From Candidatus Limnocylindria bacterium (lineage in GTDB: Bacteria; Chloroflexota; Limnocylindria; P2-11E): a stretch of DNA of 64,000 nucleotides. Position 1 is the stretch's first letter. The number at the start of each line of letters is the position of its first letter. The position numbers and the translations under genes are program-made. Location of the stretch: the NCBI GenBank assembly GCA_035651155.1, contig DASRGG010000021.1:339752-403751 (forward strand), in the 5' to 3' direction. This document shows, piece after piece, positions 1-64,000 of this stretch. The notes beneath the pieces were generated by a model, which was not told the origin of the DNA, made no database searches, and was given only the letters and a program-made list of their open reading frames with translations.

Positions 1-183
1 GGAGGGGTTGGTTGAGGCCGAACTCGGTGCGCAGCGCGTCGATGTCCTGCTCGGTCGCATCCTGCGGTGCGAGCACGGCGATCGGGTCGCCGGGGATGGC
101 GTGCAGGATCGCGAACGTCATGAGCGACACGCCGACGAGCACCGGCACGAGCTGTACGAGCCGTCGCAGGGCGTAGCGCAGCA
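1..183 (-). CDS. ABC transporter permease, partial (N-terminus only; DppB/OppB-like)
   Basis: Reverse-strand translation gives (V/M)LRYALRRLVQLVPVLVGVSLMTFAILHAIPGDPIAVLAPQDATEQDIDALRTEFGLNQPL, the classic N-terminal TM1 plus periplasmic-loop signature of oligopeptide/dipeptide ABC permeases. GTG start overlaps the stop of the upstream gene (TAGTG). Runs off the window edge. Confidence 0.5.
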
Positions 184-1044
184 CTAGACCCCCAGCGCGT
201 CCCCGATCGCCCGCGTGACGAGCGTCGCGATGAGCTCGCGCCGGTAATCGGCCGATGCGTGGATGTCCGATTCGACGTCCGCGCCCGCGGCCGCGAGCCG
301 CGCCGCTTCGGCGATCCCCGCCGCGCCGCCGGCCGCCACGAGCGCGACCTCGGCCTGGGTCGCGCGCACCGGCGTCGGACCGCCACCGGCGATGGCGATG
401 CGGGCCGAGGTCACTGCACCCGACCCGACGCCGAGGACGACGCACACGGCCGCGAGCGCGAAGTCGCCGCTGCGCCGCGTGAACTCGGTGAAGGCCCATC
501 GCTCGTCCTCGCGCAGCCACGGGAACCGCACCTCGACGAGGAGCTCCGCAGGACCGAGGGCGGTCTGGAGGTACGACACGAAGAGGTCCGACGCGCTCAC
601 CCAGCGCTCCCCGGTCGCGCTCGCCAGACGCACGCGGCCGCCGAGGGCGGCCAGCGCCAGCGGCAGCTCCGCCGACGGATCGGCGTGCGCGATGCTCCCG
701 CCGACGGTGCCGCGGTTGCGGATGGTGCGGTGCCCGACGTTGCGGATGGCGTTAATGAGGAGCGGGCAGTGGCGCGCCACAAGCGGCGAGCGCTCCGCGT
801 CGCTCTGGCGGACGAGCGCGCCGAAGCAGAGCTCGCGGGTCGCGGGATCCTCGGCGATGGCGGCGAGGCCGGCGACGTTGTTGATGTCGATGATCAGCTT
901 CGGCCGCGCGAGCCGGAAGTTCAGGAGCGGGACGAGGCTCTGGCCGCCCGCGAGGACCTTCGCGTCGTATCCGTGCGCCGCGAGGAGGGCGAGCGCCTCT
1001 GCCTGCGTCGCCGGCGCGCGGTACTCGAAGCGCGGGGGCTTCAC
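184..1044 (-). CDS. FAD-binding molybdopterin dehydrogenase medium subunit (CoxM/XdhB-like)
   Basis: 286 aa; N-terminal FAD-binding motifs (AGGQSLVPLLNFRLARP, GTVGGSIAHADPSAE) typical of CO-dehydrogenase/xanthine-dehydrogenase medium subunits. GTG start overlaps the stop of the large-subunit gene. Confidence 0.8.
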   Translation of the reverse strand: MKPPRFEYRAPATQAEALALLAAHGYDAKVLAGGQSLVPLLNFRLARPKLIIDINNVAGLAAIAEDPATRELCFGALVRQSDAERSPLVARHCPLLINAIRNVGHRTIRNRGTVGGSIAHADPSAELPLALAALGGRVRLASATGERWVSASDLFVSYLQTALGPAELLVEVRFPWLREDERWAFTEFTRRSGDFALAAVCVVLGVGSGAVTSARIAIAGGGPTPVRATQAEVALVAAGGAAGIAEAARLAAAGADVESDIHASADYRRELIATLVTRAIGDALGV

Positions 1045-3371
1045 GTGACACCCCGCGCGAGCGCGCGCACTCGCTCGGGCGTGAACGGGAGCTCGTACAG
1101 CTCGCCGACGCCGTCGAGGGCATCGACGATGGCGTTCCCGATCGCGGCGGGCGCCCCGATGATGCCGCTCTCGCCACAGCCCTTCATGCCGCCCACGGTG
1201 AGCGGCGAGGGTGTCTCCATGTGCAGCACGTCGATGGGGCAGATCTCACCCATCGTCGGAATGAGGAAGTCCATGAAGCTCGCGTTCGCGAGCTGGCCGT
1301 CGCCGTCGTACTGCACCTGCTCGAAGAGCGCCTTCGCGATGCCCTGCGTCGCGCCACCGCGGATCTGCCCTTCGACGATGAGCGGGTTCAGCATGCGGCC
1401 GGCGTCCTCGGCGACCACGTAGCCGATGACGCGGACCTTCCCGGTGACCGTGTCCACCTCGACCGCGGCGGCGTGCGACGCGTTCGAGGACACACCGTTC
1501 GAGGGCGGGTCGTAGAACGCGGTCGCCTCGAGGCCGGGCTCGAAACCAGCGGGCACCGAGCCCTCGCGCCGGTACGCGACCCAGGCGAGCTTCTTCACGC
1601 TCACCGTGTGGGACGGGTCCGCAAGCACGTACGCTTCGCCCGTGCGCAGGCCGACGCCCTCGACCCGCTCGTCGAGGAGGTGCGCGGCGAGCTGGAGGAG
1701 CTTCTCGCGCAGCTTGCGCGCGGCGAGGAGGACCGCGCCTCCGCTCGACACCGCGGTCCGGCTGCCGGTCGACCCCATCCCGTACGGCACGAGGTCGGTG
1801 TCGTTGTGCCGAACCGTGATGTCCGCGACCTCGACGCCGAGCTCGTCCGCGGCCAGCTGCGCGAGCGAGGTCTCGATGCCCTGGCCCATGCCCGCCGCGC
1901 TGCTGAGGACGGTGACGTGGCCGCGGACGTCGAAGCGGATGAGCGCGCCATCGTACCCGGCGATCGAGTAGAGCTTGCGTGGCATGCGCCGCACCGTGCC
2001 GACCGCGCACTCCTCGGCGAAGCTCGCGACCCCGAGTCCGATCCGGGTCGTGCCGCGCATCGTGCGCTGGCGCGCGCGCAGGGCGTCCCACCCGAGCCCC
2101 TCGATCGCCATCTCGAGCGTGCGCACGTAATCGCCGCTGTCGCGCTCGAGACCGGTCACGGTGCGGAAGGGCATCTGCTCCGGGCGCAGCAGGTTGCGCC
2201 TGCGCAGCTCTACGCCGTCGATACCCATCTTCCGCGCGAGCATGTCGACGAGCCGCTCCATAGCGAAGTTCGCCTGTGATCGCGCGACGCCACGGATCGG
2301 ACCGTGCGGGCATGTGGTCGTGACGACCGCGCGCGCGTTGTAGCGGTAGTGCGCGAGCGCGTACGGGCCGACGATGCACGACGCGCTGTTGAGAAGCTCG
2401 TTGCACGGTGTGTCCGGGAAGATGGAGTACGCGCCGCCGTTGAGCACGATGTCCGATTCGAGGCTGAGGAAGCGCCCCTCCGGGTCGGCCGAGAGGCGCA
2501 GCCAGATGCGCTCCTCCTGGCCATGAGTGCTCGCGAGGAAGTTCTCGCGCCGGTCCTCGATCCACTTCACCGGTCGCCCGAGCCGCCGCGCGAGCGCGCA
2601 CACGACGACCTGCTCAGGATCCATGTTCGCCTTGTTCCCGAATCCGCCGCCGACGTCGGGGCCGACGACGCGGAGCTCGCTCTCGGCAACTCCGAGGCAG
2701 TCGGCGAGGCCATAGCGGAGCACGTGCGGGAGCTGCGTGCTCGTCCAGAGCGTCGTCCGGCCGGTCCCCGCGTCGTGGTCCGCGAGCGAGCCGCGGCACT
2801 CGATCGGCGCCGCCGCGCTTCGCTGGGTGCGGAACGTCGCCTCCACGACGTGCGCCGCGCGCGCGAGCTGCGCGTCGACGTCGCCGAACGACTTTTGCTC
2901 CCGGACAAAGAGGTTGTCCGGCAGCTCGTCGTGGATGCGCGGCGCCTCGGGCGAGAGCCCGTCCTCGATCGTGACGACCGCCCGGAGCGGCTCGTACTCG
3001 ACCTCGACGAGATCCGCCGCGTCCTCGGCCACGTAGCGGTCGATCGCCGCGACGACGGCCACGGCCTCGCCGACGAAGCGCACCTTCCCGACGGCGACGA
3101 CCGGCCAGTCGGACTCCAGGTAGCCCGTGCCCGCATACGGCGTGCGGATCGGCCGCACCCACTGCGCGAGATCGTCACCGGTGAAGACGCCGACCACGCC
3201 CTGTACCGCGCTCGCCGCCGCGACGTCGATGCGGAGCAGTCGCGCGTGGGCGTACGGGCTGCGGACGAAGGCGAGGTGTACCTGTCGCGGGAGGTTGAGG
3301 TCGCCGACATAACGAGCCGCCCCCGTGACAAACCGTGGATCCTCGAGGCGGCGGACCGCGCGGCCGGTCAC
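1041..3371 (-). CDS. Xanthine dehydrogenase family molybdopterin-binding large subunit (CoxL-like)
   Basis: Long ORF whose N-terminal region reads (M)TGRAVRRLEDPRFVTGAARYVGDL, the canonical start of aerobic-type CODH/XDH large subunits, with MoCo-binding regions downstream. The track ORF extends to 3632, but its first ~85 codons look like non-coding read-through. Likely GTG start near 3371; an alternative GTG lies near 3413. Confidence 0.8.
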   Translation of the reverse strand: MTGRAVRRLEDPRFVTGAARYVGDLNLPRQVHLAFVRSPYAHARLLRIDVAAASAVQGVVGVFTGDDLAQWVRPIRTPYAGTGYLESDWPVVAVGKVRFVGEAVAVVAAIDRYVAEDAADLVEVEYEPLRAVVTIEDGLSPEAPRIHDELPDNLFVREQKSFGDVDAQLARAAHVVEATFRTQRSAAAPIECRGSLADHDAGTGRTTLWTSTQLPHVLRYGLADCLGVAESELRVVGPDVGGGFGNKANMDPEQVVVCALARRLGRPVKWIEDRRENFLASTHGQEERIWLRLSADPEGRFLSLESDIVLNGGAYSIFPDTPCNELLNSASCIVGPYALAHYRYNARAVVTTTCPHGPIRGVARSQANFAMERLVDMLARKMGIDGVELRRRNLLRPEQMPFRTVTGLERDSGDYVRTLEMAIEGLGWDALRARQRTMRGTTRIGLGVASFAEECAVGTVRRMPRKLYSIAGYDGALIRFDVRGHVTVLSSAAGMGQGIETSLAQLAADELGVEVADITVRHNDTDLVPYGMGSTGSRTAVSSGGAVLLAARKLREKLLQLAAHLLDERVEGVGLRTGEAYVLADPSHTVSVKKLAWVAYRREGSVPAGFEPGLEATAFYDPPSNGVSSNASHAAAVEVDTVTGKVRVIGYVVAEDAGRMLNPLIVEGQIRGGATQGIAKALFEQVQYDGDGQLANASFMDFLIPTMGEICPIDVLHMETPSPLTVGGMKGCGESGIIGAPAAIGNAIVDALDGVGELYELPFTPERVRALARGVT

Positions 3372-3537
3372 GGAGCCGGCGTCCGCGACGATCGGGTGGG
3401 TGGCCGTGACCACGATCGGATTATCGCGTCGCGGCGGTCGCGGGGTGCAATGTGCGCTGCGCCTCGCAGTGCACCGCAGCAGTGTGTCGGACGGCCATTG
3501 CCGCGGCTCTCGCTCGCACCGTCGAATATGGGGGCTG

Positions 3538-4203
3538 ATGGCCGCACGCGTCGTGGACCTGAGCCACACGATCCGCAACGGGATGCGCGCGTACCCCGGC
3601 ATCCCCGCGCCCGCCATCGACGCATTCCTCACCCACGAGCAGTCGCGCGCGCGCTACCAGGGCCAGTGCGAGCTGACCTTCTCTCGCGTGTCGATCGTCG
3701 CAGGTGTCGGGACGTACCTCGACAGCCCTTACCACCGCCAGGCCGGCCTCCCCGACCACGCCACGCTTGCTCTCGACAGGCTCGTCGATCTCCCGACGGT
3801 CGTCGTCGACATCACGCACCGCTCGGGACGTGCCATCGACAGTGACCTGCTCGGCTCCGATCTGCCCCAGGCTGGTGCGCTCCTCCTACGCAGCGGAATG
3901 GACGCCGACTGGGAGACCGACCGCTACTGGACCGATGGTCCCTTCCTCACCGCGGCGGCCGCCGACCGGCTCGTCGCCGCGCGCATCGCCGTCCTCGGGG
4001 CGGACTTCCTGAACGTCGACAACACCGGCGACCCGCGGCGTCCCGTCCACACCGGACTCCTGCGGGCGGGGATCCCCATCATCGAGAACCTCCGTGGGCT
4101 CGGCGCCCTTCCGCGGACCGGCGCGCGCCTCCATGTCGCGTCGATCCCGTTGGAGGGTGTCGCCTCGTTCCCCATCCGCGCCTATGCGATGCTCCCCCCA
4201 TGA
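3538..4203 (+). CDS. Cyclase family protein (kynurenine formamidase-like)
   Basis: Begins MAARVVDLSHTIRNGMRAYPG, followed by HEQSRARYQG and DFLNVD, typical of the putative cyclase (PF04199) family. Stop overlaps the next start (ATGA). Confidence 0.7.
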   Translation: MAARVVDLSHTIRNGMRAYPGIPAPAIDAFLTHEQSRARYQGQCELTFSRVSIVAGVGTYLDSPYHRQAGLPDHATLALDRLVDLPTVVVDITHRSGRAIDSDLLGSDLPQAGALLLRSGMDADWETDRYWTDGPFLTAAAADRLVAARIAVLGADFLNVDNTGDPRRPVHTGLLRAGIPIIENLRGLGALPRTGARLHVASIPLEGVASFPIRAYAMLPP

Positions 4204-5063
4204 GCCGCATCGTCCGCGTCGCCGCCGCGCAGCTCGGTCCCTCGGGCACGAAGAGCGAGAACGCCGAGCGCATGATCGGCCTCCTCGAGCGAGCTGCGAA
4301 GCAAGGCGCGCAGATCGTGGCCTTCCCGGAGCTCAGCCTCACGCCCTACTTCTGCATCAGGAACGAGCGCGGTTATGAGCAGTACTTCGAGCCCGTCGAC
4401 AACGAGCACCTCAGGTCCGTGGCGCGCCGCGCGGGACAGCTCGGCGTGGCGACCGTCATCCCGTTCGCCGAGCGCGACGGGATCCAGCTGTTCAACTCCT
4501 GCGCCGTCTCCGACGCGACCGGCCGGCTCGTCGGCCGCTACCGCAAGATCCACATCCCCGGCGCCTTCCCGTTCCAGGACCGCGGCGCCCTGGTATTCGA
4601 GAAGCTCTACTTCACGCCGGGCAACCTCGGATACCCGGTGTTCGACCTCGGCTTCGCACGGATCGGCGTGCAGATCTGTTATGAGCGCAACTTCCCCGAG
4701 GGGTACCGCATCCTCGCGATGCGCGGCGCGGAGATCGTCTTCACACCCACGAACCTCATGCGCATCGGGAGCGTCTGGCACTCGGGCACCTGGGAACTCG
4801 TACTGCGCGCCCGCGCCTACGAAAACGGCATCTTCGTCGTCGGCGTCAACAAGGCCGGGAGGGAGTGGGACCTCGACTACGTGGGCGATTCGCTCGTGGC
4901 GCGACCGACGGACGGCGAGGTCATCGCGCGCACCGAGGCCGCGACGGACGACGTGCTGGTCGTCGAGTGCGACCTCGACGAGATCGCCGAAGCACGACGC
5001 CGCCTCCCGTTCATGCGCGACCGCCAGCCGCTCACGTACGGCCCGCTCCTCGAGCGGGAGTAG
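4200..5063 (+). CDS. Carbon-nitrogen hydrolase family protein (N-carbamoyl-D-amino-acid hydrolase-like)
   Basis: Nitrilase-superfamily catalytic triad context: FPELSLTPYF (Glu), RKIHIPG (Lys), GVQICYERNFPE (Cys). Confidence 0.8.
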   Translation: MSRIVRVAAAQLGPSGTKSENAERMIGLLERAAKQGAQIVAFPELSLTPYFCIRNERGYEQYFEPVDNEHLRSVARRAGQLGVATVIPFAERDGIQLFNSCAVSDATGRLVGRYRKIHIPGAFPFQDRGALVFEKLYFTPGNLGYPVFDLGFARIGVQICYERNFPEGYRILAMRGAEIVFTPTNLMRIGSVWHSGTWELVLRARAYENGIFVVGVNKAGREWDLDYVGDSLVARPTDGEVIARTEAATDDVLVVECDLDEIAEARRRLPFMRDRQPLTYGPLLERE

Positions 5064-5119
5064 CGCGACCCCCCCCCCGCTCAGCAAACGCGCGAAGTGA
5101 TCCGCGTGCGCCGGACGAC

Positions 5120-6103
5120 ATGACCGCCGTCGCCTCGACGAGCCGCAGCGTGCCATCGCGCGCGGATCGCATGCGTGGCACGATCTGGGGACAGTTCGTC
5201 GGCGACGCGGCGTGCGTGGGCGCGCACTGGATCTACGACCCCGAAGAGATCGCGCGCCGGTGGCCGGGGGGCCTACGCGGGTTCGAAACGCCGTGGCCCG
5301 GTCACCATCACGCGCGGCGCCGCTCCGGGGACCTGACGCACTACGGCGACATGGCGCTCCTCCTCCTCGAATCACTCGTGGAGCGGAACGGCTTCGATGC
5401 CGCCGACTTCGGTCGTCGATTCATCGAGGCGGTCGCGTCGCCCGAGTACATGGGCTACCGCGACAAAGCGATGAAGGGCACGCTCGCGCGCTACGAGGCC
5501 TACGTCGCGACACACGGTCCGGCCACCTTCGACCACCAGCAGGGGGCCGAGGACTTCGAACCCGCCACGGTGTCGCGGCTCGCTCCACTGGTCGTCGCAG
5601 GCCTGTCGGACGAGAACGTCGTCGACCGGCACACGCGCGTGACGCAGGATCACCCCCGGGCGCTCATCTACGCGCGGTACCACGCGCGCGTGCTCTGCGC
5701 GCTCGTTGACGGTCACGCGCTCGCCGACGCCTTCGCTCTCGCCACGAGCGCGCTCCCGACGGACGGATTCGGCGAGGAGCTGCGCGTGTCACTCGCGCGC
5801 GTACGGGGGCCGCTCGCCGGCGCGGACGTGACCGACGCGACGAGGACGCTCGGTCAGCACTGCCGGCTCGATCAGAGCCTGCCGGCGGCCATACACGCCG
5901 CGCTTTCGTACCCGACCGACCTGCGCGCCGCGGTCCTCGCTACGGCCCGCGCCGGTGGCGACAGCGCGGGCCGGGGGGCCATGATCGGTGCATGGCTCGG
6001 CGCGTCGCTCGGGGTCGGCGGCGTGCCGGCGGAATGGCGGACCGCGCTCGCGGCCCACGAGCGGATCGCCGCGCTCGTGGAGCGGCTCGTGGCACGCGCC
6101 TAG
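5120..6103 (+). CDS. ADP-ribosylglycohydrolase family protein
   Basis: GQFVGDAACVGAHWIYD N-terminal motif and C-terminal GGDSAGRGAMIGAWLGASLG metal-site motif of the ARH family. ATG at 5120 follows a C10 homopolymer. Confidence 0.75.
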   Translation: MTAVASTSRSVPSRADRMRGTIWGQFVGDAACVGAHWIYDPEEIARRWPGGLRGFETPWPGHHHARRRSGDLTHYGDMALLLLESLVERNGFDAADFGRRFIEAVASPEYMGYRDKAMKGTLARYEAYVATHGPATFDHQQGAEDFEPATVSRLAPLVVAGLSDENVVDRHTRVTQDHPRALIYARYHARVLCALVDGHALADAFALATSALPTDGFGEELRVSLARVRGPLAGADVTDATRTLGQHCRLDQSLPAAIHAALSYPTDLRAAVLATARAGGDSAGRGAMIGAWLGASLGVGGVPAEWRTALAAHERIAALVERLVARA

Positions 6104-6232
6104 AGCCTGTGCCCGCTGCACACGCGGTCCAGCATTTCTGTCGCCAGCGGACATTGCCGCACCGCCGCGCGAAACGAAGACTTCGCCGGCAGAGCCTGAA
6201 GATTGGGGGACCTGGGGTTGGGCCAGCAGCAC

Positions 6233-7228
6233 GTGAGATTCGGCATGCGTCTCATCGACGATCTGGGCGGTCCGCGACAGCTCGTCGAGCTCGCGATCCT
6301 CGCGGAGCAACTGAAGTTCGACACGCTCCTCTTCCCCCACGACATGTTTCGGTTGAACTCGTGGGCACTGCACGCTGCGGTCGCGCAGGCGACGAAGAAG
6401 ATCGAGCTCCACATCCGCTCGAACGTCTACACGATGAGCCCCGCGGAGATCGCGACGTTCGTCGCCACGCTCGACGACATCGCGCAGGGCCGGACGGCGA
6501 TCACGATCGGGCTGCACAACTTCGACACCATCACCTGGCTCGGCATGGAGAAAGGTGACGTGTTCCAGCGCATCCGCGAGGCGGCCGACATCGTGCGCCG
6601 TCTCCTGCGCGGCGAGGTCGTGAAATACGACGGGCGGATCTTCAAGGGCTGGACCGAGAAGGCGTACCTACGCGTGAAGCCATACCGCGCGAACGTCCCG
6701 ATCATGATCTGCCCGGTCGGCGAGGACTTCCTCGAGCTCTCGGGCGAGATCGGCGACGGTACGCTTCCCATGGTCACACCCCCCGAGTCCGCGAAGCTGA
6801 TCATGGAGCCCGTGCTGCGCGGCCTGAAGCGGTCGGCGGATCCGGGCCGGAAGTTCGACAAGTGCGCCTTCGTCTGGATGTCGATCTCGGATGACCGCGA
6901 CGAGGCGCGAGAGCTCCTAGCCGACGTCGTCGCCTATTTCGGCACGTACCTCGACCCGCGCGCGCTCGCGGTCATCGGCCTCACCGTGGCCGACTACCAG
7001 CTCGCCTACGAGCGTGCGATGGCGCGCGACACCGAGGGCGCGCGGCGTGCGCTGACGCCGCAGCACCTGAAAACCGGAATCTACGGCACGCCCGAGGACT
7101 GCGTTCGCCAGCTGCAGCCGGTCATCGACGCGGGCTTCGACCACATCTCTATCGGCGGCCCGCTCGGCCGCCGTCCTGCGGAGGCGATGAAGCTCATCGC
7201 GGAGCGCGTCGTCCCCGCGTTCCGGTAG
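6233..7228 (+). CDS. LLM class flavin-dependent oxidoreductase (luciferase-like monooxygenase)
   Basis: MRFGMRLIDDLG start and TIM-barrel LLM motifs (ITIGLHNF, GDGTLPMV). Possible GTG start at 6233 or ATG at 6245. Confidence 0.8.
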   Translation: MRFGMRLIDDLGGPRQLVELAILAEQLKFDTLLFPHDMFRLNSWALHAAVAQATKKIELHIRSNVYTMSPAEIATFVATLDDIAQGRTAITIGLHNFDTITWLGMEKGDVFQRIREAADIVRRLLRGEVVKYDGRIFKGWTEKAYLRVKPYRANVPIMICPVGEDFLELSGEIGDGTLPMVTPPESAKLIMEPVLRGLKRSADPGRKFDKCAFVWMSISDDRDEARELLADVVAYFGTYLDPRALAVIGLTVADYQLAYERAMARDTEGARRALTPQHLKTGIYGTPEDCVRQLQPVIDAGFDHISIGGPLGRRPAEAMKLIAERVVPAFR

Positions 7229-7232
7229 CGAG

Positions 7233-8435
7233 GTGCAGGTCGCGCGACCGGCGCCGCTCGCCCGCGGACTGAACCGCTCCTCGACCGCGGACCTCGAGGC
7301 CGCGGTGGAGCGCCTCCTCTCCGAGGGCGTAGACGTCTGCCGCCTCGGGCTCGGCGAGCCCGACACGGTCGTGCCCGCGCACGTGCAGGAGGCGGCCATC
7401 GCCGCGATCCGCGAGAACTTCAGCCATTACACGAGCACCGCCGGCATTCTCCCCCTCCGCACCGCGATCGCCGCGCGCCTCGAGGAGGAGATCGGCGTCG
7501 CCTACGAGCCGTCGGAGGTCATCGTGTCCACCGGCGGGAAGCAGGCGATCTTCAACGCGCTCGGCGCGCTCGTCGCGCCTGGGGACGAGGTGCTCATCCT
7601 GGTCCCCTACTGGGTCTCGTTCCCGGAGATGGTCCGCTTCCTCGGCGCGACGCCGGTCTTCGTCGAGACGGGGCGCGAGTCCGGGTACCGGGCGACCGCC
7701 GCGGACATCGAGCGGCACGTCACGCCGAGCACGCGCGTCCTCATCCTCAACAGCCCGAACAACCCGTCGGGGGCCGTGTACGCCTCGGCCGAGCTCGCGG
7801 CCATCGCCGAGGTATGCCGCCGCCGCGATCTCTGGGTCGTGAGCGACGAGGTGTATTCCACCTTCGTCTACACGGCGGAGGGTCACCGCAGCATCGCGGC
7901 GCTGCCGGGCATGCGCGAGCGGACCGTCGTCGTGAACGCCGCGTCGAAGACGTTCGGCATGACCGGCTGGCGCGTCGGGTACGCGGCCGCTCCGGCGGCG
8001 GCCGCTGGCACGATGGTCACGCTGCAATCACACGTCACGAGCAACGTGAACACCATCGCACAGCGCGCGGCGCTCGCGGCGATCGGCGGACCGCACGCGT
8101 GGCTCGACGGAGTGCGCGCGGACTACGCACGCCGCCGCGAGGAGCTCGTGCGCGGCGTGCGCGCGACGCGGGGTCTCACCGCGGAGCTGCCCGACGGCGC
8201 GTTCTACGTGTGGGCGGACACCTCGTGGTGGAGTGGCCGCGAGCTCGCAGGCCGGAAGATCCGCGACGCGGGAGATCTCGCCGCGCTGCTGCTCGAGCGC
8301 GCGCGCGTCGCGGTCATGCCCGGGGCCGCGTTCGGCAGCCCCATGCACCTGCGCCTTTCGTTCGCCGCGGCGCCGGCCGAGCTTGCCGAGGGGGTCCGCA
8401 GGATGCAGGAGCTCCTCGGGACCGTGACCGCGTGA
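7233..8435 (+). CDS. Pyridoxal phosphate-dependent aminotransferase (class I/II, aspartate aminotransferase-like)
   Basis: 400 aa; SNPNNPSGAVY and the PLP-lysine context NAASKTFGMTGWRVGY. GTG start. Confidence 0.85.
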   Translation: MQVARPAPLARGLNRSSTADLEAAVERLLSEGVDVCRLGLGEPDTVVPAHVQEAAIAAIRENFSHYTSTAGILPLRTAIAARLEEEIGVAYEPSEVIVSTGGKQAIFNALGALVAPGDEVLILVPYWVSFPEMVRFLGATPVFVETGRESGYRATAADIERHVTPSTRVLILNSPNNPSGAVYASAELAAIAEVCRRRDLWVVSDEVYSTFVYTAEGHRSIAALPGMRERTVVVNAASKTFGMTGWRVGYAAAPAAAAGTMVTLQSHVTSNVNTIAQRAALAAIGGPHAWLDGVRADYARRREELVRGVRATRGLTAELPDGAFYVWADTSWWSGRELAGRKIRDAGDLAALLLERARVAVMPGAAFGSPMHLRLSFAAAPAELAEGVRRMQELLGTVTA

Positions 8436-8863
8436 GGATCGACGCGAGCTACACCTACCCGGCCGCGCCCGCGCAGGTCTGGGCGAGGCTCCTCGACCCC
8501 GAGTCACTCCGCGCCTGTATCCCAGGATGCGAAGCGCTGGAGTCGATCGGCCCGGACCGTTGGAACGCACGGCTGAGCGTCGGCGCCGGCCCCATCCGCG
8601 GCACGTACACCGGCGCCGTCGCGATCACGGGCAAGCGCGAGCCGATGTCGTACACGCTCGAGGTCGAGGGCCGCGGCAGCCCCGGCTTCGTGAAGGGAAG
8701 CGCGCAGGTCACTCTCGTCCCCGACGGCGTCGGGACGCGGGTCGACGTCGTCGCGGACGGGCAGGTCGGTGGCACCGTCGCGGCGGTGGGCCAGCGCATG
8801 CTCACCGGCGTGGCGAGGAGCCTCATGGGGCAGTTCTTCGACTGCCTGCGAAGCCGGCTGTGA
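8432..8863 (+). CDS. SRPBCC family protein (CoxG-like carbon monoxide dehydrogenase subunit G)
   Basis: 143 aa starting (V)RIDASYTYPAAPAQVWARLLDPESL, with the CoxG/polyketide-cyclase-like fold signature. GTG overlaps the upstream stop. Confidence 0.65.
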   Translation: MRIDASYTYPAAPAQVWARLLDPESLRACIPGCEALESIGPDRWNARLSVGAGPIRGTYTGAVAITGKREPMSYTLEVEGRGSPGFVKGSAQVTLVPDGVGTRVDVVADGQVGGTVAAVGQRMLTGVARSLMGQFFDCLRSRL

Positions 8864-9633
8864 GGCGCGTCGCCATCGTGATGGCCGCGAGCGACGGCCT
8901 CGGCCGCGCTGCGGCGGAGGCGCTCGTCCGCTCCGGGCACGCAGTGGTGTTCTGCGCGCGGCGACCGGACCGCGTGAGCGCGACGGAAGAATCGCTGCGC
9001 GGGTCGGGTGGCGAGGCCGTCGGGGTCGTCGCTGACGTCACGAAGCCCACGGATCTCGAGGGCGTCTTGGCCGTCGCCGACGCGCGCTTCGGTCGCCTCG
9101 ACGTCCTCGTGACGAATGCCGGCGGCCCGCCGCCCGGCGCGCTCCTTTCGGTCACCGACGAGCAGTGGCAGGCGGCGTTCGAGCTCACGCTCATGAGCGC
9201 GGTGCGCGCCATCCGGCTCGCGATCCCGCGCATGAAGAAGAACGGCTACGGCCGTATCGTCGCCATCGGCTCGTCGTCGGTGCGTCAGCCGCTCGAGAAC
9301 CTCGTGCTGTCGAACGCGATGCGGCCGGCCGTCGTCGGCGTCGTGAAGAGCCTCGCACCTGAGATCGCGGCGGAGGGCATCACCGTGAACGTCGTTTCCG
9401 CGGGCCGCGCCGACACGGAGCGCGTGCGCCAGCTCGACGAAGGTCGAGCGAAGGCGCGCGGACTTTCGTACGCGGACTACCGGGCGTTGGCCGAGCAGCA
9501 GATCCCGATCGGGCGGTACGCGAAGCCGAGCGAGGTCGCGGCGCTCGTCGCGTTCCTCGCCTCCGAGGACGCCGCCTACATCACCGGCCAGAGCATTCTC
9601 GTCGACGGCGGCATGGTGAGGTCTCTGCCGTGA
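8860..9633 (+). CDS. SDR family oxidoreductase
   Basis: Rossmann N-terminus RRVAIVMAASDGLGRAAAEAL, NAG motif VTNAGG, and C-terminal ITGQSILVDGG. Confidence 0.8.
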   Translation: MRRVAIVMAASDGLGRAAAEALVRSGHAVVFCARRPDRVSATEESLRGSGGEAVGVVADVTKPTDLEGVLAVADARFGRLDVLVTNAGGPPPGALLSVTDEQWQAAFELTLMSAVRAIRLAIPRMKKNGYGRIVAIGSSSVRQPLENLVLSNAMRPAVVGVVKSLAPEIAAEGITVNVVSAGRADTERVRQLDEGRAKARGLSYADYRALAEQQIPIGRYAKPSEVAALVAFLASEDAAYITGQSILVDGGMVRSLP

Positions 9634-10550
9634 CCGCAAAGCGAGGCGCCGCACTGTACGAGCGGATGAGTGGTGTGTTCACGATCTTCCTCACACCGTT
9701 CACCGCGGGCGGCGAGGTCGACCTCGACGCTGCTGCGGAGAACGTGGACTACCTCATCAAGGCCGGCCTGAACGGGATCGTCGTCGCCGGCACGTACGGC
9801 GAGTACGTGACGCTCACGCTGCGGGAGCGGCGGACGCTGCTCCGAGCCGTGGTACGGGCCGCCGCCGGACGGGTCCCGATCGTCGCGTGCACCGCGGGCG
9901 GCAGCACCGCGGAGGTCATCGACTATACGCGTGACGCCGAGGAGGCCGGTGCGGACGGCGCCATGATCACGCCGCCGTACGGCATGATCGAGCCGACCGA
10001 GGGCGCGATCGTTGGCCACTTCGAAGCGGTGGCGCGCGCGACGAACAGCGCGCTCCTTCTCTACAACAACCCCAACATCCACCCCACCCTCGCACCGGAG
10101 CTTCTCGCGCGGCTCGCCGACATCGACGGTTACGTCGGCATCAAGCAGGGCGCGACGACCTTCGCCGAGCACGCCGAGCTCATCGCCCTCGCCGGCGATC
10201 GCCTCCGCATCTTCTGCGGCTCGGACCAATCGATGGTCGGCTCGCTCGCACTCGGCGCCGTCGGCCTCAGCTCGACGCAGTCGAACTTCATTCCCGAGAT
10301 CATCCGCGACACGTACCGCGCGATGACCCGCGGTGACCTCGGGACGGCGCGCGAGCTGTTCAACAAGTGGGGCCCGTTCCGCCGATTCGCCCGCCGCGCG
10401 GGGCAACCGGCCGCCGCGAAGGCCGCCGTCGAGCTCCTCGGTCGGCGCTGCGGGACCGTGCGAGCGCCGCTCGTGCCGCTTGCGCCGGTGCAGCGAGCCG
10501 AGCTCGCTGACATTCTCCGTGGGATGGGCCTGGACGTACGGAGGCCGTAA
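9630..10550 (+). CDS. Dihydrodipicolinate synthase family lyase (DapA-like)
   Basis: GIVVAGTYGEY motif and YNNP motif of the DapA/NAL class I aldolase family; 306 aa. Confidence 0.8.
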   Translation: MTAKRGAALYERMSGVFTIFLTPFTAGGEVDLDAAAENVDYLIKAGLNGIVVAGTYGEYVTLTLRERRTLLRAVVRAAAGRVPIVACTAGGSTAEVIDYTRDAEEAGADGAMITPPYGMIEPTEGAIVGHFEAVARATNSALLLYNNPNIHPTLAPELLARLADIDGYVGIKQGATTFAEHAELIALAGDRLRIFCGSDQSMVGSLALGAVGLSSTQSNFIPEIIRDTYRAMTRGDLGTARELFNKWGPFRRFARRAGQPAAAKAAVELLGRRCGTVRAPLVPLAPVQRAELADILRGMGLDVRRP

Positions 10551-10661
10551 GGCGCAGGCGACGGCCATGACGGCTGAGCGCTTCGGGACCGGACTGACGT
10601 GCGACGAGTAGAAGCAGCGAATGACGCAGAACCGCGAGCGCTTCGAGCGCTACGAACGTGA

Positions 10662-10979
10662 TTGCGGACAGGGATCGCGCGGTTCACGCGGCTCGAAGCG
10701 AACGCTCCACGTTGCGGTACGAGGACGCGACCGATCGCGATCGCTCTCGCGCCCGACGGGGTGCTCTCGCGTGCCGGCCTCGTCCTGGCCGGTTCGGCCC
10801 TCCTCGCGCTGTCCGCGCGTCTCGAGATCCCGCTGCCGTTCAGTCCCGTCCCGGTCACCGCGCAGACGCTCGCGGTCCTGGTCATCGGCGCGGCGCTGGG
10901 TGCCCGACTTGGTGCCGCGACCGTCACGCTCTATCTCGTCCAGCCCCTCCATGATCGTGTCCGCCCATGCGAACGCTGA
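10662..10979 (+). pseudogene. BioY-family biotin transporter fragment (truncated after ~105 codons)
   Basis: ALSARLEIPLPFSPVPVTAQTLAVLVIGAALGARLGA is the conserved BioY N-terminal core. The ORF stops after TM2-3 and no frame continues the family, so it is likely a gene remnant. Confidence 0.45.
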
Positions 10980-11117
10980 CGGGCGTTCCGGCGGTGGAGA
11001 AGTGCCGAGCGGCGGAGGGCCTCTCGTCCGCTGGTCGCGCTCGTGTAGGGCACGACAGCGCGAGAGCGGCGCCACGTCTCGGACGAAGCGGCCGGCCCGG
11101 CCTGTCATCGTAGTGCC

Positions 11118-11555
11118 GTGGACGCCGGGGCCGTCACGAGAGCGCGCGGCTATCGCTACCTCGAGCACACCGCGGACGTCGGGATCGAGGCGTGGGGACC
11201 GGATCTGCGCGCGGCGTTCGAGGAGTCGGCGATGGCGCTCGCGGCGCTGATGGTCGATCCCGCCACCGTGGAGGACCGCGAGGAGTGGCGCATCGCGATC
11301 GACGGCGGCGACCCTGGCGAGCTGCTCGTGCGCTGGCTCTCGGAGCTCATCGCGCTCGTCGACAGCGCCGGGTGCGCCTTCCGGCGCTTCGCGATCGACG
11401 TGCTCGACGGTCGGCGTCTCGAGGCACGCGCCTGGGGCGAGCGGATCGATCCCGCGCGCCATCACCCGCGCACGGCGGTCAAGGCCGCCACGTACCACGC
11501 GCTCGCGGTCGACGCCGGTCCGCCGGCGCGCGTGACCGTGATCCTCGACCTATGA
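11118..11555 (+). CDS. Archease (RtcB activator)
   Basis: YRYLEHTADVGIEAWG N-terminal archease signature; stop overlaps the rtcB start (ATGA). Confidence 0.8.
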   Translation: MDAGAVTRARGYRYLEHTADVGIEAWGPDLRAAFEESAMALAALMVDPATVEDREEWRIAIDGGDPGELLVRWLSELIALVDSAGCAFRRFAIDVLDGRRLEARAWGERIDPARHHPRTAVKAATYHALAVDAGPPARVTVILDL

Positions 11556-13006
11556 GCGATCGCATCGGGCCGCTCGAGCGGATCGACGACTTCCGATGGC
11601 GTCTCCCCGCGACATTCCGTCCGGGGATGCGCGTTCCCGGGATCGTGTACGCGGACGCTTCGATGGCGCGACGCATCGTCGACGACCGATCGCTCGAGCA
11701 AGTCGCGAACGTCGCGACGCTTCCGGGGATCGTCCGCGCGTCCCTCGCGATGCCCGACATCCACTGGGGCTACGGCTTCCCGATCGGCGGGGTCGCGGCG
11801 TTCGACGAAGAAGAGGGCGTCGTGGCGGCGGGTGGCGTCGGGTACGACATCAACTGCGGCACGCGGATCGTCCGCACCGACCTCACCGCGGCGGACGTCC
11901 GGCCGGTCATCGATCGCCTGGCCGACGCCCTCTACGGCGACGTTCCCGCGGGACTCGGATCCCGCGGAACGCGTGAGACCGACGCCGCGCTCGAACGCGC
12001 GCTCCGCGATGGAGCGCGCTGGGCCGTGGAGCTCGGCCGCGGCTGGGACGAGGACCTCACGCTCACCGAAGAGGGGGGCGCGATGCCCGGCGCCGATCCG
12101 GCCGCGGTGTCGCGGCCGGCGAAGGACCGTGGAAGGACCCAGATCGGATCGCTCGGCTCGGGCAACCACTTCCTCGAGGTCGAGACCGTCAGCGAGATCC
12201 TCGACGCGGCCGCCGCTCGCGTCATGGGCATCGACGCGATCGACCAGGTCGTCGTCTTCTTCCACTGCGGCTCGCGCGGCCTCGGCCACCAGGTGTGCAC
12301 CGACCACCTGCGGGGCATGGCGAGAGCGGCCGAGGCCCATCGCATCGCCCTCGCCGACCGGCAGCTCGCGTGCGCCCCGATCGGGTCGCCCGAAGGCCGC
12401 GCCTACCTCGCGGCGATGGCTGCGGCGGCGAACTTCGCGTGGGCGAACCGGCAATTCATCACGCACGCGATCCGGCGCGCCTTCGAGCACGTGTTCCAGC
12501 GGACGCCGGAGTCACTCGGCATGCGCCTCGTGTACGACGTGGCGCACAACATCGCCAAGACCGAGGTGCACGAGGTGGAGGGCCGTCCGCGAAGGCTCGT
12601 GGTGCACCGCAAGGGTGCGACGCGCGCGTTCCCGCCGGGGCACACCGACGTGCCGGTGCGCTACCGCGCGATCGGCCAGCCCGTGCTCATCCCAGGGGAC
12701 ATGGGACGCTACTCCTATCTTCTCGTCGGCACCGAACGCGGCATGCGCGAGACCTTCGGCTCCGCGTGTCACGGCGCCGGTCGTCTCGAGAGTCGCGGCG
12801 CGGCGAAGCGCCAGCTGTGCGGGATCGACATCGCCGAGCGCATGCGCGCGCAGGGCATAACGATCCGCGTGACGCAGCCCGGCCTGCTCGCCGAGGAGGC
12901 ATCCGAGGCCTACAAGGACGTCGCCGACGTCGTCGCGGTGTGCGAGGGCGCCGGCATCGCCAAACGGGTCGCCCGATTCCGGCCGCTCGCGGTGATCAAA
13001 GGATGA
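11552..13006 (+). CDS. rtcB: RNA-splicing ligase RtcB
   Basis: 484 aa; metal/GTP motifs DIHWGYGFPIGGV, GYDINCG, GSGNHF, HCGSRGLGH, HNIA, ACHGAGR. Confidence 0.9.
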   Translation: MSDRIGPLERIDDFRWRLPATFRPGMRVPGIVYADASMARRIVDDRSLEQVANVATLPGIVRASLAMPDIHWGYGFPIGGVAAFDEEEGVVAAGGVGYDINCGTRIVRTDLTAADVRPVIDRLADALYGDVPAGLGSRGTRETDAALERALRDGARWAVELGRGWDEDLTLTEEGGAMPGADPAAVSRPAKDRGRTQIGSLGSGNHFLEVETVSEILDAAAARVMGIDAIDQVVVFFHCGSRGLGHQVCTDHLRGMARAAEAHRIALADRQLACAPIGSPEGRAYLAAMAAAANFAWANRQFITHAIRRAFEHVFQRTPESLGMRLVYDVAHNIAKTEVHEVEGRPRRLVVHRKGATRAFPPGHTDVPVRYRAIGQPVLIPGDMGRYSYLLVGTERGMRETFGSACHGAGRLESRGAAKRQLCGIDIAERMRAQGITIRVTQPGLLAEEASEAYKDVADVVAVCEGAGIAKRVARFRPLAVIKG

Positions 13007-13206
13007 TCACCGGGACGACGAGCGCGGCGAAGCTGGCGACTCGCCCCACCTCTCGCCGCTCCCACCTGGCGCCTCGGCGCCACAGCTCGTACGCGCTCTG
13101 GCCGCCGCGGTCAGGGTGCGGCGCAGTGTTCCAGATGTTCGTGCCAGACAGAACCGCTCGTTGCCCTCAGGCCGGTCGTGCGAGGTCGCGTTGCGCGCGA
13201 AACGCC

Positions 13207-13253
13207 ACGAATCCGCTGAGGCGACGGCGGGAATCGGACCCGCGGTCGGGGTC
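13207..13253. repeat. 47-nt direct repeat of the 3' half of tRNA-Cys (att-like partial tRNA copy)
   Basis: gctgaggcgacggcgggaatcggacccgcggtcggggtcttgcagcc matches 14714-14760 (anticodon stem through 3' acceptor) at 44/47 positions. Confidence 0.7.
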
Positions 13254-13415
13254 TTGCAGCCTCGCCCTTTGCGTCTCGGTGCGTTCCGACGCGTCTGTTT
13301 GGGGCCGACTTGTGCCGTTGCGTCTCGTTGTGCTCCAGCGCGTTCGTGGCCGTTGTTGTCGAATTGTTGTCAGAACAGAAATCGTGGGACAGCGGCGTCT
13401 TGCCCTGTCCGGTGT

Positions 13416-13970
13416 CTAGTTTGCGACGAGCGCCCGCTCCCCGACGAGCTTGCGCAGGCTGTCGCGTTCGTTCGACTGCAGCTTCGGTAGCGAACGACGT
13501 TCGGCGAGCACAGCGTTAACAGCCGCGACAAAGGCGTCGTAGTGATCCTGCTCCGCGCGGCCCTCGTAGCTGTCGAACCATCGCTCGACCTCGCTCCAGC
13601 GCCAGAGCCTGTGTCCAGCGGTGACGTGTGCCGCCGCCGGAAAACCGCCGGGACCACGCCTGCCCTCGACGAGCAGGCTCACGCTCTCCTTGCTGCGACC
13701 CCGACGCGTCGCGATGTCCGCCATGAACACAAGATCATCTGGCTCGAGCTCGATGACGGGGACCTCGGGTAGGACCCGCTCGAGGTCGAGGATCGCGCTT
13801 ACGACCGCCTCGGCGAAGCTCGGCGCCTCGCGATCAAAGCCGATGTACACGCGGCCGTCGCGCTGGCTCAGGTTCGCGTCTGGCAAGTGGTCGTAGATCA
13901 GCTTGACTTGCGCGTCGCTAAGCTCCGGCGCGCCGAGCAGCAGCGTGAAACTGAATTCATCTCGACTCAT
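13416..13970 (-). CDS. Putative antitoxin (HicB-like partner) with C-terminal MerR/AlpA-type HTH
   Basis: 185 aa, MSRDEFSF start; C-terminal DLVFMADIATRRGRSKESVSLL...GHRLWRWSEVERWF is an HTH_17-type DNA-binding motif. ATG overlaps the stop of the upstream small toxin-like ORF (ATGA). Confidence 0.4.
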   Translation of the reverse strand: MSRDEFSFTLLLGAPELSDAQVKLIYDHLPDANLSQRDGRVYIGFDREAPSFAEAVVSAILDLERVLPEVPVIELEPDDLVFMADIATRRGRSKESVSLLVEGRRGPGGFPAAAHVTAGHRLWRWSEVERWFDSYEGRAEQDHYDAFVAAVNAVLAERRSLPKLQSNERDSLRKLVGERALVAN

Positions 13971-14203
13971 CGCGCTTCCTCCTTGCTCGATCCTCGGTGC
14001 GGGCACTTGAGCACCTCACGAAGCAGCCAGCGCGCGTGCCCGCCGGGATTCTCCGGCGTTCCGTTCACGGGAAGGCTGCAACCGCCGCGTTGCCGGTGAC
14101 CGCAGAGCAGCACGCCCCAGTGGCCGCCGGGCTCAAGACGCCACCAGGGGTCTTTAAGAATCTCCTCGAGGGCCTCGCGGACCTCCTTCTTCGGGTGCTT
14201 CAC
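13967..14203 (-). CDS. Putative HicA/YcfA-like toxin (mRNA interferase family)
   Basis: 78 aa; spacing of KDPWWRLEPGGHWGVLLCGHRQ...LLREVLK resembles the GW..v.qkGSH...lkqaGl pattern of the HicA family. Upstream gene of the overlapping pair. Weak call. Confidence 0.4.
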   Translation of the reverse strand: MKHPKKEVREALEEILKDPWWRLEPGGHWGVLLCGHRQRGGCSLPVNGTPENPGGHARWLLREVLKCPHRGSSKEEAR

Positions 14204-14222
14204 GAGCAGGGTAGCCTAAGCC

Positions 14223-14238
14223 GTTGACCGCCGTCAAC
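14223..14238. promoter_or_regulatory. Perfect palindrome GTTGAC-cgcc-GTCAAC upstream of the toxin-antitoxin pair (candidate operator overlapping a TTGAC -35-like hexamer)
   Basis: 6-bp inverted repeat with 4-nt spacer about 20 nt upstream of the first gene of the TA-like operon. Confidence 0.35.
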
Positions 14239-14335
14239 AGCAGGCGACATGCCAGCGTTCGCGCATGGCCGCGAGGCCGCAGTCGACTCCCGACGGTGAA
14301 GGGCACCGACGCGGTCGAGGTGTTCCGCCTTCCGC

Positions 14336-14704
14336 GCCTACCACAACCAGCGCCGTCCGCACCGCGCGCTCTCCGGCAGGACGCCGCTTCTCGCCTGGAA
14401 CGCGCGCATCAAAGCGAGACCGCAGACGCCGGCGAGTGAGCCCGTCCACTTCCGCGTCTGGCAGGACACCGTCGATCAGTGGGGACACGTCACCGTGCGT
14501 TATCTGAGCGTGCTGCGCCACATCCACGTCGGTCGCCGGCACACCCGCGAACGCATCCGCCTGCTCCTCGCGGGACCGCGCGCGCATCGCGTTCGCGAGG
14601 ACGGCACGCTTCTGCCGGCGCTAACGCTGGAGCGCGATCGCCTCTACTTCGGCAATTCGCCGCGCGTCCACAATGACGCGAGACAGGCATCCGGGATGTC
14701 CTGA
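14336..14704 (+). pseudogene. Transposase/integrase C-terminal remnant (rve-type; IS481/IS21-like)
   Basis: AYHNQRRPHRALSGRTP (the Y-N-x-x-RPH-x-xLgg-tP end of the rve catalytic core) followed by a VHFRVWQDTVDQWGHVTVRYLSV...EDGTLLP C-terminal module. The upstream frames 14224-14335 are broken. Confidence 0.5.
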
Positions 14705-14717
14705 GACATCACAGCTG

Positions 14718-14789
14718 AGGCGACGGCGGGAATCGAACCCGCGGTCGGGGTTTTGCAGACCCCTGCCTTAACCACTTGGCTACGTCGCC
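14718..14789 (-). tRNA. tRNA-Cys (anticodon GCA)
   Basis: GGCGACG/CGTCGCC acceptor stem, anticodon stem GGGGT/ACCCC with loop CTGCAAA, T-arm GCGGG-TTCGATT-CCCGC; 72 nt, CCA not encoded. Confidence 0.85.
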
Positions 14790-14897
14790 TAGGAGCCGCG
14801 CCGGACCGAGGTCGTGGAGCGACCGACGGCGCCCGCCGGTCACCCAAGTCTACGGAACTGACGCGCCTTTGGTCATCCGCCTGCATACTGCCTCCCC

Positions 14898-15641
14898 GTG
14901 CTGCCCATCGGCGACGACGACCAGCGAGCCGGGCTCCCCATCGTCAACATCACGATCATCGCGATCAACGTCCTCGTGTTCGTGCTGCTTCAGCTCCCCA
15001 GCGACGCCTTCACGATGGGCTTCAGCGTCATCCCGAAGGAGATCACGCACGGCATCGACCTCGTCGGGCCTCAGCCGGTCATGCTCCCCGACGGGACCAC
15101 CGACGTGATCAACGAGGCGCCCGGCCCGAGTCCGATCTGGCTCACCCTGTTCACGTCGCTGTTCATGCACGGAGGGTGGACGCACATCGGCGGCAACATG
15201 CTGTTCCTCTTCATCTTCGGCGACAACGTCGAGCGCCTCTTCGGATCCCTCAGGTACCTGGTCTTCTACCTCATCTGCGGGATCGCGGCGGATCTCGCCC
15301 AGATCGCGTCGAACCCCGACTCGGTGATCCCGAGCCTCGGGGCCTCGGGCGCCATCAGCGGGGTGCTCGCGGCGTACGTGCTCTTCTTCCCGCAGAACCC
15401 GGTGCGCGTGCTCCTCAGCTTCGGGTATTTCGTCCGCATCACGATGGTGCCGGCGTTCGTGATGATCGGTCTCTGGATCGTCATCCAGTTCGTGAACGGG
15501 CTGGGCGCGATCGCGCTGAGCGAGCAGACCGGGGGCGTCGCGTACTGGGCGCACATCGGCGGATTCGCGGCGGGGCTGCTGCTGGCGCTCCTGCTGCGTT
15601 CGTTCGTCGGCCGAGGGCCGACGCCGCGCTTCGCCGTCTAG
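14898..15641 (+). CDS. Rhomboid family intramembrane serine protease
   Basis: Six-TM protein with GASGAISG (GxSG catalytic Ser) and AHIGG (catalytic His). Confidence 0.85.
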   Translation: MLPIGDDDQRAGLPIVNITIIAINVLVFVLLQLPSDAFTMGFSVIPKEITHGIDLVGPQPVMLPDGTTDVINEAPGPSPIWLTLFTSLFMHGGWTHIGGNMLFLFIFGDNVERLFGSLRYLVFYLICGIAADLAQIASNPDSVIPSLGASGAISGVLAAYVLFFPQNPVRVLLSFGYFVRITMVPAFVMIGLWIVIQFVNGLGAIALSEQTGGVAYWAHIGGFAAGLLLALLLRSFVGRGPTPRFAV

Positions 15642-15672
15642 CGGCCCGAGTGAGAACGTCTAGCGGCCCGGG

Positions 15673-16914
15673 TCACAGGATGCGGGCGAGCCGCTCCACG
15701 TCGTCCGCGACGTCGGCCCTGCCATCAAGGCGATAGGCCTGCGACAGGAGCGTGCACTTCTCCTTGGCGACGTCGCGACGCCCGAGGGCGCAGTCGACCT
15801 CGATGAGCAGGCGCTGCGCCTCGCGATCGGTAAAGCCGTGACCGATGAAGTCGAGGAGCACGTCGCTCGCCGACTGGAGCTTCCCGAGCGCGAGCAGCCG
15901 GCGCGCGGCGTCGAGCACGGCGTCGCTCGCGCGCGGGTCGTGCGCGCCGGTGAGGAGCGCGGCCCGCGACGCGGCGACCGTGGCGGCCTCGATGCCGGTC
16001 CCGGTCGTCATGAGCGCGGCGAGCTGCGATTCGATGTCCACGGGCGGCCGTTGCGGCTGCATGCGCTTGATGACGCCCGCGCGCGACAGGACGTCGATCG
16101 CGGCGCCGCCATCCGGCTCCGTGCGGGTGAGCGTGCGCGCGCCGTCGTGCACGACCTTCGCGTCCGGCGACGATCCCCGCGTCCGCGCCGCGAGCGAGGT
16201 CGACGGCGTCGCGTCTAGCTCTAGCCGTCTCGCGGCGGGCGGCTCGGGCGGACGAGGCGCCTTCGCGGGCTGGGCGGTGGTGGTGGGCGCGGTGGACGCG
16301 GGCGCGTAGTGCGGGAGCGGCGCCTGCCGCGAGGCCGGTCGCGGCCCGTCGACGCGACCCTGCGCCGGGGCGCCGGTCACGCGATCGACGAGCGCGACGA
16401 GACCCGGCAGGTCGCCGAGGGTCTCGCGTCCGTACTCGATCTCGAGCAGGGCGCGGCGCGAGTCGTGGGACGCGAGCGCGGCGTCGACGAAGCGCGCGTA
16501 TTCCTCGACCGCGCCGGGCAGGTCGCCCTGGTTCGCGAGCGCCGCAGCGAGGCGGCGATGCGCGGAGAGGTCGCTCGGCGCGAGCGCCACCGCTTCCGCG
16601 AGGAGCGAGACCGCGGTCGCGCGGTCGTTCGCCTTCGCGAAGCGGGCGGCGCCTTCGCGCAGCGTCGTGAGCGCGGCCTCCGTGTCGTCGAGCGCGGCCT
16701 GCGTGCGCGCGAGGCCGATGAGCGCGGACATGTCGCCGTGCTTCTCGACGAGCTCGAGGTAGGCCTTCTCGGCCTGCCGCAGCTTGCCGCTCTCGAGGAG
16801 CTTCGCCGCCGCATCGGCGGCGAGGCGATGACCTCCGCCGGACCGCTCGCCCTGCCGCCCCGCCTCGCACCGCGCGAGCGCCTCGGCGAGCTGGCTCGCC
16901 TTCTGCGCGCCCAT
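15673..16914 (-). CDS. TPR-repeat protein with Pro/Ala-rich linker
   Basis: Real coding part of the 911-aa track ORF. TPR-like helical repeats (LAEALARCEAGRQ..., AVEEYARFVDAAL...), a low-complexity PAPT-rich linker and a C-terminal helical domain. The N-terminus may extend to ~17085 (no ATG/GTG there). Confidence 0.55.
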   Translation of the reverse strand: MGAQKASQLAEALARCEAGRQGERSGGGHRLAADAAAKLLESGKLRQAEKAYLELVEKHGDMSALIGLARTQAALDDTEAALTTLREGAARFAKANDRATAVSLLAEAVALAPSDLSAHRRLAAALANQGDLPGAVEEYARFVDAALASHDSRRALLEIEYGRETLGDLPGLVALVDRVTGAPAQGRVDGPRPASRQAPLPHYAPASTAPTTTAQPAKAPRPPEPPAARRLELDATPSTSLAARTRGSSPDAKVVHDGARTLTRTEPDGGAAIDVLSRAGVIKRMQPQRPPVDIESQLAALMTTGTGIEAATVAASRAALLTGAHDPRASDAVLDAARRLLALGKLQSASDVLLDFIGHGFTDREAQRLLIEVDCALGRRDVAKEKCTLLSQAYRLDGRADVADDVERLARIL

Positions 16915-17081
16915 GACGCGCGCGGCGTGCTCGCGGACCCGCTCGGCGAGAGGACCGATATCCGATGGCCGGACGGTGTTCGCGTTGACGCCGAGCGCGT
17001 GCAGCTCGTTGGACAGGAAGGACTGCGCTGCCGGGCCGAGGTAGCCCTTCGCGACGCCGAGGAGGGACTGCGCGAGCGCGT

Positions 17082-18317
17082 TCAGTCCTCGCCTCCGGCA
17101 GGCTCGTCCGACAGCGCGTAGAACCGCAATGCGTTGAGCATCCGGTCGAAGGCCGACGCGACCTCGCGGGTGATGTCGTCGCCCTCGCGCGTGTCGAACC
17201 GCGCGACGCGCAGGTCGACGTCGCCGGTCGACACCGCGGTCGCCTCGCCGACGAGACGGCGGAGCGGACCGACGAGCGACCGCGTGAGCGCGATGCCGAT
17301 GATCAGGGACAGCAGCAGGCCGATCGCCACGACCGACAGCGCGTTGAAGGTCGCGTCGTCGGCGGCCTTCGTGTAGGTCGTGAGCGGGACGGCGAGGATG
17401 TAGGCCCACGGCTTCGCGACGAGCCGCGTGACGACGCCGCGCTGCTCCGCCGCACCGGCGCCGTACGAGAACTGTCCGCTCACGGCCTTGCCCTTCGGCA
17501 GGTCCTCGAGCGCGCTCTTCAGCGTCGGGAGCGGATCGACCACGAGCTGGTCGGGCGTCTTCTGCCCGAAGCGCTTGTCGGCGGCGAGCTTCGTCGCCGT
17601 CTCCTTGTCGATCGGCGCGATGGGCTTGTAGATGAGCGACTCGGCCTGATCGCGGTGGCCCTTCGTCTCGGAGACGGCGAGGCGGATGCCGTAGTCGTCC
17701 ACGAGGAATCCGTGCGCGCCCACGCCGACCGAGCCCTGGTCGGTCTCGACGATGTCCCAGACCGCGGCGAGGTTCACGCGCGTGCGCACGACCGCGTAGA
17801 CGACGCGACCGTCCGTCACGGGAGCGGAGAAGAAGAGCGCGGGCTTGTTCGTGATGACCGAGTACGACGGGTCGCTGATGTACGGCTGGCCCTTGAGGGC
17901 GGTGGTGAAGTACTCGCGGAACTTCACGCTGGTGCCTTCGTCGCTCTGGATCGAGGCGGCGACGATCGTCCCGTTCGGGTCGACGACCGCGACCGATTCG
18001 TATTCGGCCGAGCGCGCGGCGGCCGCCGCGAGCGCCTGGCGCGCCGCGATCTTCGCGCTGCTGTCGGTCAGGTTCTGTCCGAAGCGGACGATGTCGGGGA
18101 GCTTGCCGACGAGCACGATGTCGCCGAGCCTGCTCTGCAGGTACGCGTCGATCGCGCTCGCGGTGGACGTGGATCGCTGCTGGATGTTCGTGACGCCGAG
18201 CGTCGTCAGGTCGCTGCGCGTGTTGTTGATCGAGACGGCGGACACGAGCGCGATCGGCACGACGCCGACGACGAGCAAGGCCGCCAGGACCTTCTGCCAA
18301 AAACGTGGTCGAAGCAC
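17082..18317 (-). CDS. Membrane sensor protein with periplasmic Cache-like domain and HAMP domain, no output domain
   Basis: N-terminal TM ([16 protein letters not shown]), ~270-aa extracellular double-Cache-like region, second TM ([18 protein letters not shown]) and HAMP ([26 protein letters not shown]). The ORF ends right after HAMP. Confidence 0.6.
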
Positions 18318-18438
18318 GTTCGCCCCTCCGCACGCCGCCCCTCAGCGGCGCGCGCGGCAACTTTCGGAACATGAAAGGGGGCGCAACAGTCAGGCGCACG
18401 GGTGCCACTCGTACCGGAAGAGGACTAGTACTCCCCGG

Positions 18439-19065
18439 TCAGCGTATGGCGCGCGCGCCGCGCCTGGCGTCGCGCAGCAGCCCGCGAAGGAGGCGCTTCG
18501 AAGACTCGACGTCCTCGCGGTCGGCCTCGGTCAGGCCGGTGCGCTCGGGATCGACGCGCCACCAGCACTCGAAGCCCCAGAGGCGCTCGTCGCCCACGCG
18601 GAGCCGCGGGATCCCGGCGCCGGGGCGGCGCGGCTCGCCGGTCTCGAAATCGAAGAAGCCCTCGAACACGGCGGGCGATCCGGTGCGGTCCGGCTCACCC
18701 TCGCGGGCGTCGAGGAGGATGAGGCACGCCGTGCCGGCGCGAACGTCGTCGGGAGACCGCGTGCCGCGGCCGCGGCCACCGCGTCGGGATCGCCGCTCGC
18801 GCGCGAAGGTGTCGCGCGGCGCGAGCGCGCGGTCCGGTCGCGGCGCGCGATCCGGTCGCGGGGCGCCGCCGCGTCCGCGCTCGCGCGCGCCGCCGCGGTC
18901 CCGTGCCGGACCGCGGTCATGCGCGGCGGATGGACGCCGCGGCTCGGTACGCTCGCTCCGCTCGCTGGACGGGGGCGCCTCCCCCCGCGCCTGCTGCGGA
19001 CGTGGCGCGCCGCCACGCCGGCGTCCCCGCGGGCGTCGTCGCGGCGGCCGCGGCTCGTCGGTCAC
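18439..19065 (-). CDS. Hypothetical protein with Arg/Pro-rich disordered N-terminus and conserved C-terminal domain
   Basis: C-terminal region [45 protein letters not shown] looks protein-like. The N-terminal ~100 aa are RG/RP low complexity, so start codon and reality are uncertain in this GC-rich context. Confidence 0.3.
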
Positions 19066-19270
19066 GCCATCAGTCTGGCATGCCCGCGGTCAGCTCATCG
19101 AGCCGGCCCTCTTCGGATCGCACGCCGTTCACGTCGAGCGCGATGGCGGTCGCCCGCGTGACCACGTTCATGCACGTCGCGAAACGCGCCGCCATCGATG
19201 CGCGCGAGGAGCGATCGCCGTGTCCTCCGCGCCGGTACACTCGTCGTCGATAGGGGCGAGGGACGTGGGC

Positions 19271-21949
19271 ATGCACGAGGTCTTCGACGAGTTCAAGCGG
19301 CAGCTGCCGGACGTCGATCCCGATGAGACGCAGGAGTGGATCGAGTCGCTCGACGCGCTGGTCGAGCAGGCTGGGCCCGAGCGCGCCCGCTTCGTCCTCT
19401 ACAAGCTGCTCAAGCGTGCGCGCATGCTGCAGATCGGCCTGCCACCGCTCACCCAGACCCGGTACATCAACACGATCTCCCCCGAGCAGGAGCCCGAGTT
19501 CCCCGGCGACGAGGAGATGGAGCACCGCATCCGCCAGTTCATCCGCTGGAACGCGGTCGCGATGGTCGTGCGGGCGAACCACCACTACGAGGGCATCGGC
19601 GGGCACCTCGCGACCTACGCGTCGTCGGCCACGCTCTACGAGGTCGGCTTCAACCACTTCTTCCGCGGCAAGGACGACCCCGGCGGCGGCGACCAGATCT
19701 TCTTCCAGGGGCACGCCTCGCCCGGCATCTACGCGCGCGCGTTCCTCGAGGGCCGGCTCACGGAATCGCAGCTCGACCACTTCCGCCGCGAGGTGAAGCG
19801 CGGCGAGGGCCTCTCGTCGTACCCGCACCCGCGCCTCATGCCCGAGTTCTGGGAGTTCCCCACCGTCTCGATGGGTCTCGGCCCGCTGGCCGCGATCTAC
19901 CAGGCGCGCTTCAACCGCTACCTCGCGATGCGCGGCCTGAAGGACACCAGCGCGCAGCGCGTGTGGGCTTTCCTCGGCGACGGCGAGTGCGACGAGCCCG
20001 AGGCGCTCGGCGCGCTGCACGTCGCGGCGCGCGAGGGTCTCGACAACCTCACCTTCGTCGTGAACTGCAACCTGCAGCGCCTCGACGGACCGGTCCGCGG
20101 CAACGGCAAGATCATCCAGGAGCTCGAGGCGGTCTTCCGCGGCTCCGGCTGGAACGTCATCAAGGTGATCTGGGGCCGCGAGTGGGACGACCTGCTCGCC
20201 CGCGACGTCGACGGCGTGCTCGTAAACCGCATGAACGAGACGACCGACGGCGAGTCGCAGCGGATGGTCGTCGCCGACGGCAAGTACATCCGCGAGCACT
20301 TTTTCGGCGGCGACGCGCGCCTGCAGCAGCTCGTCGCGCACCTTTCCGACGACGACCTCCGCAAGCTGCGACGCGGCGGCCACGACTACCGCAAGGTGTA
20401 CGCCGCGTACAAGGCCGCGACCGAGCACCGCGGCGCGCCGACGGTGATCCTCGCGCAGACCGTGAAGGGCTGGGCGCTCGGACCATCGGTCGAGGGCCGC
20501 AACATCACGCATCAGGCGAAGAAGCTGTCGTTCGAGGAGCTCAAGGTCTTCCGCGACCGCCTCGACCTCCCGATCCCCGACGATCGGCTCATGGAAGACC
20601 CGCCGTACTTCCACCCCGGCCCTGAGAGCGCGGAGGTGCGCTACATGCTCGAGCGCCGTCGCGCGCTGGGCGGACCGGTCCCGCGCCGCATCGCGTTCCC
20701 GGTGCGCCTCGCCCCGAAGGACGACGCGTTCGCCGAGTTCCCGAAGGGATCGGGGAAGGCCGCGGCCTCGACGACGATGGCGTTCACGCGCCTGCTCCGG
20801 AACCTGCTGCGCGACCCGAACATCGGCAGCCGCGTCGTGCCGATCATCCCGGACGAGGCACGCACCTTCGGCATGGATCCGCTCTTCAAAGAGGTGGGCA
20901 TCTACTCGCCGCTCGGCCAGCGCTACGAGCCGGTCGACGCCGAGACGCTCCTTCCCTATCGCGAGGCGACGGACGGACAGGTGCTCGAGGAGGGCATCAC
21001 CGAGGCGGGCTCGATGGCGAGCTTCACGGCCGCCGGCACGAGCTACGCGACGCACGGCGAGCCGATGGTGCCCTTCTACATCTTCTATTCGATGTTCGGC
21101 TTCCAGCGGACGATGGACCAGATCTGGGCGTTCGGCGACGCGCGCGGCCGCGGGTTCCTCATGGGCGCGACCGCCGGACGCACGACGCTGAACGGCGAGG
21201 GCCTGCAGCACGAGGACGGGCACAGCCAGCTCCTCGCGACCGCCATCCCCAACGTGCGCGCGTACGACCCCGCGTTCGCGTACGAGACCGCGGTGATCGT
21301 GCGCGACGGCATCGCGAGGATGCTCGTCGGCAACGAGGACATCTTCTACTACCTCACGCTCTACAACGAGAACTACCCGATGCCGCCGATGCCCGAGGGC
21401 GTCGAGGAGGGCATCCTCCGCGGCATCTACCTGTTCAAGAAGGGCGCGGGGGGACGCCGGCGCGTGACGCTGCTCGGGTCCGGTCCGATCCTCCTGCAGG
21501 CGCTGCGCGCGCAGGACCTCCTGCAGGAGCGGTACGGCGTCGCGGCGGACGTATACAGCGTCACGAGCTACCAGCTGCTGCGGAACGACGCGCTCGAGAT
21601 CGAGCGGTGGAACCGCCTGCATCCGGCGGAGCGGCCGCGCGTCCCGTACGTATCGCAGGTGCTCGGCGGCAAGCTCCCCATCGTCGCGGCGACCGACTAC
21701 ATGAAGGCCGTCGCCGACCAGATCGCGCGCTGGGCGCCGCAGCCGTTCATCCCGCTCGGCACCGACGGCTTCGGCCGGAGCGACACGCGCGACGCGCTGC
21801 GCCGCCACTTCGAGGTGGACGCGGAGAGCATCGCCGTCGCGTCGCTCCAGGGCCTCCAGCTCTGCGAGCTGCTCGGCGCGGCCGACGTCGCGAAGGCCAT
21901 CGCCGACCTCGGTATCGACCCCGCAAAGCCGGAGCCACGCAGCAGCTAG
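19271..21949 (+). CDS. aceE: Pyruvate dehydrogenase E1 component (homodimeric type)
   Basis: 892 aa from ATG 19271 ([28 protein letters not shown]). ThDP motifs [21 protein letters not shown] and GDGECDEPE. The upstream 320 codons of the track ORF are read-through. Confidence 0.9.
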
Positions 21950-22047
21950 CTCGGCCCCTCCGACCGGAAGACCTGCGCGCTCCCGTGCCTCTGGCGGATC
22001 TTCAGCGAGTGCCGGGGCTCACGATCCGAATGCGAACGCCGGGGATG

Positions 22048-22464
22048 CTACGCGCCGGGGAGGAGCTCCAGCGCCACGACGTGCCGCGGGCGCATCACCC
22101 CGAAGTGGCGGCGGTCCAGCGTGGCGAGCTTTCGCTCACCGAGGCGCTCGACGATCGCGAGGACCGCGGCGTCCACGAAACCGACGCGCAGATCGCGGTA
22201 GTCGGAACGTATCTCGAGGATGCGCTCGTAGTCATCCGCGTCGAGCTCCTCGATCCGCGTGGTCCCGCGTAGACCGCTCCGAAGCACCTCGTCGAACGCA
22301 CCGGGAAGCCCCTTTACCGCACACCAGTAGTCGAGCTCGCCGAGGACCGGCGCGGGAATGACGCGCTCCTCCCGTGCGCGAAGCAGCTCCGCGCACTCGT
22401 TGTGGTGGATGTCACTGCGATCCAATGAAGCGAGCAGTGGGCCGGTGTCTATGACGAGCGCCAC
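22048..22464 (-). CDS. vapC: PIN-domain toxin VapC
   Basis: MALVIDTGPLLASLDRSD... with PIN acidic residues (D6, E43-like, D96-like). 138 aa, 7 nt downstream of an RHH antitoxin gene. Confidence 0.8.
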   Translation of the reverse strand: MALVIDTGPLLASLDRSDIHHNECAELLRAREERVIPAPVLGELDYWCAVKGLPGAFDEVLRSGLRGTTRIEELDADDYERILEIRSDYRDLRVGFVDAAVLAIVERLGERKLATLDRRHFGVMRPRHVVALELLPGA

Positions 22465-22470
22465 CTCCCG

Positions 22471-22713
22471 CTACGGTTCACTCGCGTACGGCTCTGCGAC
22501 GTACTCGTCGTTGCTCGACCGTTCCGAGTCGTCGCGCCGCCCGGACGCGTACTTTCCGATGAAGGAGGGAATCGGATGCGCGCGGCCCCGGTCCCCGAGC
22601 GCGGCCTCGAGCGCGTCGCGGACGACCTGCGCGACGGAGACGCCGCGCTGCGCGGCGCGCTTCTTCACCCTTCGGATGAGATCGTCGTCGGCTTGAACGA
22701 TGAAACGGCGCAC
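22471..22713 (-). CDS. vapB: Ribbon-helix-helix antitoxin (VapB/CopG-like)
   Basis: 80 aa; N-terminal MRRFIVQADDDLIRRVKKRAAQRGVSVAQVVRDALEAAL is a typical RHH DNA-binding module. Confidence 0.65.
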   Translation of the reverse strand: MRRFIVQADDDLIRRVKKRAAQRGVSVAQVVRDALEAALGDRGRAHPIPSFIGKYASGRRDDSERSSNDEYVAEPYASEP

Positions 22714-22772
22714 GGCATCATGATATCAGCTTGGGCCGCGCGACCCCCGGCCGGACGAGCCGACGGAACATG

Positions 22773-24449
<1,677 letters not shown>

Positions 24450-24547
24450 ACCAACACCGTACCGCAGGCGGCGCCGCGACAGCTCTTCGGTGTCCCCCGT
24501 CATAGAGGATTCGATACGCTTGCCTCCAACACGCAGGGGAGGGCGCC

Positions 24548-27118
24548 GTGAGCCGGTACGACCGTAACTTCCGTCTGTCCAAGGACGTCCTGCCTTCCCG
24601 ATACGAGCTCCATTTCGACCTCGACCTGGACACCTGGACCTCACGGGGCCGCGAGGAGATCACGCTCCGGACGGCCAGGCCGTCGCGCGAGATCGTCCTG
24701 CACGCCGTCGAGATCGAGATCGCGTCCGCGACGATCGACGGCACGAACCCCATGGAGGGCGCGTCGATCGAGGCGGAGGCGCAGGTCGCCGTGCTGCGCT
24801 TCGCCGGCGAGATCCCCGCGGGCGAGCACCGGCTCGAGATCTCGTGGACCGGCGGGATCCGCGAGTCGCTGCGCGGCCTGTACCGCTCGGTCCGCGGCGA
24901 GGAGCGCTACGCCGCGACGCAGTTCGAGGCGGCCGACGCGCGGCGCGCCTTCCCGTGCTTCGACGAGCCCGAGTTCAAGGCGAAGTTCGCCGTCGAGCTC
25001 GTCTACCCGTCCGGCAACACCGCCATCGCGAACATGCCCGTGGAGTCGACCGAGGAGCTCGGCGAGAACCGCACGCGCACGCGCACCCGCTTCCGCGAGA
25101 CGCCGGTGCGCATCTCGACGTACCTCGTCGCGTTCACCGTCGGGCCGTACGAGTCCACGCCCGAGGCGACGACGCCGACGAAGATCCCCGTGCGCGTCTG
25201 GCTCCCGCCGGGGCTCGCGCGGCAGGCGCTCTTCGCGCGCGACGCCCACGTGCGGTCCGTCGACTGGCTCCAGCAGTACACGGCCATCCCCTACCCGTTC
25301 ATCAAGCTCGACGCGATCGGCATCCCCGACTTCGAGGCCGGCGCGATGGAGAACCCCGGCGCGATCACCTACCGCACGCGCCTCCTCGCGGCCGACGAGA
25401 AGAACGCGTCCATCGTCACGCTCAAGGGGGTTTTCAGCACTGCGGCACACGAGCTCACGCACATGTGGTGGGGCGACCTCGTGACGATGCGCTGGTGGAC
25501 CGACCTCTGGCTGAACGAATCGTTCGCGTCCTTCGTCGGCGAGAAATGCACCGCGTCGCTCAATCCGCAGTGGAGCTACTGGCGCGACTTCGTCGCCGAC
25601 AACACCGCCGCGTTCAACCTCGACGCACTCGCGTCGACCCACCCGATCTCCATCGAGGCCAAGAACGCGGAGGAGGCATCCGAGCGGTTCGACGCGATCA
25701 CGTACACGAAGGGCGCGGCCGTGCTGCGCATGATCGAGGGCTATCTCGGCGAGGACGCCTTCCGGACGGGCGTGCGCATCTACCTGAATCGACACCGGGA
25801 ATCGAACGCGTCGGCCGACGACTTCTGGCACGCGCTCGACGAGGCATCGGGCCAGGACGTGACCACGATCATGAACGCGTGGATCACGGAGCCCGGGCAT
25901 CCGCTCGTCTCGATCGCCGTGCGGGACGCGCAGGCCGGGATCTTCGAGCTCGCGCAGACGCGCTGCTACAGCGACCGCGAGGCGACGCCGTCCCCACAGC
26001 GCTGGCCGGTGCCGCTCGTCCTTCGCTACGGCACGAACGACGGCATCAGGGAGGAGCGCGTGCTGCTGCGCGAGGAGCGCGCGACGGTGCGTCTCGAGGG
26101 TGCGGAGTGGCTCTATCCGAACGCCGGCGGCCGCGGCTTCTACCGCTGGCAGCTCGACCAGACCGGTGACCGCCTGCTCGACGCCGGCGTGCGGCGGCTC
26201 GCGCCGGAGGAGCGGCTCTCCCTCGTCGACAACATGTGGGCGCTGACGCGCACCGGGCGCGCGACGCTCGCGTCGTTCCTCCGCCGTCTCGACACGCTCG
26301 CCGGCGAGGAGGACCGCGCGGTCCTCGCCGCGATCTCGGACGCGCTCACCTGGCTCTCCGGCTACGCGGTGCGCGATCACACCGAGGCGGCGTTCACGCG
26401 CTTCATCGACGCGTTCTACCGCCCGATCTTCCAGAGGCTCGGCTGGCGTCCGCGCGACGGCGAGGACGCGGACACGCGCGAGAAGCGCGCCCGCGTCATC
26501 GGCATGCTCGGCTACCACGCGCGCGCGGCCGACGTCCGCCGCGACGCGCGCGACCGCGCGCTCCGTCACCTCGACGGCGTCGAGCCGCTGCATCCGGACG
26601 GGGCCGGCGTGATCCTCGGGGTCGCGGCCACCGACGGGGACGGCGCGCTCTGGGACCGCTACGTGAAGCGGATGCGGGCCGCGCAATCGACCGACGCGCA
26701 GGAGGAGGCCCGCTTCCGGCAGGCGCTCACGTCGTTCGAGGACGAGGCGCTCGCGCAGCGCACCGCCGACGCGATCTTCTCGCCGCTCATCCGCACGCAG
26801 GACCGGGGCCTCATGGTCATCCCGTTCCTCCAGGGCCGCCGCACCCGGAAGGCCGGCTGGCAGACCATCCGCGATCGCTGGGACACGGACGTCGCGACGG
26901 CCGAGCCGCTCCTCAAGCAGCGGTTCGTCAACGCGGTGAGCCAGCTCGCGCTGCCCGAGTACCGCGACGAGGTGACGCGCTTCATCGAATCGAAGCGCAC
27001 GTCGGACATCGCCGAGGCCGTGAAGCAGAGCGTCGAGCGGCTGCGCATCAACACCGAGGCCGCCGAGCGGCTCGCCAAGGAGCTCGAGGAGGCGCTCGCC
27101 GCGCCGGCGCGCCGCTAG
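24548..27118 (+). CDS. pepN: M1 family aminopeptidase (aminopeptidase N)
   Basis: 856 aa; GAMEN motif and [10 protein letters not shown]...WLNESFA zinc-binding HEXXH-X18-E. Confidence 0.9.
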
Positions 27119-27121
27119 GGT

Positions 27122-28123
27122 CTACCCGCCGATGAAGCTCATTTCGATCTTCTTGAGGCCGGTGGTGTCGGCGGAGCGCAGCTCCGAGTAGCGGTCCTCG
27201 CGCGCGGCCCACACGGCCTGGATGGCGGCGCGGATGTCGTCGTCGCCCGCGCCGCTCCTGAGGAGCGCCCGCAGGTCGTGACCCTGCGTCGCGAAGAGGC
27301 AGGTGTACATCGACCCGTCGGCCGAGAGCCGCGCGCGCGTGCAGTCCGCGCAGAAGGGCTGCGTCACCGACGAGATGACGCCGATCTCACCCGCGCCGTC
27401 GCGGTACCGATAGCGCCCGGCGACCTCGCCGCGATAGGCGGGCTCCACCGGTTCGATCGGGAACTCGCGGTCGATCGCCGCGATGATCTCGCGCGCCGGA
27501 ACGACGTCGTCGAGCCGCCACCCGTTCGACGTGCCGACGTCCATGTACTCGATGAAGCGCAGCACGTGGCCGGTGCCGCGGAAGTGTCGCGCCATCGGCA
27601 GGACGCTGTCCTCGTTCAGGCCGCGCCGCACGACCATGTTCACCTTGATCGGCGCGAGGCCGTTCGCTTCCGCCGCGGCGATGCCGTCGAGCACCTTCCG
27701 GACGGGGAAGTCGACGTCGTTCATCCGGCGGAAGGTCGCGTCGTCGAGCGAGTCGAGGCTCACGGTGATGCGCTTCAGTCCCGCGTCCGCGAGGGCCTTC
27801 GCCTTCGCGACGAGGAGCGAGCCGTTGGTCGTGAGCGTGAGGTCGAGGTCGCCGAGCCTCGCGAGCATGCCGACGAGACGCTCGACGTCCCGGCGGACGA
27901 GGGGCTCGCCGCCGGTGAGACGGACCTTGCGGACGCCGAGCCCGACGAAGATGCCGACGAGGCGCGCGATCTCCTCGAACGTGAGCACCTGCGAATGCGG
28001 CAGGAAGGCGTAGTCCTTGCCGAAGATCTCCTTCGGCATGCAGTAGACGCAGCGGAAGTTGCAGCGGTCGGTGACGGAGACCCGCAGGTCGTGGAGCGGC
28101 CGGCGGAAGACGTCCTCGGTCAT
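27122..28123 (-). CDS. moaA: GTP 3',8-cyclase MoaA (molybdenum cofactor biosynthesis)
   Basis: Radical-SAM CNFRCVYC N-terminal cluster motif and C-terminal second cluster ([18 protein letters not shown]); 333 aa. Confidence 0.9.
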
Positions 28124-28184
28124 ATCAAAAGTATGAGGCCCGAACCTAGCGGTCCGGGCCTCAGCGCCTGGTCGTGATCGTGGA

Positions 28185-31100
28185 TTACGGGGTCGGGACG
28201 CCGAGCAGGATGCCCTCGCTCGCGCCGGCGGCGTTGTCGATGCCGACCACGAGCAGGCCGAGCGCGGGCGTCCGCGCCCATTCGGCCGCGTCGATCGAGA
28301 CAGGCTGGTCGACCGCGGCGCCCGGCGCCACCGCGTCGAAGGCGCCGGTGCTGATGGCCGGGGTGAAGGCGTTGAACGTGGCCGACGTGGTGCCGATGTC
28401 GTCGGTGCCGTCGCGGCCCGCGAAGACGTCGATGTGGTAGCTGAACCGCGGGCTGGCCGCGCTGAGGCCGAGCCGGTTGCTGAAGACCGGGATGAACACC
28501 GTGCTGTTGTCGGTCGCGATGGCGGTGCTCGTCAGCACGAGCGAGCCGGTCGTGAGGTTGACGACGCCGGAAAGGAACACGCCGTCGCGCGAGCCGGTCC
28601 GCACGAGGCCGTTGTCCGCGCCGAACACCAGGAAGTCGTCGACGCCGTCGCCGTTGGTGTCGACGAGGATGTCGTACTCGTTCACCGCGGCGTTGGAGAA
28701 CCGCTCCCAGGTATTGACCGCGAAGACGATCAGGCGACGGGTACCGGACGGGAACGACTGGGCGCCGGCCGCGCGCAGGTCGGTCTGGCCGTGTCCGTCG
28801 TTCGGCGAGCTGATGCCCCACGCGTAGAAGTCGGCGGTGCCGGTAAAGGCGCCGCCCGCGTTGGTGAGGTGGACCGTGCCGCTCGGGTTCGACGGGCCGA
28901 ATGGCGACGAGAGCGTCGCCGCGGTGTTCGAGAGGCCGCGCGGAACGAGGTAATAGGGGACGCGAAGGGCGATGCCGTTGTTGGCCCCGTTCACGGGCGT
29001 GAGCTCGATGAAGCCCGAAGCCTCGCGGAACGCGTTCGCGTTCCCGGTCGTGGCGCCGGGCACGGTGAGGGTCACGTCGATGGACGCGGACCGCTCGCCT
29101 GAAAGACGGATCGAGCTGCGGGACAGGCTGACCGTGTGCGGCGCGCCGCTCTGCATGGTCGCCGCGGCGGTGAAGCGCGGATCGCCCGCGTCCTCCCCGT
29201 CCTCGCCGCGGAGCGCCTGCACCCTGATCCGCTTCGTCGCGGTGTAGGTCCCGAGGAACTCGTTGTACCCGAAGGACAGGCTGGCCGTGCCGCGGTCGCC
29301 CGTCGCGATCGCGCGGGTGTGCGTGGCCGCGTAGGCCTGGACGAGTCCCGCGCCGCTGGTCCGTGTCCTGTATCCGGCGATCGCCGTGGCGGAGGCCGTG
29401 TTCATGATCGCGGCCTTGACCCGCTCGGCCACGCCGTTGCCGTCCTCGTCGTCATCGCGACGCCCCTGCTTCTGGGCCTGGACGACGAGGGCCGCGACGC
29501 CGCTCACGTGCGGCGCCGCCATGGACGTACCGGAGAGACGCTCGCCCTGGTTGCCGGTGCCGACCGCGGTCGAAAGGGTCGAGACGCCGGGGGCTGCGAC
29601 GTCGGGCTTCAGGCTGCTGTCGCGCAAGCGCGGGCCGCCCGAGGAGAAGCTCGCGATCGCGCTGAAGGCGGTGTTCGTGAGGGGACTGTTCGTCAGCGTG
29701 ACGGTCCCGCCGTCGCGGGTCTTGATCGCGGCTCCGTCGGTGGAGCGGACGCCCAGGAACGGGATCGTGACGGCGTAGACCTCGCCCGTGTCCGGGTTCC
29801 CGGTGATCGGACCCTCGAAGGGCGGGTAGCTCGTCGCGTTGTTGACCATGAGCACGGCCGCGGCGCCGTGCTGCTGGCCGAAGACGGCGCGCGCGACGCG
29901 CGCGCAGGTGCCGCGCTGCGTCACGACGAGCATGCCGGCGGTGCCGGCGTACTCGTTCGGATCGCAGCCGAGGCTGATCGCGGTGTGCGCGGCGTCGGAC
30001 CAGAGGACCTTCACCGGCAGCGTCAGGCCGTCGGCGAACGTCGCGCCGTTGGCGTTGATCGACGCGAGCGTCGTGGTCCCGAGGGCGGTCCCACCGGAGA
30101 ACGCGAGGGAAGCGCCGGGGAAAGTCTTCGTCGCGTCGTTCGCCGCGACGCTGATCGTGCGGGTCGCCGTGGAGGGCGATCCCGTGATGTACGGCGCAGG
30201 GCCGGAGTTGCCGGCCGAGGCCACGACGACGACGCCCGAGCGGGCGGCGTTGTCGGACGCGACGGCCGAGGGGTCGTCCGGGCGACCGAAGGACGAGCCG
30301 AGCGACATGTTGATGACGTCCATGTCGTGATCGACGGCCCAGTCGATGGCGTCGACGGTGACGTCGGTCGCGCCGTTGCAGCCGAAGACGCGGATCGCGT
30401 AGAGGTCGGCGAGGGGCGCGACGCCGGGTCCGATGCGGAAGGTGCTGAACGGGAGCGACGTGTCATACGTGCCCCGGTAGGTCTGGCCCGATGCGGTCAC
30501 GCCGAATCCCGCGACGGTCCCGGCGACGTGGCTGCCGTGGCCGTTGCAGTCGAGCGGGTTCGGGTCGGGCTTCGGGGTCGCGATGTTCGGGTCGGGCGAG
30601 CTCGGGTTGTAGGCGTCGCCGACGAGGTCGATGCCGCCCTTCACCTTCGGCGCGTGCTTGCCGAAGAGCGCGGGATCCGCGGGCAGCGCCTCGTTCGCGT
30701 GCGCGTCGACGTAGGCCGCGGGTGTGCCGGGGCCGCCGAAGTTCGCGTGCGTGTAGTCGATGCCCGTGTCGATGACGCCGACCTTGATGCGCTCGCCGCG
30801 CAGGCCCTTCTTGCCTTCCCAGACCTGCGGCGCGCCGATGTAGGGAACGCTCGTCGAGTTGTCGCGCTCCATCCGCTGGACCGGCACGACCGCCTCGACG
30901 TTCGGGAGCGAGGCGAGGGCGCCGAGCGACCGGCGCGCGATCTCGACCTTGATGCCGTTGTAGGCCGACTGGTATTGGCCGAGGACCCGGCCGCCCGCGG
31001 CGCCGATGCTCGGGAGCAGCGGATCCTGCTTCGCCCTGAGGCTGGCCTTGACGCTGTCGCGCTCGGCGTCCGAGATCTGCTTTCCGGGCTTGGACGCCTT

Positions 31101-31325
31101 CACGAGCGCGACGGGATCGCCGGCGAGCCTGAGCATCACGATGACCTTCGCGTCGGGATCCGCGCCGATCGGAAGCGTCGCGGGCGTGACGCCCTCGAGC
31201 TCATCGATCGTGAAACGCGAGGACTGACCGTCGTCGGCGGTGGTCGGCGACGCACCGACGATGGCGACGGTCGCGAGGAACGCAAGAGCCAGCGTGGCGC
31301 CGAGCGCACGGAATGAGCGCGACAT
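28185..31325 (-). CDS. Secreted S8 family serine peptidase (subtilisin-like, with I9 propeptide and PA-type insert)
   Basis: Signal peptide [25 protein letters not shown]; catalytic triad motifs [12 protein letters not shown] (Asp), [11 protein letters not shown] (His), [16 protein letters not shown] (Ser); 1046 aa. Confidence 0.85.
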
Positions 31326-31428
31326 GAGCGTGGCCCCTCTCTCCGTCCGGGCCTGCGTGCGCGGACGGCGGAGAGTGTGGCGGAAGGTATCTAGGCCGTA
31401 AAGGGGAGCGAGGGCGCGGTGAGTGTGG

Positions 31429-31680
31429 TTAGACGCCCGCCAGTGCGCTTCGCACGGCGTCGGCGACGGCCTTCGGTTCAGGAAAGCCGCCGTCGCGGGT
31501 CATCGAGTGAACGAGCTTGTCCGCGACGCGAACGTCGAAGGTGCCGCCCTCCCACGGGATGAGCTCGATCGACGAAAGCTGGCCGCCGAATTCGTACATG
31601 AGGGCCTTCGCGAGGTCGAGCGTCTGCGGCTCGTACCCGCACTCGGCGCAGTACGTGATCTTGATCTTGACCGGGCTCAT
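31429..31680 (-). CDS. Rdx/SelW-like thioredoxin-fold protein (Cys homologue, CxxC)
   Basis: MSPVKIKITYCAECGYEPQ...IPWEGGTFDV. Rdx family with CAEC in place of the CxxU selenoprotein motif. ATG overlaps the upstream stop. Confidence 0.7.
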   Translation of the reverse strand: MSPVKIKITYCAECGYEPQTLDLAKALMYEFGGQLSSIELIPWEGGTFDVRVADKLVHSMTRDGGFPEPKAVADAVRSALAGV

Positions 31681-32279
31681 CGCACCGGTTGCGCCGCGAC
31701 GAGCTCGCGCAGCTCGCGCTGTACCTCGGCGTTCGCGAACGCCGTCGTCTCCTCGCGCATCTTCTGGAGCTCGGCCTGCAGCCGCGCGCGAACGTCGTCC
31801 GCGAGCTGGTCGACGGGCGCATCCGGCGAGCCGAACTCCGGATGCGCGGCGAAGATCTCGCGTCGCTTGCGCGCGCGCAGCTCGCTCACCGAGGCGGGGC
31901 GCTCGATCCAATGGCCGAGCTCGCGGAAACGGTCGTCGAAGAAGGCGATGACCGGGATGGACTTGTACTTCCCCTGATTCAGCCATCGCTCCATCAGGTC
32001 CTCGTTCTGGTCCCGGTAGAAGATCCGGACGTCGAGCGTCCCGACCTCCTTCGCGAGCCGTCCGAGGACCGGGAGGTTGGCGATCACGTCGCCGCACCAG
32101 TCCTCCGCCAGCACGACGACGTTCAGGGGGCGCGCGAGCGAGCGGAAGAAGCGCACCGTCTCGGCATCCAGCGTCACGCGCCGCTCGTTCTCCTCGAGCC
32201 GCTCGCGGTTCCGGGTCATGGCGGCCTTGAACGCGTCGTACCTCAGGCCTGTCTCGAAGCGCGCCCGATCCATGCTCAT
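31677..32279 (-). CDS. Thioredoxin-like family protein
   Basis: 200 aa; LAEDWCGDV active-site-like motif in a thioredoxin-fold context. Weakly supported. Confidence 0.5.
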   Translation of the reverse strand: MSMDRARFETGLRYDAFKAAMTRNRERLEENERRVTLDAETVRFFRSLARPLNVVVLAEDWCGDVIANLPVLGRLAKEVGTLDVRIFYRDQNEDLMERWLNQGKYKSIPVIAFFDDRFRELGHWIERPASVSELRARKRREIFAAHPEFGSPDAPVDQLADDVRARLQAELQKMREETTAFANAEVQRELRELVAAQPVR

Positions 32280-32983
32280 CTCATCCTCCGTCTCTGCGCG
32301 GTGCCGGCACTCTCCTCGAACACGAAGAGGCCGTCGCCTCTTCCCAAGAGGCGCGGCACGTCACCGATGCGTCGGGCGACGACGTCCGGCGGGGGGCCGT
32401 CGTACGCGTCGTCGGCGTATTTGCCCTGCAGCACGTGCACCGTGGTGACCCGCTCGGCCCAGTGCGACTTGACGCGTCCGAGGATCGCCGCCTTGTCATC
32501 GACGGCGACGTAGTGATCCGCCGGAAAGAGCCGCGCGACATCCCGCAGGTGCTCCTCCTTGTGCGCGAACACGAGGACGTTGCCGCGCACCGCGGCGGTC
32601 ACGCCGGAGCGCGCGATCTTCAGCGGCTGGAAGACCGGATCGCCGTCCGATAGCACCACCGGCGTGCCCGCGAGCCAGAGCGCGCCGAGCACCTCGACGG
32701 TCGCCGGATAGCGGACCTCGGCGTAGGGGAAATCGAGGATCGCGCGGTCCAGCGCGTCCGCCGGCGCGTCCGGGTAGCGCTCGTGGAAGCGCGAGAGCGT
32801 CTCGAGCGAGTCGACGTAGCCCAGCTCGCCACGCACCTCCTCGTACACGTCCCAGTACGCGCGCGAGGGCTCGGCGCCGAGGACCCGCGCGCTCGCCTCC
32901 GCGAGGCGCTCGCGCGCCAGATCGTTGTCGATGAGGGTGTTGTCGACGTCGAGGAGGAAGACGAGGCGCACCGCGGCGACCAT
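32276..32983 (-). CDS. HAD family hydrolase
   Basis: LLDVDNTLIDND (DxDxT motif I) and later SDGD/VDDK motifs; 235 aa. Confidence 0.7.
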   Translation of the reverse strand: MVAAVRLVFLLDVDNTLIDNDLARERLAEASARVLGAEPSRAYWDVYEEVRGELGYVDSLETLSRFHERYPDAPADALDRAILDFPYAEVRYPATVEVLGALWLAGTPVVLSDGDPVFQPLKIARSGVTAAVRGNVLVFAHKEEHLRDVARLFPADHYVAVDDKAAILGRVKSHWAERVTTVHVLQGKYADDAYDGPPPDVVARRIGDVPRLLGRGDGLFVFEESAGTAQRRRMR

Positions 32984-33083
32984 ACACCGCGGGGCGGGAC
33001 CGCGGACTATGCGGCTTCGGCCGGCGTCACCGTGATGGAGATGCGCTCGCCACGCCGCGCGAGCGTGACGATCGCGGGTGCGG

Positions 33084-33638
33084 TCAATTCAGCGGACCCT
33101 GCTGCCTGACCTGCCCGACCTTCGCGATCGCCTCGCGCAGCTCGCCGAGCCACTCCTTCTGGTTGCGCTCGACCAGACGCACGCACCACGCGAGCGCGTG
33201 CGCGCGGTTCCGCGCGACGCCGGCGTGGATGAGGGTGTCGAGCACCTCGCGCTCGGGCAGGCGCAGCCGCGTCATCACGGGCATCGCCAGATGCGTGAAC
33301 ATCTCCTGCGTGTCACCGATGCGGACGCCCCACGCGGTCTCGCGGCCGAAGCGGTTCCTCGCCTCGCCGGAGATGACGATGCGCTGGTCGCGCGTCTCCT
33401 CGCGGAACCGCTTGATGCGCCCGCCGCGCGCCGCCGCGAGCGCCTCCTTCGTCGCGCCCGTGCCGAGATCGACATCCGGCAACGTCCCGATGACCCAGAT
33501 CTCCTCGCGGTCCGCGCGCACCTCGGGGGTGCCGGTGAACCAGCCCTGCGGGATGCGTCCCGCGAACCATCCGACGATCTCTTCACGCTCGCTCACGCCT
33601 CGTCCTCCTCGTTCTCTACGCCGTACGATTACTGACAT
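33084..33638 (-). CDS. Hypothetical protein
   Basis: 184-aa ORF with protein-like composition (EEIVGWFAGRIPQGWFTGTPEV...). No family recognised. Start may be an internal GTG (VSEREEIV). Confidence 0.35.
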   Translation of the reverse strand: MSVIVRRRERGGRGVSEREEIVGWFAGRIPQGWFTGTPEVRADREEIWVIGTLPDVDLGTGATKEALAAARGGRIKRFREETRDQRIVISGEARNRFGRETAWGVRIGDTQEMFTHLAMPVMTRLRLPEREVLDTLIHAGVARNRAHALAWCVRLVERNQKEWLGELREAIAKVGQVRQQGPLN

Positions 33639-33706
33639 ACAAGATTACTGATATCGAAAATAGATGCAGCGGCCGCACCGGCGTCGCCCTGGTCTGCGCG
33701 GTCGCG

Positions 33707-34816
33707 GTGGCCTTCGGGCTCGCGTACGCCGACCACGCGCCGCTCATCCCGCTCGTCGCCGCGGACCTCGGCCTCGATGACCTGCGGGCCGGGCTGCTGT
33801 CGACGGCGCTCTTCCTGTCCTACCTCGTCACCACGCTCCTCGGCATCGCGCCGGCGGCGCGGCTTGGGCCACGCCGCTCGGTGTTCGTCGGATTGGCGCT
33901 CGCCACGACGGGAACGGCGCTCCTCGCCGTCGCGCCGGTGTACGGCGTCGCGCTCGCGGGGAAAGCCGTCCAGGGGATCGGCTCCGCGCTCGCGTTCGTG
34001 TCGGCGACGCGGTACATCGCCGGTCTTTACGGCGAGCGCCGCAGCCACTTCGCGCTCGGCCTGTACGGCGCGGGGTTCCCGCTGGGCAGCGCGCTCGCGC
34101 TCGCGGTGATGCCGACGCTCGCGGTGACGCTCGGCGGATGGCGCGAGGCCTTCGCGGCGGAGGCGATCCTCGTGGGCGGCGCGACGCTCGCGTGGACGTG
34201 GAGCCCACGCGTTCCATGGACGCCCGCGCCCGGCGACATGCGCGACGCGCTTCGCTGCGCGAACTGCTGGTGGACGAGCCTGCAGCACGCCGCCGGCTTC
34301 GGGCTCGCGCTCGCCTCGGGAACGTGGATCACCGTCTACCTGCTGCGCGAGTTCCAGCTGCCGCTGGCGCTCTCCGGCGTGCTCGGCTCGCTGCTGCTGG
34401 ACGTGGCGGTCGTCGCGCGGACGCTGGGCGGCTGGCTCGTGGCCCGCGAGCACGCGCCCTCGCGCCTGGTGATGCGCGCGGGTGACGCGTCGATCATCGC
34501 CGGAGTGGCGCTCCTCGCGCTACCCGGACGGCCGCTCGCCGTCGCCCTCGCCGGCGCGGTCCTCGTCGGCGTGGGCGTCGGCGTCCCGTACGCGGCGGTC
34601 TTCAACACCGCGGCCGCGTCGCTGCGCTCGGCGCCCGCCGCGGCGCAGGGGCTCGCGGCGATCGGCGGCACGGCCGGCGTGATGATCGGCGCGCCGATCA
34701 TGGGCCTCGCGGTCCAGACCTTCGGCTTCTCCGCCGCGTGGGCCGTGGTCGGCGGCGTCGCCGCGCTCGCGGGCGGCGCGACGTTCGTCATGCGCGGCGA
34801 GGAGGACCTCCCCTGA
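33707..34816 (+). CDS. MFS transporter
   Basis: 369 aa, ~10-12 predicted TM helices, MFS loop motif GIAPAARLGPRRSV (G-x-x-x-D/R-R-x-G-R-R); GTG start. Confidence 0.7.
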   Translation: MAFGLAYADHAPLIPLVAADLGLDDLRAGLLSTALFLSYLVTTLLGIAPAARLGPRRSVFVGLALATTGTALLAVAPVYGVALAGKAVQGIGSALAFVSATRYIAGLYGERRSHFALGLYGAGFPLGSALALAVMPTLAVTLGGWREAFAAEAILVGGATLAWTWSPRVPWTPAPGDMRDALRCANCWWTSLQHAAGFGLALASGTWITVYLLREFQLPLALSGVLGSLLLDVAVVARTLGGWLVAREHAPSRLVMRAGDASIIAGVALLALPGRPLAVALAGAVLVGVGVGVPYAAVFNTAAASLRSAPAAAQGLAAIGGTAGVMIGAPIMGLAVQTFGFSAAWAVVGGVAALAGGATFVMRGEEDLP

Positions 34817-34912
34817 GGCGCGAGAGCGCGCGGCGGCTCGCGGAGGCCGCACGCTCGCAACGTCTTGCTCCGTCCGGCGCGGGGCTGACCTCGCGTTCGC
34901 CGGCGTCAGGGC

Positions 34913-35881
34913 TCAGTCGAGCCGCGCGGCGCCGACCTCCTGCCTGATGCGCGCGACGGTGCCGTCCCGCTGCAGGCTCTCGAACGCGCGCACGACCTCG
35001 GGATCGAACTGCGCGCCGGCGCCGGAGGCGATGGCCGCCATGCCCTCCTCGAGGCTCCACGCGTCCTTGTACGGGCGCTTCGAGGTGAGCGCGTCGAACA
35101 CGTCCGCCACCGACACGATGCGCGCGGCGAGGCTGATCTCGCTCCCCTTCTTCCCGTCGGGGTAGCCCGTGCCGTCCCAGCGCTCGTGGTGCTCGCGCGC
35201 GATGGCGCGCGCGGTCTCGAAGAAGCGCGCGTCGCCGAGCATGACCTCGCCGTCGATGCAGTGCTGCTTGATGACCTCGAACTCCTCCGTCGAGAGGTGG
35301 TGCTCGCTCTGGAGGATGTGGTCGGGCGTGTGGATCTTGCCCACGTCGTGCATGACGCTCGAGTAGCCGAACTCCTCGATGAGCTCTTGGCGAAGTCCGA
35401 GCCGCTGCGCGATCGCCTCGACGTAGCGGCGGACGCGCAGCAGGTGCGCGCCGGTGGTCTGGTCCTTGAGCGTCGCCGCGAGCAGGAGATGGCTGATGCC
35501 TTGCAGGCCCGTGCGGCGCAGCTCCTCGTTCGCGATCCGCTCCTGCTCGAGCGCGTGCTCGAGCTGCGCGGCACGCTGGCGCTCGGTGCGGAGCATCTCC
35601 GCGAGGTCCTCCGCGTAGCGCGTCGTCTGGCGCTCCATGAGGCGCAGCTCCTTGAGCTTCGCCTCGTACTCGGCGCGGATCCGCTGCTCGCGGTGATAGA
35701 CCTCGGCGAAGTCCGCGGCCATGCGGACGGACTGCGCGTTCGCCTGGTCGGCGACGCGGATGGCCTGCTGGAGGAGCTGGCGGAACACCTCGCCCGCGAC
35801 GGTCTGCCCCTCCGGCGGGAGCGCGACGTTGGGAGAGACCTCCACGACCTCTATGGTCATGCGCTCCTCGTCATCAGGCAT
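34913..35881 (-). CDS. HD-GYP domain protein (cyclic-di-GMP phosphodiesterase family) with N-terminal coiled coil
   Basis: HD motifs HDVGKI and HHERWDGTGYP (HD-GYP signature); the N-terminal 150 aa are coiled-coil-like. Start overlaps the upstream receiver gene by 11 nt. Confidence 0.75.
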   Translation of the reverse strand: MPDDEERMTIEVVEVSPNVALPPEGQTVAGEVFRQLLQQAIRVADQANAQSVRMAADFAEVYHREQRIRAEYEAKLKELRLMERQTTRYAEDLAEMLRTERQRAAQLEHALEQERIANEELRRTGLQGISHLLLAATLKDQTTGAHLLRVRRYVEAIAQRLGLRQELIEEFGYSSVMHDVGKIHTPDHILQSEHHLSTEEFEVIKQHCIDGEVMLGDARFFETARAIAREHHERWDGTGYPDGKKGSEISLAARIVSVADVFDALTSKRPYKDAWSLEEGMAAIASGAGAQFDPEVVRAFESLQRDGTVARIRQEVGAARLD

Positions 35882-35888
35882 GCGTCTC

Positions 35889-36260
35889 TTATGAGTGCGT
35901 GAGGATCCCGCGGATCGTATCGATGAGCTCGAGCGGGCCGAACGGCTTCGTGAGGTACTGCGTCGCGCCGGCCGCGAACCCGAACGCACGGTCGCTCTCC
36001 GATTCGTGCGCCGTGAGCATGACGACGGGAATGTCCTTCGTCGCCTCCTCGGCCTTCAACGTCTTGCAGACCTCGAATCCGTTGGGTCCGGGGCCCATGT
36101 CGACGTCGAGCAGGATGAGGTCGGGCTTCGAGCTACGCGCGGTGTCGAGGGCCTCGGTCCCGTTCTTGGCCTCGAGGATGGTCCAGCCCTGCGTGGACAG
36201 CGTGATCCGCACCATCTGACGGATCGGCACGAGGTCGTCGGCGACGAGAAGTGTTGCCAT
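35889..36260 (-). CDS. Single-domain response regulator (CheY-like receiver)
   Basis: 123 aa; LLVADD, phospho-acceptor Asp in LILLDVDMGPG, conserved T (MLTAHES) and K (YLTKPF). Confidence 0.8.
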   Translation of the reverse strand: MATLLVADDLVPIRQMVRITLSTQGWTILEAKNGTEALDTARSSKPDLILLDVDMGPGPNGFEVCKTLKAEEATKDIPVVMLTAHESESDRAFGFAAGATQYLTKPFGPLELIDTIRGILTHS

Positions 36261-36319
36261 GGAGAGGGATGGTAGGCGCTCCGGTCATCGGTCCGACCCC
36301 CTGCAAGGGGGGTTCGAGC

Positions 36320-37042
36320 CTAGACGAGCGCCTTCCCCCTCGCGGGTGAGCGATCCCGCGACGGCGTTTCCAGCGTGATGAGCCCGAGCCTCGCCGCCTC
36401 GGCGACGGCCTCGAGCCGCGAGTGCGCGCCGAGCTTCCGGAGGACGGCCTGCACGTGCGCTCGCAGCGTGGCGGTCGAGATCCCGAGCAGCTGCGCTCCG
36501 ATGCTCGTGCTCGCGCCCCCGGCGAGGACGCGAAGGACGTCCAGCTCGCGCGCCGTGAGCGGCTCGTCGAGCGGCCGCTCGGCGCCGTCCATCACGAGCA
36601 ACCGCTGCAGCTCGCCCGGCGTGAAGAGGATCTCCCCCGCCGCGGCCGCGCGCACGGCCGCCACGACCTCGTCCAGCCCGCGGTCCTTCGTGAGGTGGCC
36701 GACCGCGCCCGAGCGCGCGACGTCGGCGAGCGTTGCGCCCGACGGATCGCCGGTGAGGACGAGGACGGCGACGCCGGGTGCGGTGCGGCGGAGCGTGCGC
36801 GCGACGTCGGCGCCGGTGCCGTCCGGCAGGTGGTAATCCGTGAGCGCGACCGCCGGCCGAAGGCGCGGTGCCGCCTCGAGCGCGCTCGCGACGTCTTGCA
36901 CGACGCCCGCGACCTCGATGTCCGGCGCGTTCGACAGCGCGACGCGCATGAGCTCGGCGAAGAGGCGCTCGTCGTCCACGACGAGGACGCGGAGCCTACG
37001 CTCGCTTCGCTCCCTCGACAGGGGCCCCTCCCCCTGGGTCAT
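36320..37042 (-). CDS. NarL/FixJ family response regulator (REC + LuxR HTH)
   Basis: RVLVVDDE, Asp in VALTDYHLPDG, and the C-terminal LuxR HTH LTARELDVLRVLAGGASTSIGAQLLGISTATLRAHVQAVLRKLG. Confidence 0.85.
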   Translation of the reverse strand: MTQGEGPLSRERSERRLRVLVVDDERLFAELMRVALSNAPDIEVAGVVQDVASALEAAPRLRPAVALTDYHLPDGTGADVARTLRRTAPGVAVLVLTGDPSGATLADVARSGAVGHLTKDRGLDEVVAAVRAAAAGEILFTPGELQRLLVMDGAERPLDEPLTARELDVLRVLAGGASTSIGAQLLGISTATLRAHVQAVLRKLGAHSRLEAVAEAARLGLITLETPSRDRSPARGKALV

Positions 37043-38343
37043 CGCATCCCCTCCGCCGACCGCACCTGGGCGGCGAGCGCTGCGACGACCGCGGGGTCGA
37101 GCTCGCCCTTCGTGACGGCGCCCTGGAGGATGCGTACGGCCTCCTGCTCCGAGACCTTCGCGCGGTCGGGACGGTCGACGAGCAGGGCCTCGAAGCGATC
37201 CGCCACGGTGACGACGCGCACCTCGAGCGGCAACCCGTCCGCCCGCTTGTGGTCCGGATAGCCGCCGCCGTCGAGCCGCTCGTGATGCCAGCGCACGATC
37301 GGGAGGATCGCGCGCAGCGGCGCGACGCCCTCGAGGATCTCCTCGCCCAGGATCGGATGACGCTCGACGAGCTCGCGCTCGCCGGACGTCAGCTCGCCCT
37401 GCTTCTGGACGAGGGCCGGCGGCAGTTTCGCGTTCCCGATATCGCGCAGCAGCGCGCCGAGACGGATCGTGCGGATCGCCTGCTCGTCGAGCCCGAGGAC
37501 CTGCGCAGCGGCGACGGCACGCGCCGCGACACGGTCCGAGTGGCCCACCGTCGAGCGGTCGCGGCTCTCGAGCGCGGTCGCGAGCGTGATGAGCGCGTCG
37601 GCCGCGGCGTCGAGGTCCCGATCGACGCGCCGCTCGCGCACCAGGAGACCGGCGACACGCGGGAGCTCGTCGTCGAGACGGGCCGCATCCGCGCCCGGCG
37701 CGACCCCGTCGCCGACGATCTCGAGGACGACCGTCTCCTCGTCCGCGAGATCGGCCGGCACCACCCCACCCGCGTCCAGGAGCACCAGATCCGCCGTCCG
37801 GCCGCCCTCCTCCGCCACGTCGAAGGTCCGAGCGAGCAGCGACTGGGCACGGCGCCGCCGCGCGGCGTCCGAGAGCGCGATCGCCGCGATCGGACGGGCG
37901 CGCCCGGGACGCGTCGAGGGAGGCTCGAGACGCGGCGGGCGTGCGCTGCGCGTCTGCTGCAGGACCACGTCGATGCGCGCCAGGAGCTCCGCCGCGTTCC
38001 AGGGCTTCGTGACGTAGTCCGCGGCGCCGCACGATAGACCGCGGACCTTGTCGACCACCTCGCCGCGCGCGGAGAGGAAGATCACCGGGATGTGCGCCGT
38101 GTTGCCGTCGCTCTTGATGCGGAGGCACACGTCGTAGCCATCGGTGTCCGGGAGCATCACGTCGAGCAGCACCAGGTCGGGCAGCACCTTCTTCACGAGC
38201 GCGAGGCCCTCGCCGCCGTCGCGACCGACCGCCACCGTCATCCCATTCGCCTCGAGACGGCGCTGCAGCACGTCGGCCGACGCGGGGTCGTCCTCGACGA
38301 CCACGACGCTCCTGGCGGGCCTGGCGTCCTTCGCGATGGTCAT
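37039..38343 (-). CDS. Response regulator with HD-GYP output domain (RpfG-like)
   Basis: N-terminal REC (VVVVEDDPASADV..., LVLLDVMLPDTDG, YVTKPW), then the HD-GYP domain (HSDRVAARAV..., HHERLDGGGYP). Confidence 0.8.
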   Translation of the reverse strand: MTIAKDARPARSVVVVEDDPASADVLQRRLEANGMTVAVGRDGGEGLALVKKVLPDLVLLDVMLPDTDGYDVCLRIKSDGNTAHIPVIFLSARGEVVDKVRGLSCGAADYVTKPWNAAELLARIDVVLQQTRSARPPRLEPPSTRPGRARPIAAIALSDAARRRRAQSLLARTFDVAEEGGRTADLVLLDAGGVVPADLADEETVVLEIVGDGVAPGADAARLDDELPRVAGLLVRERRVDRDLDAAADALITLATALESRDRSTVGHSDRVAARAVAAAQVLGLDEQAIRTIRLGALLRDIGNAKLPPALVQKQGELTSGERELVERHPILGEEILEGVAPLRAILPIVRWHHERLDGGGYPDHKRADGLPLEVRVVTVADRFEALLVDRPDRAKVSEQEAVRILQGAVTKGELDPAVVAALAAQVRSAEGMR

Positions 38344-39098
38344 GCCGTCGCCTCCCCGTCGCCGAGCAGATGACGCATCGCGATGACGTACTTCGACGGT
38401 CGCTCGTTCACCATGCGCTCGTGGATGTAGCCGTACAGCTCGTCCGCCCAGTGCGGTAGCTGGTCGAACCACTTGACCTCGATCACCACGCCAGGCTCGC
38501 GGCCGATGACCGGCCCGAGCTTGCACGGGATCGCCTCGTCCGAGTTCGCCTCCCAGGGCAGCGCGAGGTACATGAGGTTGTGGTCGGCGGTGATGCGCAC
38601 CGTACCGTCCGGCGCCGAATACGCGATGCGGTTGTACTGCGTCGCCACGACGGGACGCACGCCCGCCTGCACCAGCGCCGCGACGTTCGCCGCGAGCGGC
38701 CCGGGCTGCGTCTCCACGGACCGCTCGCCGCGGAGGTACGCGGGCACCTCCTTCGTGGGAACGCGATAGCGCTCCTTCGTCGACGCGCCCGGCGAGTCGT
38801 CCTTCATCTCCAGGAAGATCGACTCGCCGCTGAACGCGTCGTTCGGACGGGTGCGGTGGTATTCGCGCAGCCGGAGCTGGACCGCGTGCCCTTCCTTCTC
38901 CGCGCCCAGCACGCGGAAGTCGTACGTGTCGCAATACGTCGTGGTCGACCACTGGTACGGCCGGTCCTCGCGGTCGAGCGGCAGGTAGGCGCCGGCGGTG
39001 CGCAGCGCGAGACGGGCGACCGCTTCGTTCACGAGGAAGCGGTGCTCCTTGCGCGGCTCGTTCGCCGTCGACACGCGTGTCGTCGAGAGCGTCGTCAT
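38340..39098 (-). CDS. VTC domain-containing protein (polyphosphate polymerase-like CYTH/VTC fold)
   Basis: EHRFLVNEAVARLALRTAGAYLPLD...YQWSTTTYCDTYDF...LRLREYH matches the bacterial VTC-domain (PF09359) pattern. Family assigned from memory. Confidence 0.5.
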   Translation of the reverse strand: MTTLSTTRVSTANEPRKEHRFLVNEAVARLALRTAGAYLPLDREDRPYQWSTTTYCDTYDFRVLGAEKEGHAVQLRLREYHRTRPNDAFSGESIFLEMKDDSPGASTKERYRVPTKEVPAYLRGERSVETQPGPLAANVAALVQAGVRPVVATQYNRIAYSAPDGTVRITADHNLMYLALPWEANSDEAIPCKLGPVIGREPGVVIEVKWFDQLPHWADELYGYIHERMVNERPSKYVIAMRHLLGDGEATA

Positions 39099-39102
39099 CT
39101 CA

Positions 39103-40611
39103 TCACTCCGCCGAATCCACGGCCACGGCGAGGACCCCGCGCCGGGTGAGCGCGAGACGGGCGCCGTGCGCCACCTCGTCGGTCCCCTCCTCGGCCACGG
39201 CGCGTAGCAGCTCGGTGGGCACCGCGGCGCCATCGGCACGCAGCATCTCGACGGCGCTCCGCCGCATCGCGGCGTCCTCCGACGCGAGGTTCTGCGCGAT
39301 GCGCCGGCCGAACACGCGGCGCGTCTGCCACGTGGTGGCCACGTAGACCGCCGAGGAGCCCGCTCCTGCCGCGAGCAGCGCGGTCGTCGAGAGGTTCGCG
39401 ATGCCCAGGATGAGCGCGATCGCCGCGGCCATGTTGCCGATCGCGTTGACGCCGCCCGACAGGAACGCGCGGGCGCGCGGTCGGATCGCGGCCGCGATCT
39501 GGCTGTACACGAGCTCGGTCGCGGGCCGATGGATCGCCGGGATGACGATGCGCTCGCCGATCTGCAGCGCGATCACGGCAGGCAGCACGAGCCATGCGAC
39601 GTTCCCACCGTAGGCGTACGACGCGACGCCGTACGCGCCGACGTACCAGAGGGGCAGCGCGAACAGCACGCGGGCGACGCCGAAGCGGCGCACCAGCGGC
39701 GTCGTGATGAACGACTGGATCCCGAGGGCGACGAGCGACGAGCTCGTGTACACGGACGCGTACAGGATGCTGAAGACGTCCTCCTGCCCCACCTGCGTCG
39801 TCGCGGACGCGGAGGACTGGTCGAGGCCCACGAGGTACAGGAAGTTCGCGAACTGCATCAGGAAGTACCAGAAGAAGACGCCCAGGCCGAAGACGCGCAG
39901 CAGCCGATCGGCGCCGACCGTGCGATAGCCGTCGACGGAGTCGCGGAGGCTCTCGCGCAGGCCGCTGGGACGGCGGGCGATCTTCGCGTGGAGGCCCTCA
40001 CCCTCGGGCAGATCGCGGTACAGCACGATCGCGATGAGGCACACCGCGAAGCCGACCGCCTGGGCGCCGATGAAGTTCTCCGCGTGCACCAGCGGCGCGA
40101 TCCCCGCGCCGACGGCGCCGCCGAGGATCTTCCCCACCAGCACCGAGCCCGCGAAGAACGGGAAGAGGCGCTTCGACTGCTCGACGTCGTAGAGGTTCCC
40201 CGCGTACACCCAGAAGAGGATGTAGATCGTCTCCTTCACGCCGTGCGCGAAGATGTAGGAAATAGGCTGTATGGCTCCCGTCGCGCCGGACGAGATGGCC
40301 CACTGGATGAGCAGCGAGGAGACCGTCACGGACGCGACGTACCAGATGAGCATCGTGCGCCGGCGGACGCGGTCGACGAAATAGAAGATCAGGCCGGAGA
40401 CCGCGAGCATCACGATCGGCGTGACGATGTACATCTTCGGGATCTCGTTGACGCCGTAGCGCTTCACGAAGAGCGCGTCCGCGCCGAGCTTTCCCACCCA
40501 GTCCGCGGCCACCATGAGCGTCAGGACGCCGTACAGGAAGAGGCCGAGCTTCCACTCGCCGCGGCGCAGCGGCACGACGTCGACGAGGACCGTCCGCAGC
40601 CGCACGATCAC
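39103..40611 (-). CDS. Nucleotide-transporter-like (TLC/NTT family) 12-TM transporter with C-terminal HEAT-like repeats
   Basis: 502 aa; N-terminus LRRGEWKLGLFLYGVLTLMVAADWVGKLGADALFVKRYG resembles the ATP:ADP antiporter family start. The C-terminal 60 aa (AMRRSAVEMLRADGAAVPTELLRAVAEEG) look like HEAT repeats. Confidence 0.5.
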   Translation of the reverse strand: MIVRLRTVLVDVVPLRRGEWKLGLFLYGVLTLMVAADWVGKLGADALFVKRYGVNEIPKMYIVTPIVMLAVSGLIFYFVDRVRRRTMLIWYVASVTVSSLLIQWAISSGATGAIQPISYIFAHGVKETIYILFWVYAGNLYDVEQSKRLFPFFAGSVLVGKILGGAVGAGIAPLVHAENFIGAQAVGFAVCLIAIVLYRDLPEGEGLHAKIARRPSGLRESLRDSVDGYRTVGADRLLRVFGLGVFFWYFLMQFANFLYLVGLDQSSASATTQVGQEDVFSILYASVYTSSSLVALGIQSFITTPLVRRFGVARVLFALPLWYVGAYGVASYAYGGNVAWLVLPAVIALQIGERIVIPAIHRPATELVYSQIAAAIRPRARAFLSGGVNAIGNMAAAIALILGIANLSTTALLAAGAGSSAVYVATTWQTRRVFGRRIAQNLASEDAAMRRSAVEMLRADGAAVPTELLRAVAEEGTDEVAHGARLALTRRGVLAVAVDSAE

Positions 40612-42140
40612 GCTCGCGCGTCACGCGTGGGCATGGTCAGCTCGATGATCGCGCCCGCTTCGCCCGGGTTCGCGACCGCGATCGTGCCGCCGTGGAGCTC
40701 CACGGCGAGCTTGCAGAAGGCGAGTCCCAGGCCGGTGCCGCCGCGGCTGCGGCCGCCCGCGGTCTGATAGAAGCGGTCGAACACGTTGGCCGCTTCGACC
40801 GCCGGGATGCCCGGTCCGGTGTCGGATACGCGCACGACGATCCACCGCGGATCGGCTGCGGCGCGCGCGGTCACGCGCGCGCTGCCGCCGCTCGGCGTGT
40901 TCTTCACGGCGTTGGCGAGCAGGTTCGTGAGCACGCGCACCATGAGCGTCTCGTCCACGAACACCGCCGCGTCGCCGGTCTCGACCGACAGCGCGACGCC
41001 GCGGGCGCGCGCCTCGGCGGCGAGCTGCGCCACGCTCTTCTTCGCGAGCTCGTCGAGCCGGATCATGTGCTGGTCCGCTTCGAGGCGGCCCTCTTCCATC
41101 TTGTAGACGTCGAGTAGCGCGTTGACCATCCGCAGCAGCTCGGTGACGTTCGACTCCGACAGTCCGAGGAGCTCGCCGAACTCCGGGCGCGACGCGTCCA
41201 GCTGGCCAAGCCGGACGAGCTGCAGGAAGGCAACGAGGCTGTTCGCCAGGTTGCGGATGTCGTGGCCGAGCATGCCGATGAGCTCCTGCCGCGAGCGCTC
41301 GAGCGTGTGCAGCTGGGCGTTGCGCGCGCGTAGCTCGTCCTGGAGACGCTTCGTGAAGATCGCGCTGCGGACGCGCGCCGCGAGCTCGACCGGATCGATC
41401 GGCTTGGTGACGTAGTCCACCCCGCCGGCCTCGAAGCCCTTGGACAGGTCGTCGGCACGGTCCTTCGCGGTGACGAAGATGACCGGGATCGGCGCGGTGC
41501 GATCGTTCACCTTGAGCCGCCGGCAGGTGTCGTACCCGTCGATCCCCGGCATCATGACGTCGAGCAGGATCAAGTCCGGCAGCTCGCGCTCCGCCACGAC
41601 GAGCGCGTCCTCGCCATTCGTGGCGCGCAGGCTGTCGGCGCCGAGGGACTCGAGCCGGCGGACGAGGAGCTCGACGTTCGCGGGCTCGTCGTCGACGACG
41701 AGCACGCGACCGAGGCGCTCCGCCGGCGCCTTCGCGGCGCGCGCGCGCGTCCCCGCCCGCGCCTTCGCGGGACCGCCGTCATCGAGGAAGCGCGCGAGCA
41801 CCGCGCGCAGCTCCGAGGGCGCGTACGGCTTCGACACGAAGTCGTCGCACCCTGCCTCGATGGCGCGCGCCCGGTCCTGCGGCATCGCCAGGGCCGACAC
41901 CGCGATGATCGGGGTCGTCCGCGCCCACTCCTCCTCGCGGAGCGTCTTGGTCACGGTCCACCCGTCGATGCGCGGGAGGAGCAGGTCGACGAGGATGACG
42001 TCCGGATGCTGGGCACGGGCGGTCTCCAGCCCGGCCGCGCCATCGGTCGCGGCGAGCGGCTCGTGGCCGGCCGCGCGGATGATGCGCTGCGCGACGTCGA
42101 GGTTGTTCGCGTCGTCCTCGATGACGAGCACACGTGCCAC
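40608..42140 (-). CDS. Hybrid sensor histidine kinase with two N-terminal receiver domains
   Basis: REC1 (RVLVIEDD, ILVDLLLPRIDG, FVSKPY), REC2 (RVLVVDDE, LILLDVMMPGIDG, YVTKPI), HisKA H-box IGMLGHDIRNL and HATPase_c G-boxes (DTGPGIP, GGTGLGLA). GTG start 3 nt after the upstream stop. Confidence 0.8.
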   Translation of the reverse strand: MARVLVIEDDANNLDVAQRIIRAAGHEPLAATDGAAGLETARAQHPDVILVDLLLPRIDGWTVTKTLREEEWARTTPIIAVSALAMPQDRARAIEAGCDDFVSKPYAPSELRAVLARFLDDGGPAKARAGTRARAAKAPAERLGRVLVVDDEPANVELLVRRLESLGADSLRATNGEDALVVAERELPDLILLDVMMPGIDGYDTCRRLKVNDRTAPIPVIFVTAKDRADDLSKGFEAGGVDYVTKPIDPVELAARVRSAIFTKRLQDELRARNAQLHTLERSRQELIGMLGHDIRNLANSLVAFLQLVRLGQLDASRPEFGELLGLSESNVTELLRMVNALLDVYKMEEGRLEADQHMIRLDELAKKSVAQLAAEARARGVALSVETGDAAVFVDETLMVRVLTNLLANAVKNTPSGGSARVTARAAADPRWIVVRVSDTGPGIPAVEAANVFDRFYQTAGGRSRGGTGLGLAFCKLAVELHGGTIAVANPGEAGAIIELTMPTRDARA

Positions 42141-42142
42141 CG

Positions 42143-44464
42143 TCAGGACCTCGCGCCGAGCGACGCCTGCTCGACCTGCGCGGCGCGCATGCGGACCGGA
42201 AGCGTGAAGCGGAACGTGCTGCCGACGCCCACGGTGCTGTCCACCCAAATGCGCCCGCCGTGCAGCCCGACCAGGCGCTTCGAGATGGCGAGGCCGAGGC
42301 CGGTGCCGCCGTACTTGCGGGTCGTCGAGCTATCGGCCTGCCGGAACTCGTCGAAGATGTACGCGAGCGCGTCCTGCGGGATGCCCACGCCCGTGTCCGT
42401 GACCGCGAGCGTGATCCAGCCGTCGGCCGACGCCGCCGCGATGGTGACGCTGCCGTGCTCGGTGAATTTCACCGCGTTCGCGGCGAGGTTCACGAGGATC
42501 TGCCGGATGCGCGCCCGGTCGGCGAACGCCGCGGGCAGGCCGCGCGGCACGTCCATCTCGAGCGCGAGCCCCTTGCCCTCGGCCTGCGGCCGGACGAGCT
42601 CGATGACCTCTTCGACGACGGCCTGGATGTCGATCTCCTCGGCGTCCAGCTCCATCTTGCCGGCCTCGATCTTCGCCAGGTCGAGCAGGCCGTTGATCAG
42701 CCCGAGGAGGTTGTCGCCGGCCTGCGCGACGCGCTGCAGGTCCGCGACCTGCTGCTCGGTCAGATCGCCATCGAGCCCGTCGAGCATGAGCTTCGTGTAG
42801 CCGATGATCGCGTTCATCGGCGTGCGGAGCTCGTGGCTCACGGACGCGAGGAACTCGCTCTTGAGGCGGTTCGCACGCTCGAGCTGCAGGTTGTTGTCCC
42901 GCAGCTCGGACACCAGGTCGGCGTTCTCCTTCGCCACCGAGACCAGCCGGGCGATGGTCCGCATGGCGCGTGCTTCGGTCTCGCTGATCTCGCGCGGCGC
43001 CTTGAAGTACGCCGACAGGAGGCCCACCGCGCGGCCGCGCGCTGAGAGCGGGATGTGCGCGACGTACGGGAGCGGCGAGCCCTCCACCTGCGCGTGCTGG
43101 ATGCGGTTCGGGTCGTGGGCGCTCGACACGAGCACGCGCGTCGCGGTGGCGACCGCGACGTCCGGCTCGATGTTCATGACCGTCGCCGGCACCAGTCGGC
43201 CACCGGAGCCCAAGGGCGCGCCGGGCGGGTCCTCGCGGATGACGATCGACGCCCCATCCGCCCGGAAGAGAGCCACCATGCGCGAGAGCGACTCCGCGAA
43301 GATGCGCTCGCGATCGGTGACGCCGACGACCGCGTCCGCGACCTCGTTGACCGTGCGTACCTCGGCGAGGTACTCCTGCTGCGCGCGCTCGCGGTCGTGG
43401 AGCGAGCGCGCCATCGTGTCGAAGGCGCGCTCGAGGGTGCCGATCTCGTGGCTCGAGCGCTTCTCGACGGTCACCTGCAGGTCGCCCGACTCGATCCGCT
43501 GCGCCGCCGCGGCGAGGTTCGCGAGGGGCTTCGTCATCGCGGTCGCCGAGCGGTACGCGAAGAAGGTGACGAGGATGATGAGTCCGGCCGCGAGGGCCAC
43601 CATGATCGCGAGCAGCGTGCGCTGCGCGCTCAGCACCGCGCTCGTCGGGACGAGGACCGCCAGGACGCCGGGGTTCTGGTTGAAGTTGCGCATGACGCGG
43701 AAGGTGCCGTAGTAGTCCGTACCGTCGACCGTGACGTTCTGGAAGAGCGTGTCGCGCTCGCCCTTGTCGACGGCGCCGACCGTTGGGAAGATCGCGCCGT
43801 CGATCGCGAGCGCCCTTCCGTCCGGCCCGGTGAACGTCGACCCGCGGACCTTGCCGTTCCAGACGAGCGCGATCTGCGCGTCGCTCTTTGGGTTGATGCT
43901 CTTGAGGAAGTCGTCGCTGAGGATGGAGCCGACCTCCACGACGCCGACGGGATCCTGTTCCGCGCCGCGCACGACGAAGATCGCGCGGATCACCAGACCC
44001 TCGGCCTCGTCGTAGAGGACCCACGACTGCTGCGCGCCGGCCCGCGTGAGCGCGAGGAGCTCGGGCCGGAGCGTCTCTCCCCGCTTCACGTCTTGCGCGC
44101 CCGCGAGGTAGACGCCGTTCGTGTCGGCGACGTTCATGACGTCCACGCCAAGACGAGACTTCTGCGGGATCAGGAAGCTCTGCAGCCCGGCCGTGTCGCG
44201 AGCCTCGGTGAGCTGGCGCGTCGTGGGCAGACCGGCGATGAGCGACGCGGCACGCACCATGAGGGTCGCCTGGTCGTCGATCTGGTTGCGAGCCGTCTGC
44301 GCCACAACGTTCGCCTCGTCCTCGAATTGTTTCCCGACGAGAGCGTTCGATTCGTACGGCGCCACGGCCGCGAGCACGATGAGCGCGACGACGGCGGCGC
44401 CGACCGTGCGTCCGACGAGCGCGCGCAGCAAGCTCGGCGCGAAGAGCTGCGAGATGAGGCGCAT
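42143..44464 (-). CDS. Sensor histidine kinase (periplasmic Cache-like sensor, HAMP, GAF, HisKA, HATPase_c)
   Basis: Two TM helices flank a ~250-aa periplasmic domain. HAMP (PLANLAAAAQRIESGDLQV), GAF-like region, H-box SHELRTPMNAIIGY, G-boxes DTGVGIP and GGTGLGLAISK. Confidence 0.8.
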   Translation of the reverse strand: MRLISQLFAPSLLRALVGRTVGAAVVALIVLAAVAPYESNALVGKQFEDEANVVAQTARNQIDDQATLMVRAASLIAGLPTTRQLTEARDTAGLQSFLIPQKSRLGVDVMNVADTNGVYLAGAQDVKRGETLRPELLALTRAGAQQSWVLYDEAEGLVIRAIFVVRGAEQDPVGVVEVGSILSDDFLKSINPKSDAQIALVWNGKVRGSTFTGPDGRALAIDGAIFPTVGAVDKGERDTLFQNVTVDGTDYYGTFRVMRNFNQNPGVLAVLVPTSAVLSAQRTLLAIMVALAAGLIILVTFFAYRSATAMTKPLANLAAAAQRIESGDLQVTVEKRSSHEIGTLERAFDTMARSLHDRERAQQEYLAEVRTVNEVADAVVGVTDRERIFAESLSRMVALFRADGASIVIREDPPGAPLGSGGRLVPATVMNIEPDVAVATATRVLVSSAHDPNRIQHAQVEGSPLPYVAHIPLSARGRAVGLLSAYFKAPREISETEARAMRTIARLVSVAKENADLVSELRDNNLQLERANRLKSEFLASVSHELRTPMNAIIGYTKLMLDGLDGDLTEQQVADLQRVAQAGDNLLGLINGLLDLAKIEAGKMELDAEEIDIQAVVEEVIELVRPQAEGKGLALEMDVPRGLPAAFADRARIRQILVNLAANAVKFTEHGSVTIAAASADGWITLAVTDTGVGIPQDALAYIFDEFRQADSSTTRKYGGTGLGLAISKRLVGLHGGRIWVDSTVGVGSTFRFTLPVRMRAAQVEQASLGARS

Positions 44465-44475
44465 CGTTATCCGGC

Positions 44476-45321
44476 CTAGAGGCTCGCGAGGACCTTCTGT
44501 CCGTCGGGGCCCTTGACCCAATCGATGAACGCGCGCATCGCCGGCTTCAGCTTCTCCGCGTCCACGTTGTAGACGAAGTACAGCGGACGGCGGATGGGAT
44601 ATGTCCCGTTCGCGAGGTTCTCGCGCGACGCCGCGATGCTGTCGATCGTGAGCAGCCGGACCTCGTTGTTGGTCAGCGTCTGCGCGTTGATCGTCATCAT
44701 GCCGATCGCGTCCTTGAACGACGCGATCGCCTTCTGCGTCTCGTCGATCTGGAAGACCTCGATCGCGTCCTTGGCGTAGACCGGCTTCGCTGTGCCGAAG
44801 AAGTACGCCTCGAAGGCGGAGCGCGTGGCGGACTCGGGCTCGCGCAGCAGCACGCGGATCTTGCCGGGCGTGCCCCCGACGTCCTTCCAGTCCGTGAGCT
44901 GGCCGGAGAAGATCTTGGAGACCTGGTCCTTCGTGAGCGCCTTCACGGCGTTGCCCGCGTTGACGCCCACGCCGGTGCCGGAGGCGCCGATGCTCAGCGT
45001 CTCGACGGTGCCCTTCTCGGCGGCCTTGAGGTCGCGGCTGATGTAGCCGATGTCGACAGAGCCGTCGATCGCGAGCCTCACCCCGGCGTCGGAGCCGACG
45101 TCATCGAACCCCTGCCAGATGACGCCCGGGTGGACCTTCGAGAACCCAGCGGTGAGCGCCTTCACGGCGTCGGTCGCGCCGCCGCCGCCCTTGAGCACGT
45201 AGGTACCGGCGATGGGATCGTCGGTGGGCTTCGCCTGGAGCGGCCCGGCGCCGCCGCAGCTGGCCGCCAGCAGGCCCAGGACCGTACCGCAGACGAACAG
45301 CCGTATGGCGGTTTCCACCAT
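44476..45321 (-). CDS. PstS-like phosphate-binding protein family lipoprotein (PBP superfamily)
   Basis: Lipobox LLAASCGG; type-2 periplasmic binding fold motifs (IGASGTGVGVNAG, SRDLKAAE) as in phosphate-binding PstS homologues. Confidence 0.65.
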   Translation of the reverse strand: MVETAIRLFVCGTVLGLLAASCGGAGPLQAKPTDDPIAGTYVLKGGGGATDAVKALTAGFSKVHPGVIWQGFDDVGSDAGVRLAIDGSVDIGYISRDLKAAEKGTVETLSIGASGTGVGVNAGNAVKALTKDQVSKIFSGQLTDWKDVGGTPGKIRVLLREPESATRSAFEAYFFGTAKPVYAKDAIEVFQIDETQKAIASFKDAIGMMTINAQTLTNNEVRLLTIDSIAASRENLANGTYPIRRPLYFVYNVDAEKLKPAMRAFIDWVKGPDGQKVLASL

Positions 45322-45386
45322 TCGCCTCCCCTGGCACGCGATGAAGTCGCGCCAGTCTTGTCCATCCGGATGTGGCCGCCATCCCC

Positions 45387-45656
45387 CTAACGGGGAGTAG
45401 GCCGCCCTACTCCATTTGGCGGACGCGGCACGGCACGGCCGGTCGCCTTGGAACGCGGGAGCCGCCCCAGGAGGCGCGTCGTGGCGGCCTCGACCGCGGC
45501 CACGGCGGCCTCGAACGCGTCCGCGTTCTTCGCCGAGGGCTCCCGGAAACCGGACACCTTGCGTACGAACTGGCGCGCCGCCGCCCGGATCTCGTCTTCC
45601 GTCGCCGGGACCGGACCGCGCAGGGTGTGGATGCTCCTACACACAGGCAGGAACAT
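45387..45656 (-). CDS. DUF2277-like small protein
   Basis: (V)CRSIHTLRGPVPATEDEIRAAARQFVRKVSGFREPSAKNADAFEAAV matches the remembered MCRxIKTL...EEIRAAALQFVRKVSGF pattern of DUF2277. Start uncertain. Confidence 0.4.
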   Translation of the reverse strand: MFLPVCRSIHTLRGPVPATEDEIRAAARQFVRKVSGFREPSAKNADAFEAAVAAVEAATTRLLGRLPRSKATGRAVPRPPNGVGRPTPR

Positions 45657-45696
45657 ACCGCTTCTTTCGTGAACCTCGGTAGCGCTCCCGGCTGTG

Positions 45697-46698
45697 CTAG
45701 CGCCCATTCGGGCCGTCCGCGGGACGCATCGCGGCGGCGGCCGCGGCCGGCATATTCGGAAGGCGCAGCGTCACGCGGCTGCCCCGGCCGATGGCCACGC
45801 GCTCGACGTCGACGCTCCCGCCCATCGCCTCCACGAGCAGTCGCGCGAGCTGCATGCCGACCCGCAGGTCCGCTCCCCGGATGGAGCGCGTCGCGCCCGC
45901 GGGCATCGCGGCAGACACCGACACGAGCGCCTCGTCCGCTCGCGCGCGTACGTTGATGGAGACGTAGTCGATCGCGCCGGCGTCGCTCACCACGTGCGCG
46001 ATGGTGTTCGCCAGCGCCTGGCGCAGGCGGTCGGGATCGGCCATCACCACGAGGCCGTCGCCCGGGACGGTGACGGGCAACGAGCCGCGGTCGGGCCGCT
46101 CGCGAGAGATCTCGGCGACGAGCTGCGCGATGTCCACGGGGACCGAGCGCAGCGGCAGCCGGCTGGCCTGCGCCCGGCCCAGCGCGACGAAGTCGCGGGT
46201 CAGGAAGAGCAGCGATTCGGCGCGATGCCGCAGCGCGTCGATGGCGCCGGCCTCGAGCGCTCCGCTTGCCTGCGCCTCGTTCAACACGGTCACCATCTCC
46301 TGAGCGGGGACGGGGAGCTCGTGCTCGAGCACGCGCAGGAATTGATCGCGCTCCGCGTCGATCCGCGCCATGCGGCCGCGATCCGTCCTCACGCGATCGA
46401 TGAGCAGCGCGCCGCCGACGAAGATCGCAAGGCGGCTGAGCGCGTTCCACACGATCGGCGCGAGCGCCTGCTCGGGTCGCTGCGCCGCGTCGGCGCCGAA
46501 CCACATCGCGGCGGACGCGACGGCCACGATGAGGCCGGGGCCGAGCCCCAGGCGCCACGCCACAGGGATGATCGGGGTGAAGTAGAAGAAGGCGAAGCCG
46601 TAGTCGGGCCCGGTCACGAAATCGACGAAGCCGATGGCGCCCACCAGGGCGAGGCCGAGGACGAGCCCGCGGACCGTCGAACCGATCATCCGCGGCAT
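45697..46698 (-). CDS. Membrane-bound sensor histidine kinase
   Basis: 3-4 N-terminal TM helices (Fxx-rich, DUF4118-like), H-box LRVLEHELPVP, and C-terminal ATPase region with GxG boxes. Confidence 0.65.
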   Translation of the reverse strand: MPRMIGSTVRGLVLGLALVGAIGFVDFVTGPDYGFAFFYFTPIIPVAWRLGLGPGLIVAVASAAMWFGADAAQRPEQALAPIVWNALSRLAIFVGGALLIDRVRTDRGRMARIDAERDQFLRVLEHELPVPAQEMVTVLNEAQASGALEAGAIDALRHRAESLLFLTRDFVALGRAQASRLPLRSVPVDIAQLVAEISRERPDRGSLPVTVPGDGLVVMADPDRLRQALANTIAHVVSDAGAIDYVSINVRARADEALVSVSAAMPAGATRSIRGADLRVGMQLARLLVEAMGGSVDVERVAIGRGSRVTLRLPNMPAAAAAAMRPADGPNGR

Positions 46699-46743
46699 CG
46701 TGCGGCCCGGGCGGTGCCCGTGGCCATCCCCCGACGGTGGAAC

Positions 46744-47133
46744 CTATCGGGGGGTCCCGGCGTGCGCCCTCGGCTTCAGGTGCTTCCGCAGCATGTCGCG
46801 CATCTGCTCGGGGTAATACGGCTTCGGAAGGAAGTCGTCGCAGCCGGTGCGGAGCGCGCGGTCGCGCTCCGGCGGCGTGGCCGACGCGGAGACCGCCACC
46901 ACCGGCACCCGCTTCCCCCACTCCTCCTCGCGCAGCTTCTTTACGAACCCCCAGCCGTCCAGCTTGGGGATGTGCAGGTCGAGCAGGACGAGATCGGGCC
47001 GGACGGCGCGCGCCACGGCGAGGGCCGTCTCGCCGTCGGCGGTCGTGATCGGCTCGTGCTTCTCGAGCCGGACGATCCGGAGCGCGAGGTCCATGCTCGC
47101 CGGATCGTCCTCGACGATCAGGACGCGCGCCAC
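46744..47133 (-). CDS. Single-domain response regulator (receiver only)
   Basis: (V)ARVLIVEDDPASMDL, Asp in LVLLDLHIPKLDG, T/K motifs (VVAVSAS, FLPKPY). The upstream 95 codons of the track ORF are read-through. Confidence 0.75.
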   Translation of the reverse strand: MARVLIVEDDPASMDLALRIVRLEKHEPITTADGETALAVARAVRPDLVLLDLHIPKLDGWGFVKKLREEEWGKRVPVVAVSASATPPERDRALRTGCDDFLPKPYYPEQMRDMLRKHLKPRAHAGTPR

Positions 47134-47191
47134 TGAGCCCTCATCCCGGGGTAGGGTAGCCGCCGAGCATGCCGTCTGACACCATGTCTGG

Positions 47192-48169
47192 GTGCTCGTC
47201 CTGACCGAAGCCGAGGTCGAGGGTCTCCTCGATACCGATCTGCTCCGCGAGGCCGTCGGGCGCGCGCTCGCCGACCTCTCGGCGGGGCACGCGTCGATGC
47301 CGACCCGGATCGCCGCCCAGGTCGCCGAACGCGACGCCATGCTCGCCGCGATGCCGGCGTACCTGCCCGCGGCGGGTGCGCTCACCACGAAGCTCGTGTC
47401 GCTCTTCCCACGGAACACCGACCGTCCGACGCATCAGGCGGTCATCGTCGCCTTCGATCCGGCGACGGGGACGCCCGCCGCGCTCATCGACGGCGAGTCC
47501 ATCACCGCCGCGCGGACGGCGGCGGCCTCGGCGCTCGCGACCGACCTCCTCGCGCGTCGCGACGCGAAGACGCTCGCGATCGTCGGCACGGGTGTGCAGG
47601 CGCGCGCGCATCTGCGCGCGGTGCGGCGCGTGCGTCCCTTCACGCGCGTCGTCGTCGCGGGGCGCGATCGCGCGAAGGCCGAGCGTCTGGCGCTGCAGGA
47701 GAGCGCGCCAGGCGCGCCGGTCGCCGCGCTCGAGCACGTCGAGCAGGCGGTGCGCGAGGCGGACGTCGTGTGCGCGTGCACGCACGCCGCGGAGCCGGTC
47801 GTCCGTCGCGAGTGGCTGCGCGACGGGACGCACGTGAACTCCGTCGGCTACAACACCGCGGGCCGCGAGGTCGACGAGCGCACCGTCGTCGACGCGCGCG
47901 TCGTCGTCGAATCGCGCGCGGCCGTGCTCGCGCCGCCGCCCGGCGGCTCGAACGACATCGCGTGGCCGATCCGCGACGGGAAGATCACCGCGGCGCACAT
48001 CCACGCCGAGCTCGGCGAGATCGTGAGCGGGGCTCGCCCCGGGCGAGCGAACGACCGCGAGATCACCCTCTACAAGTCCGTCGGCGTCGCCGTCGAAGAC
48101 GCCGCCGCCGCCGCGCTCGTGCTGAAGCTCGCGCGCGAACGCGGCGTCGGTCGAGAGATCGAGATCTAG
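47192..48169 (+). CDS. Ornithine cyclodeaminase / mu-crystallin family protein
   Basis: 325 aa; Rossmann LAIVGTGVQARAHL and family-typical N- and C-terminal motifs. Confidence 0.85.
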   Translation: MLVLTEAEVEGLLDTDLLREAVGRALADLSAGHASMPTRIAAQVAERDAMLAAMPAYLPAAGALTTKLVSLFPRNTDRPTHQAVIVAFDPATGTPAALIDGESITAARTAAASALATDLLARRDAKTLAIVGTGVQARAHLRAVRRVRPFTRVVVAGRDRAKAERLALQESAPGAPVAALEHVEQAVREADVVCACTHAAEPVVRREWLRDGTHVNSVGYNTAGREVDERTVVDARVVVESRAAVLAPPPGGSNDIAWPIRDGKITAAHIHAELGEIVSGARPGRANDREITLYKSVGVAVEDAAAAALVLKLARERGVGREIEI

Positions 48170-48216
48170 GGCGTAGGGGACGAGCGTCGGCGCCGCGAGG
48201 AGCGGGACCGCGAGCG

Positions 48217-50025
48217 TCAGTACTCCGGATCCGGCCCCTTCGCGTTGCGCGGCCCCTCGATGAGCTGCTCGACGCCGCGCTGCTGACCCCGCAATGCGTC
48301 GAGCACGCGCAGCGCGTCGTCGAGCGTGAGACCGGCGCGGAAGTCCGACAGCGCGCCGCGGAGGTCCTCGGGCGGCCGCGCGCCCGGCGGACGGTCGCTC
48401 GTGGGATCCGGCTTCTCGTCGAGCCCGGCGGCCTGCAGGTCGCCGGTGCCGGGGGATGCGCTCGGCGACGCTCCGCTCGCACCCGCGCCGCCGGACGCGC
48501 CCGGCGACGCGCTCGGCCTCCCGCTCCGGCCCGGCTGCTGCTGCGTGCCCCGGCGGCCGTCCAGCAGACGCTGCACGAGCTCGAGGTTGAACTTCGCGTC
48601 GCGATCCGCCGGCTCGAGGCGGAGCGCTTCGCGGTACGCGTCGCGCGCGTCCTCGAGGCGACCGAGCCGGAACAGCGTGTTCCCGCGGTCGTACTGCGCG
48701 ATCGCGCGCACGTCGACGGGCGCGAGATCGATCGCGTGCGCGTACTCCGGGAGCGCGCGGGCGTGCTCGCCGATCATGTGCAGCGCGTTGCCGGCGTCGA
48801 TGGCGAGCGCCGGCGAGTCCGGCTGCGCCGCCTGCAGATCGCGGTACTTCGCGAGCGCGCCCTGATAGTTCCCGGCGGCGAAGAGGCCGCTCGCGTCCTC
48901 GATCGTCGACGCGGCGTCGCCGCACGCGACGGACCAGAGCAGGGTCGACCCGATGGCGACGCCGAGCACCCGCCGTCGGCGCCTCGGCCTTGCGAGGCGC
49001 TCGTGACGCGGGGCGGGCATGCGCCGGCGATCCGAGAGCAGGCGCTCGACGAGCACCGCGGCGACGGCGAAGGCCACGAAGGGCTGCGAGCGCTCGTCGG
49101 GGACAGCGCCGGCGTTCTCGATCGGCTCGATCGCCTCGAGCGTGCGCAGCTGCGCCGCGAGCTCGCCGACGACGGCGTCGTCCCCGGTGTACCGCCAGTA
49201 GCGGCCGCCGGTCGCGCTCGCGAGCCGCCGCAGGCCGGATTCGTCGAGCCTGCTCGTGATCGCGACGCCGTCGGGACCGCGCAGGTATCCGGTGAAGTTG
49301 CCGGTCGCCGCGTCGTAGGTGGGGATCTGCCCGCCTTTCGGCGTCCCGATGCCGATCGTGTAGAGCGTGATCGCACGGTCGGCCAGGGTCCCGGCGTCGG
49401 CAGCGCCGCCGAGGGTCACCTCGCCGTCGGAGAGCACGACGATCGCGCGTCCGCGTCCCGGATCGACGCCGGTCGGGAAGGCCGCGAGCGAGGACGAGAT
49501 CGCTGCCGCGAGCGAGCTGCCCTGCTGGAGCCGCACGCCCTTGCCGGAGTTGTCCAGGACCTCGCCGAGGATGCGCGGATCGGTCGTCGCGGGGTAGCGC
49601 GTCGTCCCCTGCCCGGCGAAGAGCACGAGGGAGACGCGGCTCCCGATCATCCGCCCGCCCAGCTCCTCCGCGAAGTGCCGCGCGGCGCGCAGGCGGTCGG
49701 GCTCGACGTCGCGGGTGGCCATCGACTGCGAGACGTCGACCGCGAGGACGACGTCCACGCCGAGCCTGCGCGCCCCGCGCGCGCGGAGGTCCACGTACGG
49801 TCCGGCGAGCGCGATGACCAGCGACACGAACGCGAGCAGCACGAGAGCGCTCCGCAGCCGCATGCGCGCGTCGCTGCGCGCGGACAGCGCGGCCGTACCC
49901 GCGAACCTCGCGAGCGAGCGAGCGCGCGCGTTCGCCGACAGGACGACGAGCGCGCCGAGCAGCGGCGCGAGCAGCAGCAGCGCGAGGAGCTCCGGACGCG
50001 CGAGGCCGATAGGCGGAAGCGTCAC
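48217..50025 (-). CDS. Fused BatB-like VWA membrane protein plus BatC-like TPR protein (single 602-aa ORF)
   Basis: The VWA/MIDAS region (VVLAVDVSQSM, VVLSDGE), a C-terminal TM (FVAFAVAAVLV), a basic linker ([20 protein letters not shown]), a second TM and TPR repeats (NYQGALAKYRDLQ...AYREALRLEP) are all in one frame with no stop. GTG start overlaps the batA stop. Confidence 0.6.
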   Translation of the reverse strand: MTLPPIGLARPELLALLLLAPLLGALVVLSANARARSLARFAGTAALSARSDARMRLRSALVLLAFVSLVIALAGPYVDLRARGARRLGVDVVLAVDVSQSMATRDVEPDRLRAARHFAEELGGRMIGSRVSLVLFAGQGTTRYPATTDPRILGEVLDNSGKGVRLQQGSSLAAAISSSLAAFPTGVDPGRGRAIVVLSDGEVTLGGAADAGTLADRAITLYTIGIGTPKGGQIPTYDAATGNFTGYLRGPDGVAITSRLDESGLRRLASATGGRYWRYTGDDAVVGELAAQLRTLEAIEPIENAGAVPDERSQPFVAFAVAAVLVERLLSDRRRMPAPRHERLARPRRRRRVLGVAIGSTLLWSVACGDAASTIEDASGLFAAGNYQGALAKYRDLQAAQPDSPALAIDAGNALHMIGEHARALPEYAHAIDLAPVDVRAIAQYDRGNTLFRLGRLEDARDAYREALRLEPADRDAKFNLELVQRLLDGRRGTQQQPGRSGRPSASPGASGGAGASGASPSASPGTGDLQAAGLDEKPDPTSDRPPGARPPEDLRGALSDFRAGLTLDDALRVLDALRGQQRGVEQLIEGPRNAKGPDPEY

Positions 50026-50993
50026 GGCGTCCTCCGAAAGACGGTCGCGCCGAGCATGAGCTCGAGGGCGAGGAGGGCGGCGCCGAGCGCGACGAACGGC
50101 AGCGTCGCGTCGGTACTCTCGACGAAGCCGCGGCTGCCGACGCGCGCCTTCTCGAGCGCGGAGACCTCCGCGTAGATGTTGCGGAGCGCGGCCTCGTCGT
50201 TCGCGCGGTAGTACTGGCCGCCCGCGAGGTTCGCCATCTTCTTCATGAGCGCCTCGTCGACGTCCCCCGCGCCCTTGCCGGTCGGCGCGACGCCGACGGT
50301 GTACACGCGGATGCCGAGCGCCTTCGCCATCTGCGCGGCGTCGAGCGGCTGGATCTCGCCGGTATTGTTCTCGCCGTCGGTCGCCAGGACGACGACCTTC
50401 GAGCGCGACGTGGACGCGCGCAGCGCGTTCAGCGCGGTCGCGAGACCGGTCCCGATCGCGGTGCCGTCCCTCAGGATCTTGCCCGGCTCGACCGGTTGGA
50501 CGAGACGCTGCGCCGCCGCGTAGTCGAGTGTGAGCGGGCTCAGCACCATGCCCTCCGCGCTGAAGATGACGACGCCCGCGCGATCGTTCTTCAGCCCGCC
50601 GAGGAACTCGTGGATGACCTTCTTCGCCGCGTCGATCCTCGTCTCGCCGCTGAAGTCTCGGTTCGTCATCGACGACGAGACGTCGAGCGCGATGACGATG
50701 TCGATGCCCTCGGCCGGAACGTCGAACGCCGCCTGCACCAGCGACGGCGCCGCGAGCGCGGTGACGAGCACGGTCGCGGCGACGACGCGGAGCGGAAGCA
50801 GGAGCCAGCGCAGACGGACCCGCCAGCTCGGCCGCGCCGGCGGGAGGAGCGCGAGCGACGAGAACAGCATGCTCGCGGGCCGCGCGCGCTCGCGCCTGAA
50901 CTCCAGCACGGCCGCGACGAGGACGATCGCGAGCAGCGCGAAGGCCCACGGCGACTCGAAGCTGATGTCGCGCCCGAGGAGACGCGCGCTCAT
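50022..50993 (-). CDS. BatA-like VWA domain membrane protein
   Basis: TM helices plus the VWA MIDAS motif IVIALDVSSSM and TDGENNTG; 323 aa. Confidence 0.75.
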   Translation of the reverse strand: MSARLLGRDISFESPWAFALLAIVLVAAVLEFRRERARPASMLFSSLALLPPARPSWRVRLRWLLLPLRVVAATVLVTALAAPSLVQAAFDVPAEGIDIVIALDVSSSMTNRDFSGETRIDAAKKVIHEFLGGLKNDRAGVVIFSAEGMVLSPLTLDYAAAQRLVQPVEPGKILRDGTAIGTGLATALNALRASTSRSKVVVLATDGENNTGEIQPLDAAQMAKALGIRVYTVGVAPTGKGAGDVDEALMKKMANLAGGQYYRANDEAALRNIYAEVSALEKARVGSRGFVESTDATLPFVALGAALLALELMLGATVFRRTP

Positions 50994-51982
50994 TGCGGCT
51001 GCAGCGCGGCGATCTCGTATTCGTCCGCGCTCGCGGCACGCCGGACCACCTCGAGCGCCGCACGCACCGCGTTCAGCGCGTGCGCGGGGTACGGCGTCGC
51101 GCCGCGGAAGCGGACCTCGTCGCCCTCGCGGAGGATCTCGTAGATCGCGGCGGCCTGCGCGCGCTCCAGGCCGGCCCGCTCGAGCGCGTCGCGCAGCTCG
51201 CGGCTCGTGCGGCCCGGCGCGACGCCGAAGCGCTCGACGGCGTAGCGGCGCAGGCACGCGGTGAGGCGCTCGTAGTGCTCCGCGGTCCGTCCCTGCTCCG
51301 GGAGCCGGAGCGCCGAGAGCTCGTCCAGCGCGCGGAGGGCGCGCTGTGCGGGCGTCAGACGCTCCGCGGGGATGCCGACGCTCCGGCGCCTCAGGAAGAG
51401 CCAGAGCGCGAGCGCGACGACCCCGGCGAGCGCCGCCGCCGAGACGATCCCGATCGCGACGCGCGCCAGCCGCCCCCAGACGGCCTCGGGCACACCGAGC
51501 TGCGGCTTGAGCGGCTTGATGTCCGAGGTGTCCTCGCCCGCGGCGACGACGCTCGTGACCGCGATCGGGATGTCCGCGGTCCGCGCCGTGCCGGCGGCGC
51601 CGTCGGGTCCGAGCCAGGAGACGTCGATGGCCGGGAGCACGAGGTCGCCGACGCGCCACGCGGTGACGACGTACCGGTATGTGAAGCGGATCTGTGAGCC
51701 GCGCGCGGTCTTCTGGCTCGCCTGGGTCTGCACCACCTCGAACTCGCCGAGCTGTCGCGCGATCGTCGGATCGCTCACCGCGTATCCGGGCGCCGCGTCG
51801 ACGAGCACCGACAGGGCGATGCGGTCCCCCACCGTGATGCTCGTGCGGTCGACCGTGGCCGCGGCGTTCACCGGATCGGCCGCGCGTGCGGGCGTGCCGA
51901 CGAGCGAGAGCGACAGCGCGACCGCGAGCGCCAACGCGAGCCGGGGGATCCTCGGGGGGCAGAGCCCCCCGGTGGCTGTCAT
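50990..51982 (-). CDS. Membrane protein of the MoxR/Bat cluster (signal peptide, periplasmic domain, one TM, cytoplasmic tail)
   Basis: Signal peptide LALALAVALSLSLVGTPARA, internal TM AIGIVSAAALAGVVALALWLF; position between the DUF58 and BatA genes with 4-nt overlaps on both sides. Confidence 0.45.
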   Translation of the reverse strand: MTATGGLCPPRIPRLALALAVALSLSLVGTPARAADPVNAAATVDRTSITVGDRIALSVLVDAAPGYAVSDPTIARQLGEFEVVQTQASQKTARGSQIRFTYRYVVTAWRVGDLVLPAIDVSWLGPDGAAGTARTADIPIAVTSVVAAGEDTSDIKPLKPQLGVPEAVWGRLARVAIGIVSAAALAGVVALALWLFLRRRSVGIPAERLTPAQRALRALDELSALRLPEQGRTAEHYERLTACLRRYAVERFGVAPGRTSRELRDALERAGLERAQAAAIYEILREGDEVRFRGATPYPAHALNAVRAALEVVRRAASADEYEIAALQPQ

Positions 51983-52896
51983 GCGCGCTTCGTCCTCGCG
52001 TTGAAGAACGCCATGAGCGCGGGTACGAACGGCCGGTCGGTGAAGAGCTCGACGCTGTCGATCTTGAGGCGCCCGAGCGCGCGCCGGCGTTCGACGCGCC
52101 GCCGCCGCGCGGCGTCGGCGTAGTCCGCGCGGAGCCGCTCGTCGGAGGTGTCCACGTACGCGATGCGGCCCGTCTCCGCGTCCTCGAGCGCGACGACGCC
52201 GACGTCGGGCAGCTCGAGCTCGCGCGGGTCGTTGAGGAGCACCGCGATGACGTCGTGCTTGCGGCCGAGCATGCGCAGCGACGCGTCCAGGTCAACGTCG
52301 ATGAAGTCGGAGACGAGGAAGACCACGCTGCGCTTCTTCGTCACGTTCGTCAGGAAGCGCGCGGCGGCGGCGAGCTCGGTCCGCGTCCGGCGCGGCTCGG
52401 CGTAGAGGAGCTCGCGGATCACGCGGAGAAGGTGGTCGCGTCCCCGTCGCGACGGCAGCCACTCCTGCATCCCGGACGCGAAGCGCAACAGGCCGACGCG
52501 ATCGCTGTTCTCCATCGCCGTCAAGGCGAGCAGCGCGGCGACTTCCGCGCCGAGCTCCCGCTTGCTCTGCGGCACGCTCCCGAACCACGACGACGCTGAG
52601 ACGTCGACGGCGAGGAAGATGTTGAGGTCGCGATCCTCGCGGAACTTCTTGATGAAGGGCGTGCCCATGCGCGCGGTCACGTTCCAGTCGATGCTGCGGA
52701 TGTCGTCGCCGGGCTCGTATTCGCGGACCTCCTCGAATTCGAGCCCGGACCCGCGGAAGACGCTGCGGTACGTGCCGAGGAGCGCCTCGTCGGCGAGGAT
52801 GCGCGCCTTGATCTCCACCGCTCGGATCCGCCGCACGACCGTGCCCGGGAGTCCCGGCTCCGATCCCTCGCGGTCGACCGCGCGAGCGAGCGTCAT
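51979..52896 (-). CDS. DUF58 domain protein (MoxR partner)
   Basis: GLEFEEVREYEPGDDIRSIDW motif characteristic of DUF58. Confidence 0.8.
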   Translation of the reverse strand: MTLARAVDREGSEPGLPGTVVRRIRAVEIKARILADEALLGTYRSVFRGSGLEFEEVREYEPGDDIRSIDWNVTARMGTPFIKKFREDRDLNIFLAVDVSASSWFGSVPQSKRELGAEVAALLALTAMENSDRVGLLRFASGMQEWLPSRRGRDHLLRVIRELLYAEPRRTRTELAAAARFLTNVTKKRSVVFLVSDFIDVDLDASLRMLGRKHDVIAVLLNDPRELELPDVGVVALEDAETGRIAYVDTSDERLRADYADAARRRRVERRRALGRLKIDSVELFTDRPFVPALMAFFNARTKRA

Positions 52897-52898
52897 GG

Positions 52899-53894
52899 CT
52901 AGGGCAGGGCGACCTTGTCGAGCACCTGCGTGATGATCACTTCGGGCGTGACCTCTTCGGCCTCGGCCTGGTAAGTGACGATGAGCCGGTGACGCATGAC
53001 GTCAAGCGCGACGGCCTTCACGTCGTCGGGCAGGACGTAGTCACGGCCCTCGAGGAAAGCGTTCGCGCGCGCGGCGAGCGAGATGAAGATGGAGGCGCGC
53101 GGCGAGACGCCGAACGAGATGAGCTGCCGCAGCTCGTCGAGGCCGAACTGCGCGGGCTCGCGCGTGGCGAAGACGATGCGCACGATGTAGTCCTTGAGCG
53201 ACTCGTCCATGTGGACCTGGCGGACCGCGGCGCGCGCGTCGAGCACGGCCTTCGGCGTCGCGACGCGCCGGATCTCCGGCACGACGCCGGAGGTCTGCCG
53301 GTCCATGATCTCCCGCTCTTCCTGCTGCGAGGGGTAGCCGATGACCACCTTCATCATGAAGCGGTCGACCTGCGCCTCGGGCAGGCGGTACGTGCCCTCG
53401 TGCTCGATCGGGTTCTGCGTCGCGAGGACCATGAACAGCTCTCCCAGCGGATGGGTCGTCCCGCCGATGGAGACCTGTTTCTCCTGCATCGCCTCGAGGA
53501 GCGCGCTCTGCACCTTGGGCGGCGCGCGGTTCACCTCGTCCGCGAGGAGGATGTCGGTGAAGATCGGCCCGAGCCGCGGCCGGAAGGTCTGGTCGGCCGG
53601 GTTGTAGATCATCGTGCCGTTCAGGTCGGCGGGGAGCAGGTCCGGCGTGAACTGGATGCGCTTGAAGCTCGCCTCGATGGTGTCCGAGAGCGTCTTCACC
53701 GCGAGCGTCTTCGCGAGCCCGGGAACGCCCTCGATGAGGAGGTGGCCGTTGCACAGGAGCGCGAGGAGCAGCCGGTTCACCAGGTAGTCCTGCCCGACGA
53801 TGACCTTGCGGACCTCGTGCAGCACCGGCGCGATGAAGTCGCCGCGCCGGAGGACGGAGTCGTTCGTCGTCGGTGGGCGGTACGTCTTCACCAC
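52899..53894 (-). CDS. MoxR family AAA+ ATPase
   Basis: Walker A GVPGLAKT, Walker B LLADEVNRAPPKVQSALLEAMQE, sensor regions; 331 aa. Confidence 0.9.
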   Translation of the reverse strand: MVKTYRPPTTNDSVLRRGDFIAPVLHEVRKVIVGQDYLVNRLLLALLCNGHLLIEGVPGLAKTLAVKTLSDTIEASFKRIQFTPDLLPADLNGTMIYNPADQTFRPRLGPIFTDILLADEVNRAPPKVQSALLEAMQEKQVSIGGTTHPLGELFMVLATQNPIEHEGTYRLPEAQVDRFMMKVVIGYPSQQEEREIMDRQTSGVVPEIRRVATPKAVLDARAAVRQVHMDESLKDYIVRIVFATREPAQFGLDELRQLISFGVSPRASIFISLAARANAFLEGRDYVLPDDVKAVALDVMRHRLIVTYQAEAEEVTPEVIITQVLDKVALP

Positions 53895-53966
53895 GTCACA
53901 GCGTACCGGCTGGGCGGCCGGCGGGATCGCCCTTTTGGGCAGATCGCAGCACGTGGCGCGGAGCGC

Positions 53967-54420
53967 CTACGCCGTGAGCGCTCGCAGCACCTCGACCGCG
54001 TGACCGTCGGGCTTCACCGCGTACCAGGCTTTCGTGATCTTCCCGTCGGGCCCGACGAGGAAGGACGAGCGGATGACGCCCTCGCCGCGGCCGGGCCGGT
54101 CACCCCACGCGCCGTACGCCTTGTGCACCGAGCGATCGGCGTCGGTGAGCAGGTCGAACCGCAGCCCGTACTTCTTCTGGAAGGCCTGGTGCGAGTTGGC
54201 GTCGTCCTGAGAGATGCCGATCACCGGGACGCCGAGCGAGCGGAACTGCGCGAGGTTGTCGTTCAGCTGGCACGCCTCGGTCGTGCAGCCCGGCGTGTCG
54301 TCCTTGGGGTAGAAGTAGAGGAAGTAGGTCTTCCCCTTGAGCGACTCGCTCGAGACGGTCTTGCCGTTCTCATCCGGGAGCGAGAACGCGGGCGCGGTGT
54401 CGCCGGGCTTGAGCTCCATT
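53967..54420 (-). CDS. bcp: Peroxiredoxin Bcp (thiol peroxidase, AhpC/TSA family)
   Basis: FYPKDDTPGCTTEAC peroxidatic/resolving Cys motif; ~150 aa. Confidence 0.85.
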
Positions 54421-54445
54421 CGTGCGCCTCCCCGGTGGACGGAGT

Positions 54446-56341
54446 CTATTTCGCTGACCGCACGCCGCGCATGCGCTCTGCCGTGCGCATCGCCAGCGCC
54501 ATCACGGTCGTCATCGGATTCACGCCCGAGGCGCTCGGGAACGCGCTCGCGTCGGTCACGTAAAGACCGCGCACGCCCCAGACCCGGCCGTCGGGGTCGG
54601 CGACCGAGGACGCGCGATCCCGCCCGATGCGGCAGCTCGACATCTGATGTGCCGAGAAGAGCGTCACCCGGTTGGCGGCGATACCGCGCCGGCCGATCTC
54701 CGCCACGAGATCGTCGACCCGCGTCGCCTCGAGGTCGAGCGGCGGTGTGTGCAGAGTGAAGATGCGCCGCGCGCCGGCGGCGGCGTGGATCCGCGCGGCC
54801 TCGACCATCCCGCGCTCGAGGAGTGCGCGCTCGCTCGCGCCATTCACGTAGCTGACGAGCGGCTCCCCGTCGCGGTCGACCGTCACGCGCCCTGCATCGC
54901 GATCGCGCACGATCGCGATGAACGGCGCGACGTGGCGCGCTTCGGTCGCGCGACCCTGGTGCGCCGCCGCGCCCCACCAGGGGAACGAGGCCGCCAGGAT
55001 GCCCGGATACGCCTGCGGGACCTCGAGGCGGAAGCCGTGCGCGCCGTCGATCTCGGCGAACGCGCTCACGACGACCGACTGCGGCACGCCCGACCACACA
55101 CCGCCGAGGTCCTCGTCGTACACGCCGGAGGTGACGGACACCGGGTGCAGGTGCAGGCCGCGACCGGCCTGTCCGGACGCGATCCCCGATCGCAGCAGCA
55201 GCGCCGGTGAGTGGATCGACCCGCCCCCGAGGGCGATGAGCGGCGCGCGCACTCTCAGCTCACCGCCCTCGACCCGTGCGGTCACGCCGGTCACGGCTCC
55301 GCGCGCGGACTCGATGCGGCGCGCGTCGGTGCCGGCGAGGATCTCGGCGCCCGCGGCCGAGGCATCGGCGAGGAACGTGCGCGGCGCCGACTGCTTCGCG
55401 CCGCGACGGCAGCCGAGCGTGCAGTGCCCGCAGTCGCCGCAGCCCTTCACGTTGCGCGCGATCGTCGCCGGCTCGAGTCCGAGCGCGCTCGCGCCCCGCT
55501 CGAGGGCGGCGTTCGCGCCGTTGCGCGCGCTCTCGTCGGTGTCGACGTCGGACCGCGCCTCGACCGCCGCGTAGCACGCCGCGAGATCGTCGACGCCCGC
55601 GCGCCGCCACTCCTCGGCGACCGCCGGGCTGATGCGCAGCGAGGTGTTCCAGTTGACGACGGTACCGCCGCCGACCGCCGATCCCGCGAGCAGGGCGATG
55701 GCGCGATCCTGCGTCGCGGCGATGCCGCGATCGACGAAGAGCGCCGCGTAGCCCGCGAGCTCGCGCGAGTCAAAGGAGTCCTCGAACCGCGGCCGAGCGC
55801 GCTCGAGGATGACCACGCGCTTGCCGGCGCCCGCGAGCGTAGCGGCGGCGACGGCCCCGCCCGCGCCCGAGCCGATGACGCAGACGTCAGCCTCGATGAC
55901 CTCGCCGGCGCGCGGCACGCGCACGCGGAGCGTCGATGGCGACATGGGCGGCAGCGGCGGACGCGCGTAGCCCATCGCCGCGGCGTAGGGCGAGCCGTCG
56001 ACGCCATACGCATAGAGCAGGGTGAGGCGCTTCATGACCTGGAACGCGCGGCGCTTCAGCGCGAGCGGACTGGTCGCCCACCGCTTGAGATACGCCTCGC
56101 GCTCGTGGTGCGCGAGCGAGGAGAAGCGCGACGGACGGCCGGTGAGGATGAGATTGAGCGGCGGCGATTCGATGGTGTCGAGGAGCTGATCGAGCTCGGC
56201 GAGGAGCGCGGGCCGCCCGAGCGCGGTGACCTCGGCCCGGAGCAGCTCGGGCACGCCGAGCGCGGATGCGGAGGGAAGGCCATCGCCGCCGGGTACGAAG
56301 GTGTCGCAGATCGCGGCGAGCGCGCGTGCGCGGTCCGGCAC
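54446..56341 (-). CDS. GMC family FAD-dependent oxidoreductase with N-terminal gluconate-2-dehydrogenase-subunit-3-like extension
   Basis: ADVCVIGSGAGGAVAA (FAD GxGxxG), GMC core and C-terminal active-site region (HQMSSCRIG, GLYVTDASAFPSASGVNP). The first ~140 aa (ICDTFVPGGDGLPSASALGVPEL) resemble the small subunit family fused in frame. Confidence 0.75.
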   Translation of the reverse strand: MPDRARALAAICDTFVPGGDGLPSASALGVPELLRAEVTALGRPALLAELDQLLDTIESPPLNLILTGRPSRFSSLAHHEREAYLKRWATSPLALKRRAFQVMKRLTLLYAYGVDGSPYAAAMGYARPPLPPMSPSTLRVRVPRAGEVIEADVCVIGSGAGGAVAAATLAGAGKRVVILERARPRFEDSFDSRELAGYAALFVDRGIAATQDRAIALLAGSAVGGGTVVNWNTSLRISPAVAEEWRRAGVDDLAACYAAVEARSDVDTDESARNGANAALERGASALGLEPATIARNVKGCGDCGHCTLGCRRGAKQSAPRTFLADASAAGAEILAGTDARRIESARGAVTGVTARVEGGELRVRAPLIALGGGSIHSPALLLRSGIASGQAGRGLHLHPVSVTSGVYDEDLGGVWSGVPQSVVVSAFAEIDGAHGFRLEVPQAYPGILAASFPWWGAAAHQGRATEARHVAPFIAIVRDRDAGRVTVDRDGEPLVSYVNGASERALLERGMVEAARIHAAAGARRIFTLHTPPLDLEATRVDDLVAEIGRRGIAANRVTLFSAHQMSSCRIGRDRASSVADPDGRVWGVRGLYVTDASAFPSASGVNPMTTVMALAMRTAERMRGVRSAK

Positions 56342-56371
56342 GCGGCCAGCCTAGGGCGTCGGGCCCAGCGC

Positions 56372-56531
56372 CCTACTTCTTGACGGTGCGCCGCGCGACG
56401 CCGCCGTACACGGTCGGACCGTCGAGCCTCGCCCACGCCGCGTCGGCCTTCGTCTTGTCCGCGTACACGACGACGGTGTCCTCGTTGGCGCGCTCGTCCC
56501 ACGCGGTGACGACGAACACGACATCGGCCAC
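56372..56531 (-). CDS. Small hypothetical protein (~52 aa) with strong RBS
   Basis: Alternative frame to the track ORF: GGAGGTAATCAT-GTG, then ADVVFVVTAWDERANEDTVVVYADKTKADAAWARLDGPTVYGGVARRTVKK with balanced composition. Coordinates are +/-2 nt. Confidence 0.3.
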
Positions 56532-56586
56532 ATGATTACCTCCGAGACATCAGAACGCCGGCAACCGGCCGGCGTTCAGTGCGCTG

Positions 56587-56659
56587 AGCGGAAGACGGGT
56601 CTCGAACCCGCGACCTCGTCCTTGGCAAGGACGCGTTCTACCAACTGAACTACTTCCGC
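56587..56659 (-). tRNA. tRNA-Gly (anticodon GCC)
   Basis: GCGGAAG/CTTCCGC acceptor, anticodon stem CGTCC/GGACG with loop TTGCCAA, T-arm GCGGG-TTCGAGA-CCCGT. Confidence 0.85.
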
Positions 56660-56687
56660 ATGCAGGCGAGACGCGACGCGACCCCAA

Positions 56688-56921
56688 TCATAAAACCTTG
56701 GGACGACCGACGCGCGCCGCGTATCGCTTCGGCGAACGGACGCGCAAAGCAGTCACACGTTTGAGATCCCGGATGCTGACGTATGCCTCGGGGTCACCCG
56801 CCCGCCTGGCCCGCGCCACTTTGCCCGCGGCTATCAGGCGATAGAGCGTTGCCCGCGACAGGCCGAACTGCCGCAGCGCGGCCCTGACCGTGAGCCAATT
56901 CCTTGTATCACGTTGTATCAT
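56688..56921 (-). CDS. AlpA/excisionase-family HTH DNA-binding protein
   Basis: 77 aa; RAALRQFGLSRATLYRLIAAGKVARARRAG is a phage-excisionase/AlpA-type HTH_17. Confidence 0.6.
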   Translation of the reverse strand: MIQRDTRNWLTVRAALRQFGLSRATLYRLIAAGKVARARRAGDPEAYVSIRDLKRVTALRVRSPKRYAARVGRPKVL

Positions 56922-56932
56922 GTTGTCTCAGT
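56903..56932. repeat. Three tandem decamers TTGTATCACG / TTGTATCATG / TTGTCTCAGT spanning the start codon of the AlpA-like gene
   Basis: Read directly: ccTTGTATCAcgTTGTATCAtgTTGTCTCAgt. Copy 2 contains the ATG (reverse strand). Confidence 0.5.
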
Positions 56933-56962
56933 CGAAACCTCTAGCCATTTTCCGTCTTCGCG

Positions 56963-57271
56963 GTGCAAGCGGCAACCGATAGCGAATCGGAGAATCTACT
57001 GAAGAACACGACGGCCCAGGGCGATGTCACGGAGTGGCAGGTCGCGGCGGCGCTCATGCGCCAGGGCCACAAATTGCTTCGTCCGCTCTCGTCAGCCACT
57101 CGCTACGACCTCCTGATCGATCACGAGGATGGCAGGTGCACGCGCGTCCAGTGCAAGACTGGCGTCTTGCGGAACGGTTGCGTCGTATTCCGCCTCTACA
57201 GCGTCAGCGGGCACAATGGCGGGTACCACTTAGCCTCATCGCATGGCACGTCGAACAGGAGAGCAAGAGCG
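56963..57271 (+). pseudogene. PD-(D/E)XK nuclease-like N-terminal fragment fused in frame to the downstream VOC gene
   Basis: GDVTEWQVAAALMRQGHKLLRPLSSATRYDLLIDHEDGRCTRVQCKT has the E...YDLI...RVQVKT spacing of small Hjc/endonuclease-like PD-(D/E)XK proteins. It runs without a stop into the VOC gene, which has its own RBS and ATG at 57272. Confidence 0.35.
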
Positions 57272-57700
57272 ATGACCACCAAGCTGAACGTCACCTCGGT
57301 CAAGGTCCTCGACCAGCACGAGGCGCTCGACTTCTACGTGAACAAGCTCGGCCTCGAGAAGGCCCAGGACATCAGGCAGGGGCCCTTCCGCTGGCTGACG
57401 GTGCGGTTCCCGGGCGACGAGGTCGAGATCTTCCTCGAGGAGCCAGGACCGCCTCTTCACGACGAGGCGACCGCCGCGCAGCTGCGGGAGCTCATCGCCA
57501 AGGGCGCCATGAGCTCGCTCGTTTTCTACTCGGACGACGTACGGGGTCTTTACGAGACGCTGCAGGCGCGCGGCGTGAGCGACTTCACCCAGGAGCCGAT
57601 CGAGCACGCCTACGGGACCGACATGGGACTCCGCGATCCCTTCGGCAACGCGATCCGGGTCCTCCAGCCGCCGAAGTCCCGGCAGAAAGCGACGGTGTGA
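57272..57700 (+). CDS. VOC family protein (glyoxalase/bleomycin resistance fold)
   Basis: MTTKLNVTSVKVLDQHEALDFYVNKLGLEK...FRWLTV...IFLEE...FYSDDVRGLYETLQARGV...DPFGN is a paired beta-alpha-beta-beta-beta module pattern; AGGAG RBS upstream. Confidence 0.75.
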   Translation: MTTKLNVTSVKVLDQHEALDFYVNKLGLEKAQDIRQGPFRWLTVRFPGDEVEIFLEEPGPPLHDEATAAQLRELIAKGAMSSLVFYSDDVRGLYETLQARGVSDFTQEPIEHAYGTDMGLRDPFGNAIRVLQPPKSRQKATV

Positions 57701-57702
57701 CG

Positions 57703-58161
57703 ATGCCCGCGAAGAAGACCGCGACAAAGACCGGTGCCAAGCGCGAGCGCGGGTCGGGCCTCACCGCCGAGGAGAAGGCCGCCATGCGGGAGACGCTCGC
57801 GGACGAGAAGGCGAGAGCGAAGGGCGTCGAGGGCGAGAAGCTGCTTCTCCAGAAGATCGCCGCGATGAAGGAGCCCGACCGCGGCATGGCAAAGCGCATC
57901 CACGCGATCGTGAAGGCGAATGCTCCGAGCCTCACGCCAACTACCTGGTACGGGATGCCGGCGTATTCGAAGAACGGCAAGGCCGTCCTCTTCTTCCAGG
58001 ACGCTGCCAAGTTCAAAGCGCGCTACGCGACGCTGGGCTTCAACGACATCGCGACGCTGGACGACGGAGAGATGTGGCCGACGTCGTTCGCGCTCAAGGA
58101 GATGAACGCGGCGACCGAGGCGAAGATCGCGGCGCTCGTGAAGAAGGCGGTGCGGTCCTAG
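57703..58161 (+). CDS. DUF1801 domain protein (YdhG-like)
   Basis: 152 aa; Lys-rich N-terminus, then KRIHAIVKANAPSLTPTTWYGMPAYSKNGKAVLFF typical of DUF1801. Confidence 0.6.
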   Translation: MPAKKTATKTGAKRERGSGLTAEEKAAMRETLADEKARAKGVEGEKLLLQKIAAMKEPDRGMAKRIHAIVKANAPSLTPTTWYGMPAYSKNGKAVLFFQDAAKFKARYATLGFNDIATLDDGEMWPTSFALKEMNAATEAKIAALVKKAVRS

Positions 58162-58543
58162 AACGCGTCTTCGCGACGTTGTGCGCGACGGCGGCCTTCA
58201 CGATCACCTTGAGCGCCCGCTCATCGAGCTTCTCGTTCTCAGAGACGTCGATCGCCCGCGACTTGCCCAAGAGCTGGGCATTGAAGAGCTTCTTCGGGTC
58301 CGGAAGGCTCGAGCCCGCCGGGAACGAGAGCCGCACTCGCTCCTTGAGGACGACCCCGATGCACACTATCCCGTCGTGCGACCAGACGGCGGAGCCGAGC
58401 GGATCGCTGGGTCGCTTCCACTTCACGTCCTCCGCAATGTCGGGGTCCGCGTCGTGGACGATCTTTCGGAGCCTCGCCAGCGTCGCGCCGCGCCGACCGG
58501 GCGTCTTCGCGATCAGCGCGTCGACCGGGCCCGCTCGTGTCAC
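58158..58543 (-). CDS. DUF1801 domain protein (second, convergent copy)
   Basis: VDALIAKTPGRRGATLARLRKIVHDADPDIAEDVKWKRPSDPLGSAVWSHDGIVCIGVVLKERVRLSFPAG. Likely GTG start; stops of the two DUF1801 genes overlap tail-to-tail by 2 nt. Confidence 0.5.
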
Positions 58544-58567
58544 GGGAGCGTCACCGAAACGACACTG

Positions 58568-58615
58568 TGCCGAGGGCCAGGATCGAACTGGCGACACATG
58601 GTTCTTCAGACCATG
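58568..58615 (-). other. tRNA-like fragment (anticodon arm with GAA, variable loop, T-arm, 3' acceptor strand; D-arm absent)
   Basis: Reverse strand: CATGGT-CTGAAGA-ACCATG, TGTC, GCCAG-TTCGATC-CTGGC, CCTCGGC-A. The 5' side has only GCCGA and no D-arm, so it is a pseudo-tRNA or att remnant, not a functional tRNA-Phe. Confidence 0.35.
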
Positions 58616-58722
58616 CGTCTCGGATTCGGCCAGAACGCTAGCAAATCGACGACGGGGCGCACGACGACGCATTGTCCAGCAACGAATTGTCCGACGAGCG
58701 TCGCGCGCTCCATGCCGCCTTG

Positions 58723-59268
58723 TCAGCCTGATTTCTCGATCTGCGCGATCGCGTTCTTCGCCATCTCGTTCAACGTGTCCACCGCCTCTTCGAGTGCCTG
58801 GCGCTTCTCGGTTGGCTTCGCAGTCGTGTCGCCCGCCTTGGCGTCGTTGAACGCGAGCGCGTATTGGTTGAAGGCAACAAAGACCTTCTGGTACTGGTCG
58901 ACGAACTGCTGCGAGTCGGTCTCGAGCGCGAGCTGGGCGCGCGCCTCGTTCACACCCTTCGACCCCTCCTGGAGCATGGCCGTGAGGCGCTTGTTCTTCG
59001 CGTCGTCGGTCTCGCCGCCATAGCCGAAGACCATGCCGACGGAGACGGACTGCATCGACCACGAGCCGAGGAGGAGTGGCTGCAGTGCAGCGCGCATGCG
59101 CGCGAGCTTGCCATCGCGCACCAAACGCCGGTCGCGGCGAGTGTCGCGCCGCTCCTCGAAGTAGGCCGCGAGCCAGAAGCCCGCGAGCGCGCCGAGCGCT
59201 GGACCGATGAGCGGCCACGCGGAAGCGATCCACCCCGTGACCGTCGAGATCAGCGCTGCAATGTCCAT
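58723..59268 (-). CDS. Small membrane-anchored hypothetical protein, third gene of the pAgo operon
   Basis: 181 aa; one N-terminal TM (AALISTVTGWIASAWPLIGPALGALAGFWLAAYF), then a soluble helical domain. ATG lies 10 nt downstream of the pAgo stop, same strand. Confidence 0.5.
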   Translation of the reverse strand: MDIAALISTVTGWIASAWPLIGPALGALAGFWLAAYFEERRDTRRDRRLVRDGKLARMRAALQPLLLGSWSMQSVSVGMVFGYGGETDDAKNKRLTAMLQEGSKGVNEARAQLALETDSQQFVDQYQKVFVAFNQYALAFNDAKAGDTTAKPTEKRQALEEAVDTLNEMAKNAIAQIEKSG

Positions 59269-59278
59269 CTTCGCAAGA

Positions 59279-60778
59279 TCAGATGTAGAACTTGAACTTG
59301 GCCTTGCGGTCCTTGACGTTCGGGTTGGCGACGAGGATCTCCCCCACCGCGTCTGAGAATCCGACGGTGACGGGCTCGACCTCGCCCAGGCGACACGCGT
59401 TGTAGTTCAGCTTGGTCAGACCAAAGATGTCCGATACCACCTGATCGAGGTCAGCCTCGCCGTGCTGCACATCGATCTGGAGCGGCAGTGGCGTCTCCCA
59501 CCCGTCGTACGTTCCGAGGCGCGGCTTGTAACCCGTCGTCCAGAGGAACGCGGTTCGGTCCGAGACGCGCCAGTACGTACCGCGGACCACGGGAAGATGA
59601 CCCTCGCGGAAGAGACGCACGTCGAAACGTTCCTGACGGACACGAACGCCGATGAGGCGCACGCCCTCCGGGCAGGCCTCCTGGAAGCCCGCGAACTCGT
59701 CGGCGTTCAGGCCCGACCTCGCGTGCAGGAACAGCTCCGTGAGCGGCTGGCCACCGAGCTCCTTGTAGGTGTCCAGCGCGCCGGTCAGGAGATCGCGCGC
59801 GCCGTCGTAGCTCAGGTGGTACTGGTTGCGCTCGGGCGAGTACCAGGGCCCGAACTCGCCCATGAAGACGATGCCGTCGCCACTGTCGAGGAACATCTGA
59901 GCGGCGCACGCGGCCACAGGGCTATCTGAACTCGGATCACGCCGGCGGTAGGCCAGTCCGAGGTAGCAAACACCCGGGCGCGCCGTGCTCAAGCGCCATG
60001 GCTTCCCGCCGGCCTTGTAGTAGAGCGCGACACCGAGGTTCCACGCGCGGTCGCACAGCGGCGTCAGGCTGCGCTCGCCGAACTTGTACTCGTCTGACAG
60101 TCGCAGAGTGGACTCGCGCACGATCTGGATCGGAATGCCGTACTTCATCGCACGCGCCTTGATCTGCCGTCTGAAGTCGACGGAGTACAGGAACACGTCG
60201 GGGCTCGTGTCATCGAACAGTCCCGTCTGGCCCGCCTTGCGGACGCGAACGTCCTTGGCCGCCATGCGCTCACCGGAACCGAACGGCACGCGCGAGAGCG
60301 GGCGGCAGTTCTTGTACACGAGGTCGGGAACGACGCACACGATCACATCGACGGGGTCGTCGTGACGCTCGAAGGCGGCGATCGCGTCCAGGTAGCGCTC
60401 CACGACCGCCGCGGCGCGCTTGTGCTCGTCCTTCTGGATGGCCTCGGCGAGGAGCGCGTCCTCATCGACGATGCGCTCGAGCGTCGGCTCTTCGGGAAGG
60501 ACGCAGCCGAAGGCGGGCTCGAAGCCGGGGAACATCGGCCAGAGCGCGGCGCTCCGACCCTCGGGCGGCATCGCGGCACTTTGCAGCCGCTTGGTCAGCG
60601 CCTTGAACGCATCCGTGCCGCGTGGCGTGCCGACGAGGCCCCACGAGACGTTGCGTCGATGCCCCGGCATGTCCGCGTCGAACGCGCCGAAGATGCTCAG
60701 GCCGTCGCGCGGATCCGAGACCGGCTGCGTGTAGCGGAACTCCAGGGGTGGCTCTGGGAGCATCCGAAGATCGATCAC
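59279..60778 (-). CDS. Short prokaryotic Argonaute (MID-PIWI, catalytically inactive), SPARTA-type
   Basis: 499 aa. Near-colinear to the remembered SPARTA short pAgo: DPRDGLSIFG, PMFPGFEPAFGC, YKNCRP, YYKAGGKPWRL, RPGVCYLGLAYRRR, AACAAQMFLDSGDGIVFMGEFGPWYSPE, LTKLNYNACRLGEVEPVTVGFSDAVGEIL, terminal KFKFYI. No DEDX catalytic tetrad. GTG start overlaps the TIR-APAZ stop (GTGA). Confidence 0.9.
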   Translation of the reverse strand: MIDLRMLPEPPLEFRYTQPVSDPRDGLSIFGAFDADMPGHRRNVSWGLVGTPRGTDAFKALTKRLQSAAMPPEGRSAALWPMFPGFEPAFGCVLPEEPTLERIVDEDALLAEAIQKDEHKRAAAVVERYLDAIAAFERHDDPVDVIVCVVPDLVYKNCRPLSRVPFGSGERMAAKDVRVRKAGQTGLFDDTSPDVFLYSVDFRRQIKARAMKYGIPIQIVRESTLRLSDEYKFGERSLTPLCDRAWNLGVALYYKAGGKPWRLSTARPGVCYLGLAYRRRDPSSDSPVAACAAQMFLDSGDGIVFMGEFGPWYSPERNQYHLSYDGARDLLTGALDTYKELGGQPLTELFLHARSGLNADEFAGFQEACPEGVRLIGVRVRQERFDVRLFREGHLPVVRGTYWRVSDRTAFLWTTGYKPRLGTYDGWETPLPLQIDVQHGEADLDQVVSDIFGLTKLNYNACRLGEVEPVTVGFSDAVGEILVANPNVKDRKAKFKFYI

Positions 60779-62124
60779 GTGGTCTCCTCCAGCTCCTCGT
60801 CCCCCACGCCAGGCGTCACGTCCGTCTCGTCGAGCTCCTCCTCGTCGTTCTCGACGGGAAGGGGACCGGCTTCTTCCTCATTGATGCCGTCGGGCGCGGT
60901 GACCGTAAGCGGGATCGCGCGGATGGCCAGGCGACTCTGCGCACGCGAGGTGAGCACGATCTCGCCTTGAGCGTCGGCGAGGAAGGCGCAGCTTCCGAGC
61001 TGGCGGCTCAGCCACTCGTAGTTCCACCAGTCCTTGCACAGGCGCTTCCGCCGGCGGACGAGCTTCACGCCCTGGAGCGGAGTGCCATTGAGGTCCGCGA
61101 GGTATACGCGGTTGCGGAGCTGGATCATCGGCGTCCCGTAGCGGAAGAGCGCCGGTCGGAACTCGACGGCGAGGTGATAGCGGAAGCGCTCGACCCCGTT
61201 CGTGGTCCGCGCGGCGCGCTCGCCGACGGCCTTCACGTGCGTCTTTTCCCCGTCCCATCTCGTGAAGCGCAGTCGGTCGCCGGGGACGAGGCCGCTCGGG
61301 AAATAGACATACTCCTCGTTGGCCGACTCTCTGAGGCCCTTCTGAACGCAGTGGCTGCGCATGCCCTCCTTTAGAAGGACGGTAACGATGTCGCGCGCGA
61401 TCGTCCGCTGCTCGCGATCGTCGTTCTCGAGCCAGGGGATCTCTTCGACCTTGTCGACCTCGACGCCCTCGGGCGGGCCCTCGAACGCGCCGACCACGTA
61501 GTCGTTCTCGGCCCAGTACGTCCAGCTCGAGGCGATCTCCGGTGAGAGCTTCTCATGCAGCGTGATGCGGAGGACGCTGCCGGGTATGTCGGTGATGGGA
61601 AGCAGGTTCGTCCAGAGGCGCTCGGGCCGGCCCGACAGCCGCTCGCGTTCGTGCATGTACTCACGAACGGAGTCGCGCGCCGGCATGAACGTGCGCGGCG
61701 CGTCGACTGAGGTTAGTTTCTTCAGGAGCTGAACGAGGCCGTGAGCCCAGCTCGTGTGGAACGGGATGTATGTGAGATCCGAAAGCTGCCACGGCAGCTC
61801 GTGCGAGGGGAGTGCCTCGACGTTGAGCGGGATGATGAACTCCTGCTTCCTGGCCCGACCGATGTTGAGGGCGATCGTGCGTTCCTTGAGCGGGTTGTCC
61901 TTCTCCTTGGACGCCCGCGAAATGAGCGAGAGCATCCGGAAGGTGCGCTCGTGGAGCGCGCGCTCGATATCCCTGGGGTACGACTCTCCACCGAGGAGCT
62001 TCACGCGATCGCACCACACGCTGTAGCCCTCGCCCGAGAGCTTTAGCGTGAGCCACTCCGCGAGCGCGGCATCCTCGATCGCGTAGTTGATGAACAGGTG
62101 GTCGCGCTCCAGGGCCTCGCCCAC
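60775..62124 (-). CDS. TIR-APAZ protein (SPARTA NADase partner of short pAgo)
   Basis: 449 aa. N-terminal TIR: LFINYAIEDAALAEWLTLKLSGEGYSVWCD, with the conserved catalytic Glu in NPLKERTIAL. APAZ region with KDWWNYEWLSRQLGSCAFLADAQGEIVL and an acidic C-terminal tail. GGAGG RBS 5 nt before the GTG. Confidence 0.9.
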   Translation of the reverse strand: MGEALERDHLFINYAIEDAALAEWLTLKLSGEGYSVWCDRVKLLGGESYPRDIERALHERTFRMLSLISRASKEKDNPLKERTIALNIGRARKQEFIIPLNVEALPSHELPWQLSDLTYIPFHTSWAHGLVQLLKKLTSVDAPRTFMPARDSVREYMHERERLSGRPERLWTNLLPITDIPGSVLRITLHEKLSPEIASSWTYWAENDYVVGAFEGPPEGVEVDKVEEIPWLENDDREQRTIARDIVTVLLKEGMRSHCVQKGLRESANEEYVYFPSGLVPGDRLRFTRWDGEKTHVKAVGERAARTTNGVERFRYHLAVEFRPALFRYGTPMIQLRNRVYLADLNGTPLQGVKLVRRRKRLCKDWWNYEWLSRQLGSCAFLADAQGEIVLTSRAQSRLAIRAIPLTVTAPDGINEEEAGPLPVENDEEELDETDVTPGVGDEELEETT

Positions 62125-62254
62125 GTCCCCTCCGTCGACGGTCGAACTTACGTTCTATCGTAGGTCGGTCGGGTCATCCGAGTAAAGAGACTGTCAAGCG
62201 ATAATTGAGCTTACCGCTAGACTCCAGCCCGCGTGAGCCTCTCCAGTTCTTTCG

Positions 62255-63913
62255 ATGCCAGCGTCGCGGACTAAGAAGCCAACCGCGTCGCCTGGACGAT
62301 CCCCGCGCATCGCGGCGCTCACGGTCTTCCTCCTCCGCCGCGAGATCGAAGACGCGAGGCAGGCACTTGGCGGACGTATCGCCGAGGAGTTTGGGGAAGT
62401 CGAGCTCCGACGGCTGCCGATCGACGCCCGCCTATTCGTGCGTCGCAGCGTCGTCCGCCACCCGTGGTGGGAGTCGTTTTTCGCGAGCGTGACGCGCGAA
62501 CCGCTGGTCGTCAAGGCATCGACCGCTGGCGCGATCCTCTTCGTCACGGTTGCGAAGCAGTTGTTCGCGTTCACCTTTGGCACCGGCCGCTTCGCCCTGG
62601 ACCCGTCGAGTTACGAGCGTGACTTCGGACTGCGCGTGACCCTCAATGCCGTTGACCCGCGGGCGCTGCGCAGTATCGACATGCAGACCGTTGAGGAACT
62701 CACCCTCTTCACGCAGCGACAGGCATCGCGCAGCTCCGGCCTCGAGGTCTTCCAACTCGACGAGATCCGCGACATGCTCCGCGGCGTCGTCGGTCAACCC
62801 AAGGACCCGAGTCTCGCGCAGCTCCTCGCGGGTTCCGACCGGCTAGCGCTGCGTGCGCGTGTCAGGCTGACCGACCTGGCCACGCTATGCGAGCGTCTCC
62901 AAGAGCTCTACGGCTCGAATGTCTACAAGGACGCCTTCGGCTTCATCGATCAAATGCGACGCGTCACTGAACCCGATTTGCTCGCGTCGCTCGACGAGCG
63001 GCTGGTTCAGGCGCTTGAAGAACCCGAAGACGCCACGCTTCACATGGCTCCGCCAGAGCCGATCGACTGGGAAGACTTCGGCGGGTACCGCTACGAGCCG
63101 ATCGACAAGGATGCTCCGCCACGTGGCGACCTCGACGTGGTCGAACTGGTCGAGACCTTCGAGGAAGCGCGCAAGCGTTCGCTGGAGCTGGACGATCTGA
63201 GGAAGCGCGTGCGCGTGGTGAGCCTCTCGGCCGCAACCGGTCAGCCGGCGCATCACTGGTCTCTCTACGACACGATGGTGACGGAGTTCGCCGTCGGCGA
63301 TCAACGCTACGTGCTCAGCGGCGGTGACTGGTTCGAAGTCAGTGCGACCTTCGCCGAGCAAACTGCAGCGGCAGTCAACGCGCTGCCCACCTCGGCGATC
63401 GCCTTTCCTAGTTCACCGAAGGGTGAGGTAGAGGCCCAATACCTCACACGGGCCGTGCCGCTGCTCGAGGCGGGCGAGGGTATCGGTTACGCGCTGATGG
63501 ACCAGAAGCTGGTCGCGTGCACCGGCGCCCCCTCGCGGATCGAGGTGTGTGATCTGCTCAACGAGCTCAAGCAATTCATCCACGTGAAGCGCAGGACGGC
63601 GTCAGCCACGCTTAGCCACCTCTTCGCTCAAGGCACGACTTCGGCGACGGCGTTCATCGGGGATCGGGGGTTCCGCCTGGCAGCACGTGACGAACTACCC
63701 GCGGCGTGGGATGCCGCCGCGATCTTTCCCGAGGACCAGCCCATCGCGGGCGAATACACGGTGACGTACGCCGTGATCGCGCGAGGCAACGGGCCCCTCG
63801 GGGAGACTCTTCCTTTCTTCAGCCAGGTCAACCTGACGCATGCGTCCCGCATCCTGCGCACGATGGGCTTTGCCGTCGAACTCGCGCACATCGAGGAGAC
63901 ACCGGCGCCGTAA
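62255..63913 (+). CDS. Large hypothetical protein, TIGR04141/DUF6119-like ('sporadically distributed' defence-island protein), possible PD-(D/E)XK-like C-terminal core
   Basis: 552 aa, divergent from the SPARTA operon with an AT-richer 130-nt spacer. C-terminal GDWFE...RIEVCDLLNELKQFIHVKR resembles a D...E-x-K nuclease motif. Family assignment is from memory only. Confidence 0.45.
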   Translation: MPASRTKKPTASPGRSPRIAALTVFLLRREIEDARQALGGRIAEEFGEVELRRLPIDARLFVRRSVVRHPWWESFFASVTREPLVVKASTAGAILFVTVAKQLFAFTFGTGRFALDPSSYERDFGLRVTLNAVDPRALRSIDMQTVEELTLFTQRQASRSSGLEVFQLDEIRDMLRGVVGQPKDPSLAQLLAGSDRLALRARVRLTDLATLCERLQELYGSNVYKDAFGFIDQMRRVTEPDLLASLDERLVQALEEPEDATLHMAPPEPIDWEDFGGYRYEPIDKDAPPRGDLDVVELVETFEEARKRSLELDDLRKRVRVVSLSAATGQPAHHWSLYDTMVTEFAVGDQRYVLSGGDWFEVSATFAEQTAAAVNALPTSAIAFPSSPKGEVEAQYLTRAVPLLEAGEGIGYALMDQKLVACTGAPSRIEVCDLLNELKQFIHVKRRTASATLSHLFAQGTTSATAFIGDRGFRLAARDELPAAWDAAAIFPEDQPIAGEYTVTYAVIARGNGPLGETLPFFSQVNLTHASRILRTMGFAVELAHIEETPAP

Positions 63914-64000
63914 GTGGTCGCCTTCGTCCACCTGCAAGCGGTCGGCGGTGGCGAAGCTGTTAGCCCGCTCGGCGAAGGCGAGGGGCACGAGGGCTCGGAT

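What the first reader, a model, noticed from the sequence alone, without database searches (positions are those of the whole stretch)
58723..59268. Possible third gene in the SPARTA operon: a single-pass membrane protein 10 nt downstream of the pAgo
Canonical SPARTA is two genes. Here a 181-aa ORF (one N-terminal TM helix, then a ~150-aa soluble helical domain) starts 10 nt after the pAgo stop on the same strand. Nothing resembling a terminator lies in between. A membrane-anchored accessory could act as an additional effector or localisation factor, or it may be unrelated cargo.
Basis: seen in the sequence. Interest (0 to 1): 0.6.

Follow-up and report, generated by a model that had tools for sequence, protein, structure and literature searches.

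The report
Membrane-protein cargo gene behind SPARTA
The 181-codon ORF right after the SPARTA Argonaute gene is a real gene for a small membrane-anchored helical protein of an undescribed family, but comparison with about 90 related loci shows it is lineage-specific island cargo and not a third SPARTA component.

Summary
ORF 58723-59268 (-) starts 10 nt after the short-pAgo stop. Its codon-position GC matches the SPARTA genes. Its start codon aligns with the start of the closest full-length homologue. dN/dS against a sister locus is 0.17. AlphaFold2 (pLDDT 95.5) predicts an N-terminal hydrophobic anchor running into an all-helical domain, and charge bias places that domain in the cytoplasm.

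The "third SPARTA gene" reading is not supported as a general claim:
- A family HMM finds no member in 76 other pAgo loci that have enough downstream sequence (71 with pAgo at least 50% identical).
- The closest syntenic island (pAgo 86%) has unrelated DNA in exactly this slot.
- In the only other locus that carries the gene (pAgo 95%) it has a frameshift and a premature stop, while both SPARTA genes are intact.
- Seven other family members with readable context lie nowhere near a pAgo. They sit in integrase-bearing elements or beside other defence genes. One overlaps a RosmerTA antitoxin (RmrA) gene.

The gene is the last one before a tRNA-Phe 3' remnant, which is probably the island's att site. 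Best reading: portable island cargo, probably read through from SPARTA, possibly a membrane-acting toxin or exclusion factor (weakly supported). The family has no Pfam, NCBIfam, PHROG or PADLOC model. Interest is modest.

The parts
58723..59268 (-). orf181: gene for a 181-aa membrane-anchored helical protein of an undescribed family
   Evidence: ORF and sequence. GC3 0.87. dN/dS 0.17 against L011. 84 homologous representatives. No Pfam, PADLOC, PHROG or NCBIfam model.
59158..59265 (-). Codons 2-37: hydrophobic N-terminal anchor (helix 2-15, Trp-Pro kink, TM helix about 17-37) carrying G21xxxG25xxxG29
   Evidence: AlphaFold2 secondary structure. Family statistics: 63/70 members have an N-terminal TM segment and 57/70 a small-xxx-small-xxx-small motif; net charge is -0.6 before and +2.8 after the TM.
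58726..59157 (-). Codons 38-181: Arg-rich juxtamembrane stretch and helical bundle, predicted cytoplasmic. Family-conserved R56, R58, E115 and the G-E-T motif.
   Evidence: Alignment A1. Model pLDDT 96-98 over this part. Only non-significant resemblance to four-helix-bundle sensor domains.
59269..59278 (-). 10-nt spacer between the pAgo stop and the orf181 start, with no Shine-Dalgarno-like GGAGG
   Evidence: Sequence. The same 10-nt spacing is seen in L011. TIR-APAZ and pAgo both have GGAGG-type sites upstream.
59279..60778 (-). SPARTA short pAgo (MID-PIWI), 499 aa
   Evidence: PADLOC pAgo_I 3.4e-169. Full-length match to solved SPARTA pAgo chains 8qlo_B, 8ifk_B and 8fex_B.
60775..62124 (-). 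SPARTA TIR-APAZ, 449 aa; overlaps the pAgo start by 4 nt
   Evidence: Pfam TIR_2 1.7e-17. PADLOC Aga_TIR-PNTD1-PNTD2 6e-69. Solved TIR-APAZ chains match.
58692..59278 (-). Variable slot: the stretch holding orf181, replaced by 794 nt of unrelated DNA in the syntenic island L012
   Evidence: blastn: window-L012 homology stops at 59278 and resumes at 58691. tblastn and HMM find no orf181 relative in L012.
58565..58619 (-). tRNA-Phe(GAA) 3' remnant (anticodon arm, T arm, 3' acceptor strand), probably the att site at the end of the island
   Evidence: Rfam tRNA match of 18.7 bits, below the gathering score, with the D arm missing. ARAGORN calls no tRNA here. Conserved in L012 with a compensatory T-stem change. 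Independent contigs L002 and L003 end in or at it.
62255..63913 (+). DUF6119 gene, divergent from SPARTA; part of the same island
   Evidence: Pfam DUF6119 2e-131. Conserved next to SPARTA only in L012.
58094..58543 (-). Next same-strand gene (DUF1801), beyond the tRNA remnant and 180 nt after the orf181 stop
   Evidence: Pfam DUF1801 1.3e-14. GC3 frame plot. 86% nt identity to the called DUF1801 gene of L012.

Best explanation
orf181 is a genuine gene. It encodes a small membrane protein: a short N-terminal hydrophobic anchor with the N-terminus outside, then a roughly 145-residue cytoplasmic helical bundle. It belongs to a rare, undescribed family that behaves as a portable accessory gene of integrative elements and defence islands. 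In this Limnocylindria lineage it occupies the variable terminal slot of an integrase-bearing island, between the SPARTA pAgo stop codon and a tRNA-Phe att remnant. With a 10-nt gap and no terminator it is probably transcribed by read-through from the SPARTA promoter (inferred, not shown). It is not a component of SPARTA, which works as TIR-APAZ plus short pAgo here as elsewhere. Most likely function, weakly supported: an autonomous membrane-acting module, either a toxin/abortive-infection effector or an exclusion protein. It would oligomerise through its small-residue-zipper TM helix and be controlled through the cytoplasmic bundle. My sub-confidences: real gene 0.97; membrane-anchored helical protein 0.9; cargo rather than SPARTA component 0.85; co-transcribed with SPARTA 0.6; membrane toxin or exclusion function 0.3.
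For: Real gene: codon-position GC, dN/dS 0.17, 84 homologous representatives aligned over their full length, confident AlphaFold2 model.
Topology: 63/70 family members have an N-terminal TM segment; charge is -0.6 before and +2.8 after it.
Not a SPARTA part:
- The family HMM hits nothing in 76 other pAgo loci that have at least 560 nt downstream. Of these, 71 have pAgo at least 50% identical and 66 have a detectable TIR-APAZ.
- Across 5.8 billion clustered proteins the only close relatives are the gene itself and the L011 fragment, against more than 3,000 pAgo relatives at E<1e-50.
- In L012 (pAgo 86%, same integrase/DUF6119/DUF1801 island) homology ends at the pAgo stop and resumes 32 nt after the orf181 stop, with unrelated DNA in between.
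- In L011 (pAgo 95%) the copy has a +1 C insertion and Tyr126->TAG, while TIR-APAZ and pAgo are intact.
- The neighbours downstream of other SPARTA pAgos are a mixed set: RES toxin, R-M methylases and specificity subunit, trypsin-like peptidase, or nothing.
Portable cargo: seven other family members with context have no pAgo nearby.
- L015: alone, divergent from an XRE HTH gene followed by an AAA_25 gene.
- L101: alone in an integrase-bearing element.
- L016: after a zinc-ribbon ORF.
- L017: after a SEC-C-motif protein.
- L018: at a contig end.
- L019: overlapping the 3' end of an RmrA gene, beside a type III R-M system and a TIR gene.
- L020: fused to a multi-TM domain, near PDC-S73.

Island end: tRNA-Phe remnant at 58565-58619, with contig breaks there.
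Toxin lead: RmrA partners are diverse toxins, and one is a membrane-depolarising TM protein (PMC10440598; bioRxiv 10.1101/2022.05.11.491447).
Against: - The 10-nt spacing, the shared composition, and a dS (0.45) equal to that of pAgo (0.43) show the gene has travelled with SPARTA since the window/L011 ancestor and was under purifying selection for most of that time.
- Homology between the window and L011 covers just the three genes, and the flanks differ, so the trio may move as a unit.
- The L011 lesions come from one short-read assembly and could be errors.
- Only 8 of about 84 family contexts could be read.
- The toxin idea rests on one RmrA-adjacent locus and a TM motif. No family member matches any PADLOC RmrT model.
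- No transcription data exist.
Confidence: 0.65

Rival explanations
1. Lineage-specific SPARTA accessory. orf181 was recruited as a third component. It could be a membrane effector switched on by activated SPARTA, by analogy with SiAga2. It could instead tether the complex to the membrane where invading DNA enters.
For: The 10-nt gap is conserved in two loci. The gene is co-inherited with dS equal to the SPARTA genes and dN/dS 0.17. The three-gene block is shared with L011 in different flanks. There are precedents for pAgo systems with TM effectors (PMC11788926).
Against: SPARTA already carries its effector (TIR) fused to APAZ, and the solved active complexes are two-component. The gene is absent from 76 other loci and from the 86%-identical syntenic island. 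It is disrupted in L011 beside intact SPARTA genes. Homologues elsewhere have no pAgo nearby. It has no Shine-Dalgarno site, unlike both SPARTA genes. It matches no PADLOC pAgo-associated model.
Confidence: 0.12
2. Modulator of SPARTA toxicity. The protein would dampen or sequester the NADase to limit autoimmunity in this host, acting as an antitoxin-like brake.
For: Only the tight linkage and the purifying selection. Defence systems are sometimes followed by small regulators (general knowledge).
Against: The same comparative evidence as above applies. Loss of a brake in L011 should select against intact SPARTA, yet both SPARTA genes there show strong constraint, with dN/dS 0.06 and 0.17. Family members occur without any NADase partner.
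Confidence: 0.04
3. Cargo with a role unrelated to defence or toxicity, for example a membrane stress or housekeeping protein, or an element-maintenance factor, that merely hitch-hikes at the island end.
For: No catalytic or known functional motif. Fold matches are only to generic helical bundles. Several family members stand alone beside small unknown genes.
Against: All eight contexts contain mobile-element or defence markers: integrases, XRE/AAA_25, RmrA, type III R-M, TIR, PDC-S73, SPARTA. Each representative is a singleton on one to three contigs, which is not the pattern of a housekeeping gene.
Confidence: 0.17
4. Not a gene: a chance ORF in 66-70% GC DNA.
For: High-GC DNA produces many long spurious ORFs, and three other ORFs overlap this stretch.
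Against: Coding-type GC3 occurs only in this frame. dN/dS is 0.17. Full-length homologues go down to about 25% identity with conserved motifs. The AlphaFold2 model has pLDDT 95.5.
Confidence: 0.02

Closest known systems
Canonical SPARTA (TIR-APAZ + short pAgo; e.g. solved complexes 8fex, 8ifk, 8qlo)
   Same: The two upstream genes are a typical SPARTA pair with overlapping reading frames. They match the solved proteins over their full length.
   Different: Canonical SPARTA has no third gene. orf181 is absent from 76 other loci examined, so it is an add-on of one lineage, not a system feature.
SiAgo-Aga1-Aga2 of Sulfolobus islandicus (short pAgo with a separate transmembrane effector; PMC11788926)
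   Same: A membrane protein encoded with a short pAgo.
   Different: In SiAgo the TM protein is the only effector and is required. SiAga2's TM region is C-terminal (the SiAga2-deltaC construct lacks it), whereas orf181's is N-terminal. SPARTA already has a fused TIR effector. There is no conserved linkage and no sequence relation in PADLOC models.
RosmerTA (RmrA Zn-peptidase/HTH antitoxin + diverse RmrT toxins, including the membrane-depolarising RmrT-D5 of Gordonia phage Kita; PMC10440598)
   Same: One family member (P0131, L019) overlaps the 3' end of an RmrA gene (PADLOC 2e-108). This is a toxin-like position, and it is a small TM protein.
   Different: There is no RmrA next to orf181 in the window. 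No family member hits a PADLOC RmrT model. tblastn against phage genomes finds nothing. The L019 operon holds two further unknown genes that could equally be the toxin.
Four-helix-bundle sensor domains of chemoreceptors (Tar, Tsr, PcaY ligand-binding domains)
   Same: A TM helix running straight into an up-down helical bundle. These are the best Foldseek PDB matches.
   Different: The matches are not significant (E>=0.06, TM-score 0.3-0.46). Those domains are periplasmic, whereas the charge bias places orf181's bundle in the cytoplasm. There is no second TM helix or signalling domain.

Membership tests
SPARTA (as a system component) | TIR-APAZ protein encoded next to a short MID-PIWI pAgo | tested here: met
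   For the two upstream genes: Pfam TIR_2, PADLOC Aga_TIR-PNTD and pAgo_I, and matches to solved SPARTA chains.
SPARTA (as a system component) | The candidate component is conserved across related SPARTA loci | tested here: not met
   The family HMM finds no member in 76 other pAgo loci with at least 560 nt downstream. The gene is present only in the window lineage and, disrupted, in L011.
SPARTA (as a system component) | Co-transcription and physical or functional dependence | not testable with these tools
   Only indirect evidence: a 10-nt gap and no terminator pattern. RNA-seq, deletion and pull-down experiments are needed.
pAgo systems with a transmembrane effector (SiAgo/Aga2 type) | The TM protein is the system's effector, the pAgo partner lacks a fused enzymatic effector, and linkage is conserved | tested here: not met
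   A TIR effector is fused to APAZ here. Linkage is not conserved. orf181 matches no PADLOC pAgo-associated model. The TM position is opposite to SiAga2.
RosmerTA toxin (RmrT) | Encoded next to an RmrA (HTH + Zn-peptidase M78) antitoxin | tested here: not met
   There is no RmrA or M78 gene beside orf181 in the window. The feature is met only for the distant homologue P0131 in L019.
RosmerTA toxin (RmrT) | Match to a known RmrT model | tested here: not met
   0 of 70 family members hit an RmrT model in PADLOC at E<=0.01.
RosmerTA toxin (RmrT) | Toxicity that is neutralised by the partner protein | not testable with these tools
   Needs expression assays.
Phage holins / lysis proteins | Match to a holin family, or a lysis-cassette context | tested here: not met
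   In PHROGs, single members hit 'holin' or 'hol-like' families at E>1e-3, one of 70 each. No endolysin is nearby. No matches in phage genomes or viral contigs.
4HB_MCP-type sensor domain | Significant sequence or fold match, and a periplasmic location between two TM helices | tested here: not met
   No Pfam hit. Foldseek E>=0.06. One TM region only, and the bundle is on the positive (cytoplasmic) side.

The most novel reading that the evidence does not exclude
In this Limnocylindria lineage SPARTA has acquired a dedicated membrane partner. On target recognition the activated TIR-APAZ/pAgo oligomer would engage the cytoplasmic bundle of orf181. That would either localise NAD+ depletion to the membrane or open a glycine-zipper pore, adding membrane depolarisation to NADase-driven abortive infection. 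It would be a SPARTA/SiAgo-like hybrid. A related and somewhat likelier novel reading is that the family is a new class of small membrane toxin that different defence modules (RmrA, SPARTA) plug in as an interchangeable effector.
Probability: 0.12. Interest if true: 0.65.

Novelty: new member of a known kind. Interest (0 to 1): 0.3.

Why it matters
For SPARTA biology the result is mainly a caution. A tightly appended, apparently operonic gene is not a system component here, and the position just after the pAgo stop is a variable cargo slot at the end of an integrative island. This helps anyone annotating pAgo loci or cloning "native operons".

The secondary value is the family itself. It has at least 84 divergent representatives, a confidently predicted fold and no model in Pfam, NCBIfam, PHROGs or PADLOC. 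Every context I could read was a mobile-element or defence context, including a toxin-like position beside a RosmerTA antitoxin. If it proves to be a membrane toxin or exclusion factor, it would add one more small effector family to the defence-island repertoire. That would be useful but not surprising.

Tried and rejected
- **Word-indexed protein search:** orf181 found only itself. A search with the family alignment found only 4 proteins. The full HMMER scan was needed to find the family.
- **Family libraries:** Pfam, PADLOC, PHROGs and NCBIfam gave no family, on orf181 and on all 70 aligned members.
- **PDB sequence profile search:** only coiled-coil, designed-bundle and syntaxin noise.
- **Locus scans with family alignments:** The close-subfamily alignment A3 and a back-translated motif pattern found nothing in viral contigs.
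- **tblastn against plasmids and phages:** no match for orf181 or for P0151.
- **Spurious-ORF idea:** rejected on codon composition, dN/dS and homologues.
- **Terminator after orf181:** the hairpins seen at about 58560-58620 turned out to be the anticodon and T arms of a tRNA-Phe remnant.
- **L093 look-alike:** a 173-aa downstream protein with an N-terminal hydrophobic segment has an HKD-type motif by eye, so it looks PLD-like rather than a relative. No family search was run on it. The family HMM does not hit it.
- **Shine-Dalgarno comparison across homologues:** uninformative.

Full report
**What is there.** The window is 70% GC. The exact orf181 protein is named in NCBI as a hypothetical protein of a Candidatus Limnocylindria MAG. 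On the minus strand lie three genes:
- a 449-aa TIR-APAZ gene (60775-62124);
- a 499-aa short pAgo gene (59279-60778) that overlaps it by 4 nt;
- after a 10-nt spacer, a 181-codon ORF (58723-59268).

The first two are a standard SPARTA pair. The evidence is Pfam TIR_2, PADLOC Aga_TIR-PNTD1-PNTD2 (6e-69) and pAgo_I (3e-169), and full-length matches to solved SPARTA chains. The pattern scan finds no terminator or sigma-70-like promoter on this strand in 58000-62700, and a 10-nt spacer cannot hold one.

**Is the ORF a gene?** Yes.
- Its codon-position GC (0.64/0.45/0.87) matches pAgo and TIR-APAZ. The overlapping 379-aa ORF in another frame has no such pattern.
- Against the copy in the sister locus L011, dN/dS is 0.17 with dS 0.45. 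TIR-APAZ gives 0.17 and 0.35, and pAgo gives 0.06 and 0.43.
- A full HMMER scan of 1.84 billion representatives finds 84 relatives at E<=1e-3. Most are 165-225 aa and align from end to end.
- The ATG aligns with the start of the closest full-length homologue, P0123.

**What the protein looks like.** AlphaFold2 with the 70-sequence alignment gives pLDDT 95.5 and pTM 0.79. The model has helix 2-15, then one long helix 17-79, then helices 87-101, 105-114, 119-143 and 151-178.
- Residues 2-37 are hydrophobic and contain G21xxxG25xxxG29. They are followed by EERRDTRRDRRLVRD.
- Across the family, 63/70 members have an N-terminal TM segment (median start at residue 8) and 57/70 carry a small-xxx-small-xxx-small motif. 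Net charge is -0.6 before the TM and +2.8 after it.
- By the positive-inside rule the helical domain is cytoplasmic (inference).
- Conserved positions are R56, R58 and E115, with a G-E-T motif in the consensus.
- No model in Pfam, NCBIfam, PHROGs or PADLOC matches orf181 or the family.
- A PDB sequence profile search gives only coiled-coil noise.
- Foldseek finds nothing at E<=0.001. The best PDB matches are four-helix-bundle chemoreceptor sensor domains (TM-score 0.3-0.46). The best viral match is an uncharacterised 184-aa Siphoviridae protein (TM-score 0.60, E 0.06).

**Test 1: related SPARTA loci.** I collected pAgo relatives in three ways: direct look-up of the closest proteins (95, 86, 76 and 73% identity), the species-representative genomes, and JGI metagenomes (80 loci at 50-65% identity).
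- An HMM of the orf181 family was searched against all six-frame ORFs of every locus. It hits only the window's own lineage (L001-L003), L011, and the loci fetched through family members themselves.
- 76 other pAgo loci have at least 560 nt downstream of the pAgo. Of these, 71 have pAgo at least 50% identical and 66 have a recognisable TIR-APAZ. None carries a family member.
- What follows the pAgo elsewhere is heterogeneous. There is a HEPN_RES_NTD1-RES protein in three loci, a type III-like methylase in two, and single cases of HsdS, HsdM and a trypsin-like peptidase. The rest are unknowns or nothing.

**Test 2: the two closest loci.**
- **L012 (pAgo 86%)** is the same island, with integrase, divergent DUF6119, SPARTA and then DUF1801. 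Nucleotide homology to the window runs through TIR-APAZ and pAgo and stops at 59278, one base past the pAgo stop. It resumes at 58691, 32 nt after the orf181 stop. In between, L012 has 794 nt of unrelated, lower-GC3 DNA with a doubtful 158-codon ORF. orf181 therefore sits in a replaceable slot.
- **L011 (pAgo 95%)** has the orf181 homologue at the same 10-nt distance. It carries an extra C after nt 189 (a frameshift) and TAC->TAG at codon 126, while both SPARTA genes are intact. The gene caller found only a 54-aa fragment there.
- The low dN/dS together with two lesions suggests a recent pseudogene. Because this is a single short-read assembly, the lesions need read-level confirmation.
- Homology between the window and L011 covers just the three genes (62138-58735). 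The flanks differ, and L011 has an AbiEi-like gene upstream. This is the main point in favour of the trio behaving as a unit.

**Test 3: where the family lives.** Seven other members could be placed in context, and none has a pAgo nearby.

| Member | Identity to orf181 | Locus | Context |
|---|---|---|---|
| P0123 | 59% | L015 | Alone, divergent from an XRE HTH gene followed by an AAA_25 gene |
| P0122 | 61% | L016 | After a small zinc-ribbon ORF |
| P0124 | 34% | L017 | After a 296-aa SEC-C-motif protein |
| P0129 | 31% | L018 | Alone, at a contig end |
| P0150 | 26% | L101 | Alone in an element with an integrase and an MT-A70 methylase |
| P0128 | 30% | L020 | Fused to a multi-TM N-terminal domain, near a PDC-S73 (Mrr_cat-nSTAND3) gene |
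| P0131 | 29% | L019 | Overlaps the 3' end of an RmrA gene (PADLOC 2e-108), in a four-gene operon beside a type III R-M system and a ThsB-like TIR gene |

Each representative I checked is a singleton, or nearly so, on one to three contigs. Nothing is found in plasmid or phage genome collections or in IMG/VR.

**Island geography.**
- GC drops from about 0.73-0.76 to 0.62-0.68 at a tRNA-Gly gene (56586-56659) and stays low to the end of the window.
- At 58565-58619 (minus strand), 104 nt after the orf181 stop, lies the 3' two-thirds of a tRNA-Phe(GAA): anticodon arm with loop CUGAAGA, T arm and 3' acceptor strand. The D arm is missing. Rfam scores it 18.7 bits, below the gathering score of 29, and ARAGORN does not call it.
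- It is almost identical in L012, with a compensatory change in the T stem.
- Two independent assemblies of this genome break inside it or exactly at it.
- I read it as the att remnant that closes an integrase-bearing island of at least 10.6 kb (inference). The intact tRNA-Phe was not within the sequence available to me. orf181 is then the last gene of the island.

**How it most likely works.**
- *Shown:* orf181 is a real, selected gene for a membrane-anchored helical protein. It is physically appended to SPARTA in one lineage only. It is dispensable or replaceable in the nearest relatives. Its family lives in mobile and defence contexts without pAgo.
- *Inferred:* it is expressed by read-through from the SPARTA promoter and acts independently of SPARTA. 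Unlike the two SPARTA genes, which have GGAGG sites, it has no Shine-Dalgarno-like site, so translation may rely on re-initiation after the pAgo stop.
- *Speculative (about 0.3):* it is a membrane-acting toxin, abortive-infection effector or exclusion protein that oligomerises through its glycine/small-residue zipper. The only positive lead is the RmrA-adjacent homologue. RosmerTA pairs a Zn-peptidase antitoxin with diverse toxins of unknown function, and one of these was shown to depolarise membranes (PMC10440598).

**Comparison with known systems.**
- It is not a member of SPARTA. Conservation was tested and not met.
- It does not resemble the SiAgo/Aga2 arrangement. There the TM protein is the sole effector and its TM region is C-terminal (PMC11788926).
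- It is not a recognised RmrT or holin.
- It shares no significant fold match with chemoreceptor four-helix bundles.

**Verdict.** The finding is an ordinary feature of defence islands, and the protein family it exposes is undescribed.

Noticed in passing
window 58565-58619 (-): A tRNA-Phe(GAA) 3' remnant (anticodon arm, T arm, acceptor 3' strand, no D arm). It is conserved in L012 with a compensatory T-stem change. Contigs L002 and L003 end in or at it. It is probably the att site of the SPARTA-bearing island; the intact tRNA-Phe was not found in the sequence held.
   Followed up: partly
window 56586-56659 (-) and 56600-64000: GC falls from about 0.73-0.76 to 0.62-0.68 exactly at a tRNA-Gly(GCC) gene and stays low to the window end. 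With the tRNA-Phe remnant inside this stretch, two islands may have accreted in tandem (56.66-58.56 kb and 58.62 kb to beyond 64 kb).
   Followed up: partly
window 57703-58161 (+) and 58094-58543 (-): Two convergent DUF1801 genes overlap by about 68 nt. The minus-strand one was not called on the public contig (L001), but it has coding GC3, a Pfam hit and an 86%-identical called homologue in L012.
   Followed up: partly
window 62255-63913 (+): A 552-aa DUF6119 protein is encoded divergently from SPARTA. Among about 90 SPARTA loci it is conserved next to SPARTA only in L012 (74% aa). It may be another defence-island gene; its function is unknown.
   Followed up: partly
window 55454-55532 (+): ARAGORN calls a 79-nt tRNA-Ala(CGC) inside the 631-aa GMC-oxidoreductase ORF (54446-56341, minus strand). 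This is probably a false positive.
   Followed up: no
window 56963-57700 (+): A called 245-aa gene combines PDDEXK_5 and Glyoxalase Pfam hits. In L012 a PDDEXK_5 protein of only 106 aa is found. This may be a fusion or a mis-called start.
   Followed up: no
L013 2345-3337 and 7370-8362: An approximately 1-kb direct repeat (88.5% identity; small ORF plus a MerR gene) brackets the SPARTA pair and the two genes after it (a Trypsin_2-like gene and an opposite-strand 157-aa ORF). This suggests insertion into, or duplication of, a MerR module.
   Followed up: partly
L025, L028, L029 (56-70 nt after the pAgo stop): A 388-398-aa HEPN_RES_NTD1 + RES-domain protein recurs directly downstream of the pAgo in three SPARTA loci (76-87% identical to one another). 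This is a more recurrent 'third gene' than orf181.
   Followed up: partly
L019 5034-9412: A four-gene operon: an unknown 268-aa gene, RmrA (PADLOC 2e-108), the orf181-family member P0131, and an unknown 569-aa gene. It lies beside a type III R-M system and a ThsB-like TIR gene. It may be a RosmerTA variant with new toxin candidates.
   Followed up: partly
L020 459-1958: P0128 (499 aa) fuses an orf181-like module (residues 328-496) to a roughly 320-residue multi-pass membrane N-terminal domain. It lies 3 kb from a PDC-S73 (Mrr_cat-nSTAND3) gene.
   Followed up: no
L004 4155-7548: The closest species-representative genome relative (pAgo 53%) has a 613-aa partner protein that is longer at the N-terminus than TIR-APAZ. 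By eye this looks like a nuclease-type extension (REase-TIR-APAZ variant); no domain search was run on it.
   Followed up: no

What the first reader, a model, noticed from the sequence alone, without database searches (positions are those of the whole stretch)
59279..62124. Complete SPARTA-type short-Argonaute immune module (TIR-APAZ + inactive short pAgo)
Two translationally coupled genes (GTGA overlap). The first is a 449-aa TIR-APAZ protein. Its TIR domain aligns residue-for-residue with the characterised SPARTA TIR (WLtLKLsgeGYsVWCD; catalytic Glu retained in LKERTIAL), and it has the APAZ WWN..W region and acidic tail. The second is a 499-aa MID-PIWI short pAgo with all the conserved blocks of SPARTA pAgos but no DEDX tetrad. 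In characterised systems this pair uses guide RNA to detect invader DNA and then depletes NAD(P)+, causing abortive infection. Here it sits in a tRNA-adjacent accessory island of a high-GC genome, an under-sampled host group.
Basis: partly seen in the sequence, partly recalled or inferred. Interest (0 to 1): 0.9.

Follow-up and report, generated by a model that had tools for sequence, protein, structure and literature searches.

The report
Intact SPARTA Argonaute defence gene pair
This is an intact two-gene SPARTA anti-plasmid defence system (a TIR-APAZ NAD-destroying enzyme plus an inactive short Argonaute) in an uncultured Chloroflexota bacterium; it is a sound but ordinary new member of a well-characterised family.

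Summary
On the minus strand, a 449-aa TIR-APAZ gene (62124..60775) overlaps a 499-aa short pAgo gene (60778..59279) by GTGA, and both have GGAGG-type ribosome-binding sites.

The pAgo matches solved SPARTA Argonautes full-length (E~1e-109, 40% identity to MapAgo). A TIR-APAZ family profile matches CrtSPARTA TIR-APAZ end to end (E 5e-45). Its AlphaFold model's best ~30 PDB hits are all SPARTA TIR-APAZ chains.

The catalytic Glu (E81), the MID 5'-phosphate pocket (R203/K207/Q218/K255), the RNA 2'-OH contacts, sensor-loop W312 and the acidic C-terminal tail are all present. Two of the three DEDX carboxylates are replaced (A276, R354).

Both genes are under purifying selection (dN/dS 0.21 and 0.11). 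In six related loci the pair is the only conserved unit.

Differences from MapSPARTA and CrtSPARTA are a MID motif of RK instead of HK and a TIR BB loop reading GGESYP. Both are invariant across about 120 homologues and look like lineage variation.

The host is a Candidatus Limnocylindria MAG. The exact proteins are already in NCBI, unannotated as Argonaute. Thousands of homologues exist.

Verdict: new member of a known kind, low to moderate interest.

The parts
60775..62124 (-). TIR-APAZ gene (449 aa). TIR NADase domain at about aa 7-140, with catalytic E81 and BB loop L44-GGESYP-50. Bridging region at about aa 145-165. APAZ domain at about aa 166-415, including W366-W367-N368..W371. Acidic C-terminal tail at aa 415-449.
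   Evidence: ORF. Pfam TIR_2 1.7e-17. PADLOC Aga_TIR-PNTD1-PNTD2 6e-69, aa 6-419 of a 430-position model. Family profile against CrtSPARTA 8fex_A, positions 7-431 to 2-431, E 5e-45. AF2 model pLDDT 85.4. Foldseek top hits are all SPARTA TIR-APAZ. E81 is invariant in 119/119 homologues.
59279..60778 (-). Short prokaryotic Argonaute gene (499 aa, MID plus PIWI only). MID 5'-phosphate pocket R203/K207/Q218/K255. RNA 2'-OH contacts R221/T224. Sensor loop with W312. DEDX-equivalent positions are A276, (loop), R354 and D476.
   Evidence: ORF. PADLOC pAgo_I 3.4e-169, full length. PDB 8qlo_B, 8ifk_B and 8fex_B at E 1e-109 to 1e-105, aa 3-499. Residue mapping. DEDX chain.
60775..60778 (-). GTGA start/stop overlap, consistent with translational coupling. 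GGAGGAG lies 5 nt upstream of the pAgo GTG.
   Evidence: The same overlapping arrangement occurs in the related loci L010, L016, L018, L019 and L021.
62125..62254 (.). 130-bp divergent intergenic region between TIR-APAZ and DUF6119. It is the presumed promoter region and holds the GGAGGGG RBS for TIR-APAZ.
   Evidence: Sequence read. No sigma-70 consensus match was found, which is uninformative for Chloroflexota.

Best explanation
This is a functional SPARTA system: a short prokaryotic Argonaute plus TIR-APAZ, clade S2A. The steps below marked 'inferred' are taken from MapSPARTA and CrtSPARTA.

1. The two co-translated proteins form a 1:1 heterodimer. APAZ plays the role of the missing N-lobe of the nuclease-dead MID-PIWI Argonaute. 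(Inferred.)
2. In the resting state, the acidic C-terminal tail of TIR-APAZ occupies the nucleic-acid channel. (Inferred.)
3. The MID pocket (R203, K207, Q218, K255, with R221 and T224 reading the 2'-OH) loads 5'-phosphorylated small RNA guides derived from highly transcribed DNA. (Residues shown; activity inferred.)
4. Pairing with complementary ssDNA of a multicopy invader moves the PIWI sensor loop (W312). This drives Ago-Ago dimerisation and tetramerisation. (Inferred.)
5. The TIR domains assemble through their BB loops into composite active sites. E81 then hydrolyses NAD(P)+, and the cell stops growing or dies. This is population-level abortive defence against plasmids and similar elements. 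(Inferred.)

Shown here: gene architecture, homology, conserved residues and purifying selection. Inferred: complex formation, guide and target type, oligomerisation, NADase activity and phenotype.
For: - Architecture and coupling.
- Full-length homology of pAgo to solved SPARTA Agos, E 1e-109. This is far better than to SPARHA (2e-51), SPARDA (3e-35) or SPARSA (4e-22) Agos in the same search.
- TIR-APAZ profile matches SPARTA TIR-APAZ full length, E 5e-45. Fold match.
- PADLOC class I pAgo and Aga_TIR models.
- Functional residues defined in PMC10355822, PMC10474274, PMC9097488 and bioRxiv 10.1101/2023.07.14.549122 map to conserved residues: E77->E81, G42->G46, F45->Y49, K211->K207, Q222->Q218, K263->K255, R225->R221, T228->T224, R152->R159, W320->W312. 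These are invariant or nearly so across about 120 homologues.
- DEDX positions 1 and 3 are A276 and R354.
- The acidic tail is conserved across the family.
- dN/dS is 0.21 and 0.11 against the orthologous pair in L010.
- The pair is the only conserved unit across six loci that otherwise carry varied defence and mobile genes. This matches Koopal et al. 2022 (PMC9097488).
Against: - There is no experimental evidence for this locus or for any member of its sub-lineage.
- TIR-APAZ is divergent from the characterised proteins: about 21% identity overall by Foldseek and 35% in the TIR domain.
- CrtSPARTA D44, whose D44A mutant loses NADase activity, is Ser here (S48). MapTIR Y105, which stacks the adenine, has no aromatic counterpart at the aligned position (S107).
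- The MID motif is RK rather than HK.
- These differences are invariant in the clade, and an Agrobacterium plasmid SPARTA also lacks D44 and Y105. That argues against loss of function, but guide preference or kinetics could differ.
- No promoter was identified.
Confidence: 0.9

Rival explanations
1. It is a SPARTA homologue whose divergent TIR pocket or RK-type MID gives a materially different activity. Possibilities include a different guide 5'-end or DNA-guide preference, a cyclic ADPR-type signalling product instead of plain NAD+ depletion, or a different oligomeric trigger.
For: BB loop GGESYP replaces DKGVDFW, with D44->S48. Y105 has no aromatic equivalent. H207->R203. All three changes are invariant in 118-120 of about 120 homologues, so they are selected features of a large uncharacterised sub-lineage. 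TIR domains are known to yield different products in different systems (cited in PMC9097488).
Against: The catalytic Glu, the BB-loop Gly and the aromatic Y49 are kept. The remaining MID pocket and the 2'-OH-reading residues are identical to MapAgo. BB-loop sequence also varies in other SPARTA lineages. Arg and His both occur as 5'-phosphate ligands in pAgo MID domains; that point is from my own knowledge of pAgo surveys and was not tested here.
Confidence: 0.08
2. It is an inactive remnant: a decaying or domesticated gene pair in an old island that no longer provides defence.
For: The island is old and fixed at the same site in two lineages, with dS about 0.9. Neighbouring genes show signs of decay; the PD-(D/E)XK domain is truncated and fused to a glyoxalase domain. 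No promoter consensus was found.
Against: Both ORFs are full length relative to the family models and have intact start sites and RBSs. dN/dS is 0.11-0.21. Every catalytic or ligand residue tested is retained.
Confidence: 0.02

Closest known systems
MapSPARTA (Maribacter polysiphoniae), CrtSPARTA (Crenotalea thermophila) and BabSPARTA: clade S2A short pAgo/TIR-APAZ systems (Koopal et al. 2022, PMC9097488; structures 8fex, 8ifk, 8qlo and others)
   Same: Two-gene operon with TIR-APAZ upstream of and overlapping pAgo. Similar sizes (449/499 aa against about 450/507). Full-length collinear homology. Catalytic Glu, BB-loop Gly and aromatic residue. MID K-Q-K and the 2'-OH-reading R/T. Sensor-loop Trp. 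WWN..W APAZ motif. Acidic autoinhibitory-type C-terminal tail. No DEDX tetrad.
   Different: pAgo is only 40% identical. TIR-APAZ is about 21% identical overall and 35% in the TIR domain. MID first ligand is Arg (RK) rather than His (HK). BB loop is LGGESYP rather than LDKGVDFW, with D44->S. There is no aromatic residue at the Y105 position. The fourth DEDX position is Asp rather than Asn. The host is a 70%-GC Chloroflexota MAG rather than Bacteroidota or Bacillales.
SPARTA-like pairs on Hyphomicrobiales plasmids (for example Agrobacterium tumefaciens pAspH13-3a, WP_013637054/WP_013637055; Aminobacter pAA04)
   Same: TIR-APAZ plus pAgo with a 4-nt overlap, located in defence-rich regions. pAgo is 37-41% identical.
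   Different: They have an HK MID motif and a TGGSPFW BB loop, and they are plasmid-borne in cultured Proteobacteria.
Other short pAgo systems: SPARSA (SIR2-APAZ), SPARDA (DREN/DUF4365-APAZ), SPARHA (HNH-APAZ)
   Same: An inactive MID-PIWI Argonaute paired with an APAZ-fused effector, with abortive-infection logic. The APAZ folds are detectably similar (ranks 36-50).
   Different: The effector domain here is TIR. The pAgo is much closer to SPARTA Agos (1e-109) than to these (2e-51 to 4e-22).

Membership tests
SPARTA (clade S2A short pAgo + TIR-APAZ) | The Argonaute consists of MID and PIWI only, with no N or PAZ domains | tested here: met
   The protein is 499 aa. Residues 3-499 align collinearly to residues 3-507 of solved 507-aa SPARTA Agos. 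The PADLOC pAgo_I match is full length.
SPARTA (clade S2A short pAgo + TIR-APAZ) | The PIWI domain lacks the DEDX catalytic tetrad | tested here: met
   Position 1 (VbAgo D550 / hAGO2 D597) is A276; the family shows A107/S7/V5/T1. Position 3 (VbAgo D617 / hAGO2 D669) is R354; the family shows R113/H6/K1. Position 4 (hAGO2 H807) is D476, retained. The mapping runs from query to a Halobacterium long pAgo to VbAgo WT versus its DM mutant, with hAGO2 numbering verified. The position-1 alignment is a weak local match (domain E 0.03) supported by the flanking GGKPW..G motif. The Glu-finger position could not be assigned.
SPARTA (clade S2A short pAgo + TIR-APAZ) | An adjacent same-strand gene encodes an N-terminal TIR domain fused to a C-terminal APAZ domain | tested here: met
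   Pfam TIR_2 at aa 11-134. PADLOC TIR-PNTD1-PNTD2 at aa 6-419. Profile against 8fex_A full length, E 5e-45. Foldseek hits to SPARTA TIR-APAZ at E 6e-28 and to APAZ-only chains at TM 0.67-0.74. GTGA overlap.
SPARTA (clade S2A short pAgo + TIR-APAZ) | The catalytic Glu of the TIR NADase (Glu77 in Map/Crt) | tested here: met
   E81 aligns to E77 and is invariant in 119/119 homologues.
SPARTA (clade S2A short pAgo + TIR-APAZ) | MID 5'-phosphate binding pocket (MapAgo H207, K211, Q222, K263) and RNA 2'-OH contacts (R225, T228) | tested here: met
   The query has R203, K207, Q218 and K255, each invariant in 120/120, plus R221 and T224. The first ligand is Arg instead of His, a conservative basic substitution.
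SPARTA (clade S2A short pAgo + TIR-APAZ) | BB-loop / BE-interface residues needed for TIR assembly (Crt G42, D44; Map F45, Y105) | tested here: inconclusive
   G46 and Y49 are conserved. D44 becomes S48, and Y105 becomes S107 with no aromatic residue. Both substitutions are clade-invariant, and both residues are also absent in an Agrobacterium SPARTA-like system. These residues therefore do not appear to be universal in the family.
SPARTA (clade S2A short pAgo + TIR-APAZ) | The pAgo groups phylogenetically with S2A rather than with S1A, S1B or S2B | tested here: met
   This rests on ranking only; no tree was built. SPARTA Agos score E 1e-109 to 1e-105, against SPARHA 2e-51, SPARDA 3e-35 to 1e-27 and SPARSA 4e-22. 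The best PADLOC model is pAgo_I.
SPARTA (clade S2A short pAgo + TIR-APAZ) | Heterodimer formation, guide-RNA/target-ssDNA-triggered tetramerisation and NAD(P)+ hydrolysis, and plasmid-triggered cell death | not testable with these tools
   This requires biochemistry or heterologous expression.

The most novel reading that the evidence does not exclude
This locus belongs to a large, wholly uncharacterised SPARTA sub-lineage. Its marks are an RK-type MID pocket, an invariant GGESYP BB loop, no Y105-type aromatic residue, and Asp retained at the fourth DEDX position. It is found in uncultured Chloroflexota, Planctomycetota, Acidobacteriota and others. The altered TIR interface or guide pocket could give a mechanistically distinct behaviour, such as a different guide 5'-end or nucleic-acid preference, a different assembly geometry, or a different NAD-derived product.
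Probability: 0.1. Interest if true: 0.45.

Novelty: new member of a known kind. Interest (0 to 1): 0.25.

Why it matters
The locus adds a confirmed, apparently functional SPARTA system to the class Ca. Limnocylindria (Chloroflexota). No paper in the searchable library links TIR-APAZ to Chloroflexota. Koopal et al.'s RefSeq survey legend names Acidobacteria, Bacteroidetes and Proteobacteria as hosts.

It also shows that NCBI still labels the Argonaute 'hypothetical protein', so the annotation could be improved.

The clade-invariant RK / GGESYP variant might be useful to people engineering SPARTA-based nucleic-acid detection who want orthologues with different properties.

It opens no new biological question. 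The mechanism, structure and phenotype of the family are already well established, and standard defence-finder HMMs (PADLOC) detect this pair at once.

Tried and rejected
- **Direct hhalign to human AGO2.** I aligned the short-pAgo family alignment A2 against the human AGO2 PIWI region to place the DEDX residues. It gave no meaningful alignment (Prob 0.1). I replaced it with a chained alignment through a Halobacterium plasmid long pAgo and VbAgo WT versus DM.
- **Residue lists in papers.** I searched the structural papers for an explicit list of DEDX-equivalent residues in MapAgo or CrtAgo. They appear only in figures.
- **Genome scan.** The genome-contig scan with the pAgo returned only 7 loci, because the peptide patterns were too specific. 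It was of little use for taxonomy. The host was identified instead from the exact-sequence cluster look-up.
- **att repeats.** I searched for a direct repeat of tRNA-Gly to delimit the island. Only chance-level 15-19-nt repeats appeared in the 17 kb available. The far boundary lies beyond the retrievable DNA.
- **181-aa ORF as a third component.** Rejected. It has no similarity to the ORF in the same position in the closest relative and no family hits.
- **DUF6119 as a system partner.** Rejected. It is present only in this locus and its closest relative, and absent from five other SPARTA loci.
- **Promoter and terminator scan.** Uninformative.
Full report
**1. Observation**

The six-frame ORF list shows two minus-strand ORFs at exactly the reported coordinates. 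One is 60775..62124 (449 aa, GTG start). The other is 59279..60778 (499 aa, GTG start). Reading the junction confirms that the stop codon of the first gene overlaps the start of the second in the tetranucleotide GTGA (60778-60775).

Both starts have a purine-rich Shine-Dalgarno sequence 5-6 nt upstream: GGAGGGG before the first gene and GGAGGAG before the second. NCBI's own gene call for the identical protein uses the same 449-aa start (P0126).

WLTLKLSGEGYSVWCD is at aa 24-39, LKERTIAL at aa 79-86, and WWNYEW at aa 366-371. The tail is strongly acidic, with 17 D/E and no K/R in the last 40 residues.

**2. What the proteins are**

*TIR-APAZ protein.*
- Pfam finds TIR_2 at aa 11-134 (1.7e-17).
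- PADLOC's model for Argonaute-associated TIR-APAZ proteins (Aga_TIR-PNTD1-PNTD2) matches aa 6-419 of a 430-position model at 6e-69.
- A single-sequence search of PDB reaches only the TIR domain and the C-terminal part of APAZ in SPARTA chains (E~1e-24).
- A profile of 39 homologues (A1) aligns positions 7-431 to residues 2-431 of the TIR-APAZ chain 8fex_A (deposited as Maribacter polysiphoniae SPARTA) at E 5e-45.
- An AlphaFold2 model built from that alignment has mean pLDDT 85.4.
- Foldseek against PDB returns SPARTA TIR-APAZ chains as roughly the first 30 hits, at E 6e-28 to 1e-21 over about 435 aligned columns. APAZ-only chains superpose at TM 0.67-0.74 and about 4 Å. APAZ proteins of SPARHA, SPARDA and SPARSA follow.
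- The low global TM (~0.45) comes from the relative orientation of TIR and APAZ in a model made without the Argonaute partner.

*Argonaute protein.*
- It has no Pfam hit. The NCBI entry for the identical sequence is labelled only 'hypothetical protein'.
- It matches PADLOC pAgo_I full length at 3.4e-169.
- It matches the solved SPARTA Argonautes 8qlo_B, 8ifk_B and 8fex_B over residues 3-499 at E 1e-109 to 1e-105. Identity to MapAgo is 40%.
- In the same search, Argonautes of the other short-pAgo systems score far lower: SPARHA 2e-51, SPARDA 3e-35 and SPARSA 4e-22. Long pAgos barely register (3e-7).

**3. Residue-level tests**

Functional residues were taken from the structural literature:
- PMC10355822: MapAgo H207, K211, Q222, K263, R225, T228, R152; MapTIR F45, E77, Y105.
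- PMC10474274: sensor loop aa 314-332 with W320; bridging helix.
- bioRxiv 10.1101/2023.07.14.549122: BB-loop G42 and D44.
- PMC9097488: E77A abolishes NADase activity.

I mapped these through the HMMER alignments. I then tabulated them over 120 pAgo and 119 TIR-APAZ homologues.

| Reference residue | Query residue | Family composition |
|---|---|---|
| TIR E77 (catalytic) | E81 | 119/119 E |
| TIR G42 | G46 | 119/119 G |
| TIR F45 | Y49 | 116 Y |
| Ago K211 / Q222 / K263 | K207 / Q218 / K255 | 120/120 each |
| Ago R225 | R221 | 110/120 R |
| Ago T228 | T224 | 119/120 T |
| Ago R152 | R159 | 120/120 R |
| Ago W320 | W312 | 120/120 W |

Three positions differ from MapSPARTA and CrtSPARTA:
- H207 is R203 (120/120 R), so the MID motif is RK rather than HK.
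- BB-loop D44 is S48 (118/119 S), within an invariant GGESYP.
- Y105 has no aromatic equivalent; the family shows P, A or S there.

These differences are fixed across the whole retrieved family. An Agrobacterium plasmid SPARTA-like pair also lacks D44 and Y105; its loop reads TGGSPFW and its MID is HK. I read them as lineage variation, not as loss of function.

**4. DEDX test**

- hhalign of the family against human AGO2 PIWI failed. The AGO2 sequence and numbering had first been verified against PDB.
- I found a bridge. A 731-aa long pAgo on a Halobacterium salinarum plasmid (H39) aligns to the query's PIWI (BLASTP 2e-10).
- That protein in turn aligns to VbAgo. PDB holds VbAgo both as wild type and as a double mutant, and the two differ at YMGV[D/A]LL and VHR[D/A]GRW. 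This pins catalytic Asp 1 (D550) and Asp 3 (D617) from deposited sequences.
- The family HMM aligns ...GGKPWRL...VCYIGL to VbAgo ...GLQPWVL...DFYMGV, which puts D550 opposite A276. This is a weak local match supported by the flanking motif.
- The BLASTP chain puts D617 opposite R354.
- Across 120 homologues these columns are A/S/V/T and R/H/K, so two of the three metal-binding carboxylates are absent throughout the family.
- The fourth position, placed by my motif alignment PVTVGFSD against AGO2 PAPAYYAH, is D476 (D in 101/120). MapAgo has Asn there.
- The Glu-finger position lies in what SPARTA uses as the sensor loop (PMC10474274) and is not conserved; E316 occurs in only 47/120.

The tetrad is therefore not retained, and the refutation criterion is not met.

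**5. Is it maintained?**

I compared the pair codon by codon with the orthologous pair in L010, where pAgo is 86% and TIR-APAZ 73% identical. dN/dS is 0.11 for pAgo and 0.21 for TIR-APAZ, at dS of about 0.9. Both ORFs are full length relative to the family models. This is a gene pair under purifying selection.

**6. Context**

- The window is part of a 141-kb metagenome contig (ENA ERZ27279688).
- The identical pAgo is NCBI HZP96355.1, a 'hypothetical protein' from a Candidatus Limnocylindria MAG. That class belongs to Chloroflexota. The identical TIR-APAZ is annotated only as a TIR-domain protein.
- GC falls from about 0.71 to about 0.65 from roughly 56.4 kb to the window end and beyond.
- tRNA-Gly(GCC) lies at 56586-56659, confirmed by Rfam.
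- Between the tRNA and the pAgo lie a small HTH gene, a truncated PD-(D/E)XK / glyoxalase fusion, a DUF1801 gene and an orphan 181-aa ORF.
- Upstream and divergent from TIR-APAZ is a DUF6119/TIGR04141 gene.
- Just past the window end are a tyrosine integrase, a recombinase fragment, a sigma factor and further small genes.
- No att-type repeat of the tRNA was found in the 17 kb available. The tRNA's 5' end faces the island, which is not the canonical geometry. The low-GC tract continues to the end of the retrievable DNA.
- The closest relative (L010) has the same layout, including tRNA-Gly, and is syntenic on the core side as well (MoxR, 89% nt). The island therefore sits at the same site in two related lineages and predates their divergence.

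In six related loci, TIR-APAZ is always directly upstream of and overlapping pAgo. All other neighbours differ: BrnT/BrnA, type I R-M, AbiE, another TIR gene, integrases and relaxases. The 181-aa ORF is not conserved. DUF6119 is shared only with L010. This agrees with Koopal et al., who found the APAZ protein to be the only specific partner.

**7. Mechanism**

By homology, the pair most likely works as described for MapSPARTA and CrtSPARTA:
1. The two proteins form a heterodimer. It is autoinhibited by the acidic C-terminal motif lying in the duplex channel.
2. The MID pocket loads 5'-P RNA guides.
3. Binding of target ssDNA is sensed by the PIWI sensor loop.
4. Ago-mediated tetramerisation follows.
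5. The TIR domains assemble through their BB loops, and E81-dependent NAD(P)+ hydrolysis leads to growth arrest or death of cells carrying highly transcribed multicopy DNA.

Only the sequence-level prerequisites are shown here. Every biochemical step is inferred.

**8. Novelty**

- The family is well known, structurally solved many times, and abundant in public data. There are more than 3,300 pAgo homologues at E<=1e-20, many at 55-95% identity.
- Named hosts include Chloroflexi, Dehalococcoidia, Planctomycetota, Acidobacteriota and Deltaproteobacteria.
- No paper in the searchable library links TIR-APAZ with Chloroflexota. No member of this RK/GGESYP lineage has a solved structure; the best PDB identity is 40%.
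- This is a new, currently unannotated member of a known kind. The host class is a modest extension of known range.

Noticed in passing
window 62255-63913 (+): A 552-aa DUF6119 / TIGR04141 'sporadically distributed protein' (Pfam 2e-131) is divergently transcribed from the SPARTA operon and lies next to a tyrosine integrase. It is conserved (74% aa, dN/dS 0.12) in the closest relative's island but absent from five other SPARTA loci. It has no PADLOC hit, no PDB sequence relative and one PHROG of unknown function (phrog_18579, 2e-37). The only paper found that mentions the domain is an unrelated wheat MADS-box gene study. It is a candidate uncharacterised island or defence cargo gene.
   Followed up: partly
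window 56963-57700 (+): A 245-aa ORF joins the N-terminal half of a PD-(D/E)XK_5 endonuclease domain (profile positions 2-78 of 138) to a complete glyoxalase/bleomycin-resistance domain. In the relative L010 the PDDEXK_5 gene stands alone (106 aa). This looks like a truncation or fusion remnant in the island.
   Followed up: no
window 58723-59268 (-): A 181-aa orphan ORF with a hydrophobic N-terminal segment starts 10 bp after the pAgo stop codon. It has no hits in Pfam, PADLOC, NCBIfam or PHROGs. It shows no similarity to the ORF in the same position in the closest relative, so it is not part of the SPARTA system.
   Followed up: yes
window 55454-55532 (+) and 28855-28946 (+): ARAGORN calls a 79-nt tRNA-Ala(CGC) inside the GMC-oxidoreductase ORF and a 92-nt tRNA-Glu. 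Neither reaches Rfam's tRNA gathering score, so both are probably false positives. Only tRNA-Gly (56586-56659) and tRNA-Cys (14717-14789) are supported.
   Followed up: partly
window 56586-56659 (-) and L012 11706-21659 (beyond the window end): The low-GC island continues at least 10 kb past the window end. That stretch carries a tyrosine integrase, a recombinase fragment, a sigma-70-like factor, HTH genes and a 694-aa unknown protein. The tRNA-Gly 5' end, not its 3' end, faces the island, and no att repeat was found. The same tRNA and island arrangement recurs in a related MAG (GCA_040960095.1) with synteny on both sides.
   Followed up: partly
L014 1061-3256 (Halobacterium salinarum plasmid pKBTZ03_58, WP_338756459.1): This 731-aa 'hypothetical protein' is a long pAgo with both catalytic Asp positions substituted (YLGLSV and IHRNGY). 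It therefore looks like an inactive long-B-type Argonaute. I used it only as an alignment bridge.
   Followed up: no

What the first reader, a model, noticed from the sequence alone, without database searches (positions are those of the whole stretch)
62255..63913. Divergently transcribed 552-aa TIGR04141/DUF6119-like protein next to SPARTA: candidate single-gene defence or accessory factor
A large ORF with no housekeeping homology shares an AT-richer divergent promoter region with the SPARTA operon. Its C-terminal region has a D...E-x-K-like arrangement (GDWFE ... IEVCDL ... FIHVKR) suggestive of a PD-(D/E)XK nuclease core. This architecture recalls the 'sporadically distributed' ~550-aa family that co-localises with defence genes. 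Its function is unknown, and it may cooperate with or be independent of SPARTA.
Basis: inference. Interest (0 to 1): 0.65.

Follow-up and report, generated by a model that had tools for sequence, protein, structure and literature searches.

The report
Uncharacterised DUF6119 defence-island nuclease candidate
The gene is an intact member of a protein family of unknown function (DUF6119/TIGR04141) that turns up again and again inside or beside bacterial restriction-type immune systems, and probably ends in a DNA-cutting domain. That makes it a good but untested candidate for a stand-alone anti-phage gene, not a part of the neighbouring SPARTA system.

Summary
The ORF is real: 62255..63913, + strand, 552 aa. 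It is a full-length DUF6119/TIGR04141 protein (Pfam 2e-131, NCBIfam 4e-130) under purifying selection (dN/dS 0.125). It lies on a lower-GC island in a Candidatus Limnocylindria MAG, transcribed divergently from a confirmed SPARTA pair (TIR-APAZ and short pAgo) and convergent with a tyrosine integrase.

SPARTA linkage is not conserved. One syntenic sister island keeps it; none of the other 87 homologue loci examined does.

Across the family the gene sits in defence contexts:
- Type I R-M lies within about 7 kb in 17 of 90 loci, spread over at least 10 lineages and 8 phyla, often with the order hsdS–DUF6119–hsdR.
- It also occurs inside Hma, at either end of BREX operons, and beside DISARM-like, type IIG/III R-M and Mokosh-like genes.
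- It occurs in a prophage and on plasmids.

A confident AF2 model shows a C-terminal β-barrel followed by an αβββαβ core. Family-invariant residues are E393, D416, E430, D433, K445, H455 and Q459. The best fold hits are PD-(D/E)XK nucleases, but none is significant.

The family has no PADLOC hit, no solved relative and no functional literature.

Verdict: a plausible independent single-gene defence nuclease. Its function is unproven.

The parts
62255..63913 (+). Complete DUF6119/TIGR04141 coding sequence (552 aa plus stop)
   Evidence: ORF list. Pfam PF19614 2.2e-131, covering profile positions 1-523 of 524. TIGR04141 4e-130. dN/dS 0.125 against the sister ortholog.
62125..62254 (.). 130-bp divergent intergenic region shared with the TIR-APAZ gene; presumed promoters for both transcription units
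   Evidence: Sequence read. 55% GC against 65% for the gene. No sigma-70-type consensus match; the promoter types of this phylum may not be covered by the scan.
62309..62659 (+). N-terminal alpha/beta domain (residues 19-135). The first half is variable. The core is strongly conserved: W72, FGxGR with G109/G111, DFGL with F124/G125, N131.
   Evidence: AF2 model, pLDDT mostly above 85. Invariant columns. Conservation profile. No fold match in PDB.
62660..62761 (+). Conserved segment that is modelled with low confidence (residues 136-169; consensus LRSxDxxTxEELTxxTRRQxSRxSxLxxFGLD; S140, D142, Q156, S158, F166)
   Evidence: pLDDT below 50 for residues 143-167, yet this is one of the two conservation peaks. 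Candidate mobile gate or substrate-binding loop (inference).
62762..63205 (+). Middle, mainly helical domain (residues 170-317; D173, G180, P182, G193, C212, Y224, D232, then a variable stretch 256-317)
   Evidence: AF2 secondary structure. Alignment. Conservation profile.
63206..63382 (+). Small five-stranded beta-barrel-like module (residues 318-376) with W335, E344, G357, W359.
   Evidence: C-terminal model, pLDDT 94.7: strands at 320-324, 331-336, 343-347, 350-355, 358-362, then a helix at 364-375. Conservation.
63422..63910 (+). Putative PD-(D/E)XK-like nuclease core (residues 390-552). Elements: alpha1 393-408 (E393, Y396); beta1 412-421 (D416); beta2 428-436 (E430, C432, D433); beta3 440-446 (H443, K445); alpha2 454-478 (S454, H455, Q459, G460, R474); beta4 502-509; alpha3 521-537; beta5 540-549.
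   Evidence: Secondary-structure order. Residues invariant down to 22% identity. Best fold hits: CdiA-CT TA271 (E 0.03, prob 0.63), SfsA, Mus81, FAN1, and phage PD-(D/E)XK nucleases (prob 0.72 and 0.38). None is significant. Codon coordinates verified: E393 63431-63433, D416 63500-63502, E430 63542-63544, D433 63551-63553, H443 63581-63583, K445 63587-63589, Q459 63629-63631.
60775..62124 (-). Context only, not part of the DUF6119 unit: TIR-APAZ gene of SPARTA
   Evidence: PADLOC Aga_TIR-PNTD1-PNTD2 6.1e-69; Pfam TIR_2 1.7e-17.
59279..60778 (-). Context only: short prokaryotic Argonaute of SPARTA
   Evidence: PADLOC pAgo_I 3.4e-169.

Best explanation
The gene encodes an intact, selectively maintained DUF6119/TIGR04141 protein. 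It is an independent, single-gene cargo of a mobile defence island, not a SPARTA subunit.

Most likely it is a soluble, ATP-independent, self-gated nuclease.
- The C-terminal third (a beta-barrel plus an alpha-beta-beta-beta-alpha-beta core) would form a restriction-endonuclease-like (PD-(D/E)XK-type) active site from E393, D433, K445, probably D416 and/or E430, and Q459.
- The conserved N-terminal core and the flexible conserved loop (residues about 105-185) would hold that site inactive, or supply substrate recognition, until invader nucleic acid is met.

Its recurrent nesting inside methylation-based systems (type I R-M, Hma, BREX) suggests that it complements them as a second, differently triggered layer of immunity.

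Shown: family membership, intactness and selection, the defence and mobile-element context, the lack of SPARTA linkage, and the conserved residue set.

Inferred: the nuclease fold and chemistry, DNA (rather than RNA) as substrate, the gating by the N-terminal half, and any anti-phage phenotype.
For: Family and integrity.

Island context: GC falls from 71% to 65% next to tRNA-Gly. An integrase, a recombinase fragment and an HTH_17 gene lie just beyond the window.

Family-wide context:
- Type I R-M within about 7 kb in 17 of 90 loci.
- Annotated operons S-M-S-DUF6119-R with 4-bp overlaps on Mameliella and Paracoccus plasmids.
- M-S-R-SprT-DUF6119 in S. meliloti, and beside type I R-M in Streptomyces at 23% identity.
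- HmaA-DUF6119-HmaB-x-HmaC.
- PglZ-BrxL-DUF6119, and BrxA divergent from DUF6119.
- DrmD, type IIG and type III R-M, and Mokosh-like neighbours.
- A temperate Pseudomonas phage copy beside an integrase.
- The R-M-linked members are scattered over at least 10 lineages of the family tree.

Structure: full-length model pLDDT 87.8, pTM 0.80; C-terminal model pLDDT 94.7. The top named fold hits in two libraries are PD-(D/E)XK nucleases. E393, D416, E430, D433, K445, H455 and Q459 are invariant down to 22% identity.

No P-loop and no transmembrane segment.
Against: - No fold hit is statistically significant: no hit at E<=1e-3 in PDB or BFVD, and TM-scores are 0.44 or lower.
- No sequence or profile link to any Pfam PD-(D/E)XK family, even at E<=10. 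hhalign against the HsdR N-terminal nuclease domain found nothing.
- The canonical acidic residue of (D/E)xK is His443, or Cys in Streptomyces.
- PADLOC 2.0 has no model that matches, and no paper reports a phenotype.
- About 70% of the loci examined show no recognised defence system right next to the gene. Defence enrichment was not tested against a formal background.
Confidence: 0.55

Rival explanations
1. Guard-type abortive-infection toxin with PrrC/PARIS-like logic. The protein monitors a methylation-based restriction complex (type I R-M, Hma, BREX). When a phage anti-restriction factor inhibits that complex, the protein is unleashed and cleaves host nucleic acid (possibly tRNA or other RNA), killing the cell.
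For: - It occupies the same slot as prrC in the EcoprrI locus (established knowledge), between hsdS and hsdR on the same strand, with 4-bp overlaps on both sides in L084 and L092.
- It is inserted between HmaA and HmaB and appended to BrxL.
- The association recurs in at least 10 lineages.
- PD-(D/E)XK folds include tRNases such as some CdiA-CT toxins (established knowledge), and the top PDB hit is a CdiA-CT.
Against: - Most family members, including the window's whole clade, have no R-M-like system nearby, so an obligatory partner complex is unlikely.
- There is no P-loop regulatory domain as in PrrC/RloC.
- The N-terminal core is highly conserved, whereas Hsd, Hma and Brx partners are very diverse.
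- No binding or toxicity data exist.
Confidence: 0.15
2. Accessory or cooperating component of the adjacent SPARTA system, for example a nuclease that generates guides or adds a second effector.
For: The two are transcribed divergently from a shared 130-bp region. The same pAgo / TIR-APAZ / DUF6119 / integrase order is kept in a second genome, with the proteins 73-86% identical.
Against: - That second locus is fully syntenic, including the same tRNA-Gly, so it is one inherited island and not an independent association.
- The SPARTA genes are absent from the other 87 DUF6119 loci, including the 63%- and 60%-identical relatives.
- SPARTA is known to work as a two-gene system (established knowledge).
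Confidence: 0.04
3. A mobile-element function rather than immunity: for example a recombination, replication or addiction nuclease of integrative elements and plasmids, which happens to travel with defence cargo.
For: - The gene lies directly beside tyrosine integrases in the window and in the sister island.
- The same is true in the Pseudomonas prophage.
- Integrase genes recur near the gene in several genome loci (neighbour cluster c5).
- 26 plasmid records carry the gene, half of them conjugative.
- IS110 transposases occur among the nearest neighbours.
- A phytoplasma preprint calls TIGR04141 'commonly associated to mobilomes'.
Against: - Insertion inside R-M, Hma and BREX operons, with translational coupling, is hard to explain by an element-maintenance role.
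- No conserved partner gene such as a relaxase, replication or partition gene emerged from neighbour clustering.
- The position next to an integrase is the typical cargo or hotspot position for defence genes (established knowledge).
Confidence: 0.13
4. A defence-island protein whose C-terminal domain is not a nuclease: another enzymatic or purely sensory/scaffolding role. The conserved Glu/Asp/His/Lys/Gln set would then serve a different chemistry or ligand binding.
For: - All fold matches are non-significant.
- His or Cys replaces the canonical acid.
- A second, equally strong conservation peak in the N-terminal half (N131, S140, D142, Q156, S158, D173) could be the true active site.
- No profile similarity to any known nuclease family.
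Against: - The secondary-structure order and the placement of D433 and K445 on neighbouring strands, followed by a Gln-bearing helix, fit the endonuclease-like core well.
- The only named, higher-probability hits in two independent libraries are PD-(D/E)XK nucleases.
Confidence: 0.13

Closest known systems
DUF6119 (Pfam PF19614) / TIGR04141 'sporadically distributed protein' family
   Same: Full-length, high-scoring member with all family-invariant residues and the same roughly 530-aa single-architecture layout.
   Different: Nothing distinguishes it from the family. The family itself has no assigned function, structure or literature.
PrrC / RloC anticodon nucleases (abortive-infection genes embedded in type I R-M loci)
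   Same: The genomic niche: one gene between hsdS and hsdR in the same operon. Sporadic distribution. A single polypeptide with regulatory and effector parts (the PrrC locus organisation is from established knowledge).
   Different: No ABC-type P-loop (0 of 46 sequences). No hit to any PADLOC model, which is expected to include PrrC/RloC. A different predicted fold. Most members stand alone without R-M.
Single-protein PD-(D/E)XK defence nucleases (Shedu SduA/DUF4263, Gao 'Upx', HamA of Hachiman)
   Same: The predicted logic: an N-terminal regulatory or sensing region plus a C-terminal endonuclease-like domain. A single gene in defence islands, with no immunity partner.
   Different: No detectable sequence similarity (no PADLOC hit at E<=0.01). 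An HxK rather than ExK motif. Different N-terminal domains with no fold match. No experimental validation.
Type IV (modification-dependent) restriction enzymes placed beside or inside type I R-M loci (Mrr, McrBC, TgvAB/GmrSD)
   Same: Co-location with type I R-M, and a putative nuclease that needs no cognate methylase. The paper list includes the V. cholerae VPI-2 study (PMC11411939); that it describes a type I-embedded example is recalled knowledge, not read here.
   Different: No recognisable modified-base reader (SRA, EVE, DUF262 or similar) and no NTPase. The beta-barrel with W335/W359 is only a speculative candidate reader. No homology was detected.
CdiA-CT (E. coli TA271) toxin, SfsA and phage PD-(D/E)XK nucleases (closest folds)
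   Same: The best, though weak, structural matches to the C-terminal domain. SfsA also combines an N-terminal barrel with a PD-(D/E)XK core (the SfsA architecture is from established knowledge).
   Different: E-values 0.006-0.3, TM 0.26-0.44, sequence identity 7-12%. This is not evidence of family membership.

Membership tests
DUF6119 / TIGR04141 | Whole-protein HMM score above the curated cut-off, with end-to-end profile coverage | tested here: met
   PF19614: 439.5 bits against 27, profile positions 1-523 of 524. TIGR04141: 434.7 bits against 35, positions 1-516 of 516.
DUF6119 / TIGR04141 | Family-invariant residues present (W72, G109, F124-G125, G180, G193, W359, E393, D416, E430, D433, K445, H455, Q459-G460) | tested here: met
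   All are present in the window protein.
PD-(D/E)XK (restriction-endonuclease-like) superfamily | Core alpha-beta-beta-beta-alpha-beta topology | tested here: inconclusive
   The secondary-structure order in two AF2 models fits: alpha1 393-408, beta 412-421, beta 428-436, beta 440-446, alpha 454-478, beta 502-509.
PD-(D/E)XK (restriction-endonuclease-like) superfamily | Catalytic D ... (D/E)-x-K signature on strands beta2 and beta3 | tested here: inconclusive
   D433 on beta2 and K445 on beta3 are invariant. The residue two before the lysine is His443 (Cys in Streptomyces). The invariant acids E393, D416 and E430 could substitute.
PD-(D/E)XK (restriction-endonuclease-like) superfamily | Significant structural or profile similarity to a recognised member | tested here: not met
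SPARTA (short pAgo + TIR-APAZ) system component | Conserved co-occurrence with pAgo and TIR-APAZ across independent lineages | tested here: not met
   Co-occurrence is seen only in the window and in one syntenic sister island. It is absent from the other 87 loci.
PrrC/RloC-type R-M-linked anticodon nuclease | N-terminal ABC/P-loop NTPase domain and homology to PrrC/RloC | tested here: not met
   No Walker A motif in 46 of 46 sequences. No PADLOC hit at all.
PrrC/RloC-type R-M-linked anticodon nuclease | Gene embedded in a type I R-M operon | tested here: met
   True for part of the family only: L004, L008, L013, L041, L044, L066, L084 and L092 lie between hsdS and hsdR. It is not true for the window copy.
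Defence-island gene (guilt by association) | Homologues recurrently adjacent to known defence systems in unrelated taxa | tested here: met
   Type I R-M in 17 of 90 loci. BREX in 2 loci. Hma in at least one locus (L071 resolved; the bulk scan counted 2 HmaA matches). DrmD, type IIG and type III R-M, Mokosh-like, AbiE and SPARTA also occur. The associations are scattered over the family tree. No formal background control was run.
Experimentally validated anti-phage system | Measured protection against phage or plasmid | not testable with these tools
   No report was found in the searchable literature.

The most novel reading that the evidence does not exclude
DUF6119 is a new-fold 'restriction guard'. 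It is a P-loop-less nuclease that has been recruited repeatedly into type I R-M, Hma and BREX operons. There it senses the disabling of methylation-based immunity, for example by DNA-mimic anti-restriction proteins, and then triggers nucleic-acid cleavage. This would be a PrrC/PARIS-like logic implemented by an unrelated protein. Stand-alone copies such as the one beside SPARTA would work as generic back-up effectors.
Probability: 0.15. Interest if true: 0.75.

Novelty: new variant of a known kind. Interest (0 to 1): 0.5.

Why it matters
DUF6119/TIGR04141 is a moderately large family: about 3,700 clusters at 50% identity in 1.84 billion representative proteins. It has no function, no structure and no literature, and it is missing from PADLOC 2.0.

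This analysis shows that it behaves like an immune gene. It is sporadic and mobile. It nests repeatedly inside methylation-based restriction systems across at least 8 phyla, and it probably ends in an endonuclease-like domain.

If validated, it would add a new single-gene defence family. It would also give a new example of how R-M-type loci recruit second-line effectors. There is a practical point for SPARTA work too: the neighbouring gene is independent cargo and should not be read as part of that system.

Tried and rejected
1. SPARTA accessory role. tblastn of pAgo, TIR-APAZ and orf181 against all loci found them only in the window's own contigs and one syntenic sister. Rejected.

2. Membership of a known defence family. 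PADLOC 2.0 gave no hit at E<=0.01. PHROGs matched only an unknown-function family, phrog_18579.

3. Sequence links to solved structures. phmmer and a profile hmmsearch against PDB gave nothing meaningful.

4. Pfam scans of four sub-domains at E<=10 returned only DUF6119.

6. hhalign of the C-terminal alignment against an HsdR N-terminal nuclease alignment built from the loci gave prob 0.2%. Uninformative.

7. Homology between the nitrogenase G-subunit and the DUF6119 middle domain. There is a reciprocal weak signal (E = 0.1; the paper read). hhalign gave only 18% probability, and 2.5% with a more diverse alignment. Not supported.

8. att-site search. No direct repeats flank the island within the 17 kb beyond tRNA-Gly, so the island borders are unresolved.

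9. PrrC-like P-loop, HEPN motif, transmembrane segment. None is present or conserved.

10. Literature searches by family name, accession and context found no functional study.
Full report
**Observation**

The window holds an ATG-initiated ORF at 62255..63913 on the + strand, encoding 552 aa, exactly as reported. It is not a chance high-GC ORF.
- It aligns end to end with Pfam DUF6119 (PF19614; E = 2.2e-131; residues 22-546 on profile 1-523/524).
- It aligns with NCBIfam TIGR04141 (E = 4e-130).
- The identical protein is on record from a Candidatus Limnocylindria (Chloroflexota) MAG.
- Against a 74%-identical ortholog its dN/dS is 0.125. That is similar to the neighbouring pAgo (0.11) and TIR-APAZ (0.22).

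The neighbours on the other strand are a genuine SPARTA pair. 60775..62124 is TIR-APAZ (PADLOC Aga_TIR-PNTD1-PNTD2, 6e-69). 59279..60778 is a short pAgo (pAgo_I, 3e-169). The 130-bp divergent spacer (62125..62254) is 55% GC, against 65% for the gene. No sigma-70-type consensus was found in it.

**Local context**

GC falls from about 71% to about 65% immediately after a tRNA-Gly gene at 56586..56659. Two public contigs that carry the same gene extend past the window. Directly after DUF6119 they show:
- a convergent tyrosine integrase;
- several small ORFs;
- a recombinase fragment;
- a sigma-70-like gene;
- an HTH_17 gene.

The gene is therefore cargo of a mobile, lower-GC island. No att-type direct repeats were found, so the island borders stay open.

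**Is it linked to SPARTA?**

A 74%-identical homologue (P0003) shows the same order: pAgo, TIR-APAZ, divergent DUF6119, integrase. That locus is syntenic throughout, including the same tRNA-Gly (pAgo 86% and TIR-APAZ 73% aa identity). It therefore counts as one inherited island.

The next relatives lack SPARTA. P0004 (63% identity) sits among GGDEF, PAS and ABC genes. P0006 (60%) sits next to a ThiF/JAB cluster. tBLASTn with the three SPARTA-operon proteins found nothing in the 80 genome loci, the phage locus and the first plasmid locus fetched by then. Nothing was found in L085 or L088 either. The four plasmid regions fetched afterwards have no such genes annotated. Cooperation with SPARTA is not supported.

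**Family-wide context**

The family is modest in size and uniform in architecture. A profile of the C-terminal domain finds 3,709 clusters at 50% identity among 1.84 billion representatives (E<=1e-3). The domain almost always lies at about 300-530 of a protein of about 530 aa.

Clustering of neighbour ORFs across the loci, followed by Pfam identification, showed the three most recurrent neighbours to be HsdM, HsdS and HsdR. HMMs built from these found a type I R-M system within about 7 kb in 17 of 90 loci. Annotated records confirm the arrangements:
- Mameliella pKUB257 and Paracoccus p3 carry hsdS-hsdM-hsdS-DUF6119-hsdR-SprT, with 4-bp overlaps on both sides of DUF6119.
- S. meliloti pSymB carries hsdM-S-R-SprT-DUF6119.
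- A 23%-identical Streptomyces plasmid copy lies beside hsdR-S-M.

Other immediate neighbours were identified with PADLOC:
- HmaA (E = 0), DUF6119, HmaB (E = 0), one gene, then HmaC (3e-258) in L071.
- PglZ-BrxL-DUF6119 in L006.
- PglX-BrxC-BrxA, divergent from DUF6119, in L003.
- DrmD in L023.
- A type IIG enzyme and a Mokosh-like helicase flanking the gene in L020.
- A type III methylase in L012.

A temperate Pseudomonas phage carries a copy next to an integrase. Twenty-six plasmids carry one. On a neighbour-joining tree the R-M-associated members are scattered over at least 10 lineages from at least 8 phyla. The window's clade has none.

By rough reasoning from established knowledge, a genome has about one type I system per several thousand genes. 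A share of 16-19% of loci within 7 kb is therefore far above chance. No formal control was run.

**Anatomy**

An AF2 model built on 46 homologues is confident (pLDDT 87.8, pTM 0.80). The protein divides into these parts:
- An N-terminal alpha/beta domain (residues 19-135).
- A segment (143-167) that is modelled with pLDDT below 50 yet is one of the best-conserved stretches (LRSxD...TRRQxSRxS...FGLD).
- A helical middle domain (170-317).
- A five-stranded barrel-like module (318-376).
- A C-terminal alpha/beta domain (390-552).

Remodelling residues 318-552 alone gave pLDDT 94.7.

Conservation has two peaks, at residues about 105-185 and about 430-465. When members down to 22% identity are added, the invariant set is W72, G109, F124, G125, G180, G193, W359, E393, D416, E430, D433, K445, H455, L456, Q459, G460 and L519. 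H443 is nearly invariant (Cys in Streptomyces). There is no Walker A motif in any of 46 sequences, no conserved HEPN motif and no transmembrane segment.

**Is the C-terminal domain a PD-(D/E)XK nuclease?**

In favour:
- The order of elements is the canonical alpha-beta-beta-beta-alpha-beta core with an alpha-beta extension. These are alpha1 393-408 (E393), beta 412-421 (D416), beta 428-436 (E430, D433), beta 440-446 (H443, K445), alpha 454-478 (H455, Q459), beta 502-509, alpha 521-537 and beta 540-549.
- D433 and x-K445 sit on adjacent hairpin strands.
- A Gln-bearing helix follows, as in RecB-like nucleases (that comparison rests on my own knowledge).
- In two independent structure libraries the named hits with the highest probabilities are PD-(D/E)XK proteins. 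In PDB these are CdiA-CT TA271 (E 0.03, prob 0.63), SfsA, Mus81 and FAN1. In BFVD they are a phage 'PD-(D/E)XK nuclease domain-containing protein' (prob 0.72, TM 0.44), an 'Endonuclease' and the HGTV-1 PD-(D/E)XK nuclease.

Against:
- None of these hits is significant.
- The full-length search found nothing.
- Pfam shows no second family even at E<=10.
- hhalign against HsdR_N is negative.
- The acid of (D/E)xK is replaced by His.

Only its G and W are conserved, so it is not a catalytic motif; E393 is the conserved helix-1 acid. I rate the fold assignment at about 0.7 and nuclease chemistry at about 0.55.

**Mechanism**

My best-supported reading (confidence 0.55) is as follows. DUF6119 is a stand-alone, ATP-independent, self-gated nuclease carried as independent defence cargo. 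Its conserved N-terminal module and flexible loop control or feed a C-terminal endonuclease-like site. The family complements methylation-based immunity, which would explain its repeated recruitment into type I R-M, Hma and BREX operons.

These data cannot say whether the outcome is direct restriction (type IV-like) or abortive infection.

Rivals:
- A true guard of restriction complexes, with PrrC/PARIS-like logic (0.15). Against it: most copies lack any R-M neighbour.
- A mobile-element maintenance function (0.13).
- A non-nuclease role for the C-terminal domain (0.13).
- A SPARTA accessory (0.04).

**Comparison with what is known**

Membership of DUF6119/TIGR04141 was tested and met. The family is not in PADLOC 2.0. 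It has no solved relative. It appears in the searchable literature only as an annotation string.

By genomic position it resembles PrrC/RloC, but it fails their defining P-loop and homology tests. By predicted logic it resembles Shedu, Upx and HamA-type PD-(D/E)XK defence proteins, but without detectable homology. By location it resembles type IV restriction enzymes placed near type I loci, but without a recognisable modified-base reader.

**Novelty and verdict**

The gene is an ordinary member of a catalogued but uncharacterised family. What this analysis adds is family-level evidence that the family is a defence-island resident with a marked affinity for R-M-like operons, and probably a nuclease. 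It is a credible new single-gene defence candidate (a new variant of a known kind) and not a SPARTA component. Interest: 0.5. It is well worth an experiment, but it is not surprising to a specialist and its function is unproven.

Noticed in passing
window 62807-63004 (protein residues about 185-250); alignments A1, A4, A5: There is a reciprocal weak similarity between the DUF6119 middle helical region and the 'orphan' nitrogenase G/delta subunit. The profile hit to 8boq_C has E = 0.1. PMC11018506 independently lists PSI-BLAST hits from VnfG to TIGR04141 at E 0.026-0.064. Profile-profile comparison gives only 18% probability, or 2.5% with a more diverse alignment, over about 46 residues. This is probably a chance motif (C...YKxxFxWI), not homology.
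   Followed up: yes
window 56586-56659 and 56500-64000: tRNA-Gly(GCC) on the - strand sits exactly where GC drops from about 71-75% to about 62-66%, marking the edge of the island that carries SPARTA and DUF6119. The island lies on the 5' side of the tRNA gene. No att-like direct repeat was found within the next 17 kb. The same tRNA-Gly flanks the sister island.
   Followed up: partly
window 58723-59268 (-): A 181-aa ORF lies 10 bp downstream of the pAgo gene. It has a hydrophobic N-terminus (Kyte-Doolittle 19-residue maximum 1.59) and no Pfam, NCBIfam or PADLOC hit. The sister island has an unrelated 158-aa ORF in the same slot, so this position after SPARTA is variable.
   Followed up: partly
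window 56963-57700 (+): A single 245-aa ORF combines a PDDEXK_5 match with a Glyoxalase/VOC domain. In the sister island PDDEXK_5 is a separate 106-aa gene. This may be an in-frame fusion, a truncated nuclease remnant or a start-codon artefact.
   Followed up: no
window 56688-56921 (-): A 77-aa helix-turn-helix ORF, with a faint AbiEi_4 match and an excisionase/AlpA-like look, lies right next to the tRNA-Gly at the island edge.
   Followed up: no
window 55454-55532 (+): The ARAGORN tRNA-Ala(CGC) call lies inside the 631-aa GMC-oxidoreductase ORF (54446..56341, -). It is probably a false positive.
   Followed up: no
window 62681-62755 (residues 143-167): This segment is among the most conserved in the family (Q156, S158, F166 nearly invariant), yet it is the only part modelled with pLDDT below 50. 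It may be a mobile gate or a substrate- or partner-binding loop.
   Followed up: partly
L088 10068-12811: The 60%-identical homologue P0006 sits beside a ThiF (E1-like) gene, a Prok-JAB gene and two small ORFs. This looks like a ubiquitin-like (Bil-type) defence cluster. Its identity was not verified.
   Followed up: no
L071 6451-19056: DUF6119 is inserted between HmaA and HmaB of a complete Hma system (HmaA E = 0, HmaB E = 0, HmaC 3e-258). A RecD-like 1,185-aa gene lies upstream. Insertion of a foreign gene within Hma may be of interest in itself.
   Followed up: partly
L052, L054, L055, L058, L074 (about 8470-9650 in each full-length locus): In five actinobacterial loci an HTH_3 + Peptidase_M78 (ImmA/IrrE-like) gene lies directly upstream of DUF6119. 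In four of them (not L055) a RecD-like gene of about 1,187 aa lies further upstream (intact in L052, L054 and L058; only fragments were recovered in L074). An HTH/M78 gene also occurs, in the opposite orientation, in L061 and L082. This may be a regulatory module of a shared element.
   Followed up: partly
L084 12889-13605; L090 6116-6817; L092 11937-12653: A SprT-family zinc metalloprotease gene follows hsdR in all three annotated type I R-M operons that carry DUF6119. AbiEi/AbiEii lie upstream in L084 and L092.
   Followed up: no
L004 13538-14770; L008 and L012 neighbours (cluster c13): An AAA_14 + DUF4143 ATPase gene recurs near DUF6119 and type I R-M loci (5 loci).
   Followed up: no
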